Part shown: piece by piece, positions 1-64,000 of the stretch
Layout: each line of letters starts with the position of its first letter
Numbering within the stretch: position 1 is the stretch's first letter
From: a virus
IMG/VR virus record: IMGVR_UViG_3300028569_002824
Location: 32,001 to 96,000 of that record
DNA length: 64,000 nucleotides
Direction: 5' to 3' (one strand)
The notes under the pieces: generated by a model
Seen by the model: the letters and a program-made list of their open reading frames with translations, nothing else
Database searches by the model: none
Told to the model about the DNA's origin: nothing
Translations under genes and position numbers: made by a program

Positions 1-244
1 TCTTCTGAGCATTAGCCAATATTTTGTTGATAATGAGCGTTTTACCTGCTCCAGATGGACCGGAAAATCCTGTAATACGTCCTACCGGAATTCCTTTATA
101 TAAGGATCCAGAAATAATAGCGTTTAAAGCCTTTGATCCAGTATCAATCCAGTCAGATGGAGTTGAAATACAATTGTCATCAAGAAGACCGCCGTCTGGA
201 TTCATCTTGTCTACATCACCAAAAATGTTTTTTAAATTATTCAT
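1..244 (-). CDS. uvsX: UvsX/RecA-like recombinase, N-terminal part (truncated by the window edge)
   Basis: Manual translation from ATG 244: MNNLKNIFGDVDKMNPDGGLL...WIDTGSKALNAIISGSLYKGIPVGRITGFSGPSGAGKT. This has the RecA-type N-terminal motif and a Walker A. Not in the supplied ORF track. Confidence 0.9.
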   Translation of the reverse strand, partial: MNNLKNIFGDVDKMNPDGGLLDDNCISTPSDWIDTGSKALNAIISGSLYKGIPVGRITGFSGPSGAGKTLIINKILANAQK

Positions 245-284
245 GTCTTATGTAGTTTCAACCAACTTTAGTTATTATCAACAA

Positions 285-318
285 ACAAAAAAGGAGAGGA
301 ACTAAAACCTCTCCTTTT
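285..318 (-). terminator. Intrinsic terminator downstream of ORF 343-699
   Basis: 11-bp inverted repeat aaaaggagagg (289-299) / cctctcctttt (308-318), followed by a U-rich tract on the minus strand. Confidence 0.75.
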
Positions 319-342
319 CTGGTTTCTTCTGTTTACTTAAAT

Positions 343-699
343 TTATTCTTCATCAAATAGTTTCACTACAGATGGAGACTCGACTGGAGGAGCTTCTTGA
401 ACAGCAAAGAGCTGATTATATTGAGCGATGAGTTGAGGAGACAAAGATAATCCACTCGTAGTGGTAATATTATTTTTCTTAAAGTGCCAAACCGTAGGAG
501 ATTGCCTGTCAGCTTGAAACTCTTTAAAGAAAAGAGGAATAATTTGAAGTTGTAGTTGATTGCTTTGTGCATTGGGTTGAATGAGAATTAATGCTGGATT
601 TTCCACGATTAATTCTTCTGAGGTGTCTTTTTTAGATACACCTAAAATAGTTCTTCCGATATTGTCTAAGAAGATAATTGGAGTTTGTATATTGCTCAT
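343..699 (-). CDS. Hypothetical protein (possible Sm-like beta fold)
   Basis: 118-aa ORF with TAAATA directly before the ATG. Confidence 0.6.
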   Translation of the reverse strand: MSNIQTPIIFLDNIGRTILGVSKKDTSEELIVENPALILIQPNAQSNQLQLQIIPLFFKEFQADRQSPTVWHFKKNNITTTSGLSLSPQLIAQYNQLFAVQEAPPVESPSVVKLFDEE

Positions 700-701
700 A
701 T

Positions 702-962
702 TTAGATACTAAGTTTCTCACAATTTTTTGATAAGGCAACAGATTTAATTAAATGATCAAATACCTTTCCGCCCTTTTGTGTTATCAACAATCTTCCGTC
801 CGACGTAATCCAAATTAAATCATACATTTCCAGTAGATACACAAACTCTTCTACATTACCAGCATAAAGACAATCATCCAAATAAACATCCTCTTCTGTG
901 ATAGACTTTAACGTAAGATACATTTCTTTGTAGCTTATATGATTAAAGAGCTGCTCAGCCAT
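702..962 (-). CDS. Hypothetical protein, possible winged-helix
   Basis: 86-aa ORF in tandem with pol; 'LLEMYDLIW...LLITQKG' resembles a wHTH wing. Confidence 0.5.
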   Translation of the reverse strand: MAEQLFNHISYKEMYLTLKSITEEDVYLDDCLYAGNVEEFVYLLEMYDLIWITSDGRLLITQKGGKVFDHLIKSVALSKNCEKLSI

Positions 963-967
963 GGGAG

Positions 968-3520
968 TTAATTATCTCCAAATAACTCGAATAAATCTGT
1001 TTGTGTGTCTTTTCCTATTACCGGAAGATGCCATCCAATAGCTTCATACAGTCTTTCTGTTGGCTGAGTAACTAATTTCGAAAACATCTTATCCCAGTCA
1101 ATTTTTATATTAAACTCGGAAGGTAACACTGAAACATATGAAATAGCATCCAAACCGTATTTATTCTTTGCACAATATAGCTTTTTAACCTTCTGGGACG
1201 ATTGGATCGCTTCAAATTTATCGTCTATTTTTAACTCTTTTATTAAAATGTTATAAGCAATTGCCCCTTTTACGTGTGAAGGAGTACCTTTCTTGTATTT
1301 GTATAGAGAGGACTCTTTTGCATATTTTTCTAAGTTGTTAATAGAGGTCCTTGCAGCAATGTCATTAGGATCAAGTTTACAAAATTCTTCGTAACTGTTC
1401 TTGTATATATCGTTGGTTTGCTTGATATTTTCAGTAAGGAGAGCGGTTTTAATAATGCTTTCCAAGAATTTTTTAACCCTTTTAGGAGTAGTTGACCTCA
1501 CCAATTCAATTCCAGTATATTTAAATTTGTCGACCGAAACACCCTCGTCATCTAATACATGGAGAATGTATCGTTTCTTCTGTAAAAAAATACCAACATC
1601 TGAAATGACTTCTCTTTTAAACACATATCTTGGATCTACGGAAAATAATTCCTTTCTGGCCCAATTTAATATTTCAACATTAACATACTCATCGAGCTTA
1701 TTAACTATAGTGTGAACTTCATCGTTAATTTTACCGTCTATTACTAAAGGGATTTTTAGTTTTTGTAATACTGAGTTTATTGACACATAGACTGAATCTG
1801 TATCACCGTATTTTGTAATTGTTTCTAAAATACCAAAATTATTTCTAACAAAATCATCTAATATGTTACCACCAGCTCTTGCAACGTTTTGACCAGTTGT
1901 GGTAATTGATGTCGCATTATCTATATCCATTAACGAAGAATGCTTATTTGCAAATGTTCCGTAAATAGAGTTAAGCAAAATTTTAAGGGTATATTGTAGC
2001 GTATCGTAATATGTAAGCTTTAACAAAGAATCTCTATCCTTTTTTCCTGTTTTTTTAAGCTTTGAAAGTTGCGTTTTAGTGTCAACCCGTTCTTTATATA
2101 TTTGATCGATAAGATTCGGAATTACACCCTTTTCTTTTTGTGAATATAATACTCCAGCAGACGAAATGGATACCTTTTCACTAGTTAAAAATTTCTTTAA
2201 CTTTTCTGTGGTTAGTTTGTGGGTCTTGTTATTTATTAAACGTAACGTGACTTCTGGAGTGACTCCAAATTCTCCCTCTACAATCTTGCCTATTTTAGTT
2301 TCAGGAGAAATGTTTAGGGTTATAATGGTATTTGGATACAAGGAATTCACGTCAAAACTAACTATAGCCTTTTGTATACCCTTTTCTGGATCTCTTACAA
2401 ATCCTCCTTCGTATGACTCTCTTTCCTGTTTATTCGGAAATGTCGGAATAATAAAACCTTGTTTTGATGCTTGGATGGATACTGCTCCAGTAACAATAGA
2501 GACCTTTCCAAGCGCTGCCTCAAAGTTAGTACAACCTTTATACGAAAGAACTCGTGCAATTTCCAAAAACTTTAACTTCTCTTCCAATTTAACCAACAAA
2601 TGTACGTCTTGGATGTTGTAATCTACAAACAAATTCCAATCTGTTTGAGCGAGCTCTCCTAAGCTGACTGCATTGTGAGCAATTTTACCTTCCCCTAATT
2701 CTAGTTCAGAAATATAATTTAGACTAAAGGACTCCTTTTCACCTGGAGAAAAAGTCTTATACAAGTCCATATAATCAATTAATGAAATTCCACTAATTGA
2801 CCACACAGTAACCTCTCTTCCCATGTCTGTGAATACTTTCCTTCCTCTCACAACGCCAACAGGAGAGAGTTGATTTACAAATTCCTCTCCAAATAACTTT
2901 ATAAATCTGTTAATAATATACGGAAAATCAAATCCGCTACTGTTCCAGCCAGAAGCGATGTCTGGGTAGTCAAATTTCCAAAAATCAACAAACTGTAAGA
3001 TTAATTCTCGCTCATCTTTACATCTATGATAAATGCAATTGGGCAATGTTGGATTATATTGCTTCTCCAGTCCCCAGGTATGAGTGGACTTAGTCAGTGT
3101 GTCATATACTGTAATTAAATTTATTGGAACCGCGGCTTTTTCTGGTACGGGAAACGCGGAGTCAAATGTTGTGTCAACTTCAATGTCCAACAAAAATATC
3201 TTGAGCGGAAATTTAGAAAAATCTGGATCATTATTAACATCCTTATACATCTCAATAAGAAACTGTTGCTCTGGTCCTAAATTGTGAAAAATCCTATTAA
3301 TAGACGAGTTGTCTACAAATTTTCTTCGCTCAATGCTGTTTTTAAATATTTTTTTAACAAGAGACGTTTTGAAGATGGAAAGTGCGTCTTTTGAACCTTC
3401 CTTTTCTACATAAATGTACGGACGAAAGGGAATTTCAGAATCTATTCGAGTTCCTTCTTGAGACCACGTGCGAAGAAAAACGGACTCGTTAAAGGGATTG
3501 TAGGTTGCTGATCTATACAT
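968..3520 (-). CDS. 43: Family B DNA polymerase (T4 gp43-like)
   Basis: Exo motifs DIEV, GWNSSGFDFPY and YNIQDV; polymerase motifs SFDVNSLYP, KILLNSIYG and YGDTDS. Confidence 0.97.
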   Translation of the reverse strand: MYRSATYNPFNESVFLRTWSQEGTRIDSEIPFRPYIYVEKEGSKDALSIFKTSLVKKIFKNSIERRKFVDNSSINRIFHNLGPEQQFLIEMYKDVNNDPDFSKFPLKIFLLDIEVDTTFDSAFPVPEKAAVPINLITVYDTLTKSTHTWGLEKQYNPTLPNCIYHRCKDERELILQFVDFWKFDYPDIASGWNSSGFDFPYIINRFIKLFGEEFVNQLSPVGVVRGRKVFTDMGREVTVWSISGISLIDYMDLYKTFSPGEKESFSLNYISELELGEGKIAHNAVSLGELAQTDWNLFVDYNIQDVHLLVKLEEKLKFLEIARVLSYKGCTNFEAALGKVSIVTGAVSIQASKQGFIIPTFPNKQERESYEGGFVRDPEKGIQKAIVSFDVNSLYPNTIITLNISPETKIGKIVEGEFGVTPEVTLRLINNKTHKLTTEKLKKFLTSEKVSISSAGVLYSQKEKGVIPNLIDQIYKERVDTKTQLSKLKKTGKKDRDSLLKLTYYDTLQYTLKILLNSIYGTFANKHSSLMDIDNATSITTTGQNVARAGGNILDDFVRNNFGILETITKYGDTDSVYVSINSVLQKLKIPLVIDGKINDEVHTIVNKLDEYVNVEILNWARKELFSVDPRYVFKREVISDVGIFLQKKRYILHVLDDEGVSVDKFKYTGIELVRSTTPKRVKKFLESIIKTALLTENIKQTNDIYKNSYEEFCKLDPNDIAARTSINNLEKYAKESSLYKYKKGTPSHVKGAIAYNILIKELKIDDKFEAIQSSQKVKKLYCAKNKYGLDAISYVSVLPSEFNIKIDWDKMFSKLVTQPTERLYEAIGWHLPVIGKDTQTDLFELFGDN

Positions 3521-3553
3521 ACGTTTAGAATGTACACTAACAAAGCAAAGAGA

Positions 3554-4774
3554 TCAACGAATGAATTTTCGTTCAGTTGAACCGAATGGAGTAAAGTAAC
3601 TCTCATAAAATTTCATGAGATTTGTATCATCGTCTAACCAAAACTGTTCTGCGTGTTGTCTTGATTTTTTGCAAAAGTCTAAATATGTCGTTTGATTTTT
3701 GAGTGCGGTTTTAATGCAGTCAATAAATTCATTTGCAGTAGAGTATTTTAAGAACGCATCTTTATATGTAACCATGTCCGGACATACGCACGGAATGCCT
3801 AATGCACCAGACTCAATTAATTTGATGTTTGATTTGCATCGATTGAAAGTGTTGTCTTGAAGACAAGCAAATGTCAATTGAGCACCAGAATTTGCCATAG
3901 TATTAGGAAAGTTGGTAAGCTGAACCCAAGGAAAAAATTTCATTTCCTTTCTGTCTATATACGGTTTAAGTGCTTGTGGAAAAGATCCGTAAAAATGCCA
4001 CTCAAATTCAGTCTTGGTTTTAATTATATGAGAGGTAACTGATGAAAAATCATCTTGCTGGTTATTTCGGTTAGCTACATCAACATGGGTTCCTGAAGCA
4101 AAAATAGCAATTACAGGTTTCTTTTTGTTTTTTTCAAATTTTTTATTTAGATCTCCAAGATTATAGTATCGATCGAACCACCACTTCATTAGATAATTTG
4201 GAATAGCTGTCACGTTTTTATTTCCGGATTGACTAATCATATAATCCCTAAAATATTCAGAGGTTACTGTGATTTCATCCATAACAGATAGTATCTCTCT
4301 GATTGAACTTTGTATAACGGGATCTATAAACGCTTCTCTGTTTTTGTTATATAATGGAATATCCTCAGCAAACACCACATCGTCTACTTCATATATAAGC
4401 TTTAGTGGTCGCTTGGTTTTTAATTGATGTAAGAATTTAACAAAATCCCTCTGATACGGTGTTGCTTGCCTTTGGAATTTGACAGCTTCAACTGTTTGAT
4501 AAAAATTAGGATCTAATATCATAGCAGTAGATTCGGTTATGACTGCTTTGCTGTTCAAATTTAACAACAAATTTGGAGCAATACATCTATAATAACCACA
4601 ACCGCCATGATCTGCTAAATAATTCATTGCTCGTTTAAGTCCTGAACCAGGAATGCTCGGAGGTTGATGAGAACTAGGAACAACATACGAATGTCCTCCG
4701 ATTGGGGATCCTAATGGAATTCCAACAGGGGCTCCTATAACTTGCTTTATTCCATACTGGACAATTGAATTCAT
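3554..4774 (-). CDS. Glycosyltransferase (GT-B/GT4-like, phage type)
   Basis: GGCGYYR, YEVDD and FNRCKSNIKLIE-GALGIP motifs; preceded by TAAATA (4780-4785). Confidence 0.75.
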   Translation of the reverse strand: MNSIVQYGIKQVIGAPVGIPLGSPIGGHSYVVPSSHQPPSIPGSGLKRAMNYLADHGGCGYYRCIAPNLLLNLNSKAVITESTAMILDPNFYQTVEAVKFQRQATPYQRDFVKFLHQLKTKRPLKLIYEVDDVVFAEDIPLYNKNREAFIDPVIQSSIREILSVMDEITVTSEYFRDYMISQSGNKNVTAIPNYLMKWWFDRYYNLGDLNKKFEKNKKKPVIAIFASGTHVDVANRNNQQDDFSSVTSHIIKTKTEFEWHFYGSFPQALKPYIDRKEMKFFPWVQLTNFPNTMANSGAQLTFACLQDNTFNRCKSNIKLIESGALGIPCVCPDMVTYKDAFLKYSTANEFIDCIKTALKNQTTYLDFCKKSRQHAEQFWLDDDTNLMKFYESYFTPFGSTERKFIR

Positions 4775-4782
4775 AAATATAT

Positions 4783-6609
4783 TTAAACTAATTTTTGTAA
4801 ATATCTATCCGGAGTATTTTTAGAAATAGATGATATTCCGTTTTGTTTTACTACGTGGATTGTGTGATTAGACTTAAATGTACCATGAAGTCCTCTGTGA
4901 GTAATAATATAACAAGACTCTTCACATTCTGTAAAGCGGTCTTGTAATATTTTCACCGTTAAATTTACACCTCTGTCGTCTAATGAAGAATCAAAAAGTT
5001 CGTCGTAAAAAATAGTGCTAAAATTAACATCTCCTTGTAATCTGCGAATGTCAGCAAATGCAAACAAACAAGCTAAATCTATCCTTTTTCTTTCTCCTCC
5101 CGAAAAATTAAAATACGACTTTTGAGATTTTTTTTCGTCTATTATTTCTTCCTCAAAAAATTCATTAAATTTACATAAACAGTTCGCTTCTAATTTTTTT
5201 AAATACAAAGCCAACCTATCATTTAAAATTGTTAGTATCTTTTTTACAATAAAAGATTTAATGCCTTCTTCGGATAGTACAAATTTAACTGATTCTAACA
5301 CATTTAACGTATTATTTAAAGCATTAACGTTTTTGTTTTTAGAATTAATTGTAATCAAAAGCTCATCAATTTTCTGTTTTAGTCCATCGTTTTGTTCTTG
5401 TTTAATTAAATCAATTTCTTTAAGGGTGTCGTTTAAATTTGATTGCAAATGTTCCAGTTTTGCTGAAACTAATTCATTAGCAGTTTTGAAGTTATTAATT
5501 ACGTTTAACTCATTTTGAGCATTTTCTTTATTTTGTTCTAAAACTCTTAAGCCTTGTTTGATGGAGATCAATTCTTTGCTTAATTTACTAATCGCTTGAT
5601 TGTATAAAAACAAATTACTATTAAGCTTTGAAAGAGATTCGTTAGCATGTGTAATATGTTCATCAGAGTATACTCTATTGCATGTGGGACAATTATCTTT
5701 ATTTTGATTTATTCGCTCTATTTGTCTGGTTAATGATTTTGATTCAGATTCTGCTTTAATTGATTTGGAAAGTGTTGCGGCCTTCTTTTCTTGTAATTCG
5801 TCAATATTTTTATTAAAAGTTAAAATCAACTGTTCTACTTCCGAAGAATCCTTTAAATTTTCATGTATTAATTTATTTGCGGATACAATTTCCTTAGAAA
5901 TGCATTCCCTCTTTTCATCTAATTTATTAATTCTGTCTTCTTTTATTCGTTCGTAGTTGTTTAATTGAGCGTTATTGAACGCTAACTCGGATTGCATTTG
6001 CTCTAATAATGAATATTCTATTTCGTATTCTTTTTTGCTGCTATTGTAATCATCTCTAGCTCTTAAAACCATAGCTGAAAAAACTTCCAACCCCAAAATA
6101 CTTTCGATAAATTTTCTCTTATCCACCTTAGATAAAGCCATGAATGGAAGAGTGGAGTTTGCAGCCATTATGACAGAATTTTGGAAAACGGTTGCTGACG
6201 TGTGGATTATTGATTGGATTAATTCATTAGTCTTTGCTAAAGTCGATCTAGTAATCTCTTCGTTGTTTTTAAAAATCTGACATTTCGTCGGATTTAGCTT
6301 TCTTGTTATAGTGTATAAGTCAATTACTCCGTTTGAGGATATACTAAAGTCAAGAGATACCTCCATCTTTTTTTGGGTTACACTGTTTTGAATGTTGTCT
6401 TTTGATATTTCTCTCAGCGTAGATCCATATAAACAATAATATAGTAGTTCAGTAATGCTGGATTTGCCAGCACCATTCTTAGAGTCTTCTTTATCGAGAT
6501 TAGTTCCGATTATTGTATTAACCCCTGAACACAAATCCACACAGACAGGAACATCTCCAAATGATAAAAAATTTTGACCCTGAAGTCTTTTGAAAGTAAT
6601 AAATCGCAT
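4783..6609 (-). CDS. 46: Rad50/SbcC-like recombination ATPase (gp46)
   Basis: Walker A NGAGKSS, coiled coil, CPTC zinc hook, signature FSGGE, Walker B YDE, H-loop ITH. Confidence 0.95.
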   Translation of the reverse strand: MRFITFKRLQGQNFLSFGDVPVCVDLCSGVNTIIGTNLDKEDSKNGAGKSSITELLYYCLYGSTLREISKDNIQNSVTQKKMEVSLDFSISSNGVIDLYTITRKLNPTKCQIFKNNEEITRSTLAKTNELIQSIIHTSATVFQNSVIMAANSTLPFMALSKVDKRKFIESILGLEVFSAMVLRARDDYNSSKKEYEIEYSLLEQMQSELAFNNAQLNNYERIKEDRINKLDEKRECISKEIVSANKLIHENLKDSSEVEQLILTFNKNIDELQEKKAATLSKSIKAESESKSLTRQIERINQNKDNCPTCNRVYSDEHITHANESLSKLNSNLFLYNQAISKLSKELISIKQGLRVLEQNKENAQNELNVINNFKTANELVSAKLEHLQSNLNDTLKEIDLIKQEQNDGLKQKIDELLITINSKNKNVNALNNTLNVLESVKFVLSEEGIKSFIVKKILTILNDRLALYLKKLEANCLCKFNEFFEEEIIDEKKSQKSYFNFSGGERKRIDLACLFAFADIRRLQGDVNFSTIFYDELFDSSLDDRGVNLTVKILQDRFTECEESCYIITHRGLHGTFKSNHTIHVVKQNGISSISKNTPDRYLQKLV

Positions 6610-6641
6610 CAGTTAGTACAGTACTACGTTGAAAATGTTTG

Positions 6642-7985
6642 TCAAGCAATTGACAAAATACCTATTCCACAATTGTTGTTATATGGATGTTTGTACTCAG
6701 CTTCAATTTTGTGGAGTTTGCTTACTTCATTCCAACATTGTGCAACTCCTGTATTTGTATTGCTGATATCGTGAAAGATTAAATAACCAGGCTTGTTAAC
6801 AAATCTTAAGCTGTTTTTATAATCTTTCATAACTCCATCATAAGAATGATCCGCGTCAATAAAAATACAATCGTACGTTAAGGTATTTTGATCAAAAAAA
6901 TCATCTGTAGTACTGTTAAAAAAATTAAATTCCTTTTCTGGAAAAAATTGTTTGAGACGATTTACTTTGTTTAATATTTTAACATCAGTTTGCTTTATGT
7001 GGGAGAAGTCTTTATATGTCAGACAATCAACACAGTGTATTATTGAAGCAGATTGCTGCATAAAAATAGAATTTACGAAAAAACTTCCCCCATTAGCAAC
7101 ACCAAGTTCCAAATATGTTTTGATATCTGTATTTTTAAAAAAAGTTAAAAGATTACAATATTCTTCTGGAATTTGTTGGACTTCAAGATTGCCAACAAAA
7201 TTTGCATCAAAATAATTTGCGTCCGACACTCCAACTTCATTTCTTAAAAATTCAACCAATCTTTTTTTAGGCATTTGTATTAAACAACTTTTATAAAACT
7301 CAAAAGCAAGTTCTTTTAGTTTTTGTCTATTAAAAGATGTAAGATTTTTACCGTGAAAGCCAAAGCAATCGGTATTAACGTCAACATTTAAATCTTCGCA
7401 ATACTCCTCTTGAGCAAAATATTTTGCTATCTCTAGTGGTGCAATTTTTACTCCTGCATTTTCAAGTAACTCTCTCGAGGCTACGCATATTACCACATCT
7501 TCATTTGAATAAAGTGGAAGGTTTGGCGTTAAGTTTAGCAGTTTTTTACTTCTTAACGAGAATCCGCCATTGCCTACTCTATACTTTTCAGGCTTATTAA
7601 AATTAAACCATCGATTAGATGGCCACGGTGCACCCACGTAATCGTAGTTTAAAAACCTATCACTCCACTTGTTATGATTAGATATAAATCCATCTGCTTG
7701 TATGATGAGACAGAAGTCAGTCTTAATGTATTTGTTTAAATTATTAAGAATAAACGTATTGTATTCGTGTATATTTGAAATTTTAGAGATTTGTTGAAAT
7801 GAAATTTCATTTGGACAATTGAATGGTCGCTCATTGCTTAATAATAACACATCACTAAACCTAATGTGTTTGGATGATATTTTAAGAGCTTCTGTAGCCA
7901 TTTCAGGATTAATACAATCTATTGATACAAGTGTAATTTGAGGAAGTTGTTTATCTTTTTTCATGTGTTTTAAATTATTGGGCAT
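6642..7985 (-). CDS. DUF5672-like (GT-A-like) domain fused to a class I SAM methyltransferase (Methyltransf_24-like)
   Basis: N-terminal half: QADG, YDYVGAPW, VGNGGFSLRSKKL, NEDV, FGFHG. C-terminal half: YLELGVANGGS, IFIDADHSY, IFHD. Confidence 0.8.
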   Translation of the reverse strand: MPNNLKHMKKDKQLPQITLVSIDCINPEMATEALKISSKHIRFSDVLLLSNERPFNCPNEISFQQISKISNIHEYNTFILNNLNKYIKTDFCLIIQADGFISNHNKWSDRFLNYDYVGAPWPSNRWFNFNKPEKYRVGNGGFSLRSKKLLNLTPNLPLYSNEDVVICVASRELLENAGVKIAPLEIAKYFAQEEYCEDLNVDVNTDCFGFHGKNLTSFNRQKLKELAFEFYKSCLIQMPKKRLVEFLRNEVGVSDANYFDANFVGNLEVQQIPEEYCNLLTFFKNTDIKTYLELGVANGGSFFVNSIFMQQSASIIHCVDCLTYKDFSHIKQTDVKILNKVNRLKQFFPEKEFNFFNSTTDDFFDQNTLTYDCIFIDADHSYDGVMKDYKNSLRFVNKPGYLIFHDISNTNTGVAQCWNEVSKLHKIEAEYKHPYNNNCGIGILSIA

Positions 7986-8817
7986 TATTAAGCCGTGACT
8001 TTAAACAGCCGTTTCGTAGTTGTTTAATATATTGTATTGTGATTGCTTCAACTTCACTTACTTTTAAAAAACTTCCCTTGTCAGCTCTGGTCCAAAAGGT
8101 ACTATTGCAGAGCTCACTCCAGAGACTCTCAAATTCAGGATAATATTTCAATTGATTACAATTAAACACAGAATATGGATTCGAGCCGTCCATAGTCCAC
8201 TGTCGTTCATGCATCACATGAAAGATATAGTTATTATTACTCAAATATATATTTTTTGAATTCATTAACATCAACAACGTATATAGCACATCAAATCCAG
8301 GCTGTCCTATCAACATGTCGTGAAATAAATCTTTATGTAAAATCCACCATTTTTTGCTGACAACCCAACAATCAAATCCCGCAGGTTCGTTTCTCACAAC
8401 TGTAGCTTGTTCGTAAATAGATGTAATAGGTAAAATTTCAGTTCTTGTAATTCCGAATGCTTCAACGTCAGTATTATTTATGAGATCTATTAACTTTTGA
8501 CTAACTATAATATCACTATTACAAAACACAAAAATATCTTCAGCTAAATCACACGCATGATTTAACAAATCGTTAACAAACGAAAGGTTTTTGTCTCCCT
8601 TAACAACGCAATTAGAATTTCTTTTTATTAAATTGAAAACCGGAATGTCAATATTCGCATTTACATCTACGGGCATGATAAAGCCTATTTTGACGTTGTC
8701 GTTTTTTCGTTCAATATGTTTAAACGCATCTACACACAGCTCAACTCGCTTATTAGCTCCGACATGAGTGTATCGATCATCTGATGAACACAGAAAAATT
8801 TGTTTGTTATGTGTCAT
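7975..8817 (-). CDS. Putative GT-A-like glycosyltransferase
   Basis: FVFCNSDI (N/DxD-like), GFD, GQPGFD and a C-terminal HxxH; lies in the GT cluster. Confidence 0.5.
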   Translation of the reverse strand: MTHNKQIFLCSSDDRYTHVGANKRVELCVDAFKHIERKNDNVKIGFIMPVDVNANIDIPVFNLIKRNSNCVVKGDKNLSFVNDLLNHACDLAEDIFVFCNSDIIVSQKLIDLINNTDVEAFGITRTEILPITSIYEQATVVRNEPAGFDCWVVSKKWWILHKDLFHDMLIGQPGFDVLYTLLMLMNSKNIYLSNNNYIFHVMHERQWTMDGSNPYSVFNCNQLKYYPEFESLWSELCNSTFWTRADKGSFLKVSEVEAITIQYIKQLRNGCLKSRLNNAQ

Positions 8818-9550
8818 ATTTTAGATATAATTCATCTTTAATTGAAGGAAACACCTTATACTGATGAATGATATTGTTGTCTATAGATGTTTTGATTTGT
8901 TGTGCCATATTATTTACATTGCAAGAATCAAGAAAGCACTTCGCGCTGTCAAAATACACCAGTTTATTCACGATTGCTTGCTCTACTATGGGGTAGTTTA
9001 TTTTGCCTAAAATCACAGACATTTCCTTTACCATTAATTGCATAAATTCTAACAATTCAGAGTAATTTGACAAATATATACCAGCATTTACAACAATTTT
9101 ATCTAACATCGAATTTAATACAACTGGTCCATAACATATGTTAATCCAAGTTGAATTACAATCACAGTGTCTAAAGTTTTTATCTTCTAAAAATAATGTA
9201 AATTGACCAGTAAACAAGTCAAATGGATTACATTTAAAATAAATATCACTTATATCACACAACAATATAGTATGATTTTGCAATACGTCTTTATTTTTCC
9301 TTAAAAACAAATAAGAATAAATGACTTTATTATTATATGGAGAGGTGTTGAAAGTAACTTTATATTCTGAACAATCAATACAATTAACGTTTTGACTACG
9401 TAAAAAGGTCAATAATTTTTCGTCTACACTTTTATATAAAACGGTAATTAGATCATTATAATGTTCTCTTAAACTCTTAAACGTAACTTTAATTCCGCTT
9501 AAGTCGTAATTGGTCCCCTCTATATAGCAAATACAATTAGTATTTTTCAT
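8807..9550 (-). CDS. Putative GT-A glycosyltransferase
   Basis: LLCDISDIYFKCNPF, VNAG, EQAIVN and HQY motifs. Confidence 0.6.
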   Translation of the reverse strand: MKNTNCICYIEGTNYDLSGIKVTFKSLREHYNDLITVLYKSVDEKLLTFLRSQNVNCIDCSEYKVTFNTSPYNNKVIYSYLFLRKNKDVLQNHTILLCDISDIYFKCNPFDLFTGQFTLFLEDKNFRHCDCNSTWINICYGPVVLNSMLDKIVVNAGIYLSNYSELLEFMQLMVKEMSVILGKINYPIVEQAIVNKLVYFDSAKCFLDSCNVNNMAQQIKTSIDNNIIHQYKVFPSIKDELYLKYDT

Positions 9551-10332
9551 CCGTTTTTTATTGCCTTTAATGTTTGTGTAACAAAATCCTTACTTACATC
9601 GGGGATTTGGTTTGTGAACTTTCCCCATTTTTTAATAAAATATGCAGCTGAATTATTCACATTCTGGTTATACTGATCTTTATTTGTAATAGTAGAAAGA
9701 GCAGAACTTGTTGGAATGCTTTCTAAATAATCAATGCTATTATGAATGTCTGGAAAATACCAAAATGGAGGCATTACATTTTTGCTAATTAAATTGTATG
9801 CAACGTCAATGTGTTCGAATGCATTCTGATATTGTTCGTCAAACACACAATCTTCTTCGTCAATAAGATTTAAATTAAAATACATCAACCCTCCTTGAGG
9901 ATTATGATACAAATCTACTCCTAGTGTCGTTGAATACATGCACGTCAATTTAAGATTGGTTTGATACTTTTTTGTTATTTCAACAGGACCAAAACATAAA
10001 TGAGGGATATTAGATATGTCAGAAACATCTATGTATTGTTGAAACACATCAGGGTTTTTAACGAACACGTCATCTTCAAACAAAAAGAGATCTGTACATC
10101 TGTGTTCGATTAGACATCGAATCGCACGGTTTTTTGTTTTTGATACTCCCAATTGTGAGTCGTTAAATATTACAGTGTCTGCATCAGACGTCAACGCATA
10201 CCGATTAACACCATCATTTACTACTACTGAGTGGTATGAAGTATTCTTAGGCAAGGATTCAATTACCTTTCGGTAAAATTCTGGTCTGTTATACGTAATA
10301 ACTCCTATTCCAATTTTACGAGAATTTACCAT
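9547..10332 (-). CDS. GT2-family glycosyltransferase
   Basis: GVITYNR, VVNDG, GVSKTKN, FLFEDD, FEHID. Confidence 0.85.
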   Translation of the reverse strand: MVNSRKIGIGVITYNRPEFYRKVIESLPKNTSYHSVVVNDGVNRYALTSDADTVIFNDSQLGVSKTKNRAIRCLIEHRCTDLFLFEDDVFVKNPDVFQQYIDVSDISNIPHLCFGPVEITKKYQTNLKLTCMYSTTLGVDLYHNPQGGLMYFNLNLIDEEDCVFDEQYQNAFEHIDVAYNLISKNVMPPFWYFPDIHNSIDYLESIPTSSALSTITNKDQYNQNVNNSAAYFIKKWGKFTNQIPDVSKDFVTQTLKAIKNG

Positions 10333-11135
10333 GTTGTTTGTTGTTTTAAATATTTAATTACTTCTTGTTCTGTTGCTTCAGGAACAGCAAAAATATCTTG
10401 TCCATGCAACGCTTTGAATGTGTTTCTGGCATCATTAAAGCGCTCTTGAAACGTATTAACATCTCTTACTGTTGAATCCGTGGTGAAATCACTTAAATTG
10501 TGTAACATATTCCAACTTCCGTAAATATCAGCAAACCACCAAAACGGAGTAGTGAACCCATGCTTAGCCGCCCTATAAGTTAACTCGAGATGGTCACCGT
10601 GTCCTTTATTAAATAAATGGTGATGCAATCCTATTGTTTGTAATGCGCTTCTTGTGTAAAACGTAAACGCTCCTAAAATATTTTTAGTTAACACAATTTT
10701 AATATTGTCTTTATATTCAACAATTTTTCTATAAATTGGCTTCAAATCTGAGTTTAAATTTTCTCTTTGTGAAAATCCAAAATTGAAATGTTGAATGCCA
10801 GTTGCAAGTGATGTGTTTATATAGTGTTCAAATATGTTTGAGTCGGTTATCATTACATCATCTTCTAAAGTGAAAATATAATCACAACCTAAATCCAGCA
10901 AACAAGTCATTAATGTGTTTTTGCTAGCTCCTACGTGCATATTATCCACGTTTTGGATAATATTTACATCTCTATAATCGTTGGTTAATTTTAATCCATC
11001 ATTAACAACAACTAACTCGTCAATACAAGAAAGAGTGGGCAAAACAGAATTAATACATTTTTCAAAAAAATGTTCTCTGTTACACGTTACAATTCCAACG
11101 CCGATCTTTTTTCGTTTAGATATAATATTACTCAT
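10326..11135 (-). CDS. GT2-family glycosyltransferase (paralog of 9547-10332)
   Basis: GIVTCNR, VVVNDG, VGASKN, FTLEDD; shares the PFWxFxDI motif with its neighbour. Confidence 0.85.
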   Translation of the reverse strand: MSNIISKRKKIGVGIVTCNREHFFEKCINSVLPTLSCIDELVVVNDGLKLTNDYRDVNIIQNVDNMHVGASKNTLMTCLLDLGCDYIFTLEDDVMITDSNIFEHYINTSLATGIQHFNFGFSQRENLNSDLKPIYRKIVEYKDNIKIVLTKNILGAFTFYTRSALQTIGLHHHLFNKGHGDHLELTYRAAKHGFTTPFWWFADIYGSWNMLHNLSDFTTDSTVRDVNTFQERFNDARNTFKALHGQDIFAVPEATEQEVIKYLKQQTTW

Positions 11136-12237
11136 TTAGTACTTGTGACGTTCTAAACAATTCAATACATTTATTTAGAACTTCTTGTTTGGTTGCTCTT
11201 GTTTCAATGCGATCAATAAATTCTGAAAACGCAGTCTCCACATCCAATGACAGTTTTTCAATTTCATTAACTTGAGGTTGAGCTTTGTCCAAAATATTAA
11301 ATTCGGTCCTGAGTTGAAAAGGTTCGTATTGAGATAATTTTGTTATTAACAGATCAACAGTTAATGCATCAGTTTCCACATCAACATAAATGCTTATTAT
11401 ATTTCCCTTCACTATTTGAGGTAGATTTTTATATTTTTTTTGAATTAAATCGGTGATGGATAATCTATAATGTTTTGGTGTTGTGTCGTTCTGTATAAAT
11501 TCTACGCTAAGATCGATTAAATTTAATACAGATACTCCTTTCGGTTGTTCTCTGTCACTGAAATCCATCTCATATGGTGAGCCTAAATACAAGACAAATT
11601 TATCTTCGTATTTTCTGTGATCTCTACAGTGAAAATGTCCGGTTATAACACAATTCGAATTTTTGAGTAGTTCAGCAGCTGTATCACCATGGTCACAAAT
11701 TTTGTTAGCATTCATTTTGAAGTTAATAATTTCAAAATGTCCTACTATAACGTCAACCAGCTGAGTTGGAGGTTGATCTAATATCTCGTTAACATGAGCT
11801 TTCCATGGACAAAATAAAATTTTACGATTACCTGCATTGATGATGGTTAGTTTTGAGTGAACAAATATATTTTGATTAGCTAAAATTTCAACCGAATTAA
11901 CTTCTGCTGAAGTAGACAAGAAGGCGTCGTGATTTCCTGGTATTATATGTATATAAAAGTCGGATAACTTATCAAAAAACTTTTTAGCAACATGTAAGGT
12001 ATTTACACCAATTTCATGCCTGTCGTGAAACGTATCTCCTGCGAAAATAATAGTATCCAAATCTTGACTGATCATTGTATTTTTAATGAAATCAGCAACA
12101 GAAAGACACGTGTCGTGCCACATTGAAGAATTTTGATGTACACCAAGGTGCAAATCAGAAAAAAACAATATCTTGTTATTTTTAGGATTAACCTTCAAAG
12201 TGTCCACCAGATGTATAGTCGTCGCACGATTCGACAT
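11128..12237 (-). CDS. 47: Mre11/SbcD-like nuclease (gp47); true start possibly GTG near 12207
   Basis: Metallophosphoesterase motifs SDLHLG, GDTFH, GNHD, GH, GHFH and GSPY. Confidence 0.93.
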   Translation of the reverse strand: MSNRATTIHLVDTLKVNPKNNKILFFSDLHLGVHQNSSMWHDTCLSVADFIKNTMISQDLDTIIFAGDTFHDRHEIGVNTLHVAKKFFDKLSDFYIHIIPGNHDAFLSTSAEVNSVEILANQNIFVHSKLTIINAGNRKILFCPWKAHVNEILDQPPTQLVDVIVGHFEIINFKMNANKICDHGDTAAELLKNSNCVITGHFHCRDHRKYEDKFVLYLGSPYEMDFSDREQPKGVSVLNLIDLSVEFIQNDTTPKHYRLSITDLIQKKYKNLPQIVKGNIISIYVDVETDALTVDLLITKLSQYEPFQLRTEFNILDKAQPQVNEIEKLSLDVETAFSEFIDRIETRATKQEVLNKCIELFRTSQVLNE

Positions 12238-12835
12238 GTGTATTTTTCTTGGATGGTATTAGCCCACTACAAATGTAATTTTCGTACATTTCCTCTTGAT
12301 ATCGTTTGATGGTATCAAAGTCCTTTTTATTTTTTTTAATGCAGTTTTGAAAAGCATGATAAGCTACTTTAGTAAAATACGAAAATGGATTATACCCCCC
12401 ATCACATTTAAACCTTTTTCTTCTAAGGGCTGTCATCATTTTAACTATAGCGTCACCTTGCATTTCTACCTTAAAGCTATATGAGTAAAAATTTCTAGCT
12501 AATCCAAGCCGTACAGCTATCATTTGAACCATTCCTGCGAGATTTTCAGACAATATACCAGTTTCATAGAACTCTTTGATTTTTTTTTCCATTTCTATAG
12601 GATCTATATACACATCCTTAAGCTCCTCCTTTGTTCTCCTAACGCGTTTAATTGGAGAAGAGGATGTTGTAACAACATTAACAGAATCATCTACTGCGCT
12701 CTCCTCTGGATTATTATTTGATTCCCTGCTGTCGTTTTTTTTGCTAGGAGGTTTTGAATTAGTTGTTTGTTTGAGTTTGCTGGTTTTAGCAGCAAGCTTA
12801 ACAACTTTTTGTTTGGTAGGTAAAGTCTTTTCCAT
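12188..12835 (-). CDS. 55: T4 gp55-like late sigma factor with a low-complexity N-terminal extension
   Basis: NFYSYSFKVEMQGDA and NPFSYFTKVAYHAF match gp55 motifs; adjacent to 47. Confidence 0.88.
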   Translation of the reverse strand: MEKTLPTKQKVVKLAAKTSKLKQTTNSKPPSKKNDSRESNNNPEESAVDDSVNVVTTSSSPIKRVRRTKEELKDVYIDPIEMEKKIKEFYETGILSENLAGMVQMIAVRLGLARNFYSYSFKVEMQGDAIVKMMTALRRKRFKCDGGYNPFSYFTKVAYHAFQNCIKKNKKDFDTIKRYQEEMYENYICSGLIPSKKNTHVESCDDYTSGGHFEG

Positions 12836-12896
12836 GGAAAAGTACATATTAAGCCATAATAAGATTAAATCAACTAACGGCAACTAAAATAACCGT

Positions 12897-14336
12897 TTAT
12901 TGCTCATTGAGTTTTGATGAAATTACTGGAATTGACTCTGAGTTATATAATCTCAATCTTTCTTCGAAATGTTTTTGACCATACACTAAACAGACGTCAG
13001 CTATATCAAATATAGTAGCCATTTGCTTTGTGTGATGTAATCGCAAACTTCTGCCTATTGATTGTATGATCTTAATTCGAGCCTTTCCTATAGCAGCAAA
13101 AACTATATTATGTAAATTTTTAATGGAAATTCCTGTCGAAAATATTTTTGAAATAGCGATGCAAACAACTCCCGACCTTTCCTCCATGAGTTTTCTCATG
13201 TTTTCTCGTTCTTCAAGCTCAACTGATCCCTGAATAAAATATATTTGTTTATCGGTAGTCGTTTGTAAATGTTGTAGTAAGTGTTCTCCGTGAACTATTC
13301 TATCTACCAAAATCAATGTGTTTGTTTCTAGTTTATTAACCAACTTCGAAATAACCGAATTTCTATATTCGTTGGTATGCAGCCACGTAATCTCTTCTTC
13401 ATAACCAGCTGTCGGTTCCGACATAGAGGGTTTAGTAAAAGTTGGAACATTTTTATATGTTAATTCTAACGAAACTACTCTTACTTTAGAAATATATTTG
13501 TCTTGTCTTAGTTCTAGTGATTTTTTTTGATATATAACCGGCCCGAATATTCTATTAATAGACCAAACATCAAAACTGCACTCCGGTAAAGAGCCGGTAA
13601 ATCCAAACATTCTGTTGCATTTTACGTTTTTAATGAGCTTTGATATCTTTTCAGCTGTAGCAAACTTGTGACACTCATCAACAATTAATGTATTGAATCG
13701 TTCCAACGCGTGTTTATCTTGTTTTTCTGATAACAATATTTGGTTATTAGCAATAACTATTTTAGTATCAGTTAATTCATATGAGCCTGTCCACTTAGAG
13801 ATAATATTTTCGTTTATTCCATAATCCAAAAAATCTTGATAAGTCTGTTGAACAAGTTGTATGTCAGGAACCAATATTAAAATATTATCACTTGTGTGTT
13901 TCAACACAGTAGATGCTATAATTGCAATGACCAACGTTTTACCAGCAGAAGTCGGAAGAACTACAACACCACGACCGCGCTGAAGTGCTTTTTGTGCAGA
14001 TTCTTTTTGGTAGTCTCTGGGATCAACCATTAATTCAACCATGTCTCCTGTAATTGAATCATTAAGAATCCGCTTAGATAGTTCTTGTGAAACATTAATC
14101 CGGACAGAAGGAAATTTAATTTTTAGGTTTTGACAAATACTATCAAAAAACGGTAAATCAAAATATCCCTTGCTGGTAATTGCATACTTTCTCACCGGCA
14201 TGTTTCGCCCCAATCTCTTTCGTAAAAAAACTAAAGCCTTATCTTCAATGGAGAAAAATTCTCTAATTTGATCCAAATATTCAGAGACTATTTTTGGTTT
14301 TCTCGAAACCGTATCAAAATCAAATAAAACAATCAT
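12897..14336 (-). CDS. uvsW: UvsW-like SF2 helicase
   Basis: PRDYQ, LPTSAGKT, DECH, GFTGS, FSTGISI, QSIGRSLR. Confidence 0.93.
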   Translation of the reverse strand: MIVLFDFDTVSRKPKIVSEYLDQIREFFSIEDKALVFLRKRLGRNMPVRKYAITSKGYFDLPFFDSICQNLKIKFPSVRINVSQELSKRILNDSITGDMVELMVDPRDYQKESAQKALQRGRGVVVLPTSAGKTLVIAIIASTVLKHTSDNILILVPDIQLVQQTYQDFLDYGINENIISKWTGSYELTDTKIVIANNQILLSEKQDKHALERFNTLIVDECHKFATAEKISKLIKNVKCNRMFGFTGSLPECSFDVWSINRIFGPVIYQKKSLELRQDKYISKVRVVSLELTYKNVPTFTKPSMSEPTAGYEEEITWLHTNEYRNSVISKLVNKLETNTLILVDRIVHGEHLLQHLQTTTDKQIYFIQGSVELEERENMRKLMEERSGVVCIAISKIFSTGISIKNLHNIVFAAIGKARIKIIQSIGRSLRLHHTKQMATIFDIADVCLVYGQKHFEERLRLYNSESIPVISSKLNEQ

Positions 14337-14758
14337 TTTAAAATATCATCCAACACTTTTTCGAATCTCCAAAATATTTTAGGTTTGCACTCCAATTTTG
14401 TCAAAAACCCAGCCCAGTCAATTTCGTCAAGCTGCAGTTGACTAGTTGGAATCACTTCGCTTACTAAATTAATATCACTGAGCTTTTTTACAGTAACTAA
14501 AAATAAAGTAACTTGCTTTGTTATATTGGTTCGTTTTTTATTAAAGTAATTTACTACGTAATTTGTTGATAATTTATTTTTATGAACTTTGATTCCCGTT
14601 TCTTCCCAACATTCTCTTATAGCAGCCTCCATTAAATCTTCTCCTTCTTCAACACCGCCTTTAGGAAACGAAAAACTGTTGGTATAAGAAGCGTTGGTTG
14701 GATGACAGAGTAATACTTTATTGTTATACTGAAGAATAATGCCTGCAGCGATCTTCAT
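14333..14758 (-). CDS. NUDIX hydrolase
   Basis: Nudix box GGVEEGEDLMEAAIRECWEETG. Confidence 0.92.
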   Translation of the reverse strand: MKIAAGIILQYNNKVLLCHPTNASYTNSFSFPKGGVEEGEDLMEAAIRECWEETGIKVHKNKLSTNYVVNYFNKKRTNITKQVTLFLVTVKKLSDINLVSEVIPTSQLQLDEIDWAGFLTKLECKPKIFWRFEKVLDDILK

Positions 14759-15162
14759 GTTGTTTCGAGTGTAATAATTTTTGTTAAATTTGTCATACCA
14801 TATTGAGCATCTCTCAGATTTGACTCTACTTTATTTAAGTATTCTACTACGAGTTCGTTGTTGTTAATTTCTTCGTCTATTTTAATAATAACATCATTAG
14901 ACAAAATAGAGTCATTAATAGTTTTAATGTTGAGTGACACTGGAGATTCCGCCTCTAATTTTTGCTTGATTGTTTTTGCAGCCTTATCTTTTGCTTTCTT
15001 GAGCTTTTGTATTTGTTGTTTGTGAAACATTAGTCTTCCAACCCAGTAATGTCTTACTGAAGGCAATGCCATCTGAGCGTCCTTGATGTTGATTTCATCA
15101 AATTTCAAAAACGTTTCGATTTTTTCGTGATATTCGTACATGAGGTTTGATGAGTCAGTCAT
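14755..15162 (-). CDS. uvsY: UvsY-like recombination mediator (start at ATG 15162)
   Basis: Helical ~135-aa protein, FLKFDEINI..LPSVRHYW pattern, upstream of uvsW as in T4-like phages. Confidence 0.75.
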   Translation of the reverse strand: MTDSSNLMYEYHEKIETFLKFDEINIKDAQMALPSVRHYWVGRLMFHKQQIQKLKKAKDKAAKTIKQKLEAESPVSLNIKTINDSILSNDVIIKIDEEINNNELVVEYLNKVESNLRDAQYGMTNLTKIITLETT

Positions 15163-15243
15163 AAAGAGATGTAATTTATAGTATAACCAAACAAAAATAA
15201 AACAACCCAAATAGGCTTTAAATGTCTTTAAGTTCCGGTTATT

Positions 15244-15535
15244 CAGATTGAAGGAGGGAGGTTCCCCATTGCTGAGAAAACCTCCCTGTCTTTGAAATTC
15301 CGTTTAAAACGAGTCTCAGTCGGGGTAACAAGCTTCAAAAAATCCTGTGATTAATATGCCCCCTCGGTTGTCCTGTAAGGGCTGGCTTGAGTGGTCCTGG
15401 CAAATGCCAGACAACGGTCACGCAAATAGCGCACATCGAGAAATGTTTTTAATTTATTAATCGCTGATTCCTGTTTTTTATCTTCCTACGAAGACCTACG
15501 CAAATGCGCTCCGGCTAGTCCTAACAGCGATGTTG
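15244..15535 (-). ncRNA. Unidentified structured non-coding RNA (about 290 nt)
   Basis: GC-rich gap with no ORF in the track. It contains several stems with G-U pairs and a GCAA tetraloop on the minus strand, and has its own upstream promoter (see findings). Confidence 0.6.
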
Positions 15536-15537
15536 TT

Positions 15538-15565
15538 AATATCGTTTACTTAGTATATTTGTCAA
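15538..15565 (-). promoter_or_regulatory. Sigma70-like promoter with an embedded late-type TAAGTA
   Basis: TTGACA (15565-15560), 16 nt, GATATT; TAAGTA at 15552-15547. Confidence 0.6.
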
Positions 15566-15616
15566 CCATATTAAGAAATTATTTTTTTTTTTTATTAATT
15601 TACATTAAATAACACT

Positions 15617-15859
15617 ATGGAATTTCACGAGTTAGTAGAAAAAATCCTACAAGAAGACAATGTATCAGGAGGATCTGGATCAGCGTTCGGTCCAAATGTT
15701 GGATCTACATCTACCACATTTAGCGGAGATAACTATGCCAAGGGTGATGCTAGACGAATAACCGGTGTATTTGATGGAATTTTAACTCGCAATGGAATGA
15801 ATAAAAAAGCAAACAAAAGGAAAGCCAAAAAACGTAAAAAGGACAAAAAATGGAATTAG
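15617..15859 (+). CDS. Small late protein with a basic tail, possible head-internal protein
   Basis: TAAATA at 15606-15611; N-terminus MEFHELVEKILQE; Lys-rich C-terminus. Confidence 0.6.
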   Translation: MEFHELVEKILQEDNVSGGSGSAFGPNVGSTSTTFSGDNYAKGDARRITGVFDGILTRNGMNKKANKRKAKKRKKDKKWN

Positions 15860-16290
15860 GGCACTGGAGATTAGCAGAGGGGATACAACTTAATCTAAGT
15901 GCATTTGGGTTTATTTATGAAATTACAAATAATGCTACGGAACGTCCTAAAAAGTATATAGGCAAAAAGCAATGTGTGTTTAAAGTAAGAAAAAAACCTC
16001 TAAAAGGCAAAACTAGAGCCAGATTAGGAGTTAAAGAATCGGATTGGAAAACTTACACAGGCTCATCTAAAGAGTTAAACGATGATATTAAAAAATACGG
16101 AAAAGAAATGTTCGATTTTGTAATTTTAGAGTGGTGCGATTCAAAATTTGAGTTAGGATATAAGGAAATCAAAAAACAAATAATGGAAGACGTTTTATTA
16201 AGTGAAGATTATTATAATGGAATAATAAATTGTCGCTTGGGACGCGTTCCTAAAGCATTTAATACACGTGAAAGTAAAAGTATTTCCTAA
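15850..16290 (+). CDS. denA: GIY-YIG endonuclease, T4 endonuclease II-like
   Basis: GFIYEITN...KYIGKK...ESDWKTYTGSS..L...YYN. Confidence 0.75.
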   Translation: MELGHWRLAEGIQLNLSAFGFIYEITNNATERPKKYIGKKQCVFKVRKKPLKGKTRARLGVKESDWKTYTGSSKELNDDIKKYGKEMFDFVILEWCDSKFELGYKEIKKQIMEDVLLSEDYYNGIINCRLGRVPKAFNTRESKSIS

Positions 16291-16708
16291 ATCCAGAGTC
16301 TGTGCCATTGACGCCTATCCTTCTTTTGAAACCAGCTTATCTAAGGCGATCCAATTCACCAAAAAGCACGATATAGCAATTAACTCAGCTGACGGAAAAC
16401 GACTAATTTTAGGATTCTTTTTAGATGAAATTGCTAAACACGTCAACGATACAACAAGTTTGTTTCCAAAAGTATTGTTTATGTCTACCAAATATGCAAA
16501 TTCAAAAACAAAGTCTTTTATACATAAACATGTAGTAAAAATATTAGAGCGATTGCCTATTCACTATTGCGGAATTTATGAGCCAACGTCTCCTGATTTA
16601 GAGATGGCTGCTTCGAGTAGCTTAAGTCACACAAAAAACAGTAAGAATTTTAATAGAGCTGTAAATAAATTGAGAATTAAAAATTCCCAACATTTCAGCA
16701 CATTATAA
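16268..16708 (+). CDS. Hypothetical protein
   Basis: 146-aa ORF overlapping the previous stop region. Confidence 0.55.
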   Translation: MKVKVFPKSRVCAIDAYPSFETSLSKAIQFTKKHDIAINSADGKRLILGFFLDEIAKHVNDTTSLFPKVLFMSTKYANSKTKSFIHKHVVKILERLPIHYCGIYEPTSPDLEMAASSSLSHTKNSKNFNRAVNKLRIKNSQHFSTL

Positions 16709-16709
16709 T

Positions 16710-17354
16710 TTAAACTGCCGACGGGTCAATTAACGTACCGTCTTCTTCTCCGTATCCACAACCATTATCTTTAATGTATAATTTCATTTGCGGAACTCTC
16801 ATGTCGGGCGGACCATCTAACCGTATTACTGCTGGACAGTCTTCTCTAGGAAAGAAAGCTCCTGTATTTTTCTCGTATGAAGCGATCATTGCATCAAAAA
16901 TGTTATCAATTTCTTCTCTGAATGCTGGATCAGATTCTCTTCCTTCTCTTGATACAATAGGAATTTCAGGTCTTGCTGGAACGTAAAAAATAACATCTAT
17001 GTGTTTTAACGATAGTGCAGCAATTGTTTTACATTCCATCACAAAATCTGTTGTAAATCCTTTTGTTTCTTTAACGTGATGCCATAAAGTATAAGCAATA
17101 TTATCAATTGGACATCTATCGAAAATAACAAACTTGTCATCTGACGTACTTGCTAATTGAGTTTCATCTATAAGAGCATTTAGTATAGCTTTTTGAGAAT
17201 CTGGATCACCATCCTTGTTTAATTTAATTTGTTGTTCTTTAATGATGTCTCTGTACGTTTTTTGAGGCTTTTTGTACATTGGCCATTGTTTAATAAAGTT
17301 GTCTATTAGAGTGGATTTACCTACACAATGGGCTCCTATTAGGGCAATACGCAT
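16710..17354 (-). CDS. P-loop nucleotide kinase-like protein (AAA_28/dNMP kinase type)
   Basis: IALIGAHCVGKST and FDRCPID motifs. Confidence 0.75.
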   Translation of the reverse strand: MRIALIGAHCVGKSTLIDNFIKQWPMYKKPQKTYRDIIKEQQIKLNKDGDPDSQKAILNALIDETQLASTSDDKFVIFDRCPIDNIAYTLWHHVKETKGFTTDFVMECKTIAALSLKHIDVIFYVPARPEIPIVSREGRESDPAFREEIDNIFDAMIASYEKNTGAFFPREDCPAVIRLDGPPDMRVPQMKLYIKDNGCGYGEEDGTLIDPSAV

Positions 17355-17384
17355 ATATTTTAATTACTACTATCTTGAATTAAA

Positions 17385-18155
17385 TCAAACTTTTAAAGCT
17401 AAATCCCAAATTAGTAAATGAAGACGAGGACTAAAATTAACATGCATGGCTTTTGCATATTCTGCTACAGCTTGTGCTCTGTCAATATGTTCTTGTCTTG
17501 AACCACAGCATGGCATAAACCACACTCGTTGGAGAGGTACGTTTATTCCCTCGTAATCATTAATATATTTTCTCCAAATTTCCTCTATGTCTCGATCTGA
17601 GGTTATGACAAACTTGAATCCCGAATTGTGATCAACATGCCATCTAAGCACTTCTGGTTTATATGTTTTTTCTTCTGGATCGCCATTTGTAGTCAACTTT
17701 GGAGATGTAGTAAAAGTTGCGCAAAATTCTGTTACCCAACGTTCATCAGGCTGAAGAGTAGCATTAGTTTCAAAGTCAATTCGTGGATTGAATCCGTATT
17801 TTTCGTTAAAGGCTTCTATAAACTTAATAAGCTGCTTTTGCTGAATTAAAGGTTCGCCTCCCGTCAACTTGAAAATTGCTCTGTTTCTTAGATGTTCTAC
17901 ATAATTCTTTTCTTCCATCATCTGGAAGATCTCCGCAAAAGTCATTTTATTTTTAACTGACCAGGAAATAAAAGAATCACAACCGTTCGGACTGTTTTCT
18001 GATGCGAACCCCTTGCATGTAAGGTTGCACATCGACATTCTCATGAAAACTGAAGGTTGTCCGACAAATTCTCCTTCCCCCTCCACAGTGTAGAACGTTT
18101 TATCATCTGATAGAATTAACGTTTCTGTTTGTATATCAATATTATTAGTTTTCAT
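17385..18155 (-). CDS. queE: 7-carboxy-7-deazaguanine synthase, radical SAM (start ATG 18155)
   Basis: FYTVEGEG..VG.PSVF.R, CNLTC-x11-CDS, LTGGEP, ETNAT, SPKL, SPRLH. Confidence 0.88.
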   Translation of the reverse strand: MKTNNIDIQTETLILSDDKTFYTVEGEGEFVGQPSVFMRMSMCNLTCKGFASENSPNGCDSFISWSVKNKMTFAEIFQMMEEKNYVEHLRNRAIFKLTGGEPLIQQKQLIKFIEAFNEKYGFNPRIDFETNATLQPDERWVTEFCATFTTSPKLTTNGDPEEKTYKPEVLRWHVDHNSGFKFVITSDRDIEEIWRKYINDYEGINVPLQRVWFMPCCGSRQEHIDRAQAVAEYAKAMHVNFSPRLHLLIWDLALKV

Positions 18156-18615
18156 CTTCTTCGTCTTTTGGTTCTGCGTAAATTGCTGAATTTTGTTCAT
18201 GTTCCCAAACCTCCACTTTAGATACCCAACATCTATGTCTGGTTTCTTCGTTACATTCGAGAAATAATCTTGTTGTATTAAAACACCACTCTGCTGTTTT
18301 CTCAATTCCTACACTACTCATTACTCTAAGATCACAACCTCCTTTTTTGTGTAGATCTTGAAATTCAGCTATTAGTGGATCGTCTGCAGCTATACACAAC
18401 GTGTGATCAAATTGGTGTTGAAGTAGTTGCTTTAGTTCTTTCAAACCACCAAAATTTACTGCCCAATTGCGGTGATCTAATTCAGAACATTCAAACCAAA
18501 ATTTTGCCATCAAGCGGTATCCGTGAACAAATCTACAGTGTGTCCCATCAGCCTTCCATTGCCTAAACGCACACGATCCCAATTCTATTACTTTAGTTGA
18601 TGTATAAGTCCCCAT
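18145..18615 (-). CDS. queD: 6-carboxy-5,6,7,8-tetrahydropterin synthase
   Basis: T-fold motifs HCRFVHGY, NFGGLK, FDHT, GIEKTA and EHEQNSA; adjacent to queE. Confidence 0.88.
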   Translation of the reverse strand: MGTYTSTKVIELGSCAFRQWKADGTHCRFVHGYRLMAKFWFECSELDHRNWAVNFGGLKELKQLLQHQFDHTLCIAADDPLIAEFQDLHKKGGCDLRVMSSVGIEKTAEWCFNTTRLFLECNEETRHRCWVSKVEVWEHEQNSAIYAEPKDEEDEN

Positions 18616-18620
18616 ATTTC

Positions 18621-18902
18621 TTACATGTGATCAAATGACGTTACCTCAATATTTGATTTAAATTCTTTCAACAACTCTTCTGAGATTTCCTCTTCGTAGT
18701 TTTCCTCTTGAAGAAATTGAATGTCGCTAATTTTAATATCAGGCTTTAAGCTCTTGATGCGTTTCGCTAGCTGAAACAATTTATGTTGATACTCTTTACC
18801 TGTATTTGATAACACATTTATCGAACAAGAAAATAGCAAGGCGGATAAAATCGAAGAGAACTCATCTTCTGATACTGAAATATTTAGAGAGCTTTTAGGC
18901 AT
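18621..18902 (-). CDS. Hypothetical protein; first gene of the queD-queE transcript
   Basis: 93-aa ORF behind a TTGACA...TAAGAT promoter. Confidence 0.55.
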   Translation of the reverse strand: MPKSSLNISVSEDEFSSILSALLFSCSINVLSNTGKEYQHKLFQLAKRIKSLKPDIKISDIQFLQEENYEEEISEELLKEFKSNIEVTSFDHM

Positions 18903-18971
18903 GAAAGTAATCTTAACACAATTTTACTTTATGTCAAGAACATGCAGGTAAAAAATCAAAGATTACAACAA

Positions 18972-19601
18972 TCAAGCTTTTACTAAAGTAGCTACTTCTT
19001 CAAGTGTGAGACCGTCATTTTTTGCTTCGTCCAAAACACGATACAGCTCATTAACTACGTCGCTAATTTTGTCTTTATGCTCAGCAATCTTATTATAATG
19101 AAAGGCGCGTAGCTTATTATGAGTGTTTGTTTCTTTTAGTAATTCAGAGGCTTCTATCAAGTCGACTTTTGGTCCTAAAAATTTCTTAATTTTTATTATT
19201 GTTTTAACTAACGGAGAAAGTGAATTGGTTTCTTCTTCAGTTATAGGGGATTTTATTTTTTGTCCGGATTCGTTAATAAGTCCTAATTTGAAAGCATCAA
19301 ATTGTGCAAATGGTTTTTTAAGCTCTTTGATTAAAATCTGATTATCAAGAAAACTTTGTATAGTTTCTCTAAACATATTGTTATAAGACACTCCGTGTAC
19401 ATGCATGTCGTTATTAGGGTTGTGTTTGCAACCTCTTCCGTAACTTGAAGACCCGCAATAAGAACATTTTGTAGAATCATCAGGATGAAAGTGCACTCCA
19501 TGAGGACCGTGCCTACAACCTTTTCCTCTGTTTAAAGAACCACAATACATGCAGCGGCTTTTTTGTGGGCTTGGCTTATTAGTAGCCTGCATGTTATTCA
19601 T
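18972..19601 (-). CDS. Protein with two Cys/His-rich repeats and a PF..FDAFKLGLI..G domain
   Basis: Tandem CxYCGSxxxGxGCxHxP...HxH repeats. Confidence 0.65.
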   Translation of the reverse strand: MNNMQATNKPSPQKSRCMYCGSLNRGKGCRHGPHGVHFHPDDSTKCSYCGSSSYGRGCKHNPNNDMHVHGVSYNNMFRETIQSFLDNQILIKELKKPFAQFDAFKLGLINESGQKIKSPITEEETNSLSPLVKTIIKIKKFLGPKVDLIEASELLKETNTHNKLRAFHYNKIAEHKDKISDVVNELYRVLDEAKNDGLTLEEVATLVKA

Positions 19602-19609
19602 ACTGTTCG

Positions 19610-19954
19610 TTAGAATTTCTTTACGGGATTATTTTGCTGATTGTTGTTTTGTGGCTGTTGCTGTCCTGCTGGTGCTGGTTGTCCTGCTGGCACTGGTGCT
19701 GGTTGTCCTGCTGTTACCGGTTGCCCTGGTGCTGGCTTTTGAGCGTTCGTTTTAGCTGCTTGTTGTGCAGCAAGTTGTGCAGCCTTCATTTGTTTTTCAA
19801 GCTCTGCCAACACAGCTGCTGGATTTTGACCGTGTTTTTGAAGCAATCCTTGAAGATCTTTAGCTAAATCTTGTGGATTAGATGTTGGAGCAGCTGGTGG
19901 AACTGTGTTTTCAGCTAATGTAGCCTTATAAATATCATCGAATGTTAGTTTCAT
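19610..19954 (-). CDS. Q/P/A-rich late protein, possible head-internal protein
   Basis: TAAATA at 19960-19965; N-terminus MKLTFDDIYKATLAE; PAGQP repeats. Confidence 0.6.
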   Translation of the reverse strand: MKLTFDDIYKATLAENTVPPAAPTSNPQDLAKDLQGLLQKHGQNPAAVLAELEKQMKAAQLAAQQAAKTNAQKPAPGQPVTAGQPAPVPAGQPAPAGQQQPQNNNQQNNPVKKF

Positions 19955-19986
19955 ATTTTTATTTAATCAAATTAATTTTTAAATCA

Positions 19987-21312
19987 TCACTTCATTTTTG
20001 TTTGAAATGGGTTTGCTCCTTGCAAATTACCTGCACCTGGAATATAAAGAATTAACAGTAATCGTTTTAAGAATTTGTCTATTGTGTAAAATATTTTTTT
20101 GTCAGCTGTGCTCTGACCATATTTTCCCATTTTTCTTACTTTATCGTAATTATCAATAAATTGCTCGCATTCACGTGTAAATTGTTCAAAAAACTTCATA
20201 ATTTGAACAACTAGTGGTTTCGATCCATGAAATCTAACATCTTCTCCCTCTCGATTAGCTCCATCAATCACGTTTTTTGGTATTTCCTCTGCTAAATTAG
20301 GATCCTCATAAGTAACCTCAAATAATAATTTCATTCCAGCATGAGAGGACATGAAAAGATTTGCAAACGATTCAACTTGTTTTTCTACTGAGCGCGGTGG
20401 CGTTGATGTGCTAAGTTTAGTGGACGCAATGGCTGATTTGATGCGGTCCGCCTCATCTTTGATAGGATCGCTTTTGGGGCTTACTGTAGGAGCGGGAGCC
20501 GGATCCGGCGCTGCAGAAGTTAACTTATCTACGATTCGTTGTCTTATTGAATCCAACATTTTTACCACTCCAGGGTCTGTTGAGTTAATTACTTGATCAA
20601 GTAATTGTTCGAGTTCCGTTGATATTTCTGGACTCATCTTTGGGTTGGCCACTAATATCTGTAAAATTTTTGTTAAATCATCAGGGTTTTGCTGAAGATG
20701 TTTTTTGATATTTTGGTTTTCAGCGTTCGTCGTGGGATTTGTTGCTTTGGTATCACTGACTCCAGATAAGGATCCGAGTCTACTTGGAGGAACCTCAGAA
20801 GACCCTCCTCCCCCTCCTCTAGTTGATGTAGTTTTATTATCTGATGACTCAACATCAAGACCACCACCACCACCACCACCACCACCTGAAGATCCACCAC
20901 CACCACCTGATTCTGGGGATCCGACAATTGGTTTAGCTGTTTGTAGATAACTCGGTGGGTCTTGTAAAAATTTTTGGGCCTCTTTTATAGCAGCAATTTG
21001 TTTTGATATAACGGATTTATCACTCATTTCATAATCAATGAGTTTCGCTTGGCTTTTTAAGTATTGCTCAATAGCGCCAAGGGTTTTTGTGCGAAACGAA
21101 TTCCATAAATGTTGAACTTGAGCTTCAGTTGGATTCTTTTGGTTTTCTGGAGAACGAACGGTATTTGCCAATCTATTGCCAACATTTGCTGCCATACCTC
21201 CCAGTCCTTTACCAATAGTGCCAGCTTTGTGAGCTATTTGATCCCAAACGCCTTCCCCAAACACTTCACTTTCGTAAATAGATTCTAGCTTTTTCTGATC
21301 GCTATTTTTCAT
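19987..21312 (-). CDS. Late protein with poly-Gly linkers, possible head-internal/ejected protein
   Basis: Perfect TATAAATA at 21326-21319; N-terminus MKNSDQKKLESIYE..FGEG. Confidence 0.65.
   Translation of the reverse strand: MKNSDQKKLESIYESEVFGEGVWDQIAHKAGTIGKGLGGMAANVGNRLANTVRSPENQKNPTEAQVQHLWNSFRTKTLGAIEQYLKSQAKLIDYEMSDKSVISKQIAAIKEAQKFLQDPPSYLQTAKPIVGSPESGGGGGSSGGGGGGGGGLDVESSDNKTTSTRGGGGGSSEVPPSRLGSLSGVSDTKATNPTTNAENQNIKKHLQQNPDDLTKILQILVANPKMSPEISTELEQLLDQVINSTDPGVVKMLDSIRQRIVDKLTSAAPDPAPAPTVSPKSDPIKDEADRIKSAIASTKLSTSTPPRSVEKQVESFANLFMSSHAGMKLLFEVTYEDPNLAEEIPKNVIDGANREGEDVRFHGSKPLVVQIMKFFEQFTRECEQFIDNYDKVRKMGKYGQSTADKKIFYTIDKFLKRLLLILYIPGAGNLQGANPFQTKMK
20861..20908. repeat. (CCA)n trinucleotide tracts encoding poly-Gly
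   Basis: ccaccaccacc... runs inside ORF 19987-21312. Confidence 0.8.
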
Positions 21313-21368
21313 TGTATTTATTTATACAAAACCTTAACTTTTTACACATTAACTAATAAATAACCAAT

Positions 21369-22628
21369 ATGTTAAAGTTTAAAAACTTAATTCTGTCGAT
21401 AATAAACGAGGGACCTGCTGTTGCAGTTGCTCCTGCAACAGGTACTTCCACTACACCAGCTGCACCGAGTACTTCTACTGCACCTGTTACAGCACCTAGT
21501 AGCGGACAGCCACTATCTTTGAGAGATTTGTTTTTTACTCCTCTATCTAATACGACGAGTGGAACACCAAACCCGCCAACCAACATCACACAAGCAATCA
21601 AAGATTTAGAAACTCCATACAACAACGCATATGGTCCCGGTTCAGCTCCAAGCGCTGATGACTTAATTAAAATTTTTAATATTTGGAAGAAGTGCTGGTC
21701 AAGAACATCAGCATCTCAATTTTTTGAATATGGGCAATATATGCCGTATATAGAATTTATGGCTCAAGTAGCTCATTTGGCCGGCAATGTAACAAACGTA
21801 GATGCCCGCTTCGAGACTGAACTTATACAACCGGCAGCATTTATGGCCGCTATAACTACATTTAAAGCCGCTCTCGTTAATAAACCAACCGCAAACCCCA
21901 TAGACTTTCCAGTATCAACAGCAGAAGGACAATACATTGCGACTCAGTTAAAAAAACACATACAAACAAATTTTGTAGGGCAAATTACTCTCGATAAGTA
22001 TGCTGGAAAAAGCATTAAAGATGCTATATTTTACATCTTAGAAGCTAGAAAGAAAGCTAGACTAGCTACACTTTCAATAGGAACTGTTCCCAATCAAGGC
22101 AAGGAAGTATTACAAATATTATTGAAACCAGATAACTTTGCTGGAGGCAACTATGCCTTCAGCAACAAGGTAAGTAGTGATAAAATCTATACTAGAGCAA
22201 TACATACCGAATTGTTAGGTATAGGTTTGTCAGCCAGAAGACTGTTTGATGCGGAGTGTACGAGGTTATTTGAAAAAGATCCAACAGGCAAAGGTTTTAT
22301 AGATCCAGGTCCAGAAATGGGCGATTCTGCTTATGAAGTATTTCTTAACAATGGGTCTCTCGATGGACAAAATTGCTTTGCATTTGCTGATGATGGAGGA
22401 GGAACTGTATCAGCTACTGATGTTGGAACTGGAGGATATATTGTGGGAAACCTCAAGGCAATTTCATCTAAGAACGAAGCGGCTAAAGATCTTTACGATA
22501 AGCTTACTGAATTAGCTAATTATGTTAGAGAGGGTGAAATAGTTGATTGGTTGGCAGTAATTGGCGGAGCAACAAAAATTGCTGGAGGATTGAGCATGGG
22601 AGCTCCCACAGTCGGAGGTAAGAGATAG
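21369..22628 (+). CDS. Late virion-associated hypothetical protein
   Basis: TAAATA at 21357-21362; N-terminus MLKFKNLILSIINEG followed by a T/P/A linker; Gly-rich hydrophobic C-terminus. Confidence 0.65.
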   Translation: MLKFKNLILSIINEGPAVAVAPATGTSTTPAAPSTSTAPVTAPSSGQPLSLRDLFFTPLSNTTSGTPNPPTNITQAIKDLETPYNNAYGPGSAPSADDLIKIFNIWKKCWSRTSASQFFEYGQYMPYIEFMAQVAHLAGNVTNVDARFETELIQPAAFMAAITTFKAALVNKPTANPIDFPVSTAEGQYIATQLKKHIQTNFVGQITLDKYAGKSIKDAIFYILEARKKARLATLSIGTVPNQGKEVLQILLKPDNFAGGNYAFSNKVSSDKIYTRAIHTELLGIGLSARRLFDAECTRLFEKDPTGKGFIDPGPEMGDSAYEVFLNNGSLDGQNCFAFADDGGGTVSATDVGTGGYIVGNLKAISSKNEAAKDLYDKLTELANYVREGEIVDWLAVIGGATKIAGGLSMGAPTVGGKR

Positions 22629-22633
22629 AATTA

Positions 22634-23650
22634 TCATAGCTTCATTAGTTTCTGTTTAACTATAGCTTCACTGCCTTTGAGGCTATTTTTAACAATAAAT
22701 TTCCACGAAATTTCATCTAACTCAAGACTACAGCACACTTCATTGATGTCTTTAAATCGTCGAAATTCCTTGGGCCAAATGAATACACGCTTTCCACTAC
22801 GAATTGTTTTTTCTATTTTCTTTGCGGTTTGCTCGTTGTTTTTATCGTTATCAAACACATAAATCTGCTCATATCCAAGAAGACTATTAAGCTCGTCTAT
22901 TTGACATTCAGTTGGTGAAAGAGCAGCAATAGCAACACCGTTTTTGACAAACATTGAATCAATAGGTCCCTCAAAAATAAAAACAAAAGGAACCTCTGGA
23001 ATTATATTGTTAATACCAAAAACATGCTTCTCTCCAAATTTAGTCAAATATTTAGGAAATTGATCTCCAGTTAAAGCTCTGGTTTGATAACAAATAACCT
23101 TATTTGCATCATTAAAGAATGGGAGAACCAATCTATTCTTATGAATCTTGTCTTCAAGCGAAATATAAAACGTCTTGCATCTATTTACTGCAGAAAATAA
23201 TCTCCTTGACTTACAACACTCCAGTGCAGTTTGGAGCATTTGGTTCTCTTTAAAGAAATTAACTTGCGTTAAATCACACAAATCTATACTATTCTCAGGA
23301 AGATCAGGAATTTCGGTTGGTAATGCAACATTTTCTTTGTGCGATGCTTTAAATTTTCTAGGATTAATAATCTCGGATTTATTCTTTTCGTTATTCTTTT
23401 TAATTATTTCAGTAACAGAAAGTCCAGAAACCTCCTTAACCCATTCAAACGGTTTCCACGATTTAGAGCAATTATGACAAAAGAAATACTGTTTATTAGG
23501 AAAGTAAAATAGTCTTCTCGTTCTTCCGGCTGACTTTCCCTCTTTGCATACAGGACATTCTGCATTGAATACATTTTGATATCGTTTATGTATAGGCCTT
23601 TTGCAGTGCACATACATCATCTCGATCAAAAACTCTTGCGTTAGTTCCAC
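22634..23650 (-). CDS. 61: DNA primase (gp61-like)
   Basis: Zinc finger CPVC...CHNC; TOPRIM motifs FEGPIDSMF, FDND and KDINE. Confidence 0.93.
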   Translation of the reverse strand: MELTQEFLIEMMYVHCKRPIHKRYQNVFNAECPVCKEGKSAGRTRRLFYFPNKQYFFCHNCSKSWKPFEWVKEVSGLSVTEIIKKNNEKNKSEIINPRKFKASHKENVALPTEIPDLPENSIDLCDLTQVNFFKENQMLQTALECCKSRRLFSAVNRCKTFYISLEDKIHKNRLVLPFFNDANKVICYQTRALTGDQFPKYLTKFGEKHVFGINNIIPEVPFVFIFEGPIDSMFVKNGVAIAALSPTECQIDELNSLLGYEQIYVFDNDKNNEQTAKKIEKTIRSGKRVFIWPKEFRRFKDINEVCCSLELDEISWKFIVKNSLKGSEAIVKQKLMKL

Positions 23651-23696
23651 GAATGAAACTATACAAGGTAGTAATCCAAATTCAACCTAATATTAA

Positions 23697-24128
23697 TTAG
23701 CGCTTGACTGCGTTGATCATGAAGCTCTTGAGCTTCTCAGAAATAGATAGAAGTGTTTCTGCGACGCTTACGATGTCAACTTTTGTTCTGGATGAAATTC
23801 CGTCAAATGGCGTTCCTGGTCTATCTAATGAAGACACAAGGCTCTGTAGGGAAGTACCTTCTAAGCCGTTGATTTTTTCAGCAAAATCTTCTAGTTGAAA
23901 TATATAATCTTTTAATGTTGCGCCTGTTGGAGCAGTTGCTTCTGAAGTTGTTCCTTCAGTTTCTCCTTCTGCTTGCTCTCCTGGAGCTTGAGGAATTGGT
24001 TCCACATCATCAAAATCTTCAGGCATTGGAACAGTCGAACCGCCACTTTCTGCTGGAGCTTCTTCAGTCTCTTTGTTGGCTTCGTCTTCCTTCAAGTATA
24101 CACTATTATAAAGTTCTTCAAATCTCAT
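23697..24128 (-). CDS. Acidic late protein, possible head-internal/core protein
   Basis: TAAATA at 24134-24139; N-terminus MRFEELYNSVYLKE. Confidence 0.6.
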   Translation of the reverse strand: MRFEELYNSVYLKEDEANKETEEAPAESGGSTVPMPEDFDDVEPIPQAPGEQAEGETEGTTSEATAPTGATLKDYIFQLEDFAEKINGLEGTSLQSLVSSLDRPGTPFDGISSRTKVDIVSVAETLLSISEKLKSFMINAVKR

Positions 24129-24138
24129 AATTATATTT

Positions 24139-24516
24139 ATGATTTTACTGGAGTTTTTCTATAGTATGTGTTGGATAAATCTGATTATGTTAACGTGGTT
24201 TATTACTGACGCGGCATATTCCTACTTAACGTTGTTTAATTGTCTTACTAAACTTCGGTTACGTTTTGCTATTTATTTGATCACAAATGAAGACGGTACC
24301 TTTATAACATTTTTAAACCACGAGAGTACCGACCCTAACATAACTCCGCTGCATAGATTTTTATTGAAACTAATAACGTGTCCCTTGTGTTTAGCGATGT
24401 GGCTTTCAATTACGTGTTGCTTATTGTGGTTAGACGTTGGAAATATAGCTCCACTTTATATTATATCTATTGTAACATTTTTGCTTCTGCGGAAATTGAT
24501 TCAAATACTTCTGTAA
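24139..24516 (+). CDS. Small membrane protein, DUF1360-like
   Basis: Hydrophobic helices and an LITCPLCLAMW motif. Confidence 0.5.
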   Translation: MILLEFFYSMCWINLIMLTWFITDAAYSYLTLFNCLTKLRLRFAIYLITNEDGTFITFLNHESTDPNITPLHRFLLKLITCPLCLAMWLSITCCLLWLDVGNIAPLYIISIVTFLLLRKLIQILL

Positions 24517-25267
24517 TTTCCTGTTGTATGTTTTCAAGTTCGAACACCTTGTATGTATCGTTATTAACGTTTAACCAAACAATCTTAAGACCTGAAATTT
24601 TAATACTCGTGTATTTCTCTATTATGTATTTATACGCGTTGAGTTGTATTGTGTAGTGAGTAAGTTCACAATCCGGCATTAAATCAAATGGAGCTTTGAG
24701 CTTGGTTTTATATTTAGCTTTTGTGTTAATATTTTTGTTTGTCTTGAAATCTACAATCTCGTAACTATCCGTAGCACAATTGTAACAAAGCAAATCAACC
24801 ATTCCACAAATTCGTGTATCGTCCAAGTCACCAACAACCAATTCTGTTCTAGCACAAATTAAGTCGGAATAATCTGAATAAAATTGTTGAAAATACTGCA
24901 CCAACACAGGCAATCTTTCAAGCAATTCAATCTTTTGCTCTGTTTTGAGGATGGACGAAACCAGAGACTGATCAACAGCGATTTTTTTGTTTGCATAGAA
25001 ATTTTCTATGTATTTGTGCACAATGCTTCCCAACGTCGTAGACAGCTTATTTTTAAGTTCCCATTCTTCTTTAATTGATTCTTGGCTTACTCCGTTTTTT
25101 CTTGCTACTTTTAAAGATACGCTTTCAACATCAAATACGGGTTTAACTCTTTTAATCAATCCGGTTACTGAGAACCCATGAGATTGTACATTATCAATAA
25201 AATAGGTATGTGTTTTTTCTACAAACGTAATTTTGTTGAAGATTGAAAGCTCTTTAAAAATATTCAC
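24467..25267 (-). CDS. PD-(D/E)XK exonuclease
   Basis: HTY, SVT, LGSIVH, CGMVDLL, IVDFKT, YxIQLNAY. Confidence 0.85.
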   Translation of the reverse strand: MNIFKELSIFNKITFVEKTHTYFIDNVQSHGFSVTGLIKRVKPVFDVESVSLKVARKNGVSQESIKEEWELKNKLSTTLGSIVHKYIENFYANKKIAVDQSLVSSILKTEQKIELLERLPVLVQYFQQFYSDYSDLICARTELVVGDLDDTRICGMVDLLCYNCATDSYEIVDFKTNKNINTKAKYKTKLKAPFDLMPDCELTHYTIQLNAYKYIIEKYTSIKISGLKIVWLNVNNDTYKVFELENIQQEITEVFESISAEAKMLQ

Positions 25268-25488
25268 TAATTAGAGGATACATTATCTATAATAAAAAGC
25301 TCCCCATTTTGACCAAGTTCCTTTAATATGCCAAACATTTTATTGCCTTCCCACAACCATTTAATACTATCACCATGCTCGAATCTCAGCGATTTATCGA
25401 GGTATATACTACCTCCTTCGTCATATTTTTCCAAATCGAGATAAAACCGATTGCCTTCTTTGTAAATAAAATTTGTTAAATTAATCAT
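25267..25488 (-). CDS. Hypothetical protein
   Basis: 73-aa ORF, translationally coupled to its neighbours. Confidence 0.5.
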   Translation of the reverse strand: MINLTNFIYKEGNRFYLDLEKYDEGGSIYLDKSLRFEHGDSIKWLWEGNKMFGILKELGQNGELFIIDNVSSN

Positions 25489-25927
25489 TCGTTTGTGTAT
25501 TGTAATTTGCTAACCATGCTGAAAGCTGAGTTTTTTTTGATTTTGGATATCTAAATTTGTAGCCTCCCCAGCTCTTTGTGTCAACGTATTTAGTCCAAAG
25601 GGTTTTTGCTATGATATCAACCCGGTTCTCAATATCAAATTGCCTTTCAGGAGAGATGTTTCTGTCTGCTCCTGTATGATAACCTAACCACTTTTTTTGT
25701 TGAACGGCAACGTGATGAGCTAACTCATGAAAAAACACGAACATCATCATAATCCTTTGTTGTTTATTATTAATAAAAATATTACCTGTATCGAAATTAT
25801 ATGAACCATCAACACGTGTTGATTGATTGTTAAAATATATTTTATTTACATTATGTTCTAATGCAATAAGACTCATTAAAAATCTTATTTGTTTTTTTGG
25901 AATTTTTGAGTCAATAAAAAGTTTCAT
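25481..25927 (-). CDS. HExxH zinc metallopeptidase-like protein (ImmA/IrrE-like)
   Basis: FFHELAHH and a downstream IENRVD Glu. Confidence 0.65.
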   Translation of the reverse strand: MKLFIDSKIPKKQIRFLMSLIALEHNVNKIYFNNQSTRVDGSYNFDTGNIFINNKQQRIMMMFVFFHELAHHVAVQQKKWLGYHTGADRNISPERQFDIENRVDIIAKTLWTKYVDTKSWGGYKFRYPKSKKTQLSAWLANYNTQTND

Positions 25928-25940
25928 AATAGACAGTTAA

Positions 25941-26156
25941 TTACGTAGCTTCATTTTTATTTTGTGTTTGTAAAATCAATAACTCAGCAAGCGCGTCCTC
26001 GAATGATACGTGACGAATACTATTAGTGCCAACCGACTTTGAAATTGTGTGGGAAGCAGGATCAATTTCTCTTACGATATTATACAGTTGTGTATTGACC
26101 TGTCGGGCCAATGTATCAGAATTTGGATCCTTTATTATACAACTCCTAAAATTCAT
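25941..26156 (-). CDS. Hypothetical protein
   Basis: 71-aa ORF in tandem. Confidence 0.45.
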   Translation of the reverse strand: MNFRSCIIKDPNSDTLARQVNTQLYNIVREIDPASHTISKSVGTNSIRHVSFEDALAELLILQTQNKNEAT

Positions 26157-26157
26157 A

Positions 26158-26565
26158 CTATTTCACTTTAAAATATACAGCAACAATTTGTATTATAATA
26201 TTTAATGCAAACATAATAACCGATCCATACAAAGCCAACGTAGCTTTACTTTTGGTTTTATGGTGATCCGACATGTCTATTTCTCTCTCAATTGTGGATA
26301 TTCGCTTATTAAACCCACTATCTTCATAAAGCTCTACATCTAAATCCTCCTGGATGGACTTTAAACTCAAATTTATCTGCGTATTCCATATCTTTGCTTC
26401 AGCTTCAGATACAGCAATAGTTTGTTTAAGTTCAGCAGTTTCCTTATTAAGATTTTGGAGAACCAAATTATGATCATTTAATTGTTGTAAAACAAGCATT
26501 TGATACTTGGACCACCCATTGCCTTCGTAACCGTTACCTACAGAGTTATCAATGTTTTGATTCAT
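26158..26565 (-). CDS. Coiled-coil protein with a C-terminal TM helix
   Basis: Heptad-like central region; C-terminal LALYGSVIMFALNIIIQIVAVYF. Confidence 0.65.
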   Translation of the reverse strand: MNQNIDNSVGNGYEGNGWSKYQMLVLQQLNDHNLVLQNLNKETAELKQTIAVSEAEAKIWNTQINLSLKSIQEDLDVELYEDSGFNKRISTIEREIDMSDHHKTKSKATLALYGSVIMFALNIIIQIVAVYFKVK

Positions 26566-26567
26566 GA

Positions 26568-27467
26568 TTACGTATGTAAATGCACAAAGCCACTTTCAGA
26601 ATTTGGAGACCACTCGTATTTGATTCCGATTTTTTCTGTAATGTCTCTTAATACTCCAATATAATGTGCAACAATTCCTTCTTCTTTGACCGAAGAAATT
26701 GCAAATCGGTTATAAAATATTTCACCGGTCTTTCTTTGGCACTGGAGAAGCACATCACAATTGTCTCCAGATCCTAAACAGCGTTTTAGGGTAGACATCG
26801 CTCTTGATTGATGTGATTCATCAGTAACAATATCCAAAAATGATTTTCCTAAAGCCTCTTCTGTAATATATCCTGTAATTAGTTCGAATGATTTGTTGGC
26901 ATATACAATTGTTGGAGTGCCGTGTTGCAATTCCATTACTACAATACCGTCCGTAGAAGAATTTACTGCATTTTGCAATAATTTAAAATTATATCCGTGG
27001 TTATTTTTAAATTGTGAAATATCAGACGCAACACCAATAACTCGTTCTTCGCGATCATCACATAAGGAAAACCTCCAAACTAAACGAACGTGATTTCCGT
27101 CCATAGAAATCCACCTATTTATGAATGCGTTATTGCCCAAAAAACGCGTAATTTTTCCTGATTTAATTTCATTGAACTTATTCTTAGACTCTTCTACATC
27201 TTCTGCGCTTATAAAGTCCCATAACGATTTACCAATTAAATCAGCTCTAGTATATCCCAAGATAGTAAATGCAGCATCGCTAATTTTAATAATTGTAGCG
27301 TCTTTGTCCAAAAAAACAATAATGTCCGGTGATGCAGCAAAAATTAAAGCTAGCTGACTTTCTAATTCAGTCAAATATGCTGACAAATTGTTTAAACTAC
27401 CTTGTCTGGAATGTATAGCCTCTAGTAGCTTTTCATTTTCTGTAATCAATTGGCTTTTTGTGATCAT
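26568..27467 (-). CDS. Tandem PAS-domain protein without an output domain
   Basis: PAS1: SPDIIVFLDKDATI..ILGYTRADLIGKS..ASDIS. PAS2: STDGIVV..VYANKSFELITGY..RKTGEIF..LRDIT. Confidence 0.85.
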   Translation of the reverse strand: MITKSQLITENEKLLEAIHSRQGSLNNLSAYLTELESQLALIFAASPDIIVFLDKDATIIKISDAAFTILGYTRADLIGKSLWDFISAEDVEESKNKFNEIKSGKITRFLGNNAFINRWISMDGNHVRLVWRFSLCDDREERVIGVASDISQFKNNHGYNFKLLQNAVNSSTDGIVVMELQHGTPTIVYANKSFELITGYITEEALGKSFLDIVTDESHQSRAMSTLKRCLGSGDNCDVLLQCQRKTGEIFYNRFAISSVKEEGIVAHYIGVLRDITEKIGIKYEWSPNSESGFVHLHT

Positions 27468-27496
27468 ATTATGTTAATATGTGAGTTGGCTATTTA

Positions 27497-28111
27497 TTAA
27501 CACGACTCAATTAGTTTTGCTTCTGATTCTCTTCTATCAAGCAATCCATCAAGTCCTTTACCCAACCAAATTCGTTTCATGCTTCTAAATTCTTTAGCTA
27601 TCTTTTTATAGTCTTTTTTAGGAATCAAATTTTTAATATTAACCATCTCTCTTCTTGAATCTCCTTTAAGACTCGTGCCTCTATTAAACACTAAAGAAAC
27701 AACTGCACCATATGCATCAGGATGCAAGTCAGACAACCCAGGAAAGGTTTTTTCCGCAAGCTTACTAAATTTAGGCCACGTGAGAGTATTAAAAATAGTT
27801 AATGCTTGTTCCCAATTTATATTAATTCCGAAAGCTCTTAATTTTTTAGTATACTCTTTTCCACGCGCTCCTGTTTTTCCAGAAGCTTCTTGAATCTGGG
27901 ATAGTTGATTAGATGGCAAGAAGTCAAAAATTTTAGCAAGTTCCGTCTCTGTATAGTAAGCACAGTCGACACCAATTGCTATCGTTGGTCCAGAAGCTCC
28001 TCCGGGCCATGTAAACTTGGAAAGATATTTTTCGTAATACGATTTGCCTCCTCCTACCTCATACTGGAGAAGCAAGCTTAATGTGTTGTTGGACGGTTTA
28101 CTTGAGTTCAT
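27497..28111 (-). CDS. Endolysin, pesticin-C/T4-lysozyme-like muramidase
   Basis: QYEVGG...WPGGASGPTIAIGVD, AVVSLVFNRG, GLLDRRESEA. Confidence 0.8.
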   Translation of the reverse strand: MNSSKPSNNTLSLLLQYEVGGGKSYYEKYLSKFTWPGGASGPTIAIGVDCAYYTETELAKIFDFLPSNQLSQIQEASGKTGARGKEYTKKLRAFGININWEQALTIFNTLTWPKFSKLAEKTFPGLSDLHPDAYGAVVSLVFNRGTSLKGDSRREMVNIKNLIPKKDYKKIAKEFRSMKRIWLGKGLDGLLDRRESEAKLIESC

Positions 28112-28526
28112 AATCGTCTTCTTTAGCGTTTGTGTGAATAACTGTTATGTTTTCTGTTTTTTCGGTGCGAGTCATTCCCTCCAATGATGCACTCGAAGCA
28201 CTGTTGTATTTTAAATCAACAACTGCTTGAGCACCAACGTACGCAGCAATAATAATAGAAAGTATTTCAATTGTTTTTGAAAACATTGTGACAAAACCGC
28301 TCACAAATTCAGGTTTAGCAGGAATTAAAAACATCATGCCAATACTTGCGAAGTAAAAAAATGCAAGAATAATTACCGAAGTCATTACAATATAAAACTT
28401 TTTAGACTCTAAATGATTAGTAGATTTCAAGCGATCATATTTGTTAGAAGCTGTATTTGGAGGTACACGATCACTGCTTAAAAACGAGACACCATTCATT
28501 ACAGCGTTTTTTATTAAAGCTATCAT
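28098..28526 (-). CDS. Two-TM membrane protein, holin candidate
   Basis: SKKF followed by two hydrophobic helices and YVGAQAVVD; directly upstream of the endolysin. Confidence 0.6.
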   Translation of the reverse strand: MIALIKNAVMNGVSFLSSDRVPPNTASNKYDRLKSTNHLESKKFYIVMTSVIILAFFYFASIGMMFLIPAKPEFVSGFVTMFSKTIEILSIIIAAYVGAQAVVDLKYNSASSASLEGMTRTEKTENITVIHTNAKEDDYELK

Positions 28527-28631
28527 AATAGTGAAACAAAAGCAGCTCCAGTTAAAAATCCTAAAGTAAATACAATCTTTGTTGGGTGATTCCAAAACAA
28601 TTCTGTTATTTTCTCTTTAATATCCATAATT

Positions 28632-29252
28632 TTATAAAATTCCTTTAATTCGCAAATACGTCGCTCCGCCTATTGCTATTAACAACCCCACAATAATTAA
28701 GTTTCTCTGGAGAAGAGCTAGATCTTTTTCGACTAACTTTTTTTGCATTATATTGAGATCGTTTATCATTTTATCTCTATTTTCAGCTTGTCTGATTAAT
28801 TCTTCATCAACCTGCTTTTTAGCATCAATCAGTCCGATAGTATCTCTCTGAATTTGAGCAAACGTTTCTTTATCCTTTAATAATTGTTGGTACTCTTCAG
28901 TATTAACAACTACGACAGTATCATGTCTGTATCTTTCTGGAATTACAATCATTCGTTGTTTATTAACAGGAACTGAGTCAAACTTACTACCGCTCGATAC
29001 GGTGCTTATGTGTATGTCAATTTTTTTATAAACAGCTTCTATAGGAATTCTGTTTTTTGGGGGTTTTACAATTCTCGTAGCTTCTGTAATATATTTGTCC
29101 GTTAAATCTATCCTCGCTACTTCTAAAGAATCTTTAGACGCATATACAACTTTCGACAAAGCTTCGGACTGTTTTTCAGTGTATACAGTACAGCTAGATG
29201 TTATTAACAACACCATTATTGCCATGCAAAGAGTCTTGTGATATTTACTCAT
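28632..29252 (-). CDS. Lipoprotein with coiled coil and C-terminal TM, unimolecular-spanin candidate
   Basis: Signal peptide with a lipobox-like ITSSC; C-terminal LIIVGLLIAIGGATYL; TAAGTA upstream. Confidence 0.55.
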   Translation of the reverse strand: MSKYHKTLCMAIMVLLITSSCTVYTEKQSEALSKVVYASKDSLEVARIDLTDKYITEATRIVKPPKNRIPIEAVYKKIDIHISTVSSGSKFDSVPVNKQRMIVIPERYRHDTVVVVNTEEYQQLLKDKETFAQIQRDTIGLIDAKKQVDEELIRQAENRDKMINDLNIMQKKLVEKDLALLQRNLIIVGLLIAIGGATYLRIKGIL

Positions 29253-29306
29253 TACAAATACTTATGCTAAACTGTAAATTTAACTTAGATGAAACTTAAA
29301 ACCACG

Positions 29307-29510
29307 TCACATCGTACCCAACTCTAAGTTCGTGTCAATAATTTTTTGCAGTTTTTCCTCATGCAACTCAACAAGAGCGTCAATTGATTGTCTTTTAGAC
29401 CACATTTTAAATCTAAACTTTTCAACGATTGCTGCTAAATCATCCGTTAGTTCGTCAAGTGGAGGTTTAGTTAGCAAAAAATGAGCGACTTCTTCTATTG
29501 TCATGTGCAT
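29307..29510 (-). CDS. Hypothetical protein
   Basis: 67 aa behind TTGACA...TATACT. Confidence 0.5.
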   Translation of the reverse strand: MHMTIEEVAHFLLTKPPLDELTDDLAAIVEKFRFKMWSKRQSIDALVELHEEKLQKIIDTNLELGTM

Positions 29511-29554
29511 ATAGTATAATAATAATTTGAGTTGTCAATACAGCAGTTTTAAAA

Positions 29555-29996
29555 TGGTGGAGGTGAGGGGATTCGAACCCCTGTTTTTATAATCTCTGCT
29601 AAAAGATACTACATGCTTTAATGAATTTGACATTTGTTGACTAAAGGCTGTCTTGGCTCATTGACCATGCTTTTTAAGTCTGCCTGTATGTGTGAATAAA
29701 GATCACATACTACCTATGACTAGTTTTACCGCGTTAGTCATCTCACGCAAGAACCTCTGCGTTTCAAAATACTTTTAGAGGATCCAGTATTAGGCTCTTA
29801 AGCTTCGAGAGAATAAGCTTCATCAGCGGTAACGAGAAACTCGCTAGCGTTGTTAAAGATATACTCCGCCTCAGCAAAGAGGTCAGAATTATCAAGTTCT
29901 GCATTTAGGTTTTTAATAGATGTTTAAAGAGGCCAACTATTATCCTCTACATGCACTTTTAGTTTTTAATTATAAATCGAAAACCAGTACACCCCC
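29555..29996 (-). ncRNA. ssrA: tmRNA
   Basis: 5' GGGGGUGUACUGGUUUUCGA and 3' CAGGGGUUCGAAUCCCCUCACCUCCACCA form a 7-bp acceptor stem with G3-U70, a T-arm and encoded CCA. Resume context CUAAAU-GCA. Confidence 0.95.
29798..29902 (-). other. tmRNA tag reading frame: AELDNSDLFAEAEYIFNNASEFLVTADEAYSLEA*
   Basis: 34 codons plus TAA, read from the GCA resume codon at 29902. Confidence 0.8.
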
Positions 29997-30018
29997 AAAA
30001 TTTCAAAGATCTGTTTTT

Positions 30019-30046
30019 ATTGTATTACTTAATCTAAAACTGTCAA
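30019..30046 (-). promoter_or_regulatory. tmRNA promoter: sigma70-like with an embedded TAAGTA
   Basis: TTGACA (30046-30041), 16 nt, TACAAT (30024-30019); TAAGTA at 30031-30026. Confidence 0.7.
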
Positions 30047-30055
30047 CAGCTAATG

Positions 30056-30538
30056 TTATTGGACGTGAGTTGGAATGTGTAATTGCAAAATAGTATCATC
30101 ACCATATTTCTCAAATGCTTCGTCAACATCCTTATTGTGTGCAGTTATGGCGTCATCAATAACAGAAAGCGTTTCACTTAAATCGCTTACTGATGGATGG
30201 CTCGTGCTAAACAATGACTCGATTCCGCATCTGTTTATTAATAATTCCTCTAAGAAGGAGCTAGTGTGTTCATCGAATTCAAAATTCCACCCAATTACAA
30301 TCGGCCATTCACCTACTCCTCTCCACGAACACTGCAAGCTAACCAGCCGCGGAATATTTACGTTTATTGGACGTTGAGTATCCATCAATAGATTACTTCT
30401 GGACTTCTGTAACGTCGTAACAAGAGCGGTAAATTCTGGGTTTTGCTCTTCAAGCACACGAACTTCTTGTTGTATACAGGCTATTTGCGCAGCTAACTCT
30501 TCGAGTTGTTTTTGCTTCTGTAGTATATTTAACTGCAT
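30056..30538 (-). CDS. Hypothetical protein
   Basis: 160-aa ORF with an N-terminal coiled coil. Confidence 0.55.
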   Translation of the reverse strand: MQLNILQKQKQLEELAAQIACIQQEVRVLEEQNPEFTALVTTLQKSRSNLLMDTQRPINVNIPRLVSLQCSWRGVGEWPIVIGWNFEFDEHTSSFLEELLINRCGIESLFSTSHPSVSDLSETLSVIDDAITAHNKDVDEAFEKYGDDTILQLHIPTHVQ

Positions 30539-30607
30539 ATCTTGATCATTGCTTATAGCAAAACTACAAAAAATTCAACTGGTACACACAAAACATTAAA
30601 TAACATT

Positions 30608-31159
30608 ATGAAGTTTATTGATACATTACTAGCAAATAGCTCTCAACAAGAAGCAAAATTATACGGACCCTCAGAAAAAGCTGCTGTTAAACCTGATACA
30701 GGAATAACAATACAAAATCCTGGAGCATTTCATGTAATAAAAGATTGTGCAAGACTTGCTCATGGTTATATTCCGTTGTTTGTATTCGAATACTTTCCAT
30801 CTCCATTTGATACATTAAAAGGAAAATTTACAAAGGAAGATATAATAGAATTAGTTGACGCAGCAAAAACAGATGTGTTTATAAAACATTTAATAACAGT
30901 TATTGTGATTAAAGCCGCTCAAATATTTCCAGAAGTCATCTTAAACTCTTCTGGTAGTTATGTGCCACCACCGGTTCCAGCACCGTTAGATTACATTCCT
31001 TTTAATCAAACCGATAATGTTAATTTAGACGAAATTCATGATCCGTACGGAGAATATAGTGTAAGCGAACAGAAGACCGTTTCTATAGGAACTCCAGAGG
31101 TATTGGACAATACACAAGCTAATATAGCTCTTTTAGTGAGAGCGTTTGATTGCAAATAA
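30608..31159 (+). CDS. Hypothetical late protein (start ATG 30608)
   Basis: TAAATA at 30597-30602 precedes MKFIDTLL. Confidence 0.6.
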   Translation: MKFIDTLLANSSQQEAKLYGPSEKAAVKPDTGITIQNPGAFHVIKDCARLAHGYIPLFVFEYFPSPFDTLKGKFTKEDIIELVDAAKTDVFIKHLITVIVIKAAQIFPEVILNSSGSYVPPPVPAPLDYIPFNQTDNVNLDEIHDPYGEYSVSEQKTVSIGTPEVLDNTQANIALLVRAFDCK

Positions 31160-31852
31160 TCAGGGTTGCAACTTATTATAACCAAACAATGTAAAATCGT
31201 CGTGGTAAAGATCATTAATCAGTTTTATTGATTCGCTGTCAAGAAAATTAAAATAGTTAGGAGATTCCCTTTGATGTTTTACTGGGTGACTTTGATTCCA
31301 AAAACGATTAAATTTGGAAAACACACACTCAAGTTGTCGCAAGCTATCTGTTAATGCTTCGGTTTTTAATACAATAAACCGATCATCGATTGTGTTTTGT
31401 TGATTTAATAAAAATACATATTGAGGGAAAACATGATATGCTCCCCAATTTGGTGTTTTAAGCAATATACGTAATTGTTTGTTTATTACGTCAACTGAAT
31501 CTGTAGGAACCGCACTTTTTCTCCAAAATAACTCACTAATAGCTCGATTGTATGGGTTTCTAACAACACTTAAAAATAGATCTACCTCGTCAATTTTTAC
31601 GTCAAGTTGCTTTTCGTGGGTAATGATTGTATTAAATGACTGATGCTGTGAATGAATTTTTTTTAAATTACAATCTGAAAACTCACGTCTTTCTGAAAGG
31701 GGCGTTCCGGCCGGAGTAAATAAAGTCTCTGTGTATTTGCCTGTACTTCTTATGTGAGACTCAATAGAAGTTCCTCCTGTTTTTGGAATATGTATAAATA
31801 ATATTTTATTAAACTTAACATCAGAGTCAGCAATTGACGTATAACAAGGCAT
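31160..31852 (-). CDS. Sulfotransferase family 2 protein
   Basis: 5'-PSB motif FIHIPKTGGTS, 3'-PB motif VVRNPYNRAIS, C-terminal Y..DF.LFGY; TAAATA upstream. Confidence 0.85.
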   Translation of the reverse strand: MPCYTSIADSDVKFNKILFIHIPKTGGTSIESHIRSTGKYTETLFTPAGTPLSERREFSDCNLKKIHSQHQSFNTIITHEKQLDVKIDEVDLFLSVVRNPYNRAISELFWRKSAVPTDSVDVINKQLRILLKTPNWGAYHVFPQYVFLLNQQNTIDDRFIVLKTEALTDSLRQLECVFSKFNRFWNQSHPVKHQRESPNYFNFLDSESIKLINDLYHDDFTLFGYNKLQP

Positions 31853-31859
31853 ACTTTAT

Positions 31860-32063
31860 TTACCACCCCTCATCAAACCATCCAGCTTCTTTTCCGTTCT
31901 CCAAGCACGGTGAACACACAGCATATTGATTATTATTTATTAATGAGCCGCACATTGTGCATAGAGTATCATGCTTCGTGGAGTTCTGTTGTTGTGTGTG
32001 AGTGGGAGAGTTAGATTTGTCTAGTGACTTGCAACTATCTAAATAATCTTGAATAGATGGCAT
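31860..32063 (-). CDS. Small CxxC...CxxC zinc-binding protein
   Basis: CTMC and CSPC motifs. Confidence 0.5.
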   Translation of the reverse strand: MPSIQDYLDSCKSLDKSNSPTHTQQQNSTKHDTLCTMCGSLINNNQYAVCSPCLENGKEAGWFDEGW

Positions 32064-32096
32064 ATGAATTTAATTAACGAATGGTAGTAAAAAATT

Positions 32097-32642
32097 TTAC
32101 GACCACCCACCAGTAAACAATTCCTTTCCTGTTTCTTTTTTCCATTTAGTAACAGGCTCTATTAAGTCTACTTTTAGACGGTCAGACGCAAACCTAAGCA
32201 TCCTTAAGTTGGGCCAAGCTTGGTAACGGACCTTAATAATTTCACGCAGTGCTTGTTCGGGGGTTTTACCCTGCATAACCCACGCAATAATTCCTATTGC
32301 AGTAGATCTTGACACTCCAGCAAAACAGTTGACCCCAAGATTAAAAATTTTGTCTGAGTCTATTAAAGGTTGGATGAACGATATAATGCTATTAACGTGT
32401 TGAACTTGTGGTCCCTGTTCTTCTATATGTTTTTGAATATACACATCATTATCTTCATCCGACCAATCAAAAAAGTATTGAGCAAAGTGTGGCGTTCCTC
32501 GTTGACTGAAGTTTTTCTTAATCATACGAATTTTATTTTGATCAGCCTCATCAACAGCAGATATCCACGCGTTTTGTTTAATTTCTTTAAAGGAAGCTGA
32601 AACAGCTGTATCTAAGTCTGTAATAATTATACTATGTATCAT
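32097..32642 (-). CDS. Cys-based (PTP/DSP-like) phosphatase
   Basis: CX5R loop VNCFAGVSRSTA; downstream WPNLRM. Confidence 0.8.
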   Translation of the reverse strand: MIHSIIITDLDTAVSASFKEIKQNAWISAVDEADQNKIRMIKKNFSQRGTPHFAQYFFDWSDEDNDVYIQKHIEEQGPQVQHVNSIISFIQPLIDSDKIFNLGVNCFAGVSRSTAIGIIAWVMQGKTPEQALREIIKVRYQAWPNLRMLRFASDRLKVDLIEPVTKWKKETGKELFTGGWS

Positions 32643-32839
32643 AAAGAGTTTAAAAATTGTTTGAGATCCCAGGCATATACTCCATGATCACCATTATCAA
32701 GAATAGGACACGTTTTACCTCTCATAAAATTATCCCACAATTCTACCAGCTCAAATGGAAGAACATACAGTATGTCGCTTTCTCTGATGTTGCTGGATTG
32801 GTGTGTTTTTTGTTCTAAGTGATTAATCCAGTTTTCCAT
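32639..32839 (-). CDS. Hypothetical protein
   Basis: 66 aa; FMRGKTCP..GVYAWD pattern. Confidence 0.5.
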   Translation of the reverse strand: MENWINHLEQKTHQSSNIRESDILYVLPFELVELWDNFMRGKTCPILDNGDHGVYAWDLKQFLNSL

Positions 32840-33089
32840 TAGGGCCTAATAACGTTATTGCTTTTTTTGTGTCAAATTCGACTTTTGTATACTCACTTAT
32901 TTTATTCAACAACTCTTTAGCAGAGGACTCGTATAAGTTATTGTGGTTAGACAAAATTACTTTACGTTCATTGTTTTGTTCGGTAATATATCCATATCCA
33001 TCTCCTTCCCAACCGTGATGAAGAACAGGAAATTTGTAAACAATAGTCCCAAATTGATCTTCTATACGTTGTTCTAATGAGGTCTTCAT
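32823..33089 (-). CDS. Hypothetical protein
   Basis: 88-aa coupled ORF. Confidence 0.5.
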   Translation of the reverse strand: MKTSLEQRIEDQFGTIVYKFPVLHHGWEGDGYGYITEQNNERKVILSNHNNLYESSAKELLNKISEYTKVEFDTKKAITLLGPNGKLD

Positions 33090-33704
33090 TTATAAAGGTT
33101 GTCCAACATTACGCTGTTGTTTAAATTTATCGTATAAAGATTTAATTTCTGGTGATTCCAACCAATTCAAAAAATCTTTGTCTAATAAATCATATTTAGA
33201 CACAAAGCCCCATGTTGTAACGGGCTTAGATGGAGCATCCTGTAACGTGTCTGACCAATTAAGTTTAAATCCGTATTCATCAACCACGTCCTCTTTGTTT
33301 TTATCCCAAGATCCAATAATACTGGGATATGGAGGATATGTAAATTCTGGATCATATTGACTTTGATCACTAATATAATCTTGCGTAAGCAATGAATCAC
33401 AAACTACGCTTGACAGATTAAAACTAAACGTATCCAAAGAATCAGTGGTATTGAAGGGTTCGTCATACGGACTAGCAAAAGCAGTCTCTAAATCAGGCTC
33501 AGACAAAATATTTAAACTAGGAGAGTATAAATGATTATACATATAATCTGTAGACAATCCCGAATTAGTTGAAATAGATTCTGATGCATTGGCATAGTTA
33601 TCTACTCTGTTCATTTTAGGCAAAGTAGATAATTTGCTTTTTGCTTTAATTAGGCTAATTTCTAGCTCTAAATCATCTACGCGTTCTTCGATATATTTTT
33701 TCAT
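33090..33704 (-). CDS. Hypothetical protein
   Basis: 204-aa acidic ORF. Confidence 0.5.
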   Translation of the reverse strand: MKKYIEERVDDLELEISLIKAKSKLSTLPKMNRVDNYANASESISTNSGLSTDYMYNHLYSPSLNILSEPDLETAFASPYDEPFNTTDSLDTFSFNLSSVVCDSLLTQDYISDQSQYDPEFTYPPYPSIIGSWDKNKEDVVDEYGFKLNWSDTLQDAPSKPVTTWGFVSKYDLLDKDFLNWLESPEIKSLYDKFKQQRNVGQPL

Positions 33705-33737
33705 AACATGTATAGTATATCCTTACTGAGAGTTTAA

Positions 33738-34022
33738 TCAACTTAGATCAAGCTGTTGTTGCAAATCTTCGTTTACAAAATCGTTATAATCTTTGCCTAA
33801 GTTCTCTAAGTGTTCAGTAAACATCAGATCTATGTTCGAATCCTCGTTATATACATAATCAAATATCCAATCATGCAGGCTTTCGTCTTTCAAATTTAAT
33901 TCATCTATTAACCCGTTAAAATAATTTTCTTGTACCGCTTGTAGTTCATTAATGAACGTTTTGACTTTTGTAATTACATCATCTGGATGATGTCCTGTTT
34001 TTGTATAATACTTTGGTTTCAT
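33738..34022 (-). CDS. Hypothetical protein
   Basis: 94-aa ORF. Confidence 0.5.
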   Translation of the reverse strand: MKPKYYTKTGHHPDDVITKVKTFINELQAVQENYFNGLIDELNLKDESLHDWIFDYVYNEDSNIDLMFTEHLENLGKDYNDFVNEDLQQQLDLS

Positions 34023-34771
34023 AAATTTTGATCTAAGACATACGGCTCTTCTACAATAACGTAGTAACCTTCGTCACACTTTTCTATTCTTGAAGTTTTA
34101 CCTTTAGGCAAAGGCGTTTTTTTAAATGCTTTATCAACAATAGACCACATGTCTTTATAATTTTGATTTTGCATGTGTAGCTCTATGCTTTTTTGGTATT
34201 GTTTTGGAATAATAAAAGATTTTTGAGGTTTCCAATAACCATTATTTTCAAAAATTTTTGGAATAGGTACATCTGATATCTGCATCGCTCCATCTCCAGA
34301 CACATCACAAATTCTTCTCGTTCCGTCATTTCTTTGATAGTGCTCGTATTGTTCAATAACCTTTTTAATTTCCCATGCAACAGTACCATCTTTGAGCTCT
34401 TTACATCCTACACCAAATGAAGAATTGGGATGGTCTAAATGCGGTCTGTTTTTTTTATTTTTCCATTCGTCACTTTCTTCTATAACAGATCCGTTGTCAT
34501 CGTATATATTATCGTATAGATCATAGAATCCACCATGCCCGTCATATTCTCTGTTTGGCGTAGGAGGAAAAACAATACACCTGACAACATTTTCAATAAA
34601 TTGACTCTCGTCGTAAGTAATATTCACATCCACAAACGCGTGATCAATCGCCATTTTAATTTGTCCGCTTCGAAGACGGCTGTAAACCTCCAATGCTGTC
34701 GTAAGAGTAGACAAATGTTTCTCATCAAACTCGATTAACACTTTTTTGAATTCAGTTTTTTTCTTTTTCAT
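34019..34771 (-). CDS. Hypothetical protein
   Basis: 250-aa ORF; ALEVYSRLRSGQ pattern. Confidence 0.55.
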   Translation of the reverse strand: MKKKKTEFKKVLIEFDEKHLSTLTTALEVYSRLRSGQIKMAIDHAFVDVNITYDESQFIENVVRCIVFPPTPNREYDGHGGFYDLYDNIYDDNGSVIEESDEWKNKKNRPHLDHPNSSFGVGCKELKDGTVAWEIKKVIEQYEHYQRNDGTRRICDVSGDGAMQISDVPIPKIFENNGYWKPQKSFIIPKQYQKSIELHMQNQNYKDMWSIVDKAFKKTPLPKGKTSRIEKCDEGYYVIVEEPYVLDQNL

Positions 34772-34926
34772 TGTATGTGATGATATTGATCTCCTACGTT
34801 AAATTTAAGAAACGTATCTCCATCGACTATTACTTCAGTAAGTCCCTCAAACTCATCTTCTACTATCATTGAATACCGCTTGAATATCCAAAATCCGCAA
34901 ACGTCTTTGTGTATTATTTTATTCAT
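34768..34926 (-). CDS. Small hypothetical protein (52 aa, not in the ORF track)
   Basis: MNKIIHKDVCGFWIFKRYSMIVEDEFEGLTEVIVDGDTFLKFNVGDQYHHIQ; ATGA overlap with the next gene. Confidence 0.55.
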   Translation of the reverse strand: MNKIIHKDVCGFWIFKRYSMIVEDEFEGLTEVIVDGDTFLKFNVGDQYHHIQ

Positions 34927-34990
34927 AATCTTATATGATACTCAAAAAATCCTCTATTGTTTTGCAATAAAATCTAGCATTAGATTAGAT

Positions 34991-35656
34991 TTATTTCTCA
35001 TGGTGTTTTAGAGTTATGACTCCACAATCATCAATTATAGCATACGTGATAGGTAGTTCACATTGAGATCCAAGATTTACGCACTCTATACCGCCAATAT
35101 AATATTGTTTTGGGACATGCGTGTGGCCAAAACAAACAGCATCATAATTGTTATTGTAACAATGTTGGGAAATTCTAATAGTTAACTCGTGGGCCGCTCC
35201 ATGCCAAGTCTTTATGTATTTTTTTAGTTTTCTCGTAAAATGTTGTTTTTTGTCTAATTTTTGCAATAGGTAATATACACCTGACGCAAGCTCCGTTAAC
35301 ACTGGTTTAGTGGTGATAAAGAAGTCCCATTTATCACCATGAGTAAATAAAATTCTCTTTTTATTTACTGTGTGCACATATTCTTCCACGAATTCAAAAC
35401 CAAGAAGAGCAGAAACTGTCTCTAAATCCTTGTCGTGGTTTCCTTTAATGAACACACAATGTTTTTTCTTTGAAATCTTTCTTAATTCTGAAAGCACTTT
35501 CCACTGCTTTTTGCATAGCCTATGAATATTATAACTATCTAATAAATCTCCGCATAAAATGAACGTGTCATAATTGTCTTGCTTGAGTATCTCTAGTGTG
35601 AGCTCAGCTTGACAAATTGGACTGCCGAGATGGATATCAGACAATGCTAGAATCAT
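34991..35656 (-). CDS. Calcineurin-like metallophosphoesterase (LpxH-like)
   Basis: SDIHLG, GDLLD, GNHD, HGD, GHTH. Confidence 0.85.
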   Translation of the reverse strand: MILALSDIHLGSPICQAELTLEILKQDNYDTFILCGDLLDSYNIHRLCKKQWKVLSELRKISKKKHCVFIKGNHDKDLETVSALLGFEFVEEYVHTVNKKRILFTHGDKWDFFITTKPVLTELASGVYYLLQKLDKKQHFTRKLKKYIKTWHGAAHELTIRISQHCYNNNYDAVCFGHTHVPKQYYIGGIECVNLGSQCELPITYAIIDDCGVITLKHHEK

Positions 35657-35657
35657 A

Positions 35658-36275
35658 TTATGTCCAAAAATAATCCCGACGAGCGATTAATTGCGTTAAA
35701 ATTTCTGTATCTTTTTCTTCTATTAGCTTTTCTATGCGATTTACTTCTCCGTACTTTACCTCGTAAGGAATACCATCATCTTTAAATTGATATAGTTTTC
35801 TTCCTTGTTCGTCTGTAGTTTCCTCGAACATATCAAACAAATCGCCCTCTCTTTCTGGATAGGCGTTGTCTTTCTCCTTTTCTAGCTCAGGTCTTCTTTT
35901 AGTTATCCATTTATAGGAAAGTTCTAACCAACGTGCAAACTCTTGATGATGCTCTGTTGCAGACCAATCAACGACACCATCAACATATTCATCTTCATAA
36001 AAGGCTTTAATAAATTCAAAATTAACATTAACGATCAAACCGGATATATCACTCCATTGTTTAGGTATGGCCTTACGTATTCTAGAATTGCTTGGTTTAA
36101 AAATAGGTTTAATACTATCATAATACCACATATTCCATTTATACGGAAGAATATCCCACATATCCCAAATACCAAACTTTTCGAATAGAAAACTGCGAAC
36201 ATTGTAACACACGCTTTTGTTTTCTGTAAATTCTTTTAAACAGTGATTTTTTGCCATAAATTGTTCGTTGGTCAT
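35658..36275 (-). CDS. Hypothetical phage protein
   Basis: 205-aa ORF ending RDYFWT. Confidence 0.55.
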   Translation of the reverse strand: MTNEQFMAKNHCLKEFTENKSVCYNVRSFLFEKFGIWDMWDILPYKWNMWYYDSIKPIFKPSNSRIRKAIPKQWSDISGLIVNVNFEFIKAFYEDEYVDGVVDWSATEHHQEFARWLELSYKWITKRRPELEKEKDNAYPEREGDLFDMFEETTDEQGRKLYQFKDDGIPYEVKYGEVNRIEKLIEEKDTEILTQLIARRDYFWT

Positions 36276-36586
36276 ACCTCAGGGGATGTTGTATTTAAGT
36301 TGTGTTTTACTTCCTCCCAGAGTGAAGGAATGTCATAGCAAATTTCGTTTCCGTCTTTATCGTTTGCTAAATTAACTTTGTTTGTGAAGCCGATTCTTTC
36401 GTATAAATACCAATCGATCCAGTCCTTACCTTCTGTATCAAATACAACATTCAACAAATTTGTAATAACAGTTTGATATATATCATCATAGTCTATTAAG
36501 TTTACACCTAGCGTATATAGGGTATGAGACCGGTCTCTTGCTTTCTCTAAACTCTCGATGCTGATTTTAAATTGTTCGTAATTCAT
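36272..36586 (-). CDS. Hypothetical phage protein
   Basis: DWIDWYLYE pattern. Confidence 0.55.
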   Translation of the reverse strand: MNYEQFKISIESLEKARDRSHTLYTLGVNLIDYDDIYQTVITNLLNVVFDTEGKDWIDWYLYERIGFTNKVNLANDKDGNEICYDIPSLWEEVKHNLNTTSPEV

Positions 36587-36588
36587 GT

Positions 36589-37185
36589 TTATGTGTGGTC
36601 TGATAAGCGTTCATATTCGACTTTAGCATCCACTGCTTCTGAATAAAGTCCAGGACCAATAACCAAAATTTTAGAATCTTGAGCAATTGCCAATAAATGC
36701 AAAACTACTCCATAAAGCTTTTTAGCAACATTTTCCCAATTTTGCTTTTCTTCTTGTTCTTTATGCCATAGGGCGTCAGTCTTAGATAAGATAGAGCATA
36801 ATGATGTGACCTGACTTTTCACGACATCAACATCACAAGATTCTAACTCCTTTATTCGTGTTTCTAACTCTACATTTAGTAGAGCAACTGGCTCACACGC
36901 ATAACAACATCCTTCAAATCCGGACTTGAGGTCAACAATCCTCTGCTTAAGCTCCTCAATTGCTGATTTTGCATTATCTATATCAAAGGTGTCGTAGTTT
37001 GCGCGTAAATTAAGATATTCTTTTTTTGCAAACATTTGCTCTTGTAAAATTTGCTCTTTTAGATTGTCAATTTCTTGTTCTGCTGCTTGTAGTTTATTGC
37101 TGCAACTTATAAAATAACTATCAGCTAATTTTAAGTCTTCTTTAAGAAGCGTGAGTTTTTCTTTTAATTTTCTTTCCGTATTCAT
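36589..37185 (-). CDS. Coiled-coil hypothetical protein
   Basis: Heptad pattern with CCYAC. Confidence 0.55.
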   Translation of the reverse strand: MNTERKLKEKLTLLKEDLKLADSYFISCSNKLQAAEQEIDNLKEQILQEQMFAKKEYLNLRANYDTFDIDNAKSAIEELKQRIVDLKSGFEGCCYACEPVALLNVELETRIKELESCDVDVVKSQVTSLCSILSKTDALWHKEQEEKQNWENVAKKLYGVVLHLLAIAQDSKILVIGPGLYSEAVDAKVEYERLSDHT

Positions 37186-37213
37186 ACTTGAGTATTAACA
37201 TTAACGATTACGT

Positions 37214-37432
37214 TCAAAGCACAGTAATCCTTTTGTGTGATGCTTCTGCTAGTTCTTCGGTTTGATCATCAACAGATTCAAAGATTCTCATGACAAGCGG
37301 AGATTCAGGATTTGCGTTAAACAAAACGTCGTTGATAAGAGGAAGGGTTTTTTGTGCCTTCTCTTTAGTTGAAAAATTACCTATAACAGTTACCCAATTC
37401 CCTTTATTTATGTATTGTATGTCGTATGTCAT
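37214..37432 (-). CDS. Hypothetical protein
   Basis: ORF with probable start at MTYDIQ. Confidence 0.45.
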   Translation of the reverse strand: MTYDIQYINKGNWVTVIGNFSTKEKAQKTLPLINDVLFNANPESPLVMRIFESVDDQTEELAEASHKRITVL

Positions 37433-37464
37433 GCTGTGAATAATACGAGTTAATATAGGACACG

Positions 37465-37665
37465 TCAATCAAAAAAACCTTCTTCTTTTAAATAATTGTC
37501 GATTCGTAAAACATCACTTTCTGATACATCACAACATTCACATCGCAAGGAATTCATGTAATTTAAAGTCAAATTCAAAGATGCAACGCACCTCTTTCCG
37601 TTATAGTCAAAAACTATATTTCTTCGCACACAACTATTCAGCATAAGTTGAATGTCACTCATCAT
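37465..37665 (-). CDS. Hypothetical protein
   Basis: 66 aa ending YLKEEGFFD, like ORF 54435-54626. Confidence 0.45.
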   Translation of the reverse strand: MMSDIQLMLNSCVRRNIVFDYNGKRCVASLNLTLNYMNSLRCECCDVSESDVLRIDNYLKEEGFFD

Positions 37666-37748
37666 TCATGTGATTTTTACAACTCCAAATGACGTAAGCA
37701 CATATTAAAAAGCTAATTAAAGCTATAAATGCGGTTATTTTGATCACA

Positions 37749-38417
37749 TTAAACGTTCCAAGCAGATAAAGTGAATTTAAAGGGATTTTCTTTGATGTTT
37801 TTTACTAGATCCAACATTTGTTGAGCAATTTCTCTAATTTCTGTTTGAGCATGTTCGTTGTTTCTCAACTTAAGAAAGTTTGCAAAACTACGTAAATTGA
37901 ACATAACATCGGATTGTATTTGCGAGTTGTAAGTCTTAAAAAATCTTGCGGATTCCTTTGCTCTTTTTCTTCCAAGAACGGGTTCTATGTCTTTAATACA
38001 TTGGTGATAGAGAGTATTTCCAAGCTCTGTATAATCTTTAAGTATGTTTCTCCATTTATCATCTGCGACCCCTAAAATATTATCATCAATATTAAAATTA
38101 GATTTAATATCGTTCCAATCTTCTGGAATATAAAACTTATTTTCTTTTAATTCTTTATACCTTGCTGACTCTGCATTTATACTTGCAATGCGGTGTTTCA
38201 ATAAATGAATGTGGCTCGCAATATCGCAATCAATTAAAAAATGAACAGTTGCTTTTTCAAATGGTGTTTCGTGTCCATTTTCCCAAAGGTTTTTGATCAG
38301 TTTGCCTATTCTTAATTTTTTTTCCTCTGTTAATTCTCTAGATGTAGAAGTCCACGCTGAACAAGCAATAACCTCATCAGATCCATAATACCCCAATAGT
38401 TCTACGTTATTTTTCAT
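37749..38417 (-). CDS. thyX: Flavin-dependent thymidylate synthase (start ATG 38417)
   Basis: GHETPFE, KHRIASINAESARY, ESARF, NLRS...LR..EHAQTEIR. Confidence 0.9.
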   Translation of the reverse strand: MKNNVELLGYYGSDEVIACSAWTSTSRELTEEKKLRIGKLIKNLWENGHETPFEKATVHFLIDCDIASHIHLLKHRIASINAESARYKELKENKFYIPEDWNDIKSNFNIDDNILGVADDKWRNILKDYTELGNTLYHQCIKDIEPVLGRKRAKESARFFKTYNSQIQSDVMFNLRSFANFLKLRNNEHAQTEIREIAQQMLDLVKNIKENPFKFTLSAWNV

Positions 38418-38565
38418 TATATTCGTCTCGCAAGCCATACTGCATCCACAATTCTTTATCCACTTCAATATCTCGCACGTATTGTTTAGATTTGTTTTCT
38501 AATCGTAAAAAATATTTGTCTCCAAACAAGTTGGTTCGTATTAGTTTATCGATTATTTTTTCCAT
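38407..38565 (-). CDS. Small hypothetical protein (52 aa, not in the ORF track)
   Basis: MEKIIDKLIRTNLFGDKYFLRLENKSKQYVRDIEVDKELWMQYGLRDEYNEK; overlaps the thyX start. Confidence 0.5.
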   Translation of the reverse strand: MEKIIDKLIRTNLFGDKYFLRLENKSKQYVRDIEVDKELWMQYGLRDEYNEK

Positions 38566-38626
38566 TTATTAAAAGTGATTTTGATGTTCAAGAATAATTA
38601 CGTATTTGATGGGTTTGTTGTTTTTA

Positions 38627-38884
38627 TCATTCAACTTTCCATCCCCACCTTAGATCAAACCACGCGTGCTCTTTTTCCAACATTTGCTTGTTAAATTTAA
38701 GATCTTTTTTGCCCTCTGTGATAAACCATTGTTTAAAATCCGCAGATTGGTCTGCTGACCAGCACTTTTGATTGTACCAGTCTTCATGCTGTTTAGTAAA
38801 TTCCTCATTAAAAGTATCAAATCCAACATAAGTGAACATCTTATCCAACGCCTTTTTTACAAATTTATCAAATTTATTTCTCAT
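38627..38884 (-). CDS. Hypothetical phage protein
   Basis: 85 aa behind TTGACA, 16 nt, TAATAT. Confidence 0.55.
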   Translation of the reverse strand: MRNKFDKFVKKALDKMFTYVGFDTFNEEFTKQHEDWYNQKCWSADQSADFKQWFITEGKKDLKFNKQMLEKEHAWFDLRWGWKVE

Positions 38885-38965
38885 TTGTAAATATTAACTC
38901 ATCAACAGAAAATGTCAAATATTTTTTTTTTGTTTGTTGTTTAATAAATTGATGTGCGCGTGTTA

Positions 38966-39232
38966 TCAAATATTCCAAATCATTGAAGACACCGTATCTC
39001 CACATTGGTCGCAAGGTTCTGGATCGCACTCATAAAAATCATATTGGAAAAGCTTTACTACTTCAGATAATTGAATGTGGTTTTCTTTAACTTGTTCTTT
39101 TAATTTATTTATCACATGATTTATAATCTCTTCTTGTTCTTGTTCTGGTAAATTTACTAAACTTTCTCCGTTTACATAAAAACCAAAAGCAGTACATCCT
39201 TCAGTTTCTTGAAATTTATATTTAGTTTTCAT
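38966..39232 (-). CDS. Hypothetical protein with a C-terminal CDQCGD
   Basis: 88-aa ORF. Confidence 0.5.
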   Translation of the reverse strand: MKTKYKFQETEGCTAFGFYVNGESLVNLPEQEQEEIINHVINKLKEQVKENHIQLSEVVKLFQYDFYECDPEPCDQCGDTVSSMIWNI

Positions 39233-39410
39233 GTTTAGGTTCAGGTTGCAAAATTTTTAACCGATTGTCTGTTTTTAGTTGATTGTTGATAGGGTTTTGT
39301 TTGTTAATAAAATACCCAAATACTATAGCTATTATTATTATTAACCACACAGTCACTCCAAATATTACATTTAACCACATCTTTTTCATTACTGTATCTA
39401 AATTATTCAT
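39222..39410 (-). CDS. Small single-TM protein
   Basis: Hydrophobic VIFGVTVWLIIIIAIVFGYF. Confidence 0.5.
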   Translation of the reverse strand: MNNLDTVMKKMWLNVIFGVTVWLIIIIAIVFGYFINKQNPINNQLKTDNRLKILQPEPKHEN

Positions 39411-39636
39411 GTGATACCGTTGAGACGTTTAAGTCATCAGTTGAATATAGTTTTTCTTTATAAGATCTCAAAAGAATTCGACCATAACGGGTGATGCTTT
39501 GTTTAGCATAATCATCTAACCTATCAAAACAACCATCAGCAATTAAACCGCTTTCGTACAAAGCGTGTTCCTCCATTACCTCCAAGTCGCTTTGGGTTAG
39601 CTCATGTTGCAATAATTTATGCTGAAAGTGATTCAT
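39403..39636 (-). CDS. Hypothetical protein
   Basis: 77-aa coupled ORF. Confidence 0.5.
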   Translation of the reverse strand: MNHFQHKLLQHELTQSDLEVMEEHALYESGLIADGCFDRLDDYAKQSITRYGRILLRSYKEKLYSTDDLNVSTVSHE

Positions 39637-40117
39637 CGTCTTTTACTCCGGTATCTTTTTCTTTCCAATAGGCTTCTAGTGATTCGTCACAAGCAACATA
39701 CCCATCTTTCCTAGCTTGTTCATAAGATAGAGTTCTGTACCAACCACCTCGTTTGCAGGATTCTCCATGTTTTCCGGTTACTTCACAAGTATATGCAGAC
39801 CTTCTTTCTGCTTGGTCAATAATATCATTAAGAATATCACTTTCGATATTGTCTGCATTATTGATGGTTGTATAGAAGGATAGAGTCCCAAACTTTTCTT
39901 TAATCTGATTTGCTACAACCTGTACTTGCATTCCACTTCTATAAAAACAGAGATCACAGAAATATTGCATTTTTCCCATGCATTCATCAAGAAGGTTATA
40001 CCATCCATCATCACATTCCATTCCCCATGCCATACAAGTTTGCGTCTTATCTCCTTTATAGTCTCTGAGAATTTTAGGATATTTTTTAACGAGTTCTAGT
40101 TCTAGTTCTTCTTTCAT
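39617..40117 (-). CDS. Conserved phage hypothetical protein
   Basis: GMECDDGW, QIKEKFGTLSFY, CEVTG. Confidence 0.65.
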   Translation of the reverse strand: MKEELELELVKKYPKILRDYKGDKTQTCMAWGMECDDGWYNLLDECMGKMQYFCDLCFYRSGMQVQVVANQIKEKFGTLSFYTTINNADNIESDILNDIIDQAERRSAYTCEVTGKHGESCKRGGWYRTLSYEQARKDGYVACDESLEAYWKEKDTGVKDDESLSA

Positions 40118-40120
40118 ATA

Positions 40121-40438
40121 TTAAAATCCATCAAAATTGTTTTTTATCATTTCGTTTTCATTTTTTTCTTCCCAACATTTTTTGTTATAATCCCAATGCC
40201 TTGAGTCATAAAAATGTATCTCTAGTTCTAAGCCACAAAAGTTCAGCTTCAATCTAATACCAGCGTGATCTTTGCCTGTAAGTTTACAGTCAAACTCAAA
40301 TGAGAGTAAGTTGTAATTTGAAAAAAAGGTCTCAATTTCTAAGTGTTTATTTTTAGATACCTGTTTATGGAACGATTTAAGCTTATACCAAAAATTTGGC
40401 TTCTTCGTAAAGTTATAAATTGTAAAATTAAAATACAT
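40121..40438 (-). CDS. Hypothetical phage protein
   Basis: DHAG...YDSRHWDY pattern. Confidence 0.55.
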   Translation of the reverse strand: MYFNFTIYNFTKKPNFWYKLKSFHKQVSKNKHLEIETFFSNYNLLSFEFDCKLTGKDHAGIRLKLNFCGLELEIHFYDSRHWDYNKKCWEEKNENEMIKNNFDGF

Positions 40439-40447
40439 AAAAATAAC

Positions 40448-40660
40448 TTATCTCATTAGATGAAAGGCCTTTATTGCATCTGGGTTATCTTCAGAACAAT
40501 CTTTATACTCTCCGTAATACCACTTGGCTTCATGAGGACCGGTTATGTGCTTTAATTTTACTGCTTTTGGAGCGCTGTAATCTCCTTCATAACCGTCCAC
40601 TACTACCAGAGTTTCTGGATCTAAGTTTTGCAACATGTCAATTAATTCTCTTGCTTTCAT
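40448..40660 (-). CDS. Hypothetical phage protein
   Basis: MKARELIDML..DPE..VVVDGYEG. Confidence 0.55.
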   Translation of the reverse strand: MKARELIDMLQNLDPETLVVVDGYEGDYSAPKAVKLKHITGPHEAKWYYGEYKDCSEDNPDAIKAFHLMR

Positions 40661-40745
40661 ATATATTGGATTAAGAATACATCTAAACAATAAACAATCA
40701 ACTTGCAAATTTTTCTGTGTATTTAAATTAACATTTCAAGGCATA

Positions 40746-42410
40746 CTACACTTCCAACGGAGGTTTGTTAGTAGTTGTCAGTAAGTTTATAGTAGAAGAT
40801 TCTTTGCAATATTTATTATAAATTAAACGATCCCATTTAGTACGCTCCAAAAAAATGGTTTGTGTCTCCTGGCTCAGATCAGTAAAGTTTATTTCAGCTA
40901 AAGTATTATTAGAATTTTTTGAGATAGTAGCAAATATTTTATCAGCAAGAGAGTATGTTAAGTTGTAACAACACGAAAATACAAAATTTAATAAATTGTC
41001 TATATGAGATATGTTGGAAATTGTATACTCGTCTAACATAGAGATTGCTGAGTCCACATGAGATTGGGATATTTCTACCTCATCAGCTACTCCAACCAGC
41101 TTTCTGATTAACCAACTATCTTGCATTTCACTCGACATTATATATTCATTAAAATTATTAGAAACAATCTTGCGCCGTTTACGCTCATGAGAAGAATTGT
41201 CACTTTTAAGGTAATTGAAGAATGATATTGTCTTTGAAAAACACTCTCTTAATGCAGCATAAAACATAGGAGATGCGTCATTAGTTTTACATATTATTTC
41301 GAATAATTTAGACCGGATTAATTCAACTCCTGACGATTCAACGGAAATAGCAAACACAAAAAACTTCCAATTATTATTGAATCCCTCTAATAAATTACTC
41401 AATAATATCTCTTTAATCTTAGATTCTGAGTTAACTGTTCGAAATTGCTTATTGTCATTAGAGACGCCATTTAAATCATGTACTAAAAGAGTAGCAACAA
41501 CAAGACCTCTGTCATTTAAAACGCAAATATGCATCAGATCAGAATGCCTCCACTTGTGTAATTCACAATATTTAATCATCAATCGAAACATGACAGAGAC
41601 CGCATACGTGCCTGCACATTTGGGAACATGAACAAAAACAGGAATTTTACGACAATATTCTGTTGAGGAAGGTTGCAGTGAGTTGTTTAGCGATCTTCTT
41701 AAACATTCGATTGCTGATCCTTTGGTTGTATAATTTGTACACTTTGTGTGAATAATTACAGAAGCGGGCTTTATATTCTCATGTCTCAAAGTAATATCCA
41801 TGGGATCAGATATGTTTAATATAAGCTCGCTATCCATGCACCTAGTTTGGTACATATGTTTAATTGACTCATAATAAGCAAAATCGTAATTAGTTTTAAT
41901 TTGCTCCAAACCTCTATTTACAAACACTTGATTTAAATGAGACAAAAACTCGTCTGTTCGGTTGTAAACTGCCACTCCGTTAATATGATCTTTGTTTGGA
42001 TCATTCTGAAAGGATGCATTTCCAAAATAACGAGATCCGTATATAAACCATTTATCTCCAGGGAGCTGACTTAATTTTTCATTAATGTATTTATCAAACC
42101 CGTGTATCAATATACAATCAGATTCTAATACCAACACCCGTTTATATTCTTTTGTCTTATAATTCATTAAAAAATGAAATATACGAGTAGTTGGATTAAT
42201 TACATTGGAGTCATCAATGATAACAAAGTTAACAACAGAAGACATTCCAATTAACTTATTATAATATTCAGGGGTATATGTTAATTCATCTAAAAAAACG
42301 TATATGCTAATTTCTGTTACCAATGAATGGAGAATGCGGTTGATTAAGTCAAATAAACGACCATCCACCAATTCTTTATGATACGATTGAATAAATATTG
42401 CTTCGATCAT
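40746..42410 (-). CDS. GT-A-like domain fused to a sulfotransferase domain
   Basis: N-terminal LVLESDC, HINGVAVY, YDF; C-terminal FVHVPKCAGT, LRE..SKTISFF, WDRLIY. Confidence 0.7.
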   Translation of the reverse strand: MIEAIFIQSYHKELVDGRLFDLINRILHSLVTEISIYVFLDELTYTPEYYNKLIGMSSVVNFVIIDDSNVINPTTRIFHFLMNYKTKEYKRVLVLESDCILIHGFDKYINEKLSQLPGDKWFIYGSRYFGNASFQNDPNKDHINGVAVYNRTDEFLSHLNQVFVNRGLEQIKTNYDFAYYESIKHMYQTRCMDSELILNISDPMDITLRHENIKPASVIIHTKCTNYTTKGSAIECLRRSLNNSLQPSSTEYCRKIPVFVHVPKCAGTYAVSVMFRLMIKYCELHKWRHSDLMHICVLNDRGLVVATLLVHDLNGVSNDNKQFRTVNSESKIKEILLSNLLEGFNNNWKFFVFAISVESSGVELIRSKLFEIICKTNDASPMFYAALRECFSKTISFFNYLKSDNSSHERKRRKIVSNNFNEYIMSSEMQDSWLIRKLVGVADEVEISQSHVDSAISMLDEYTISNISHIDNLLNFVFSCCYNLTYSLADKIFATISKNSNNTLAEINFTDLSQETQTIFLERTKWDRLIYNKYCKESSTINLLTTTNKPPLEV

Positions 42411-45091
42411 ACATTACAGCATTTATTTTTTTTGGTTAGTGAAACAAAATCACCACCTTCATTAGTATCACCCTCATTAGCATCAACTTCATGAAAGTTA
42501 ATTTTTACGTATTTTGTGCTATTATCATATCCGTTAGTTAAAAACGCGGTTCTTTTAAAGAATTTAAATTTTCCGATCTGCTCTAGTCTGTGAATATGTT
42601 TGTTGCACGAATCAATTGAATCTTTATTTAAAGCGAGTAAAGGAGAGCTTTCCGTGTTAATTCCATATTTTAATTGACATCTTTTTATCTCTTCAATTTC
42701 TTGTTGTTGTGTAGTAACGCTTTTTAATTTCAAAACGTTGGTTATAAACGGAAAAAATATTGGATCTACACACTCTTCGTCTACAACACATTCGTTACCG
42801 TCTAATACAGCCAACTGCTCGAAAATGTCAGTAAGCCCAATGGACTTCTTTGAAAGAGCTTTCCAAAAATTATAAACCCCAACTATTGATTGATTTCTAA
42901 TACAAAAATCAGACGAAAAAAAGTTCTGCTGTTCAATAAACTTGCGTATTCGAGTCAGTATATTCTCCGAACTAATAAATATACTATCATTTAAGTGTTG
43001 AATAAATAGATTTATAGTCAACGCAGACACAGTATTGTCTGGAGCTGTCTCTATTCTTTTACAAAACTTGTATTGTATTTCTTCAAATATATTGTTAACT
43101 AATAATACAACTCGAAGATTTATTGAATGTTGGGTTATTTTGTTGATAAATGAATCTATATACATTTCTCCGTTTATAAGAAACTGATCACCCAATAAAA
43201 GAATACTTCCGGATTTTGTGTTATTAAACGCAAAATCCAACAGATGCTCATGAGCTTCTGCTTCAGATCCCCCACTGGATACTTTTATTTTGTCTACTGT
43301 TCGGTTATGTCGGAGAATAGAAGAGCCGTTCGAAAGCATAGTCGTAAATCTAGGGGGTGATACGCCCAACATTTGAGCTATATCTCTATTCATGAATGAT
43401 ATGTTGTTATTAGCAATTAAGCTGTTCATTAAACTGTTTATTTTTTTTGCTGAATAGCAGATAATGCAAAGAATACTTTTATCTTTAAGGCTGTTGGTCG
43501 ATAATAGTTGGTTATAATCACAAGTTAATTCAGCTATATGAGTCGATTCACTTAATACGTTGTTGTGGTTATATACTCCGATGACATCTTCATCAAAGAT
43601 AAACACGTTTTCAACCGAAGTGTGTTTATCACAAACGTTTGTTGTAATGTTCCCATTAGACTCTCTTTCGACGAAAGTTATGCTGTTACGTTTAAACATC
43701 GTTTGAATTGTATCACTGTTGACGTCCTTGTTATTAATACTCAATGTTCCGTTTACAACGTTATTTGTTACGTTAAAAAGTGACGATTCTAGAGACAACC
43801 GAATATGCAACGACGAATCAGAATTCGCCACAATAGTGTTTTCTGAAAACAAGACTCCTCTGCAATGACCAAACGAAGAAAGCAGTGAATTAGAATGATC
43901 ACAAAACCCACTAATATTAAAATAATTGTTGTAAATATAAGTGTATTTAATTGGGGATTTAATTGGTTGATTAAAATCATGATCCCATCCAACATAATCA
44001 GAAAAAGACACGCTTTTACCGGGAATAAACTGGCGAGCAGCATCCTTTACTCTTTCTCCGTCCCCAATAGAAACATTATATCTGACGCAATTATTAGCCG
44101 TTCCTCCTAAAAACATAATAAACCCACCAAAATTGTTGGTTGATTTATTTTTTTGTATTAGCAATAAATGGCTATTCGGTCCAACAACAATTGCAGTAGA
44201 GCGCTTAACTCCATATGACCCACTAATTATATTACCTTCTATTATAATACTATCACAATTGCTCAACGAAATTCCTGAGGACTCCGACTGTGCACAATCA
44301 TCAAAAAATTTTCCTGAGTTTGATATAACATTATTAACAACAGAACCTCTCGTTATATATGTTAACTGAAACGAAGAAGATGTAGTATTTATGGTTTCGT
44401 TATTTGTTAGTGTCACATCAGAAAAAACGGCACCGCTTAAGTCAGTCGCCTCGTCGTTAGGTTTGCTGTGGCTTAGAGAATATACGACGTTGAATAACAC
44501 AGAATGACATCTAATTCCTTCAAATGCACATTTTTCTATTGTTATATTGTTGATGCAATTGCTGTTAATTTTAGTTGCAGTAAACATCAATGCTCCAGAA
44601 GAGACATTCGATGGATCCACACCATGGAAATACACTCGTTTAAAAATAATTCCAGAATAATCGTAGCTACTAATTCGATCGTCATTAAAACTAACACATA
44701 CGTTGCCTCTTTTAATCTCAAGATTACTGAAAATGACGTTGGAACAGTTTTTAAAATGAACGCTTCGAATTGCAGTTCTATCGTTTAATCGAGGCATAAT
44801 AACTGGTCTATTCAAATCACTATCGCCGATTGCTTGATACGAACTAAACGTTATTTTTTCATTTTTTGTTCCGTGTACGTCACGTAAGACTAACGATCCA
44901 ACGAAAGTCTGTCCATTCCGCAATAAAATACAGTCTCCCGGTTTGAACGGACAAATTGTGTGATGATCATTTACTTTGCATAATGTTTTCCATGCCAGCG
45001 TTTCAGACTGGCCAGAATTTTCGTCTGAACCGTAAAGCGAATCAACAAAAAATGTTTGGGCATTTGTTGTGTGGGCCTGTTGTACTATCAT
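42407..45091 (-). CDS. Right-handed beta-helix (polysaccharide-lyase-like) protein with a C-terminal alpha/beta domain
   Basis: FFVDSLYGSDENSG...AWKTL..V...PGD.ILL..G start with Asn-rich coil repeats; TAAATA at 45099-45104. Confidence 0.7.
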   Translation of the reverse strand: MIVQQAHTTNAQTFFVDSLYGSDENSGQSETLAWKTLCKVNDHHTICPFKPGDCILLRNGQTFVGSLVLRDVHGTKNEKITFSSYQAIGDSDLNRPVIMPRLNDRTAIRSVHFKNCSNVIFSNLEIKRGNVCVSFNDDRISSYDYSGIIFKRVYFHGVDPSNVSSGALMFTATKINSNCINNITIEKCAFEGIRCHSVLFNVVYSLSHSKPNDEATDLSGAVFSDVTLTNNETINTTSSSFQLTYITRGSVVNNVISNSGKFFDDCAQSESSGISLSNCDSIIIEGNIISGSYGVKRSTAIVVGPNSHLLLIQKNKSTNNFGGFIMFLGGTANNCVRYNVSIGDGERVKDAARQFIPGKSVSFSDYVGWDHDFNQPIKSPIKYTYIYNNYFNISGFCDHSNSLLSSFGHCRGVLFSENTIVANSDSSLHIRLSLESSLFNVTNNVVNGTLSINNKDVNSDTIQTMFKRNSITFVERESNGNITTNVCDKHTSVENVFIFDEDVIGVYNHNNVLSESTHIAELTCDYNQLLSTNSLKDKSILCIICYSAKKINSLMNSLIANNNISFMNRDIAQMLGVSPPRFTTMLSNGSSILRHNRTVDKIKVSSGGSEAEAHEHLLDFAFNNTKSGSILLLGDQFLINGEMYIDSFINKITQHSINLRVVLLVNNIFEEIQYKFCKRIETAPDNTVSALTINLFIQHLNDSIFISSENILTRIRKFIEQQNFFSSDFCIRNQSIVGVYNFWKALSKKSIGLTDIFEQLAVLDGNECVVDEECVDPIFFPFITNVLKLKSVTTQQQEIEEIKRCQLKYGINTESSPLLALNKDSIDSCNKHIHRLEQIGKFKFFKRTAFLTNGYDNSTKYVKINFHEVDANEGDTNEGGDFVSLTKKNKCCNV

Positions 45092-45125
45092 TTGAGTTTA
45101 TTTATCCAGTAACGGAGAAAAACTG

Positions 45126-46103
45126 TTATGAAATAGTATTTATAGTAGCATTATATAATTGTAAGTTATTTTCATACACTAAGCTAAGTTCTGAATCCCA
45201 AAAGCTTGATGTAGCAGAATTTACGTAATTTTTATACTCAGAGCTATTATTCCAATCTTGATTTCTGTCTATTCTAACTTGAAATACGTCTATTATATTA
45301 GGTTTAACATACTTAAAATGAGCAATTGCAAAAACATCTTTAAAAAATTTCAAAAATTGATTTGTTTCACTCCAACCTTTGTATGCACTTTCTGGAGGCC
45401 ACCAACACGTAAAGTCATTAGGAAGAATCCAATGCATACCTACAGATAAATGGTGTGTTTTATAAAAATCGTACTTAAAAAAACTTTTTTTGGACAGACA
45501 CACAGATGAAGAGTTTGGTCTTTTTGACCCGTTTGTTATTATGTGGCGAACCCCTCCTTTTACGTCAAGCGATCCATCCGGAGCTATTGTAGCACGAATT
45601 GTATCTTCTGTAAATTTATGAAAGCAATTTGACTGAGCTGAAAACGGCTCACCTTCTTTAAGAATGTTTTGATTAAACGAAGGTGGATAAAAGTCGACGA
45701 GAACGGTTTGTGCAATATTGGCGTTAGTGTCTTCCATAGATGAAACGAGTTGTGGAAGCGACATACCATCTTTAAGGAGTAAAATTTCGTCTATATCAAC
45801 GACTAAACACCACTTGTCCAGAAGCAAATTATTTAAGATTGAATTTACCCAATCAATTCCAAATTTAGCATCAGCATAAGAACTGTTGTTGCTGTATACC
45901 TCTACATTTAAATTATCTATTGTCATTAAATATTCAACGGATCCGTCACTAGAGTTGTTGTCGATAAAAACAAAGTGAGTTACTCCTAACTTTTTATAAT
46001 AATCAATAAAAAACGGAAGCAATAAAAGCTCATTCCAAATGACACATATTAATATTATACTCATGTCGTCAGGCGCTGAGTGAAATCGAATGGCGGTTTT
46101 CAT
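45126..46103 (-). CDS. GT2-like glycosyltransferase (Glyco_tranf_2_4 type)
   Basis: NE..LPFFIDYYKKLGV.HF.FIDNNSSDGS, WCLVVDIDE, HFKY. Confidence 0.85.
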   Translation of the reverse strand: MKTAIRFHSAPDDMSIILICVIWNELLLLPFFIDYYKKLGVTHFVFIDNNSSDGSVEYLMTIDNLNVEVYSNNSSYADAKFGIDWVNSILNNLLLDKWCLVVDIDEILLLKDGMSLPQLVSSMEDTNANIAQTVLVDFYPPSFNQNILKEGEPFSAQSNCFHKFTEDTIRATIAPDGSLDVKGGVRHIITNGSKRPNSSSVCLSKKSFFKYDFYKTHHLSVGMHWILPNDFTCWWPPESAYKGWSETNQFLKFFKDVFAIAHFKYVKPNIIDVFQVRIDRNQDWNNSSEYKNYVNSATSSFWDSELSLVYENNLQLYNATINTIS

Positions 46104-46121
46104 TAATTGTTTGTTTGAATA

Positions 46122-46853
46122 TTAGATTTGGGTAACAGGAATGTCGTTTATTGTTGCCAATAATTCAGCACACGGTCTTTTATACATAAATGAAGGAAGT
46201 ACCTTACTATTAGGCTTAAGAGCTGAATGTGGAAATTTTTGATCAATTTTTGTCATGTCGTCTAAGATCTGAGTTATCTCAGAATCAGATTCGTATAAAT
46301 TACTCAAGCATTCATGGACGTTAAAGTATTTCCAGCGAACGTCAGCAGTAAAAGTCTTAATGACTTCTGTCTTCCACTTTTCTATTAAAGCAAACGCAGG
46401 TTGTGTGCATACCAAAAACCAGCTTGGAGCTATTCTGTTTCCAGCTATTGGATTTATACTCTTTGTAGAAAACCAATAACTAAAAAACTTATTGGAGTCA
46501 TCTACTAAAGAATTTATAAAATTCTCAAGTGGAAACATTGGATACACACTTGCGTCAACCCAAACTCCGCCAAATTTAGACAACAACAGTAACCGCAACA
46601 AATCAGACTGACCAGAGCCAATCGGTCGCTCTCGAGCAGAGCATTTCAGTATATCAAAAAATTCAGGAACATGATCTCTGATAGTGTTCCTGTTTAATAC
46701 TCGGACCGACCATGTATCTCCATTGAACGCTTTCCAGCGATCAATACAAAGCTTGTTTAATGGCGGAACACTTTGATCATACTCTCCTTGATCCCAATAC
46801 ATCCAGATTATTTTATGAGTTATATTGGTTGTAGTAAATGTTGAGTGGTTCAT
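46122..46853 (-). CDS. Capsular-polysaccharide-synthesis/GT32-like DxD glycosyltransferase
   Basis: IIWMYWDQG, SDLLRLLLLSKFGGVWVDAS, YFNVH. Confidence 0.85.
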   Translation of the reverse strand: MNHSTFTTTNITHKIIWMYWDQGEYDQSVPPLNKLCIDRWKAFNGDTWSVRVLNRNTIRDHVPEFFDILKCSARERPIGSGQSDLLRLLLLSKFGGVWVDASVYPMFPLENFINSLVDDSNKFFSYWFSTKSINPIAGNRIAPSWFLVCTQPAFALIEKWKTEVIKTFTADVRWKYFNVHECLSNLYESDSEITQILDDMTKIDQKFPHSALKPNSKVLPSFMYKRPCAELLATINDIPVTQI

Positions 46854-46870
46854 AACAGAAAACGTGATGG

Positions 46871-47491
46871 TTATGTTGTTTTTTCAAATGTGTAGTTAAA
46901 CAGTTTAATATCATTAGCAAATCGTTCTTCGACAAACTTTGCTGTATCTGGAGTATATAACTCAGAATAATGGATGTTGCTGTGAGTTGAGTTTAATCTT
47001 TTTATTCGCCCTCCATTAATACCAAACAAGTCACACATCAATTTAAAATAAACATCAAGTTCTTCGAAGCGACCAATAAAATCGACATCAATATTACCTT
47101 TATTATCAGTGAGATATTGAGACGATTGATTGAACACCCAACTCGGAGCAGAATGCACAAATTCTTCAAAAGACATATTTTGATCAATTGTATGGACGCT
47201 GTGTTTGTTTACTTTAAGATAGTTAAACCACGAAACTACTTTGTCCCACGGGTTTCTGACAAACCCAGCAGTAATTACATTTTCGGTTGAATATGTTGTT
47301 TTTATAGCAGAAATTGAAACATGTTTACCTTCGATGTTGTGCAATTGAGTATTAGATTTATTTGTTTTAATAAATGTCACGTCTTTGCTGTTACAAAAAT
47401 CCACTAAAAAACGCTCAATCGATGTGGTACCGGTTTTAGGTACAGCAACGTAACAAAATGATAGTTCCTTACAATAAATCATATTGTGCAA
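46871..47491 (-). CDS. Sulfotransferase family 2 protein
   Basis: VAVPKTGTTS, FVRNPWDKVVSWF, DFIGRFEEL, DIKLFNYTF. Confidence 0.88.
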   Translation of the reverse strand: MHNMIYCKELSFCYVAVPKTGTTSIERFLVDFCNSKDVTFIKTNKSNTQLHNIEGKHVSISAIKTTYSTENVITAGFVRNPWDKVVSWFNYLKVNKHSVHTIDQNMSFEEFVHSAPSWVFNQSSQYLTDNKGNIDVDFIGRFEELDVYFKLMCDLFGINGGRIKRLNSTHSNIHYSELYTPDTAKFVEERFANDIKLFNYTFEKTT

Positions 47492-48240
47492 ATTATACCT
47501 CTGTTTTTATAAAAATTCAATTCGTCCGCTACTAAATTATCTGCTGTCAATTTTAATTTATTAGAGAAAAACGACGCAGTATCAAGCATAACGTTGCTGC
47601 TTATTAATAGGTTGAGTTGTTCGGGCATAAGTTTATACAGCGACGACGAACATTTTTTTGCATTTAATAATAACGGTGCTTTGTCGTTTGAAAATAAATG
47701 ATCTATTTGTAAATATAAATTTTTTCTCCAGCAAAATTTATAAATTTCTTGAACTGAGATTTTGTCATGAAATACCATATTATCCGGTAATGGACTATCA
47801 GGGAGCATTACTACATGTGTTGTACGTTTATTATTATGTTTATTAATTTGTTGACAAAGACTGTCAAAAGATTCAAACCCAGCTTCAGTTTGATTGCTTG
47901 TGCTATTAATGAATTGTTCGAAAGTTAATGTAAAGTCTGTGACAGATCCTTCTGAATTCAAAAACACATATTTGCTCAAATATCGTGAAACTAAGTTGCA
48001 ATACGGATTTCTGCCAAATAAAACTAACTTATAATTACTGTAATCAACACCTTCGACTAGCGGACTTTTATAAAAGGTTTTGTAAATTTTAGAATTTATG
48101 TCTAAAAATCTAGCACAAGTATTATTTAGTATGGGACCTTTACTAAGATGGGTTATTATACTCAACAAAGAAGCGAATCCACAATTCTCATCCCATGCAA
48201 AAATTACATTGATTGGATTATTAATAACATGATACGTCAT
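47479..48240 (-). CDS. Divergent sulfotransferase-2-like protein (PSB Lys absent)
   Basis: WDENCGFAS, LFGRNPYCNLVSRY; paralog of 55889-56683. Confidence 0.65.
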   Translation of the reverse strand: MTYHVINNPINVIFAWDENCGFASLLSIITHLSKGPILNNTCARFLDINSKIYKTFYKSPLVEGVDYSNYKLVLFGRNPYCNLVSRYLSKYVFLNSEGSVTDFTLTFEQFINSTSNQTEAGFESFDSLCQQINKHNNKRTTHVVMLPDSPLPDNMVFHDKISVQEIYKFCWRKNLYLQIDHLFSNDKAPLLLNAKKCSSSLYKLMPEQLNLLISSNVMLDTASFFSNKLKLTADNLVADELNFYKNRGIICTI

Positions 48241-48892
48241 AAATTGCTTTTTTAATTTTATCCATTAAATCACCATCGGTTGTAATGTCTCCGCTAACAA
48301 CATTGGATGGGGTTTGCTTTTTTATAAAGTTCTGTATAATTTCTTGTTTATTTAAAACCCTGGTTCGTATTTTAGGAGCAACCTCCTCATCTTTATTTTC
48401 AGCAAAATCTGCACGAATTGAGCTAGACACTATGTTGTCAATGTTTCTAGTCAGATTAATATACACCACTCTATCATAGTATTTGTTTAGCACATTTAAA
48501 AAACTTAAATCAGCAAACAAGTCCCACCGTATCTCTTTAAATCCAGTAACGGGCGAGTTAAAACATCTGAGTAAATATTTTTCTGCGCTATTTTTAACAT
48601 TCTCGTGAAAGTGAGCATCAAAATAAAATTCGTTTCCAATATACGAAGAAGCTTTGTGAAGCTGACGGTTAAGTGCTTCCGAAGAAACCGTTTTCGGGGA
48701 ATACATAACTGCTGGGTGTTTACGTATATGGTCTGTTCTATTACTTATTCTGAACAATAGATTTAACAAACACAAGGTAGAGCCCATATCTTCTCCAAAT
48801 ATATTCACGCCGCTGTGTTCATTCAATTTATTCATTACAAAGGTAGAACCACATCTACCGGCTCCCATAATTACCACAAACGTTGATTTCAC
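48221..48892 (-). CDS. Sulfotransferase (Sulfotransfer_3/Stf0-like P-loop type)
   Basis: IMGAGRCGST...LNEH...GE, GFKE, LTRN...VSS. Confidence 0.75.
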   Translation of the reverse strand: MKSTFVVIMGAGRCGSTFVMNKLNEHSGVNIFGEDMGSTLCLLNLLFRISNRTDHIRKHPAVMYSPKTVSSEALNRQLHKASSYIGNEFYFDAHFHENVKNSAEKYLLRCFNSPVTGFKEIRWDLFADLSFLNVLNKYYDRVVYINLTRNIDNIVSSSIRADFAENKDEEVAPKIRTRVLNKQEIIQNFIKKQTPSNVVSGDITTDGDLMDKIKKAIYDVSCY

Positions 48893-48901
48893 AGCGTTGA
48901 T

Positions 48902-50761
48902 TTAATATGTTTCTGGCTGTAACAGGGTATCAATTAATTTACTTATATTTTCAGCAGGCAATTGCCAAAGATGACCAATGCCTCCGTCAATATCCGACGC
49001 AGAATATAACGGGTTTATATCCACACACGGATAATTAATACACTTCAATTTAACTGCTTGATCACATTTAGGGTCGCAACACATAGACAGAAACTTATCA
49101 GCAGGCGCAATAATACTGTGTGGTAAGTATGTGCGCTCTTTTGCTTTTATTCTTTTGGTTCGTTTGACTTCCATTACTCCAGGAGCTTCGTTGTGGATAA
49201 CATACTCAAGATATTCTGGGTGGTGTGTAGCCTCTATTAATTTTTCTGCTCCTTTTAAACTGACTATATAACTCTCTGTTCCATGAAACATCAACCTGTG
49301 CTCTGGCTTAACATAGCTGAATCGTTTGTTTAATTGTACTAACTCATATCCACTAAGATTCACTAAGCAATTATTTAAAAAATTAGTCAGAGAGGTCATG
49401 TCTGCATCATCCTCAGTAATAAGAGTATAAGGAATTTGCTCTTTTACTATTTGTTGCCATATTAGATAGTGACTCAAATAACAGCCAACAGCTCCTGGAG
49501 CTCCTTTAAAATATAAGTCATACGTCAGTGTTGCTGGTCTGACGTGTAACCCGTATTGTTCACATATTAGCGGGTCTTTACGGGTATCAATGGCTTCGAA
49601 CTTTCGAGTTGACGGAATCGACTCAGAAAACAATTTCCATCTATCTTGTTTTTCTGCCAAAGTAACACAGAATACACTGTTTACAACAGGTGCTGCGTCA
49701 AACGTTACACGTGTTACGTGTTTATTTTTATTCTCAGAGTTGTATTTAAATCGATTTATTCCTACATTGGGCTGATGGCAAATTAATCTGTTGTCGTAAT
49801 TTGTCTTGGCCTTGTCAACAACTCGATACTTGCTGGTCCTTAGCTTGTCGTCATGATTAATATGAGAAACAAACAATCTAGCATCACTCCAAATTACCTC
49901 TTTAATTCTTGGCTTTGTTTCCACTATTCGCCTAGCCAAATCCAAATCATCAAATCCCCAGCCAGTTAAATCTTCTCTGTAAAAAACAAAATCGCGTTTG
50001 TCACAAAACAACAATCCACTCATTGAGTGGCCAAATCTCCAATCTCCTCTTATAAAAAAACACTCACGAGAGTCATAAGATGAGCTATTTAAATTATCTA
50101 ACCAGTCTCCATTTAAACAAAGGTGATCACAGTCTACTTTTAATATTTTATCATTGGTAGCAAAATCGAATGCTATATTATATGCTTTACCTAAATTAAA
50201 GGTAGATTCTCCTTCAACTCTAATCAGTTTAATTTGTCCGCTTTTGATCCATTTTTGTATTTTAGAATTCATCTCAAGCGGAATTTCTGAACTATAATCA
50301 ACCAATACAATTTCAGTAATCAGCGAAAGTCCCATCCAAGACTCTAAACATTGAATTAAATGATCTTCTCTATCCATGCACGCTACTACCAATGAAATTT
50401 GAATGTCAGTTGTTTTAACGTGACTTTTTATTGAAATTAATTGTGCTTGATTTGTGTCGTTTACCCAAGCACGCAAGCGGGATAATTCACACAGCACTTC
50501 CTTGTCAATATCTGTATGTTGACCGTTACTTACATCGTCACACTTACTTAAAATTAAGCTGACCAACTGATGTTTCTTCATTTGTACAAGAAGCGATCCA
50601 ACCGAAACAAGAGTCTTTACGTCATTATTAGGAATGGTGCTAATCCAATCTTTTAATTCTGTTAAATTGTGTTGTCTGTTCTTAATTTGTACAGAAACTG
50701 TCTCACTCATTTCTTTTGCGATTTGGCTTGCATTAACGTTTGTTGATATTTCTGCTGTCAT
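48902..50761 (-). CDS. Bifunctional glycosyltransferase: GT2/GT7C-like plus GT25-like
   Basis: ACMDR, LVDYSS, LKVDCD, GWGFDDLDL; then FEAID, GAVGCYLSH..IW, ITEDD, GTESYIVS..GAEKL. Confidence 0.82.
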   Translation of the reverse strand: MTAEISTNVNASQIAKEMSETVSVQIKNRQHNLTELKDWISTIPNNDVKTLVSVGSLLVQMKKHQLVSLILSKCDDVSNGQHTDIDKEVLCELSRLRAWVNDTNQAQLISIKSHVKTTDIQISLVVACMDREDHLIQCLESWMGLSLITEIVLVDYSSEIPLEMNSKIQKWIKSGQIKLIRVEGESTFNLGKAYNIAFDFATNDKILKVDCDHLCLNGDWLDNLNSSSYDSRECFFIRGDWRFGHSMSGLLFCDKRDFVFYREDLTGWGFDDLDLARRIVETKPRIKEVIWSDARLFVSHINHDDKLRTSKYRVVDKAKTNYDNRLICHQPNVGINRFKYNSENKNKHVTRVTFDAAPVVNSVFCVTLAEKQDRWKLFSESIPSTRKFEAIDTRKDPLICEQYGLHVRPATLTYDLYFKGAPGAVGCYLSHYLIWQQIVKEQIPYTLITEDDADMTSLTNFLNNCLVNLSGYELVQLNKRFSYVKPEHRLMFHGTESYIVSLKGAEKLIEATHHPEYLEYVIHNEAPGVMEVKRTKRIKAKERTYLPHSIIAPADKFLSMCCDPKCDQAVKLKCINYPCVDINPLYSASDIDGGIGHLWQLPAENISKLIDTLLQPETY

Positions 50762-50852
50762 ATACCTTATATTAAGAATAGTATATTGCTAAATCAACAC
50801 ATCAAACAGAACGTAGTCTTGAATTTTTTATAAATTACATTAAGATTAAATT

Positions 50853-53381
50853 ATGTCCCAAAACTTTACTCCTCGAGCACAACAATCGTTAGCGTTAGCT
50901 AGAAAAGAAGCAGAAGCTCTTAATCATAATTATATCGGTACTGAACACTTGTTACTCGGTCTCCTCAAGCTCGGTCAAGGATTAGCGCTAAAAGTTCTGC
51001 AATCAATGGGTGTAGGCTCAGAAGAGGTGTATGAGCTGATAAAAGAAAATACAGAGCCGAGTGAAAATCAACCGAAACAATTAAAAGGAGAAAACATTCC
51101 GGTTACTCCGCGAGTTAAAAAGGTGCTAAGCATCGCTCAAAAGGAATCAGTAAAAATGGGACATACTTACATTGGTACGGAACATTTGCTGCTAGGATTA
51201 CTCAGGGAAGAGGAAGGAATTGCTGCAAAAATTTTACTTCAGGATTTTGGCATAAGTTTCGAAGAAGTTAAAGAGCAAATTTTAAGAGAGATTGATCCAA
51301 ATTATCAGAACAGCGAACCCGTTTTAGCAGGAGGAGAAGAAACTTCACAAAAACATCAATCAAAAAAAACTCCAGCATTAAAAGCGTATGGAACAGACTT
51401 AACTGAGCTAGCCGAGAAGGGAGAGTTGGACCCTGTTATAGGAAGAGAAAGTGAGATTGAGAGGACGATACAAATTTTGTGCAGAAGAACTAAAAATAAT
51501 CCAGTTTTAATAGGTGAAGCGGGCGTTGGAAAGACATCAATAGCCGAGGGTCTTGCTATTGAAATAGTATCAAAAAACGTACCTGATCTATTATTAAACA
51601 AGAAAATAATAACATTAGATTTAACCTCATTAGTTGCGGGCACTATATACAGAGGACAGTTCGAAGAAAGAATCAAGTCTGTAATGAACGAGGTAAAGAA
51701 AAACAAAAACATAATTTTGTTTATAGACGAAATACACATGATGGTCGGGGCAGGTTCTGCTTCCGGCTCTATGGATGCATCTAATATATTTAAACCAGCT
51801 TTAAGTAGAGGGGAATTACAATTGATTGGAGCAACGACGTTAGCGGAATACAGAAAATATATAGAAAAGGATGCTGCTCTTGAGCGAAGATTTCAGCAAG
51901 TTAAAGTAGAAGCTCCAAGTATATCTCAAACAACACAAATCTTAAAAGGAATTAGAGCAAAATATGAACAACACCATAATGCTAAATTTACAGATGAATC
52001 ACTAGAAGCAGCTTCTGTGTTATCAGAGAGATATATTACCGACAGGTTTCTTCCAGATAAAGCAATTGATCTAATCGATGAGGCAGGATCAAGAGCCAGA
52101 ATAACATCAAGAGTGCGCCCTCCAAATCTTACCGACATTGAAAATTTAATTAAAGAGATGAGCGAGAAGAAGCAACAAGCCATCAAAAACCAAGAATTTG
52201 AACAAGCAGCTTTATTTAGAGATAAAGAGAGGAAAGCAAATACTGAGATGCAGAATTCTATAGCTCAGTGGAATAAAAACAACAAAGAAACGGTCGTTGT
52301 TGTAGACAAAGATGACATTGCACAAGTGATTGCTAAATGGACAGGAATACCATTGTCTAGAATAGATCAAACTGAAGCAGACAAAATACTAAACATGGAA
52401 GCGGAGTTAAGCAAACGGATTATTGGTCAACCTGATGCAATCGATGTTGTGTGTAAGGCAATTCGAAGAGCTAGAGCTGATTTAAAAGATCCAAAAAGAC
52501 CAATAGGTAGCTTTTTGTTTCTTGGTCCAACGGGTGTTGGAAAAACGTTTTTAGCTAAAGGTATTGCAGAAATAATTTTTGGAACAAAAGATTCAATTAT
52601 ACAAATAGATATGAGTGAATATATGGAAAAATTCTCAGTATCAAGATTGATCGGATCTCCTCCCGGTTATATTGGATATGAAGATGGTGGACAACTTACT
52701 GAAAAGGTCCGCAGAAAACCGTATTCCGTGGTTTTATTTGATGAAGTTGAAAAGGCCCATCCAGAGGCATTGAATTTGTTGTTACAAATATTCGAGGAAG
52801 GAACGATTACAGACTCGATTGGTAGAAAGATAGACTTCAGAAATACGGTTATAATATTAACATCTAATGTTGGAGCAACAATGGCCGTTAAACAAACTAG
52901 TCTCGGATTTGGAATAAAGGAAGAACCATCAGGCAGCTATGATATAATGAAAGAAAAGACAATGGTAGAAGCAAAATCGTTTTTTAAACCCGAATTATTA
53001 AATCGAATTGATAGTGTTGTTGTTTTTAAGTCTCTCAGAAAAGAGGACTTAAAAAAAGTAGTTGAGTTAGAATCAGATCAACTCATCATGCGCCTCAAAG
53101 AGAATAAAGATATAGAATTAGTTTTAGATGAATCTGCAAAGGAGTTTGTTGCAGAAAAGGGATTTAGCACAGAATATGGAGCACGTCCAATTAGACGCGC
53201 TGTTGAAACTTATTTGGAAGATCCTATAGCAGAAGAATTACTTAAAGAACACATAAAAAGTAAAGACAAAGTTACAGCAAGCTGTGTTGACGGTAAAATA
53301 GTTTTTATTAAAAAAGATGTTTTTGTTGATCTGCCTGCAAACAAACGCAACCCTTCAAAAAAATTAAAAAATCCAAAATAA
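50853..53381 (+). CDS. clpC: ClpC-type Hsp100 AAA+ unfoldase
   Basis: Two Clp-N repeats (YIGTEHLLLGLL), GEAGVGKT, FIDEIH, UVR middle domain (QEFEQAALFRD), GPTGVGKT, LGF ClpP-docking loop. Confidence 0.95.
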   Translation: MSQNFTPRAQQSLALARKEAEALNHNYIGTEHLLLGLLKLGQGLALKVLQSMGVGSEEVYELIKENTEPSENQPKQLKGENIPVTPRVKKVLSIAQKESVKMGHTYIGTEHLLLGLLREEEGIAAKILLQDFGISFEEVKEQILREIDPNYQNSEPVLAGGEETSQKHQSKKTPALKAYGTDLTELAEKGELDPVIGRESEIERTIQILCRRTKNNPVLIGEAGVGKTSIAEGLAIEIVSKNVPDLLLNKKIITLDLTSLVAGTIYRGQFEERIKSVMNEVKKNKNIILFIDEIHMMVGAGSASGSMDASNIFKPALSRGELQLIGATTLAEYRKYIEKDAALERRFQQVKVEAPSISQTTQILKGIRAKYEQHHNAKFTDESLEAASVLSERYITDRFLPDKAIDLIDEAGSRARITSRVRPPNLTDIENLIKEMSEKKQQAIKNQEFEQAALFRDKERKANTEMQNSIAQWNKNNKETVVVVDKDDIAQVIAKWTGIPLSRIDQTEADKILNMEAELSKRIIGQPDAIDVVCKAIRRARADLKDPKRPIGSFLFLGPTGVGKTFLAKGIAEIIFGTKDSIIQIDMSEYMEKFSVSRLIGSPPGYIGYEDGGQLTEKVRRKPYSVVLFDEVEKAHPEALNLLLQIFEEGTITDSIGRKIDFRNTVIILTSNVGATMAVKQTSLGFGIKEEPSGSYDIMKEKTMVEAKSFFKPELLNRIDSVVVFKSLRKEDLKKVVELESDQLIMRLKENKDIELVLDESAKEFVAEKGFSTEYGARPIRRAVETYLEDPIAEELLKEHIKSKDKVTASCVDGKIVFIKKDVFVDLPANKRNPSKKLKNPK

Positions 53382-54187
53382 TGAATTTTAATAATTCAGA
53401 TCTGAATTTAGCTTTAAGCAAGATTACTGATCCAACTGTTGTGATAACGTTCGTTGATAAGGAGTACGTTCAGTTGCTTGCTGTGTTTTCTTTTTTTTGG
53501 ACAAAATTAAAAATTAGTAATTTATTGATAATTTGTTTGGATCAAATATCGTTGGACAGAGTAACAAAGTTGGGATTGTTGGGAGTACACATTCCTTATC
53601 AAATACGCAATCGTCATTGTTTTTGGAGGGAGCGTTTCGAAATTATTAATATTATTTTCAAAAAAACTAAAAAGCATATCGTACATACAGATATTGATTG
53701 TTTTTGGTTTAAAAATATCATTCCTCAACTAGAAACAGATGATGGGGATATATTTTACTCTAGAGGAAACACATATCCCAAAGATATAGCCGAAACATAC
53801 GGATTTGTATTGTGTTGTGGGTTCTTTTTTGTGAAATATCACACTCACACAAAGGAATATTTTGACGATATACTAACAAACAGCAATTCAAAGGACGATC
53901 AAGTAATGACTAATACGTACGTTTTAAATAACGCTGAATCGATTACAAAGATTGTGTCTGTCGATAGAATGTTTGATGAGGTAATTATACTAAAAGAAAG
54001 AACAATTAAAACGATAAGACAAAATATTATTCCCAGATGGCATGGGGGAATTAGAGAAGCTAGCTTATTTCATCCGTTTTTGACTGGACCCATTAATGAA
54101 AAGGTTGATACAATTACAAATCAATTATTGCACTACTTGAATGAAAACTCTCTATACAACGAATTTAAAAATTTGACTGTATGTTAA
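53381..54187 (+). CDS. Nucleotide-diphospho-sugar transferase (GT77-like)
   Basis: VHTDIDCFW.KN, LCCGFF, DDQV. Confidence 0.75.
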   Translation: MNFNNSDLNLALSKITDPTVVITFVDKEYVQLLAVFSFFWTKLKISNLLIICLDQISLDRVTKLGLLGVHIPYQIRNRHCFWRERFEIINIIFKKTKKHIVHTDIDCFWFKNIIPQLETDDGDIFYSRGNTYPKDIAETYGFVLCCGFFFVKYHTHTKEYFDDILTNSNSKDDQVMTNTYVLNNAESITKIVSVDRMFDEVIILKERTIKTIRQNIIPRWHGGIREASLFHPFLTGPINEKVDTITNQLLHYLNENSLYNEFKNLTVC

Positions 54188-54189
54188 GA

Positions 54190-54393
54190 TTAAAGTTTCA
54201 CACTATGAGGAAAAGCGCGAAAACCGTTCTTCCTCCACGTTCCACGGTAACGTGTGATCCACTCTACCAGGGCCCTGTCGAATCCAATATCGCTTCCTAA
54301 TTTTTCGCTTTCAATCCATTTGTGTCGCAATATTTCGTCTCGCTCAGCAAGAAATTCTCGGTATATACTACTTTCTGTTATATAGTGTTCCAT
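54190..54393 (-). CDS. DUF4032-like small protein
   Basis: SSIYREFLAERDEILRHKWIESEK.G.DIGFDRAL.EW pattern, recalled from PVC bacteria. Confidence 0.7.
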   Translation of the reverse strand: MEHYITESSIYREFLAERDEILRHKWIESEKLGSDIGFDRALVEWITRYRGTWRKNGFRAFPHSVKL

Positions 54394-54434
54394 TTCAATT
54401 TTAAATATGTTGTGGTATAAAAGACTATATTTAA

Positions 54435-54626
54435 TTAATCTAAAAATCCTTCAACTTCTAAGTAATGTATTAATCTGCTTGTTGCTATAATCGTTAAAGC
54501 ATTAGTTGGCTTTATCTTAACGTTGGGTGGTTTGCCTGTGTTGGTCATGTGTTTTGCGTCAGAGGGTAATATAAATAATTGCAGATCTACGTCGTTAAAT
54601 CTAAAAGGAAACCAAACTTCTTTCAT
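54435..54626 (-). CDS. Hypothetical protein
   Basis: 63 aa ending YLEVEGFLD; TAAGTA upstream. Confidence 0.45.
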   Translation of the reverse strand: MKEVWFPFRFNDVDLQLFILPSDAKHMTNTGKPPNVKIKPTNALTIIATSRLIHYLEVEGFLD

Positions 54627-54740
54627 AGTATATATACTTATTATTTTAACTCCTGTTTATGCAATTTGACCCGACCAATAGTGTCATAATAACGCGCTTA
54701 TAGCTGTAGCACTTGAATTCGATTTCGCTTAATTAATCCC

Positions 54741-54956
54741 ATGAAAACGCGTTCAAAAACCTTATCCGACAATGCAATCCCTCTTGATGCTGAAACAATT
54801 AAAGAAAACATCAGAAAAAAAGTCAAAAATTCACTTGCAGATGCTTTAATTGAGCTGCTAAACATTCTTAATGCGGACTACAATCTACAAAGTAGTAAAA
54901 AATCAGAACGAGTGATTAACGTAATACATCAAATACACGCATTTGCATCGCAATAG
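54741..54956 (+). CDS. Hypothetical protein
   Basis: 71-aa ORF. Confidence 0.45.
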   Translation: MKTRSKTLSDNAIPLDAETIKENIRKKVKNSLADALIELLNILNADYNLQSSKKSERVINVIHQIHAFASQ

Positions 54957-54977
54957 ATAAAACAGTCCCACTCGATA

Positions 54978-55892
54978 ATGAATATTGACTACCCCATAGT
55001 ATCTATAATTACAGCTGTAAAAAACAGAGAGAGCGTAATTAACCGTTGTGTACAATCTGTAAATGATCAAACATATACAAACATTCAACACGTTATAGTA
55101 GACGGAAATTCCACAGACAACACAAAATCAATATTATTAAATTCTGATTTACGCCACCAAACGGTGTTTACGTCAGAAGATGATTTAGGTATATACGACG
55201 CTATTAATAAAGGAATTAAATTGTCAGAAGGGAATTTTTTGTTGATACTTGGTTCTGATGATTGGTTAGAGCCAACAGGAATCCGTATTCTGATGGATAG
55301 CATAAAGCACAACGATGCTGATTTTGCAGTGGGATCAGCAATGGTGCGTTCCGCTATAAATCCTCAGCTAAACAAACTATGGAAAATCAACAATTTTGAT
55401 TTTAGATTACTCACTAGTGGAATGCCATTTTCTCATCAGTCATTATTAGCATCAAGAGATTGTTATGAGGTATGCGGATTATATAACATGGCCTATAAGA
55501 TATCAGCTGATTACGAATGGGTAAAATCTTTGTTTTTAAAAAAACTGAAGATTGCGATAGTTGAAGAATGTGTAGTAAACGTCTCAGCAGACGGTATATC
55601 TGCTAATAGTTCTCTTTGGAAACAAGAGCACCAAGAACAAATATATGAACATTACAAAAATCCTCTATTGTTGCGCTCTATAATGAGTTACATTGAATAT
55701 ATGAACGGCGAACGTCAACTAGAAGAGCAAGAGATCCGTAAAATAATATCAGAATCTACAAACATTGATATTACTAAATCGATTGCGTTAATAATGTTAG
55801 ATCGACTATGTAGAAAAACCCATCACAATCCTCTTAATATCGACCTGAAACAACTTAATTTAAATCAAACGAGAAATAATCATTCTAAATGA
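54978..55892 (+). CDS. GT2 glycosyltransferase (WcaE/WfgS-like)
   Basis: SIITAVKN, VDGNSTD, GIYDAINKG, LGSDD, HQ, ADYEW. Confidence 0.9.
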   Translation: MNIDYPIVSIITAVKNRESVINRCVQSVNDQTYTNIQHVIVDGNSTDNTKSILLNSDLRHQTVFTSEDDLGIYDAINKGIKLSEGNFLLILGSDDWLEPTGIRILMDSIKHNDADFAVGSAMVRSAINPQLNKLWKINNFDFRLLTSGMPFSHQSLLASRDCYEVCGLYNMAYKISADYEWVKSLFLKKLKIAIVEECVVNVSADGISANSSLWKQEHQEQIYEHYKNPLLLRSIMSYIEYMNGERQLEEQEIRKIISESTNIDITKSIALIMLDRLCRKTHHNPLNIDLKQLNLNQTRNNHSK

Positions 55893-56683
55893 ATTGTCAC
55901 AAAATAACAGCATCGAATCTCATTGTGTTATGGGGTCAAAAGTGTGGAGCTACTCATTTGAAAGAAATTTTAATGCACATTGAGTCAGGGTCATATTATA
56001 ACAATATAGGCAATGATCACGTAACTCATAGTATATATCAACGATATTATAAAAGCCCCTTAGAAGATAATCTTGATCAATATACAAATAATGAGGTGTT
56101 GTTATTTGGTCGAAATCCCTACTATAGAATATTGTCTTTGTATGTAGACAAATATGTAATGACAAATTCACCAACGCCGGATATAGGAGATCGTATACAA
56201 ACATTTAATGAATTTATTCAAGGACTAGCCAATACGGGGTTTGATAGTCGAGAATCACACCGACGTATATTTTCCGGCTTCTTTCCTTTAACTAAAAGTC
56301 GGTATTTTAATTTTTACAACTCTCATTGTCACATTAAACCAATATTGCTTGATGAAAACATAATACCGGATGCAAAGCTTACACATAATATAGATGCAAT
56401 TAAATTATTATACGATTTATCGGGACGCTCAGACAAATACAGCGAGGTTCAACTCTTATTTGAAAAACAATGGAGCGTGAAACAAAATAAAAAGACCGAA
56501 AAATGTGACCTTTATGCCGACCTTGAACATGCACCATTGAACGAGTTAAGAGAGATATTAAAAACACACCGCCTAAATTGTGAGAGTTTTTTTTCTCCAA
56601 CACTCAAAGAACAATTTGAGTTATTATATCAAGAAGAGTTTAGTTTATACTCGAAATGGGGAATAAAGTTTGGTCTGAAATAA
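55889..56683 (+). CDS. Sulfotransferase-2-like protein
   Basis: WGQKCGAT, LFGRNPYYRILSLY, C-terminal Y.EEF. Confidence 0.72.
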   Translation: MNCHKITASNLIVLWGQKCGATHLKEILMHIESGSYYNNIGNDHVTHSIYQRYYKSPLEDNLDQYTNNEVLLFGRNPYYRILSLYVDKYVMTNSPTPDIGDRIQTFNEFIQGLANTGFDSRESHRRIFSGFFPLTKSRYFNFYNSHCHIKPILLDENIIPDAKLTHNIDAIKLLYDLSGRSDKYSEVQLLFEKQWSVKQNKKTEKCDLYADLEHAPLNELREILKTHRLNCESFFSPTLKEQFELLYQEEFSLYSKWGIKFGLK

Positions 56684-56744
56684 CATACTGCCAATCCACC
56701 AAAATAAAGTTGTCTTTAAAGAGGGTTTAATATATTCTTTACTT

Positions 56745-57275
56745 ATGAATATTTTTGTGACTAATATTAATCCTGTTATTGCAGCTCGTGAGCTATGTGA
56801 CCAACATTGTCGTTCTAAAATGCAAATTGAATCTGCAATACTTCTCCAACATTGCTTTAACGATCAAATACTTTTAGCTGCTCCACCTACAAAAAAAGGA
56901 CAACCTCGCAAGGCAGGCAAAGGGTATTTTAACCATCCTTGTGCTGTTTGGGTAAGAGAATCCAAACAAAACTTCGAATGGTTGGTTGAACACACTTTAG
57001 AAATGTTTAACGAACGAGATCGCCGATGGCCTCAATCTGCACCGCACTTTACAAAAACATTTATTGAATGGTGTAAAGATAATATAACCCGTACTGTTTA
57101 TTGTAAGCAAGCAAAATTGACTCCGTTTGCTGTAGCTATCAACAAAGACTCAGTTTGTAGAACTCAAGTAGCAGGATTTTCTAATACTCCTATTACAGAA
57201 CAATACCAGCGGTACATTAAGTTTGATAAGCCGTTTGCAACGTGGACCAACACCCCAAAGCCGCATTGGTATTAA
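56745..57275 (+). CDS. Pyrimidine-dimer glycosylase/DenV-related protein
   Basis: MNIF...P..AA..LCDQH..KM..ESA, NHPCAVWVRES..N..WL, C-terminal PHW. Confidence 0.7.
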   Translation: MNIFVTNINPVIAARELCDQHCRSKMQIESAILLQHCFNDQILLAAPPTKKGQPRKAGKGYFNHPCAVWVRESKQNFEWLVEHTLEMFNERDRRWPQSAPHFTKTFIEWCKDNITRTVYCKQAKLTPFAVAINKDSVCRTQVAGFSNTPITEQYQRYIKFDKPFATWTNTPKPHWY

Positions 57276-57835
57276 TTATTGATGACGAAGGCTTCTGTAA
57301 GTTGTGCTTTTAAAAATAACGAAAGTGTCTTAGCATCGCTAAAACTATCTGTGCGCATTTCTACAGCAACTCCACCAGCATCTCGCCAATGTTTTATATA
57401 AGGAGGAAAGTCATCAACTAATATGTTTGGTGAACCATCATCATCAATCGCGTAAACTGCTTTGTTTTGAGGAAATAATATTTCTACTGGTTGGGGACTC
57501 AAATGCTTTTTGATCCACGAAAGCTTTCCTTTTTTTGATTCGTCTCTGTCTATTGAAGCAGGACATGAGCATATTTTATATTCTCCAGCAACAGAAACTG
57601 CAGCATTAATAACTGCTATGGTTTTGTCTTCAAATGTAGGAAGATTTGTAAAAAATTGTTGTACTCCTCCATGCTTTTTAAAAAACTTTGTTGCATCGCT
57701 CTTCGTTGTCCAAATTTTTTTAGCCTCGGTTTTCTCTTTTAGCGTTAGAACTTTATATGGCTTTTGATGAATTTCTTGAGCAACAAATCCAAATAAATCT
57801 GCAAGCACTCCATCCATATCTAAAAATATCTTCAT
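57272..57835 (-). CDS. HAD 5'(3')-deoxyribonucleotidase-like protein
   Basis: IFLDMDGVLAD, GKLSW, ILVDD, W..AGG. Confidence 0.85.
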   Translation of the reverse strand: MKIFLDMDGVLADLFGFVAQEIHQKPYKVLTLKEKTEAKKIWTTKSDATKFFKKHGGVQQFFTNLPTFEDKTIAVINAAVSVAGEYKICSCPASIDRDESKKGKLSWIKKHLSPQPVEILFPQNKAVYAIDDDGSPNILVDDFPPYIKHWRDAGGVAVEMRTDSFSDAKTLSLFLKAQLTEAFVINN

Positions 57836-57865
57836 TCAAATTAAGAAGGTATCTTTGGATATTTT

Positions 57866-58150
57866 TTACTTTGCATCAAATTCGGATTGCTTTTTTTTCC
57901 TAGCAAGTTGAGCGGCCTCTCTAGCTAATACTTCTACTTGTGGGTTTTTATTAACATCCTGTGGGAATTTCAGTCCAGCAGCTTCATACACAGCTTTTTT
58001 CGCTACTCGCCCCGCAATCCGTATTGCTTCTTCCTGGTTGATTGTATTTGTGAGGTCGGTTGGAGAGTTTACTGTCAACTCTACATCTTTTTGGTTCTGT
58101 TGTGGCTTACTTTTACTCGCAAAAAGTTGTGCTGTGGTTTGTGGTTTCAT
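57866..58150 (-). CDS. Hypothetical late protein (start ATG 58150)
   Basis: Perfect TATAAATA at 58163-58156. Confidence 0.55.
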   Translation of the reverse strand: MKPQTTAQLFASKSKPQQNQKDVELTVNSPTDLTNTINQEEAIRIAGRVAKKAVYEAAGLKFPQDVNKNPQVEVLAREAAQLARKKKQSEFDAK

Positions 58151-58158
58151 GAGTATAT

Positions 58159-58314
58159 TTATAAAGAATTGCAATTGTTTTCAATATCTTTTAATTCGTC
58201 CGCGATTTCATTTTCAGTTTTCAATCTGTAGTTGCCGTTTTCCAATTTAATTACAACTCCCTCGGATAGTAAGTAATCCAAGTGAAGTTGGACTTGTTGT
58301 TCTGTATTGTTCAC
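58159..58314 (-). CDS. Small hypothetical protein (51 aa, GTG start, not in the ORF track)
   Basis: MNNTEQQVQLHLDYLLSEGVVIKLENGNYRLKTENEIADELKDIENNCNSL behind TTGACA, 16 nt, TATAAT. Confidence 0.55.
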   Translation of the reverse strand: MNNTEQQVQLHLDYLLSEGVVIKLENGNYRLKTENEIADELKDIENNCNSL

Positions 58315-58468
58315 ATATTATATTATATTGGGTTTTATTTGTATGTCAAACGAAACACCAAAATTATATAAACTAAAACCGTCTAAAGTCCGACTTATCT
58401 TCGTGGCTAAAATACTTTAATAATCAATGCATAAGCTTCTTCTAGTGATTTTTGGTCACTCATATATC

Positions 58469-58687
58469 TTAATATTTATTATAATAGTCTAAATTTTCAC
58501 GCAAATTATCAAGAGCCATGTCCTTAGCTACTGCGTTGTTTTTAATGTACTTCATCTCTATCTCGATGCCCTTGATTAATTCTCGATTAAAATCTTCTTT
58601 GCTCATTTTGCGTCTATTAGACGGTCCTTTTGCAAACAAACAAAGAAAAAATTTGTTATAAATTTTCTTTACGAATAATTTAAACAT
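58469..58687 (-). CDS. Degenerate DUF5661-like protein
   Basis: ELIKGIEIEMKY...AKDMALDNLREN.DYY. Confidence 0.5.
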   Translation of the reverse strand: MFKLFVKKIYNKFFLCLFAKGPSNRRKMSKEDFNRELIKGIEIEMKYIKNNAVAKDMALDNLRENLDYYNKY

Positions 58688-58691
58688 ACTT

Positions 58692-58880
58692 TTATTTAAA
58701 TCTGTTTATTAAGCTTCTGTTTTGCTCTAGCATTTTTCCTAAAGTTAAACAACAAAAATCAATAAATTCTTGTGGTGCTATTTCGTTGCGTTTAAATTTG
58801 TCCAGAACAATAAAATACTCCCGAGCCATATTAATGTTGATCGGAATAACCACTTCATCGTTTTTGTGTTCAAATTTCAC
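58692..58880 (-). CDS. Hypothetical protein
   Basis: 62 aa; TAAGTA upstream. Confidence 0.45.
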   Translation of the reverse strand: MKFEHKNDEVVIPININMAREYFIVLDKFKRNEIAPQEFIDFCCLTLGKMLEQNRSLINRFK

Positions 58881-58948
58881 ATAAATTACTTATCTAATTA
58901 GACCTATAAAATACGAGAACCCGCATAAGCACGGGGCATTTTAGTGTA

Positions 58949-59302
58949 TTAATAATCCTCAAACCGTTTCGGAACCGAGTCTGCTGGAGAGGGATAGTCA
59001 GCATCGTTTTTTCTGCTATTATTACTAATATTGGCAGCTATCCTTGATATTTCATACGCAACGTTGGCTGCTACTTTTTGTCCGCCTGTCATTGCTGGGT
59101 GTAAATCTACTATTTCTGATATGTTTTGATTGAGTTCTTGTAACTGTGATAAAGATTTGACTCGACAGTCTTCTGCTCCTATCATATCCGCAGCGGTTCT
59201 GTACTCCATTAAAAGCACATCTACTATCTTATGCAAGTCATCAACTTTTGATTTAGTGTGAGCGATTAATTCGTGTATTGTGTTGAATTTAGTTGATATC
59301 AT
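58949..59302 (-). CDS. Hypothetical protein
   Basis: 117 aa; TAAATA upstream. Confidence 0.5.
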   Translation of the reverse strand: MISTKFNTIHELIAHTKSKVDDLHKIVDVLLMEYRTAADMIGAEDCRVKSLSQLQELNQNISEIVDLHPAMTGGQKVAANVAYEISRIAANISNNSRKNDADYPSPADSVPKRFEDY

Positions 59303-59323
59303 AACGCATTTTATGTATTTAGG

Positions 59324-59518
59324 TTATCGGCTTGGTGGCCTATAGTCTCCGGAATTTGTATAAGACGAATCTGTTCCCAAATCAGCACACCATTCACCAG
59401 CGCATGAAAAATCACTACCAGCACCGGTTAGCGTTCCTCCAATAGTTCCACACCCCGTCAAATAAGTAGTTATAAATACTACAAAAGTCACCAGCAATAT
59501 TAGTAATAAGTGTTTCAT
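59324..59518 (-). CDS. Entericidin-like small lipoprotein
   Basis: Signal peptide, lipobox LTGC, then GT..G..GAGSDF..AG. Confidence 0.65.
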   Translation of the reverse strand: MKHLLLILLVTFVVFITTYLTGCGTIGGTLTGAGSDFSCAGEWCADLGTDSSYTNSGDYRPPSR

Positions 59519-59591
59519 GTGAACTCTACTCTCAACTAAACTTAATTTAAGTCAACCAAACTTAACCATCACCTCAATTTTTCCTCAAATA

Positions 59592-60155
59592 TTAAGTGTA
59601 CTTTTCACACTCTTTAAACGTTTTTGCTGCAGAGTCTTTTATAGAAACCGTTGGACAAATTCCCCCAATTAAAGGCCACTGAACATTAATGGTTTCATCG
59701 TTCCAAAGAAGAGACTGATCTAATTCTGGTCTGTAAGGAGCAGACACTTTATAGTGAAAATCAGCAAAATCGCTTAGCACAAGAAACCCATGAGCACAGC
59801 CAGGAGGAACCCAAATGCGGTCATGATCCTCAGCATTCAACCAAAATCCTGCCCACATAGCATATGTATCCGAACTCTGTCTTAGATCGACAATTACATC
59901 AAAGACGGTTCCAGATGTTACCCAAACAAGTTTGCCTTGGGCTGCATCTCCTGATTGGTAGTGCAATCCTCTAAGTACATGCTTTGGAGAGCGACTGTGA
60001 TTGTCTTGCACAAAATCGACATCCAGACCAATATCACGAAACGTTTGGCGGTTCCAGGTCTCTAAAAAAAATCCTCTACCATCATTAAATGTTTTCGGTT
60101 TTAATAAAAACGCATCTTGAATTTTTGTGCTGTATATTTTCACGGTTGAAGTCAA
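59592..60155 (-). CDS. rmlC: dTDP-4-dehydrorhamnose 3,5-epimerase
   Basis: DGRGFFLE, FVQDNHSRS, VLRGLHYQ, QGKLV, DVIVDLR, AHGF, YK. Confidence 0.95.
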   Translation of the reverse strand: MTSTVKIYSTKIQDAFLLKPKTFNDGRGFFLETWNRQTFRDIGLDVDFVQDNHSRSPKHVLRGLHYQSGDAAQGKLVWVTSGTVFDVIVDLRQSSDTYAMWAGFWLNAEDHDRIWVPPGCAHGFLVLSDFADFHYKVSAPYRPELDQSLLWNDETINVQWPLIGGICPTVSIKDSAAKTFKECEKYT

Positions 60156-60215
60156 AGATATTTGTTAAAATTAACAACGTCAGCGAAAGCAGGACAATCA
60201 AATATCCAGCAAACT

Positions 60216-60548
60216 TCATGTTGTTATATTAGTTAACTCGCTGAATGCACCTTCTGAATCCTCAAAAATAAACTCTTGCTCTTTTTCAGTCAATTCTTTT
60301 AAGTCGGAGATCAACTCTAGTGCATATTCGGAAGCGCCCGTCAAATGAACGAGTGTTTCAATTAGTTGTTTTGTTTTCTCACTTGCAGCAACATGAACAG
60401 ACTTGACCGCAGAATCAAGTTCTTCTCCTGCCTCAGTTTTCTTATAAATTTTATTTAATTCGTAATTAACTTGTTTAGTTAGTTCACTATATTCTGTTAG
60501 GACATTAATCATTGTTGTGTTGTGTGTTATGTGCGGTGTTGTTGTCAT
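60216..60548 (-). CDS. Hypothetical protein
   Basis: 110 aa behind TTGATC, 17 nt, TAATAT. Confidence 0.5.
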   Translation of the reverse strand: MTTTPHITHNTTMINVLTEYSELTKQVNYELNKIYKKTEAGEELDSAVKSVHVAASEKTKQLIETLVHLTGASEYALELISDLKELTEKEQEFIFEDSEGAFSELTNITT

Positions 60549-60622
60549 TGTGTATACATATTAAAGATATTGGTTGGACAGATCAACGTTAAAAACAGAG
60601 TAAACAGATAAATAATCAATAT

Positions 60623-60919
60623 ATGAAAAAAGAAAAAGCTACTACTAAAGCAACAACCGCGAAGAGAGGTCGTCCTCCTCTAAAGAATAATGCAACCTCT
60701 TCTAATAAGAAGACTGCAATACTTTCCGAAAAAAAACCCAAAGTTGCAAAAAAAAGTAAAGTAGACACAAACAAAAACGAAGAATGTATTGACCTAACAA
60801 GAGGACATTCTATTAATCCCGAGTGTAATAGAGGCACGTGCAAAAAAAATCACGGAATATTATCTGCTCTAAAAACAGTATCCGCTAGGCTGATTGAAAA
60901 GATTAAGAAAGCTCTCTAA
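60623..60919 (+). CDS. Basic late protein with an AT-hook-like KRGRP
   Basis: Lys-rich N-terminus; TAAATA at 60609-60614. Confidence 0.55.
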   Translation: MKKEKATTKATTAKRGRPPLKNNATSSNKKTAILSEKKPKVAKKSKVDTNKNEECIDLTRGHSINPECNRGTCKKNHGILSALKTVSARLIEKIKKAL

Positions 60920-61019
60920 GTTTTCTTAATCTATTCTTCGGCTTTATTTTGAACTCGGAAATTAAACAAGCAGTAATACTAATAATAGTATCAATATTGC
61001 TTTTTTTACTAGGAGTACG

Positions 61020-61982
61020 CTAGTAAACAATTCTTGAGGATATGATTTGGGTAGTAATATCTTCGTGAATATAATCTTGTGCAGATTGTACTCTGCGATT
61101 AACTTCATCCTGTGCTGATTTGAATGACTGATTACTGTTATCAGCTTTAGTAATGTTCGCTGTTGTATGATACCACTCGAGCCAACCTTTTGGGTCTTCA
61201 CTGTTATTAGCTTTAGTAATGGTTGATGTTGTATGTGGACGTATATTACTACGAACAACTTGTATAACTTCTTTCTCTACATCACTAATGGAAGATAGCT
61301 GATTCTTAATTTTTAAAAATTCAGACTTTAACGCTTCTTGATTTATTTGAGGAGATTTAACAGTAGTAGTTTTTGAATATACTGTTTGGGGTTTGCTTTT
61401 ATTGGGCTGCGGCGCAGCAGCAACGCGACTAGCAGCTTTGTTATTTAGTGTTGTTTCTACGGAGTTTAATTTTTGTTTAGCAATGGGCTTTTTAATATCA
61501 GGAACGAACGAAGATCGTATAGCGTTCGGATTGGGACAAAACCCTGCCTTAAAATTGCTGTCGTCTGCTGACGCAATTGGTTGTTTTAATGCAGGGGAGG
61601 AAGCTGTTAAAGAGTGTATGATGTTAACTGCTTTTTGAACTAAAGCATCAAGAGCCAGCTGTGCAATTGTATTTACAGCCTTTTTAATTGGAGATTCTTC
61701 TGAATACTTCTCTTCAATCTTTGTTGGTTTAAACGGGGAAAGGGCAACTACAACAGGCTTGCCTCTCTGTGGAAACATACTTGACGTATCCTTATTAATC
61801 ATTCGTTGAAGCTCAGCTTCCTCTTGTTTTTTTACTATTAGCGCTTGTTTACGCTTCTCTGCTCTATAGGAAGAATACTTAGATATTGCGCAATATCCAC
61901 CCACGTGTAGTAGAATTACTACAACGAGTGCTTGTTTAAATGAAATTGCTTTTCTAAATCTTTGGTGAAACATAACACTCAT
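61020..61982 (-). CDS. Membrane-anchored low-complexity protein
   Basis: N-terminal TM ALVVVILLHVGG (SxxxH/TonB-like anchor); internal repeat TITKANNS/NITKADNS. Confidence 0.6.
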   Translation of the reverse strand: MSVMFHQRFRKAISFKQALVVVILLHVGGYCAISKYSSYRAEKRKQALIVKKQEEAELQRMINKDTSSMFPQRGKPVVVALSPFKPTKIEEKYSEESPIKKAVNTIAQLALDALVQKAVNIIHSLTASSPALKQPIASADDSNFKAGFCPNPNAIRSSFVPDIKKPIAKQKLNSVETTLNNKAASRVAAAPQPNKSKPQTVYSKTTTVKSPQINQEALKSEFLKIKNQLSSISDVEKEVIQVVRSNIRPHTTSTITKANNSEDPKGWLEWYHTTANITKADNSNQSFKSAQDEVNRRVQSAQDYIHEDITTQIISSRIVY

Positions 61983-61985
61983 TCT

Positions 61986-62597
61986 TTACATGAACTTAAG
62001 AACTTGTCCTACTTTAAGTTGTTTTGGGTCTTTTATTCCATTAATTTTCATTAGACGGGCAGAAACTAGATGATACTTTTTTGCAATACCGTAAACTGTA
62101 TCTCCGCTCTTAACTACATAATTTTTTACTAGTTTGTTTTGAACTTGCTTTGGAGGATGAGTTTCTACCTTTGGAACTGAAGGAGCTACTTGAACTTGCT
62201 TTGGAGGATGAGTTTCTACCTTTGGAACTGAAGGAGCTACTTGAACTTGCTTTGGAAAAAGATTTGATGGTGCTGCTATTTTAGTATGTGAACTGAGCGC
62301 TGCTGTCTGAGGTAAGGAGGGTTCTGCAGGCTTAGTATCCATTGGAACATCGCCTCGGTTTTTACTGTTTGTTTGAACCACTTCTTGCTTATTTTTATCT
62401 TCAGCGGACTTTTGAGCTGCATTAGAAGAAGAAAACCCAAGCACGCAGGCCGCACATACAACATGTGCAGCAATGATTGCTCCTGTAATAACAAGAGTAC
62501 GAGGTTCTTTGATTTTTGGTTCAGTTCTTTGTTTCTTCATATCAAACATATGTTCTTCTTCAGGAGTTACGTCAATGTGGTAGTGTTTATCATTCAT
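61986..62597 (-). CDS. Membrane-anchored LysM protein
   Basis: TM helix with AAHVV, Pro-rich linker, C-terminal LysM YVVKSGDTVYGIAKKY...LKVGQVL. Confidence 0.88.
   Translation of the reverse strand: MNDKHYHIDVTPEEEHMFDMKKQRTEPKIKEPRTLVITGAIIAAHVVCAACVLGFSSSNAAQKSAEDKNKQEVVQTNSKNRGDVPMDTKPAEPSLPQTAALSSHTKIAAPSNLFPKQVQVAPSVPKVETHPPKQVQVAPSVPKVETHPPKQVQNKLVKNYVVKSGDTVYGIAKKYHLVSARLMKINGIKDPKQLKVGQVLKFM
62139..62256. repeat. Perfect 51-bp tandem repeat, about 2.3 copies (KQVQVAPSVPKVETHPP)
   Basis: Unit ttgaacttgctttggaggatgagtttctacctttggaactgaaggagctac at 62139 and 62190, partial copy at 62241. Confidence 0.95.
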
Positions 62598-62884
62598 AAA
62601 TTAGAATTAACGTTGGTTTTGGAGGACACATCAACTGTTAATTTGGATTTTTGTTTAGATGTCAAAATACGTCGCTCGGGGAAATTGCATTCCAGTGCGT
62701 CAGAATAAGGTCCGATTTTCCAAAATTTTTGTGAGGGAGTACACGGAAAGCACTTAGAAATCAAAAAATCTTTATTGCTACACACAAATAAAAATCCCCA
62801 AAAAGAAGCTACTAACAATACATGTAGAATTACCGAAACACACGAGGTTATAAGCGAAGGGAGTGGTTGTTCTTTTCTAATCAT
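62594..62884 (-). CDS. Small membrane protein
   Basis: TM segment SVILHVLLVASFWGFLFV. Confidence 0.45.
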   Translation of the reverse strand: MIRKEQPLPSLITSCVSVILHVLLVASFWGFLFVCSNKDFLISKCFPCTPSQKFWKIGPYSDALECNFPERRILTSKQKSKLTVDVSSKTNVNSNL

Positions 62885-62902
62885 ATGTTTGGGCGAATCG
62901 TT

Positions 62903-63913
62903 TCAATTGTCTTTATAATTTCTGTTAAGGATTTTAAATCCCAGAGGTCTTCTGGAATGTGTGAATCGTGGATAGGAAGAAGGTCGGATCACAATTCCTT
63001 CCGCCTGTTCCTTAGAAACATACGTTTGCATATCAGCTAATTCCTGAAGTTTATTGATAGCAGTTTGCACATCACAACCAATAAAAGAGCATTCAGAAAT
63101 AAACGGGACAACGTGACATTTAAGTTCTACATTACAGAACCCTTTCATCTCTTGATAATTCATATATTCTCCAGAAGATTTTTTTATTTGAAACACAATG
63201 AACTCGTGATTCTCTAGTCGTAGAGGATTCTTCTGAATGCTAGGACCAACCAACTCACCTTGAAGTATTCCACTAAACCCACACGATAAATTAAGCTTCT
63301 TAGCAACTTTCCAGAATAAGCTATTTTCTGTGTCTTTCTTTGACAAATTTCGAGAACAAACTTTAACAACAGTTCCACTTTCAACAACAACAGTCATAGA
63401 ACTACCGTCAAGCTTTTGTGTAATCGTAACTGACGGAGATTTAATTACCTCTTCCACAATATCGAGATTAGAAAGACCGTTGTCCTCATCCGTTTTGGAG
63501 ATCAAGTCTGTTGGAAAATCTCCAATATTTTCTCCAGCAAGATTAGCAGGAAGATCTTTTATGTATTTTTTAATACCCAATAATTCAGTTACATCTGTAC
63601 TCACCTCATACAAACTAAACGAATCTGGAAATTCAGATAGAGGAATGACTAAACCTGCTGAGTATTCTCCTCTGAGATTTATCATTTTTAGTCTAACTGG
63701 TTTATCTGGAGAAGATTTGTTTATTAAAAATTGTGCCCAAGGAGCATTGTGAGGAAGCAATGTATCAATTACGATAAACACTACTTTGTCGCCCTCTTTA
63801 TGTAATCCAGATTGTACAACTGATTGCCAGCCCATTACATGAGCTAATTCTAGTCGATCCGCATTTGAATGAGGCCGAATCGATTTGATTTTTTCAATAG
63901 AGGCTAGTTTCAT
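62903..63913 (-). CDS. RNA ligase, DRB0094/Rnl5 family
   Basis: N-terminal OB domain (KLASI...HSNADRLE), motif I KLDGSS, CSRN, LQGE..GP.IQKN, EGIV, FK. Confidence 0.9.
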   Translation of the reverse strand: MKLASIEKIKSIRPHSNADRLELAHVMGWQSVVQSGLHKEGDKVVFIVIDTLLPHNAPWAQFLINKSSPDKPVRLKMINLRGEYSAGLVIPLSEFPDSFSLYEVSTDVTELLGIKKYIKDLPANLAGENIGDFPTDLISKTDEDNGLSNLDIVEEVIKSPSVTITQKLDGSSMTVVVESGTVVKVCSRNLSKKDTENSLFWKVAKKLNLSCGFSGILQGELVGPSIQKNPLRLENHEFIVFQIKKSSGEYMNYQEMKGFCNVELKCHVVPFISECSFIGCDVQTAINKLQELADMQTYVSKEQAEGIVIRPSSYPRFTHSRRPLGFKILNRNYKDN

Positions 63914-63947
63914 ATTATAATAAGCGTTGAATGTAACAAATTAACGA

Positions 63948-63973
63948 AACAGCCTGAGAATTCTCAGGCTGTT
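63948..63973. terminator. Perfect 26-bp palindrome (terminator or operator)
   Basis: aacagcctgagaattctcaggctgtt just upstream of the RNA ligase promoter. Confidence 0.55.
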
Positions 63974-64000
63974 AACATCGGTCTTACTGTTGTATATTAC

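What the first reader, a model, noticed from the sequence alone, without database searches (positions are those of the whole stretch)
15244..15565. Unannotated ~290-nt, three-domain structured RNA upstream of uvsY, with the same promoter layout as the tmRNA
Seen: apart from the tmRNA, this is the largest gap in the ORF track, and it is visibly GC-richer than the genome. On the minus strand I can fold three domains. D1 is closed by AUCGCUG/CAGCGAU (15531-15525 / 15466-15460) and contains CGC-AUUU-GCG and UCUUC-GUAG-GAAGA. D2 is closed by UUUCUCG/CGAGGGG and contains CGC-UAUUU-GCG, GUUGUC/GACAAC and CUGGC-AUUU-GCCAG. D3 is closed by UUGAAG/CUUCAA and contains a 13-bp hairpin GGGAGGUUUUCUCA-GCAA-UGGGGAACCUCCC (15286-15256). 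The G-U pairs and the GNRA loop work only on the minus strand. Upstream lies TTGACA with an embedded TAAGTA, the same early-plus-late layout as upstream of the tmRNA. uvsY appears to have its own promoter, so the element is probably not just a leader. I do not recognise RNase P, SRP, 6S, intron or hammerhead cores in it. Inference: a novel stable phage ncRNA, or an R-loop primer RNA, since T4 ori(uvsY) is a transcript-primed origin at uvsY and UvsW unwinds such R-loops.
Basis: partly seen in the sequence, partly recalled or inferred. Interest (0 to 1): 0.85.

Follow-up and report, generated by a model that had tools for sequence, protein, structure and literature searches.

The report
New pseudoknotted RNA gene in phages
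The gap upstream of uvsY holds a previously undescribed, highly conserved and intricately folded RNA of about 310 bases, found only in one group of uncultured T4-like water phages; what it does is still unknown.

Summary
The element is real. A ~310-nt core (window 15534-15227, minus strand) sits in the second-largest ORF-free gap of the window and is GC-richer than its flanks. No Rfam 15 family matches it. Folding energy alone is unremarkable (z about -1.6 on both strands). Comparison decides it. I collected 46 distinct homologs from phage-like contigs. They are more conserved than the neighbouring proteins (88% nt identity against 68% aa for UvsY). In a 13-helix model, 30 of 65 base pairs show compensatory changes. 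His GUUGUC/GACAAC pairing is in fact a pseudoknot into the loop of a hairpin he missed, and a second long-range helix (P3) is new. A sigma-70-type -35 box lies at a fixed distance in 30 of 39 homologs. There is no conserved ORF and one copy per genome. Sister clades have the same small-ORF/uvsY synteny but lack the RNA. The 3' domain contains an internal direct repeat whose two copies change together; I cannot explain this. Function is unknown. I favour a discrete trans-acting RNA (about 0.5) over a cis-acting leader of the uvsY-uvsW block (about 0.33) and an origin primer RNA (about 0.07).

The parts
15560..15565 (-). -35 box TTGACA of the RNA's promoter
   Evidence: Consensus scan. TTGACA or TTGACT is present in 30 of 39 homologs, and a TTG-type -35 box lies 30-32 nt before the model start in 34 of 39.
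15538..15543 (-). -10 box GATATT, 16-nt spacer. The inferred start falls 1-5 nt before helix P1.
   Evidence: The start site is inferred, not measured.
15227..15534 (-). Conserved core of the structured RNA (covariance-model match, 306 model positions)
   Evidence: cmsearch 336.4 bits. 46 distinct homologs score 225-350 bits.
15460..15531 (-). Domain 1, a three-way junction. P1 is 15531-15525 with 15466-15460. P1a is 15515-13 with 15496-94. An inner hairpin is 15509-06 with 15501-498. P1b is 15493-90 with 15485-82.
   Evidence: P1 has 4 of 7 pairs with compensatory change, P1a 2 of 3, P1b 4 of 4 (up to 4 pair types per pair).
15436..15459 (-). A-rich linker plus the 5' strand of P2 (UCG at 15439-15437). 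The linker is partly deleted in L005, L037 and L039.
   Evidence: Alignments.
15420..15432 (-). Hairpin P2a (15432-29 with 15423-20)
   Evidence: 3 of 4 pairs compensatory.
15410..15415 (-). 5' strand of pseudoknot helix P2c (GUUGUC). It pairs with 15372-15367 (GACAAC) in the loop of P3a.
   Evidence: 99.6% of cells paired; UA to CG in 2 sequences; CG/UG/UA = 22/19/5. The nested alternative has 0 compensatory changes and the same two sequences unpaired. These pairs were not part of the model used to build the alignment.
15398..15409 (-). Hairpin P2b (15409-06 with 15401-398)
   Evidence: 3 of 4 pairs compensatory.
15385..15389 (-). 5' strand of long-range helix P3 (CAAGC). It pairs with 15333-15329 (GCUUG).
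   Evidence: Found by RNAalifold. 100% paired; GC to AU in 9 sequences and CG to UA in 1. Not part of the model.
15358..15382 (-). Hairpin P3a (15382-77 with 15363-58). Its 13-nt loop carries the P2c and P2 partners (15372-15364).
   Evidence: 3 of 6 pairs compensatory, 100% paired.
15341..15352 (-). Variable hairpin P4
   Evidence: 4 of 4 pairs compensatory, 89.5% paired.
15334..15338 (-). Candidate helix P5 5' strand. It would pair with 15252-15248 and would cross P3. Doubtful.
   Evidence: 79% paired, no compensatory change.
15287..15324 (-). Repeat unit 1 of the 3' domain (RNA positions 221-258). Includes the near-invariant CCCGACYGAGACUC and ACGGA.
15256..15286 (-). Hairpin P7 (12-13 bp, GGAGG paired with CCUCC at its base, variable loop)
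   Evidence: 94.7% paired; 3 pairs compensatory; 6 vary on one side (U-G to U-A or C-G).
15223..15258 (-). Repeat unit 2 (RNA positions 287-322): pyrimidine tail CCCUCCYUCRAUCU, CCGGA and an AU-rich segment
   Evidence: Unit 1 and unit 2 are more alike than shuffles, and they co-vary within genomes.
15218..15231 (-). Weak AU hairpin P8 after CCGGA. It is a longer hairpin in some homologs. The 3' end of the RNA is not known.
   Evidence: The sequence beyond about 15227 is not alignable.
15174..15180 (-). TATAAAT, a late-promoter-like box directly upstream of uvsY
   Evidence: Sequence. The consensus is recalled, not tested.
14755..15162 (-). uvsY-like gene (135 aa)
   Evidence: Pfam UvsY matches 8 of 16 homologs, best E 2.7e-07. 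The window's own copy is below threshold.
15617..15859 (+). Divergent 80-aa ORF whose start faces the RNA promoter
   Evidence: Syntenic in clades with and without the RNA.

Best explanation
Shown:
- The interval is a gene for a previously undescribed structured RNA.
- A conserved sigma-70-type early promoter (-35 at 15565-15560) precedes a core of about 310 nt on the minus strand.
- The RNA folds into a three-way junction (P1, P1a, P1b) and a compact core. In the core, the loop of hairpin P3a pairs back to an upstream strand (pseudoknot P2c), and a long-range helix P3 encloses P3a and P4.
- A 3' domain carries a G/C-rich 12-13 bp hairpin (P7) flanked by two copies of an imperfect ~35-nt direct repeat.
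- The RNA occurs once per genome, in one clade of uncultured T4-like phages. There it lies between an early promoter and uvsY, at the head of a ~39-kb leftward gene block.

Inferred:
- It starts 1-5 nt before helix P1.
- It works as RNA through its tertiary fold.
- My preferred reading is a discrete RNA made early in infection. It would be released by processing or by weak termination, as the phage's own tmRNA must be. It would act in trans by binding a protein or a piece of host machinery. The two co-varying repeat units would be two sites for one two-fold binder.

Odds: a real RNA-level element about 0.95; discrete and trans-acting about 0.5.
For: Homologs. The uvsY search and four DNA pattern scans gave 46 distinct full-length homologs, all on phage-like contigs.

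Conservation. It exceeds that of the flanking proteins: 88.4% nt identity over 319 nt in L003, against 68% aa for UvsY and 71% aa for UvsW.

Covariation.
- 26 of 51 nested pairs have compensatory changes; 91.9% of cells are paired against 44-53% when partners are slid; 0 of 500 shuffles reach the observed values.
- With the pseudoknots included, 30 of 65 pairs are compensatory and 96.5% of cells are paired.
- P2c and P3 were not in the model that made the alignment, yet they are 99.6% and 100% paired with 2 compensatory pairs each.

Strand. G-U pairs fix the minus strand.

Promoter. A TTG-type -35 box lies 30-32 nt upstream of the model start in 34 of 39 homologs.

Coding. There is no conserved ORF. 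12 of 46 sequences have no ATG ORF of 20 aa or more, and lengths mod 3 are 15/17/14.

Copy number. One copy in the complete 217-kb relative G004.

Independence from uvsY.
- The RNA is kept when 0.7-1.2 kb genes are inserted between it and uvsY (7 loci).
- It is kept when a convergent TnpB-like gene follows it (L151).
- It is kept when 0.5-2 kb is inserted upstream of it.
- Sister clades run the same uvsY-uvsW arrangement without it.

tmRNA parallel. The phage's bona fide tmRNA has the same promoter-plus-RNA layout, and no terminator is evident by eye in the ~75 nt after it (not scanned).

Expression (weak). Contigs from 4 metatranscriptome runs in 4 studies lie on the element with 1-4 differences (X2 15313-15518, X3 15320-15514, X4 15323-15476, X1 15380-15450). 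The strand is not shown and DNA carry-over is possible.
Against: - No transcript ends, strand or abundance were measured.
- A canonical intrinsic terminator downstream of the RNA is seen in only 1 of 39 homologs. Nine further hits lie inside P7 and its tail, and there is none in the window. Read-through into uvsY is therefore likely.
- One RNA-library contig spans 15132-15282, from the RNA's 3' part into uvsY.
- In 45 of 46 loci a co-oriented gene follows; where measured (9 of the 10 loci looked at) it begins about 20-65 nt after the core. This fits a leader as well.
- Single-sequence folding energy is not better than shuffles.
- The sequences are related, so the shuffle controls overstate significance. 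Some compensatory changes are single events shared by a subclade (for example GC to AU in P3, 9 sequences).
- No partner protein is identified. The neighbouring genes also occur in clades without the RNA.
Confidence: 0.5

Rival explanations
1. Cis-acting leader. The RNA is the structured 5' part of the early transcript of the leftward uvsY-(nudix)-uvsW block. It controls what happens downstream in one of three ways. It could make RNA polymerase termination-resistant, as put or EAR RNAs do. It could attenuate transcription. Or it could sense a ligand or protein through alternative pairings of the duplicated 3' units.
For: - It lies directly downstream of a conserved early promoter, at the start of a ~39-kb co-oriented gene block.
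- In sister clades a promoter-like TTGTTT / TATTAT pair (my reading of the alignment) sits directly before uvsY. The RNA therefore looks inserted into the early 5' UTR.
- No canonical terminator follows in 38 of 39 homologs.
- Inserted genes are co-oriented and, where measured (the 7 insertion loci), begin about 20-65 nt after the RNA, as uvsY does elsewhere.
- An RNA-library contig bridges the RNA's 3' part and uvsY.
- The 3' domain has duplicated, co-varying units, and its G-rich and C-rich tracts could pair in more than one way.
Against: - No Rfam riboswitch or leader family matches it, including the best weak hit (preQ1-I, 14 bits against a gathering score of 39).
- About 310 highly conserved nucleotides with pseudoknots is large for a leader.
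- Sister clades express the same genes without it.
- uvsY keeps a promoter-like box of its own.
- In L151 the RNA is intact although a convergent TnpB-like gene follows it.
- Genes of this phage show no Shine-Dalgarno use (13 of 145 against a 7.8% background), so control by sequestering a ribosome-binding site is unlikely.
- No mutually exclusive helix pair has covariation support.
Confidence: 0.33
2. Origin primer RNA. The promoter-driven transcript forms a persistent R-loop in the AT-rich DNA before or within uvsY and primes leading-strand synthesis. This is as described for T4 ori(uvsY), with folding controlling hybrid formation as in ColE1 RNA II. UvsW would later remove it.
For: - Position upstream of uvsY with uvsW downstream.
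- A strong conserved promoter.
- By my reading of the and 59 sequence lists, a G-rich tract followed by a T-rich stretch lies 20-50 nt after the core in roughly 22 of 39 homologs.
- The descriptions of the T4 and ColE1 mechanisms are recalled, not read here.
Against: - No inflection of cumulative GC skew at genome position 47 kb. Skew is a weak test in T4-like phages.
- The G-rich tract is absent in the window itself and in about 17 of 39 homologs.
- Sister clades with the same uvsY-uvsW layout lack the element.
- T4's origin, as recalled, needs only a promoter and an unwinding element. It does not need 300 nt of covarying pseudoknotted RNA.
- Nothing here measures replication.
Confidence: 0.07
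3. Not an RNA-level element. It would be a DNA feature (repeated protein-binding sites, iteron-like) or a small conserved protein-coding gene.
For: - Two co-varying direct repeats about 66 nt apart could be DNA sites for one protein.
- A 33-aa ATG ORF is present in about a third of the homologs.
Against: - Compensatory base-pair changes in 30 of 65 pairs, and strand-specific G-U pairs, are expected only for RNA.
- 12 of 46 sequences have no ATG ORF of 20 aa or more.
- Indels do not respect the reading frame.
Confidence: 0.03

Closest known systems
Orphan large structured bacterial and phage RNAs (GOLLD, ROOL, raiA-type; recalled as classes held in Rfam)
   Same: An intergenic, promoter-driven, several-hundred-nucleotide RNA. 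It has many covarying helices, pseudoknots and highly conserved junctions. It is found largely in phage or metagenome DNA. Its function is not deducible from context.
   Different: No sequence or structure match to any of the 4227 Rfam 15 models, even at E up to 10. It is smaller (~310 nt). It is restricted to one clade of T4-like phages, with fixed synteny.
T4 ori(uvsY) origin transcript and the ColE1 RNA II pre-primer (recalled)
   Same: A promoter-driven transcript running toward or into uvsY, with uvsW nearby. RNA II is a precedent for a folded primer precursor.
   Different: No evidence of replication initiation. The element is absent from sister clades that have the same genes. There is no homology.
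Processive antitermination RNAs (HK022 put, Bacillus EAR; recalled)
   Same: Sits immediately after an early promoter, at the head of a long co-oriented gene block. No terminator follows it.
   Different: Three to four times larger. No Rfam match. No test of polymerase modification.
The phage's own tmRNA (window 29555-29996, minus strand)
   Same: The same kind of sigma-70-type promoter (TTGACA, 16-nt spacer) drives a structured RNA, and no terminator is evident by eye after it (not scanned). It belongs to a phage lineage that also carries 18 tRNA genes and, in the complete relative G004, ribosomal protein bS21.
   Different: The element has no tRNA-like ends, no tag reading frame and no match to the tmRNA model.

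Membership tests
Any Rfam 15 family (4227 models) | cmscan score at or above the family's gathering score | tested here: not met
   The only gathering hit in the window is the tmRNA at 29555-29996. With permissive filters on 15100-15700 the best hits have E 2.4-5.5 at 14-18 bits, far below gathering.
tmRNA | tRNA-like acceptor and T arm ending in CCA, plus a tag reading frame | tested here: not met
   No tmRNA model hit at this locus. ARAGORN finds nothing in the window.
Bacterial RNase P RNA | Match to the RNase P covariance models (P4 pseudoknot and conserved regions) | tested here: not met
   No RNase P hit even at E up to 10. My comparison by eye with recalled conserved regions found nothing convincing; that is a lead only.
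preQ1-I riboswitch | Short hairpin with an ~11-nt loop plus an A-rich tail forming an H-type pseudoknot; score at least 39 bits | tested here: not met
   14 bits, E 4.7 on the P1b hairpin plus A-rich tail. The loop is only 4-5 nt in 45 of 46 homologs.
T4-type transcript-primed origin / ColE1 RNA II type primer | Promoter whose transcript enters an AT-rich unwinding element | tested here: inconclusive
   The promoter is conserved. AT-rich DNA follows, but the whole genome is 65% A+T.
T4-type transcript-primed origin / ColE1 RNA II type primer | Persistent RNA-DNA hybrid and a replication start at the site | not testable with these tools
   Only GC skew could be computed, and it shows no inflection at genome 47 kb. 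That is weak evidence in T4-like phages.
Processive antitermination RNA (put / EAR type) | Lies in the nascent transcript just after the promoter, at the head of an operon | tested here: met
   the promoter-proximal position starts a ~39-kb co-oriented block.
Processive antitermination RNA (put / EAR type) | Makes RNA polymerase read through terminators; homology to the known RNAs | not testable with these tools
   No Rfam hit. The activity needs transcription assays.
Terminator-bounded small RNA gene | Intrinsic terminator at the 3' end | tested here: not met
   None in the window. 1 of 39 homologs has a downstream terminator-like site.
Small protein-coding gene | ORF conserved in position and frame | tested here: not met
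   12 of 46 sequences have no ATG ORF of 20 aa or more. Length mod 3 is 15/17/14.

The most novel reading that the evidence does not exclude
The RNA is a free-standing RNA machine belonging to this lineage's translation-takeover kit (tmRNA, 18 tRNAs, phage bS21). It would be a compact pseudoknotted core carrying, after hairpin P7, an invariant single-stranded pyrimidine tail. That tail contains the anti-Shine-Dalgarno core motif CCUCC (motif recalled). The phage's own genes do not use Shine-Dalgarno sites. Such an RNA could mimic the 3' end of 16S rRNA to capture a ribosomal protein such as bS21, a host factor or a defence nuclease. Alternatively it could be a new ribozyme. Either way it would be a new functional class of phage RNA.
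Probability: 0.1. Interest if true: 0.92.

Novelty: categorically new. Interest (0 to 1): 0.77.

Why it matters
Large RNAs with pseudoknots and near-invariant junctions are rare. When they have been understood, they have usually turned out to be ribozymes, riboswitches or cores of ribonucleoprotein machines.

This one has several useful properties:
- It is well defined: 46 distinct sequences, a testable 13-helix model and a mapped promoter.
- It belongs to an abundant but uncultured lineage of T4-like freshwater and marine phages.
- It sits at a locus (uvsY-uvsW) where T4 biology gives concrete, testable hypotheses about origin firing and early transcription.
- Its co-varying internal direct repeat is unusual. 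It suggests either a two-fold binder or a conformational switch.

Even if it proves to be a leader, it would be a new and unusually complex regulatory RNA.

Tried and rejected
Database and similarity searches that found nothing:
- Rfam at gathering and at permissive thresholds.
- blastn of the element and its surroundings against 50,697 GenBank phage records. No match to the element. One 50-nt match elsewhere in the 1.6-kb query, in an E. coli phage.
- Three literature searches. I saw only titles and abstract openings and read no paper. Nothing described this RNA. Supplementary files were not consulted. A claim that it is not in print rests only on these three searches plus Rfam.

Tests that gave no support:
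- Folding energy against shuffles: z about -1.6 on both strands.
- GC skew gave no origin signal.
- The RegA family search found nothing in either genome or in any of the 14 control genomes, so it is uninformative.

Pattern hits rejected as chance:
- L047, L065, L066 and L067 (high-GC bacterial or soil contigs) are not matched by the covariance model.
- L153 likewise.
- Two weak model hits in sister-clade loci (L114 E 0.002; L111 E 0.043) are short or fragmentary and lie on the other strand. I took them as chance.

Rows dropped before counts:
- The alignment used 42 of 49 distinct sequences. I dropped 3 truncated and 4 chance rows.
- searched 63 of the 80 loci. The other 17 are contigs already known to carry the RNA.
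- looked at 16 of those 80 loci.
- Searches used 39 of 46 homologs. Six near-duplicates and the truncated L068 were left out.
- One search used 38 (L084 lacked the anchor motif).

Structural ideas rejected or left doubtful:
- The nested alternative for GUUGUC (pairing with GGACC-AC) has no compensatory change and the same two sequences unpaired.
- The RNAalifold helices CCG/CGG, GAG/UUU and UCG/CGG are doubtful. L083 breaks the first, and the others are invariant or implausible.
- P5 is unsupported.
- I looked by eye for RNase P, SRP, 6S, group I intron, CsrB-like GGA repeats, mini-ykkC ACGR loops, boxA and T-loops. Nothing held up; all of these are recalled leads.
- No common complementary partner was found for the two repeat units.

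Sequencing runs:
- 21 runs were listed with shares of 0.03-0.24. Only 4 were laid.
- The unlaid small shares, and the parts of the stretch without cover, are not evidence of anything.
- Contig ends inside the RNA probably reflect strain variation, not transcript ends.
Full report
WHAT IS THERE

On the minus strand, between the divergent 80-aa ORF (15617-15859, plus strand) and the uvsY-like gene (15162-14755), lies the second-largest ORF-free gap of the window (15211-15616, 406 nt). Only the tmRNA gap is larger. GC reaches 0.44-0.45 against 0.29-0.37 on either side.

A single-sequence fold is not special. The minimum free energy is -85 kcal/mol with z = -1.59 on the minus strand and z = -1.67 on the plus strand.

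Rfam 15 gives no match. At gathering thresholds only the tmRNA at 29555-29996 is found. With permissive filters on 15100-15700 the best hits are three chance-level ones, at 14-18 bits and E 2.4-5.5.

HOMOLOGS

The GenBank phage collection has no match to the element.
- A search with the UvsY-like protein in IMG/VR gave five loci. In L003 the non-coding stretch is 88.4% identical over 319 nt. UvsY there is only 68% identical in protein and UvsW 71%.
- Pattern scans built from conserved stretches gave 11 and 31 viral loci, 27 metagenome stretches and 4 in GTDB genomes.
- Four high-GC pattern hits (L047, L065-L067) and a later one (L153) are chance. The covariance model does not match them.
- A synteny search with a UvsW alignment added the diverged members L083 and L084. 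A search of the records behind loci added L151.
- In all, 46 distinct sequences match the model at 225-350 bits. All are on phage-like contigs from freshwater, estuarine or marine samples.
- There is one copy per record, including the complete 217-kb genome G004 with terminal repeats.

STRUCTURE

I built a covariance model (R1) from 42 sequences and a hand-checked nested structure. I then re-aligned all 46 sequences to it.
- For the nested model, 26 of 51 pairs have changes on both sides that keep the pair. 91.9% of cells are paired against 44-53% when partners are slid by 1-3 columns. No shuffle of 500 reaches the observed values.
- The alignment is fitted to that model and the sequences are related. 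These figures therefore flatter the nested helices somewhat.
- Two further helices were not in the model and so are not favoured by the fitting.
- P2c (GUUGUC 15415-10 with GACAAC 15372-67) is 99.6% paired. U-A changes to C-G in L083 and L084. The pair types at another position are C-G / U-G / U-A = 22 / 19 / 5.
- P3 (CAAGC 15389-85 with GCUUG 15333-29) is 100% paired. G-C changes to A-U in 9 sequences and C-G to U-A in 1.
- The competing nested pairing of GUUGUC with GGACC-AC has no compensatory change, and the same two sequences are unpaired.
- The GACAAC strand lies in the 13-nt loop of hairpin P3a (GCCCUU with GGGGGC; three compensatory pairs). P2c is therefore a pseudoknot.
- With P2, P2c, P3 and P5 added, 30 of 65 pairs are compensatory and 96.5% of cells are paired.
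- P2 (UCG with CGA) is invariant and cannot be tested.
- G-U pairs that would be C-A on the other strand fix the minus strand.

THE 3' DOMAIN

This part is only partly understood.
- Two ~35-nt units (RNA positions 221-258 and 287-322, where position p = window 15545-p) flank hairpin P7. Within each sequence they resemble each other: alignment score 7.1 against 2.7 ± 1.4 for shuffles, with 25 of 46 sequences at 5 or fewer of 200 shuffles.
- The units change together between genomes. One pyrimidine position in each is U/U in 26 sequences, C/C in 18 and mixed in 2.
- The AU-rich segments after ACGGA and CCGGA are more alike within a genome than between genomes (7.37 against 5.42; 0 of 10,000 permutations).
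- L040 and L151 changed both CGG sites in the same way.
- I found no strand complementary to both units.
- Possible readings are two sites for one dimeric binder, alternative pairings, or gene conversion.

TRANSCRIPTION SIGNALS AND CODING

- A sigma-70-type promoter is called at 15565-15538 (TTGACA, 16 nt, GATATT). TTGACA or TTGACT occurs in 30 of 39 homologs. A TTG-type -35 box lies 30-32 nt before the model start in 34 of 39. This puts the inferred start 1-5 nt before P1.
- The tmRNA has a similar promoter (TTGACA, 16 nt, TACAAT). 'TAAGTA' is merely spacer sequence shared by about a quarter of the homologs.
- No intrinsic terminator is found in the window. Only 1 of 39 homologs has a terminator-like site downstream. 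Nine other hits lie inside P7 and its tail. By eye, no terminator follows the tmRNA in the ~75 nt shown either (not scanned).
- No ORF is conserved. 12 of 46 sequences have no ATG ORF of 20 aa or more, and total lengths fall evenly over the three residue classes.

CONTEXT AND HISTORY

- The order queE-like, tmk, (ORF146, GIY-YIG, 80-aa ORF on the other strand), RNA, uvsY, (nudix), uvsW is kept in essentially all loci long enough to show it.
- The UvsY assignment rests on the Pfam UvsY family matching 8 of 16 homologs (best E 2.7e-07). The window's own copy is below threshold.
- UvsW's nearest cultured relatives are cyanophages at 32% identity. The lineage is therefore uncultured.
- Clades whose UvsW is 41-55% identical keep the same divergent arrangement. 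In them only 70-240 nt (496 nt in one) separates the small ORF from uvsY. The model finds nothing there, nor anywhere in five of their records of 52-132 kb (one search is the positive control).
- The RNA is therefore a clade-specific gain or loss, lying between an early promoter and uvsY.
- Seven loci have an extra co-oriented 212-373 aa gene between the RNA and uvsY. One of these weakly resembles a methyltransferase.
- L151 has a convergent TnpB-like gene there (Cas12f1-like TNB domain, E 1e-11).
- Several loci have 0.5-2 kb inserted upstream.
- In every case the RNA stays intact. In the 39 loci checked, its upstream promoter region is retained.
- In the genome the RNA heads a ~39-kb block of minus-strand genes.

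EXPRESSION

Twenty runs on record as RNA, each from a different study, hold some sampled words of the stretch. Four were laid. Their assembled contigs cover 15313-15518, 15320-15514, 15323-15476 and 15380-15450 with 1-4 differences. One contig spans 15132-15282. Contigs show neither strand, ends nor level, and DNA can be present in such libraries. This is a weak hint of transcription and of some read-through.

WHAT IT IS NOT

- It is not a member of any Rfam family, not a tmRNA and not an RNase P RNA (no model hit).
- It is not a preQ1 riboswitch (14 bits against 39, and the loop is too short).
- It is not a coding gene.
- It is not a terminator-bounded sRNA.
- The origin idea has only position in its favour. 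Cumulative GC skew shows no inflection, and the sister clades lack the element.

HOW IT MOST LIKELY WORKS

Shown: a promoter-driven, strand-specific, pseudoknotted RNA under strong purifying selection on both pairs and junctions.

Inferred: it acts as RNA. Between a discrete trans-acting RNA and a cis-acting leader, the evidence is divided.

For a discrete RNA:
- Its size, and conservation above that of the neighbouring proteins.
- Persistence through insertions on either side and before a convergent gene.
- Absence from sister clades that express the same genes.
- The parallel with the tmRNA gene.

For a leader:
- Promoter-proximal position at the head of a long gene block.
- No terminator.
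- Co-oriented downstream genes in 45 of 46 loci.
- A bridging contig.
- A repeat-bearing 3' domain that could switch.

I put about 0.5 on the discrete RNA, about 0.33 on the leader, about 0.07 on an origin primer and the rest on other readings.

The lineage also carries a tmRNA, 18 tRNA genes and, in G004, ribosomal protein bS21. Its genes show no Shine-Dalgarno use (13 of 145 against a 7.8% background). Against that background, the invariant GGAGG/CCUCC hairpin with a CCUCC-containing tail is conspicuous. This prompts the bolder reading that the RNA belongs to the translation-takeover set. That is a lead, not a finding.

NOVELTY AND CAVEATS

No database or literature search run here found this RNA. 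For the literature I saw only listings and abstract openings.

Caveats:
- The sequences come from related phages.
- Some compensatory changes are single shared events.
- The 3' end, the 3' domain fold, P2 and P5 remain open.

Noticed in passing
window 29555-29996 (minus); promoter 30046-30019: A phage-encoded tmRNA (Rfam 98.5 bits) that ARAGORN does not call. It has its own TTGACA, 16-nt spacer, TACAAT promoter about 20 nt upstream of the mature 5' end. Another TTGACA follows directly after its CCA end.
   Followed up: partly
G000 genome 97.5-114.5 kb (outside the window); G004:C1:216525-216686: The phage carries 18 tRNA genes. The complete relative G004 encodes ribosomal protein bS21 (Pfam Ribosomal_S21, E 6e-17). 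The lineage invests heavily in translation.
   Followed up: partly
whole G000 genome: Shine-Dalgarno-like motifs upstream of crude gene calls are at background level (13 of 145 against 7.8%). This suggests a host that initiates translation without SD pairing.
   Followed up: no
window 15617-16708 (plus): A three-gene cassette: an 80-aa ORF with a Lys/Arg-rich tail, a SegE-like GIY-YIG domain protein (Pfam E 2.6e-29), and a 146-aa ORF with a weak Rit1 DUSP-like hit. It is syntenic in all clades, including those without the RNA. The GIY-YIG gene therefore behaves as a fixed core gene, not a mobile homing endonuclease.
   Followed up: partly
L151:74-1441 (record G001): A 455-aa TnpB / Cas12f-like ORF (TNB domain, E 1e-11) is inserted convergently about 60 nt after the RNA. 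L151 and L040 share a variant 3' region of the RNA.
   Followed up: partly
L013, L022, L032, L034, L037, L040, L058 (between the RNA and uvsY): An extra co-oriented ORF of 212-373 aa is inserted exactly between the RNA and uvsY. The L034 version weakly resembles SAM methyltransferases, below Pfam cut-offs. The site looks like a hot spot for gene insertion.
   Followed up: partly
window 58175-58468: The third-largest ORF-free gap (294 nt, GC 0.31). Not examined.
   Followed up: no
window 17385-18305 (minus): A 306-aa radical-SAM-like ORF (Fer4_12, E 7e-07) lies next to a thymidylate-kinase-like ORF (PHROG). It is possibly QueE-like, which would hint at 7-deazaguanine metabolism. That is my reading and was not tested.
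   Followed up: no
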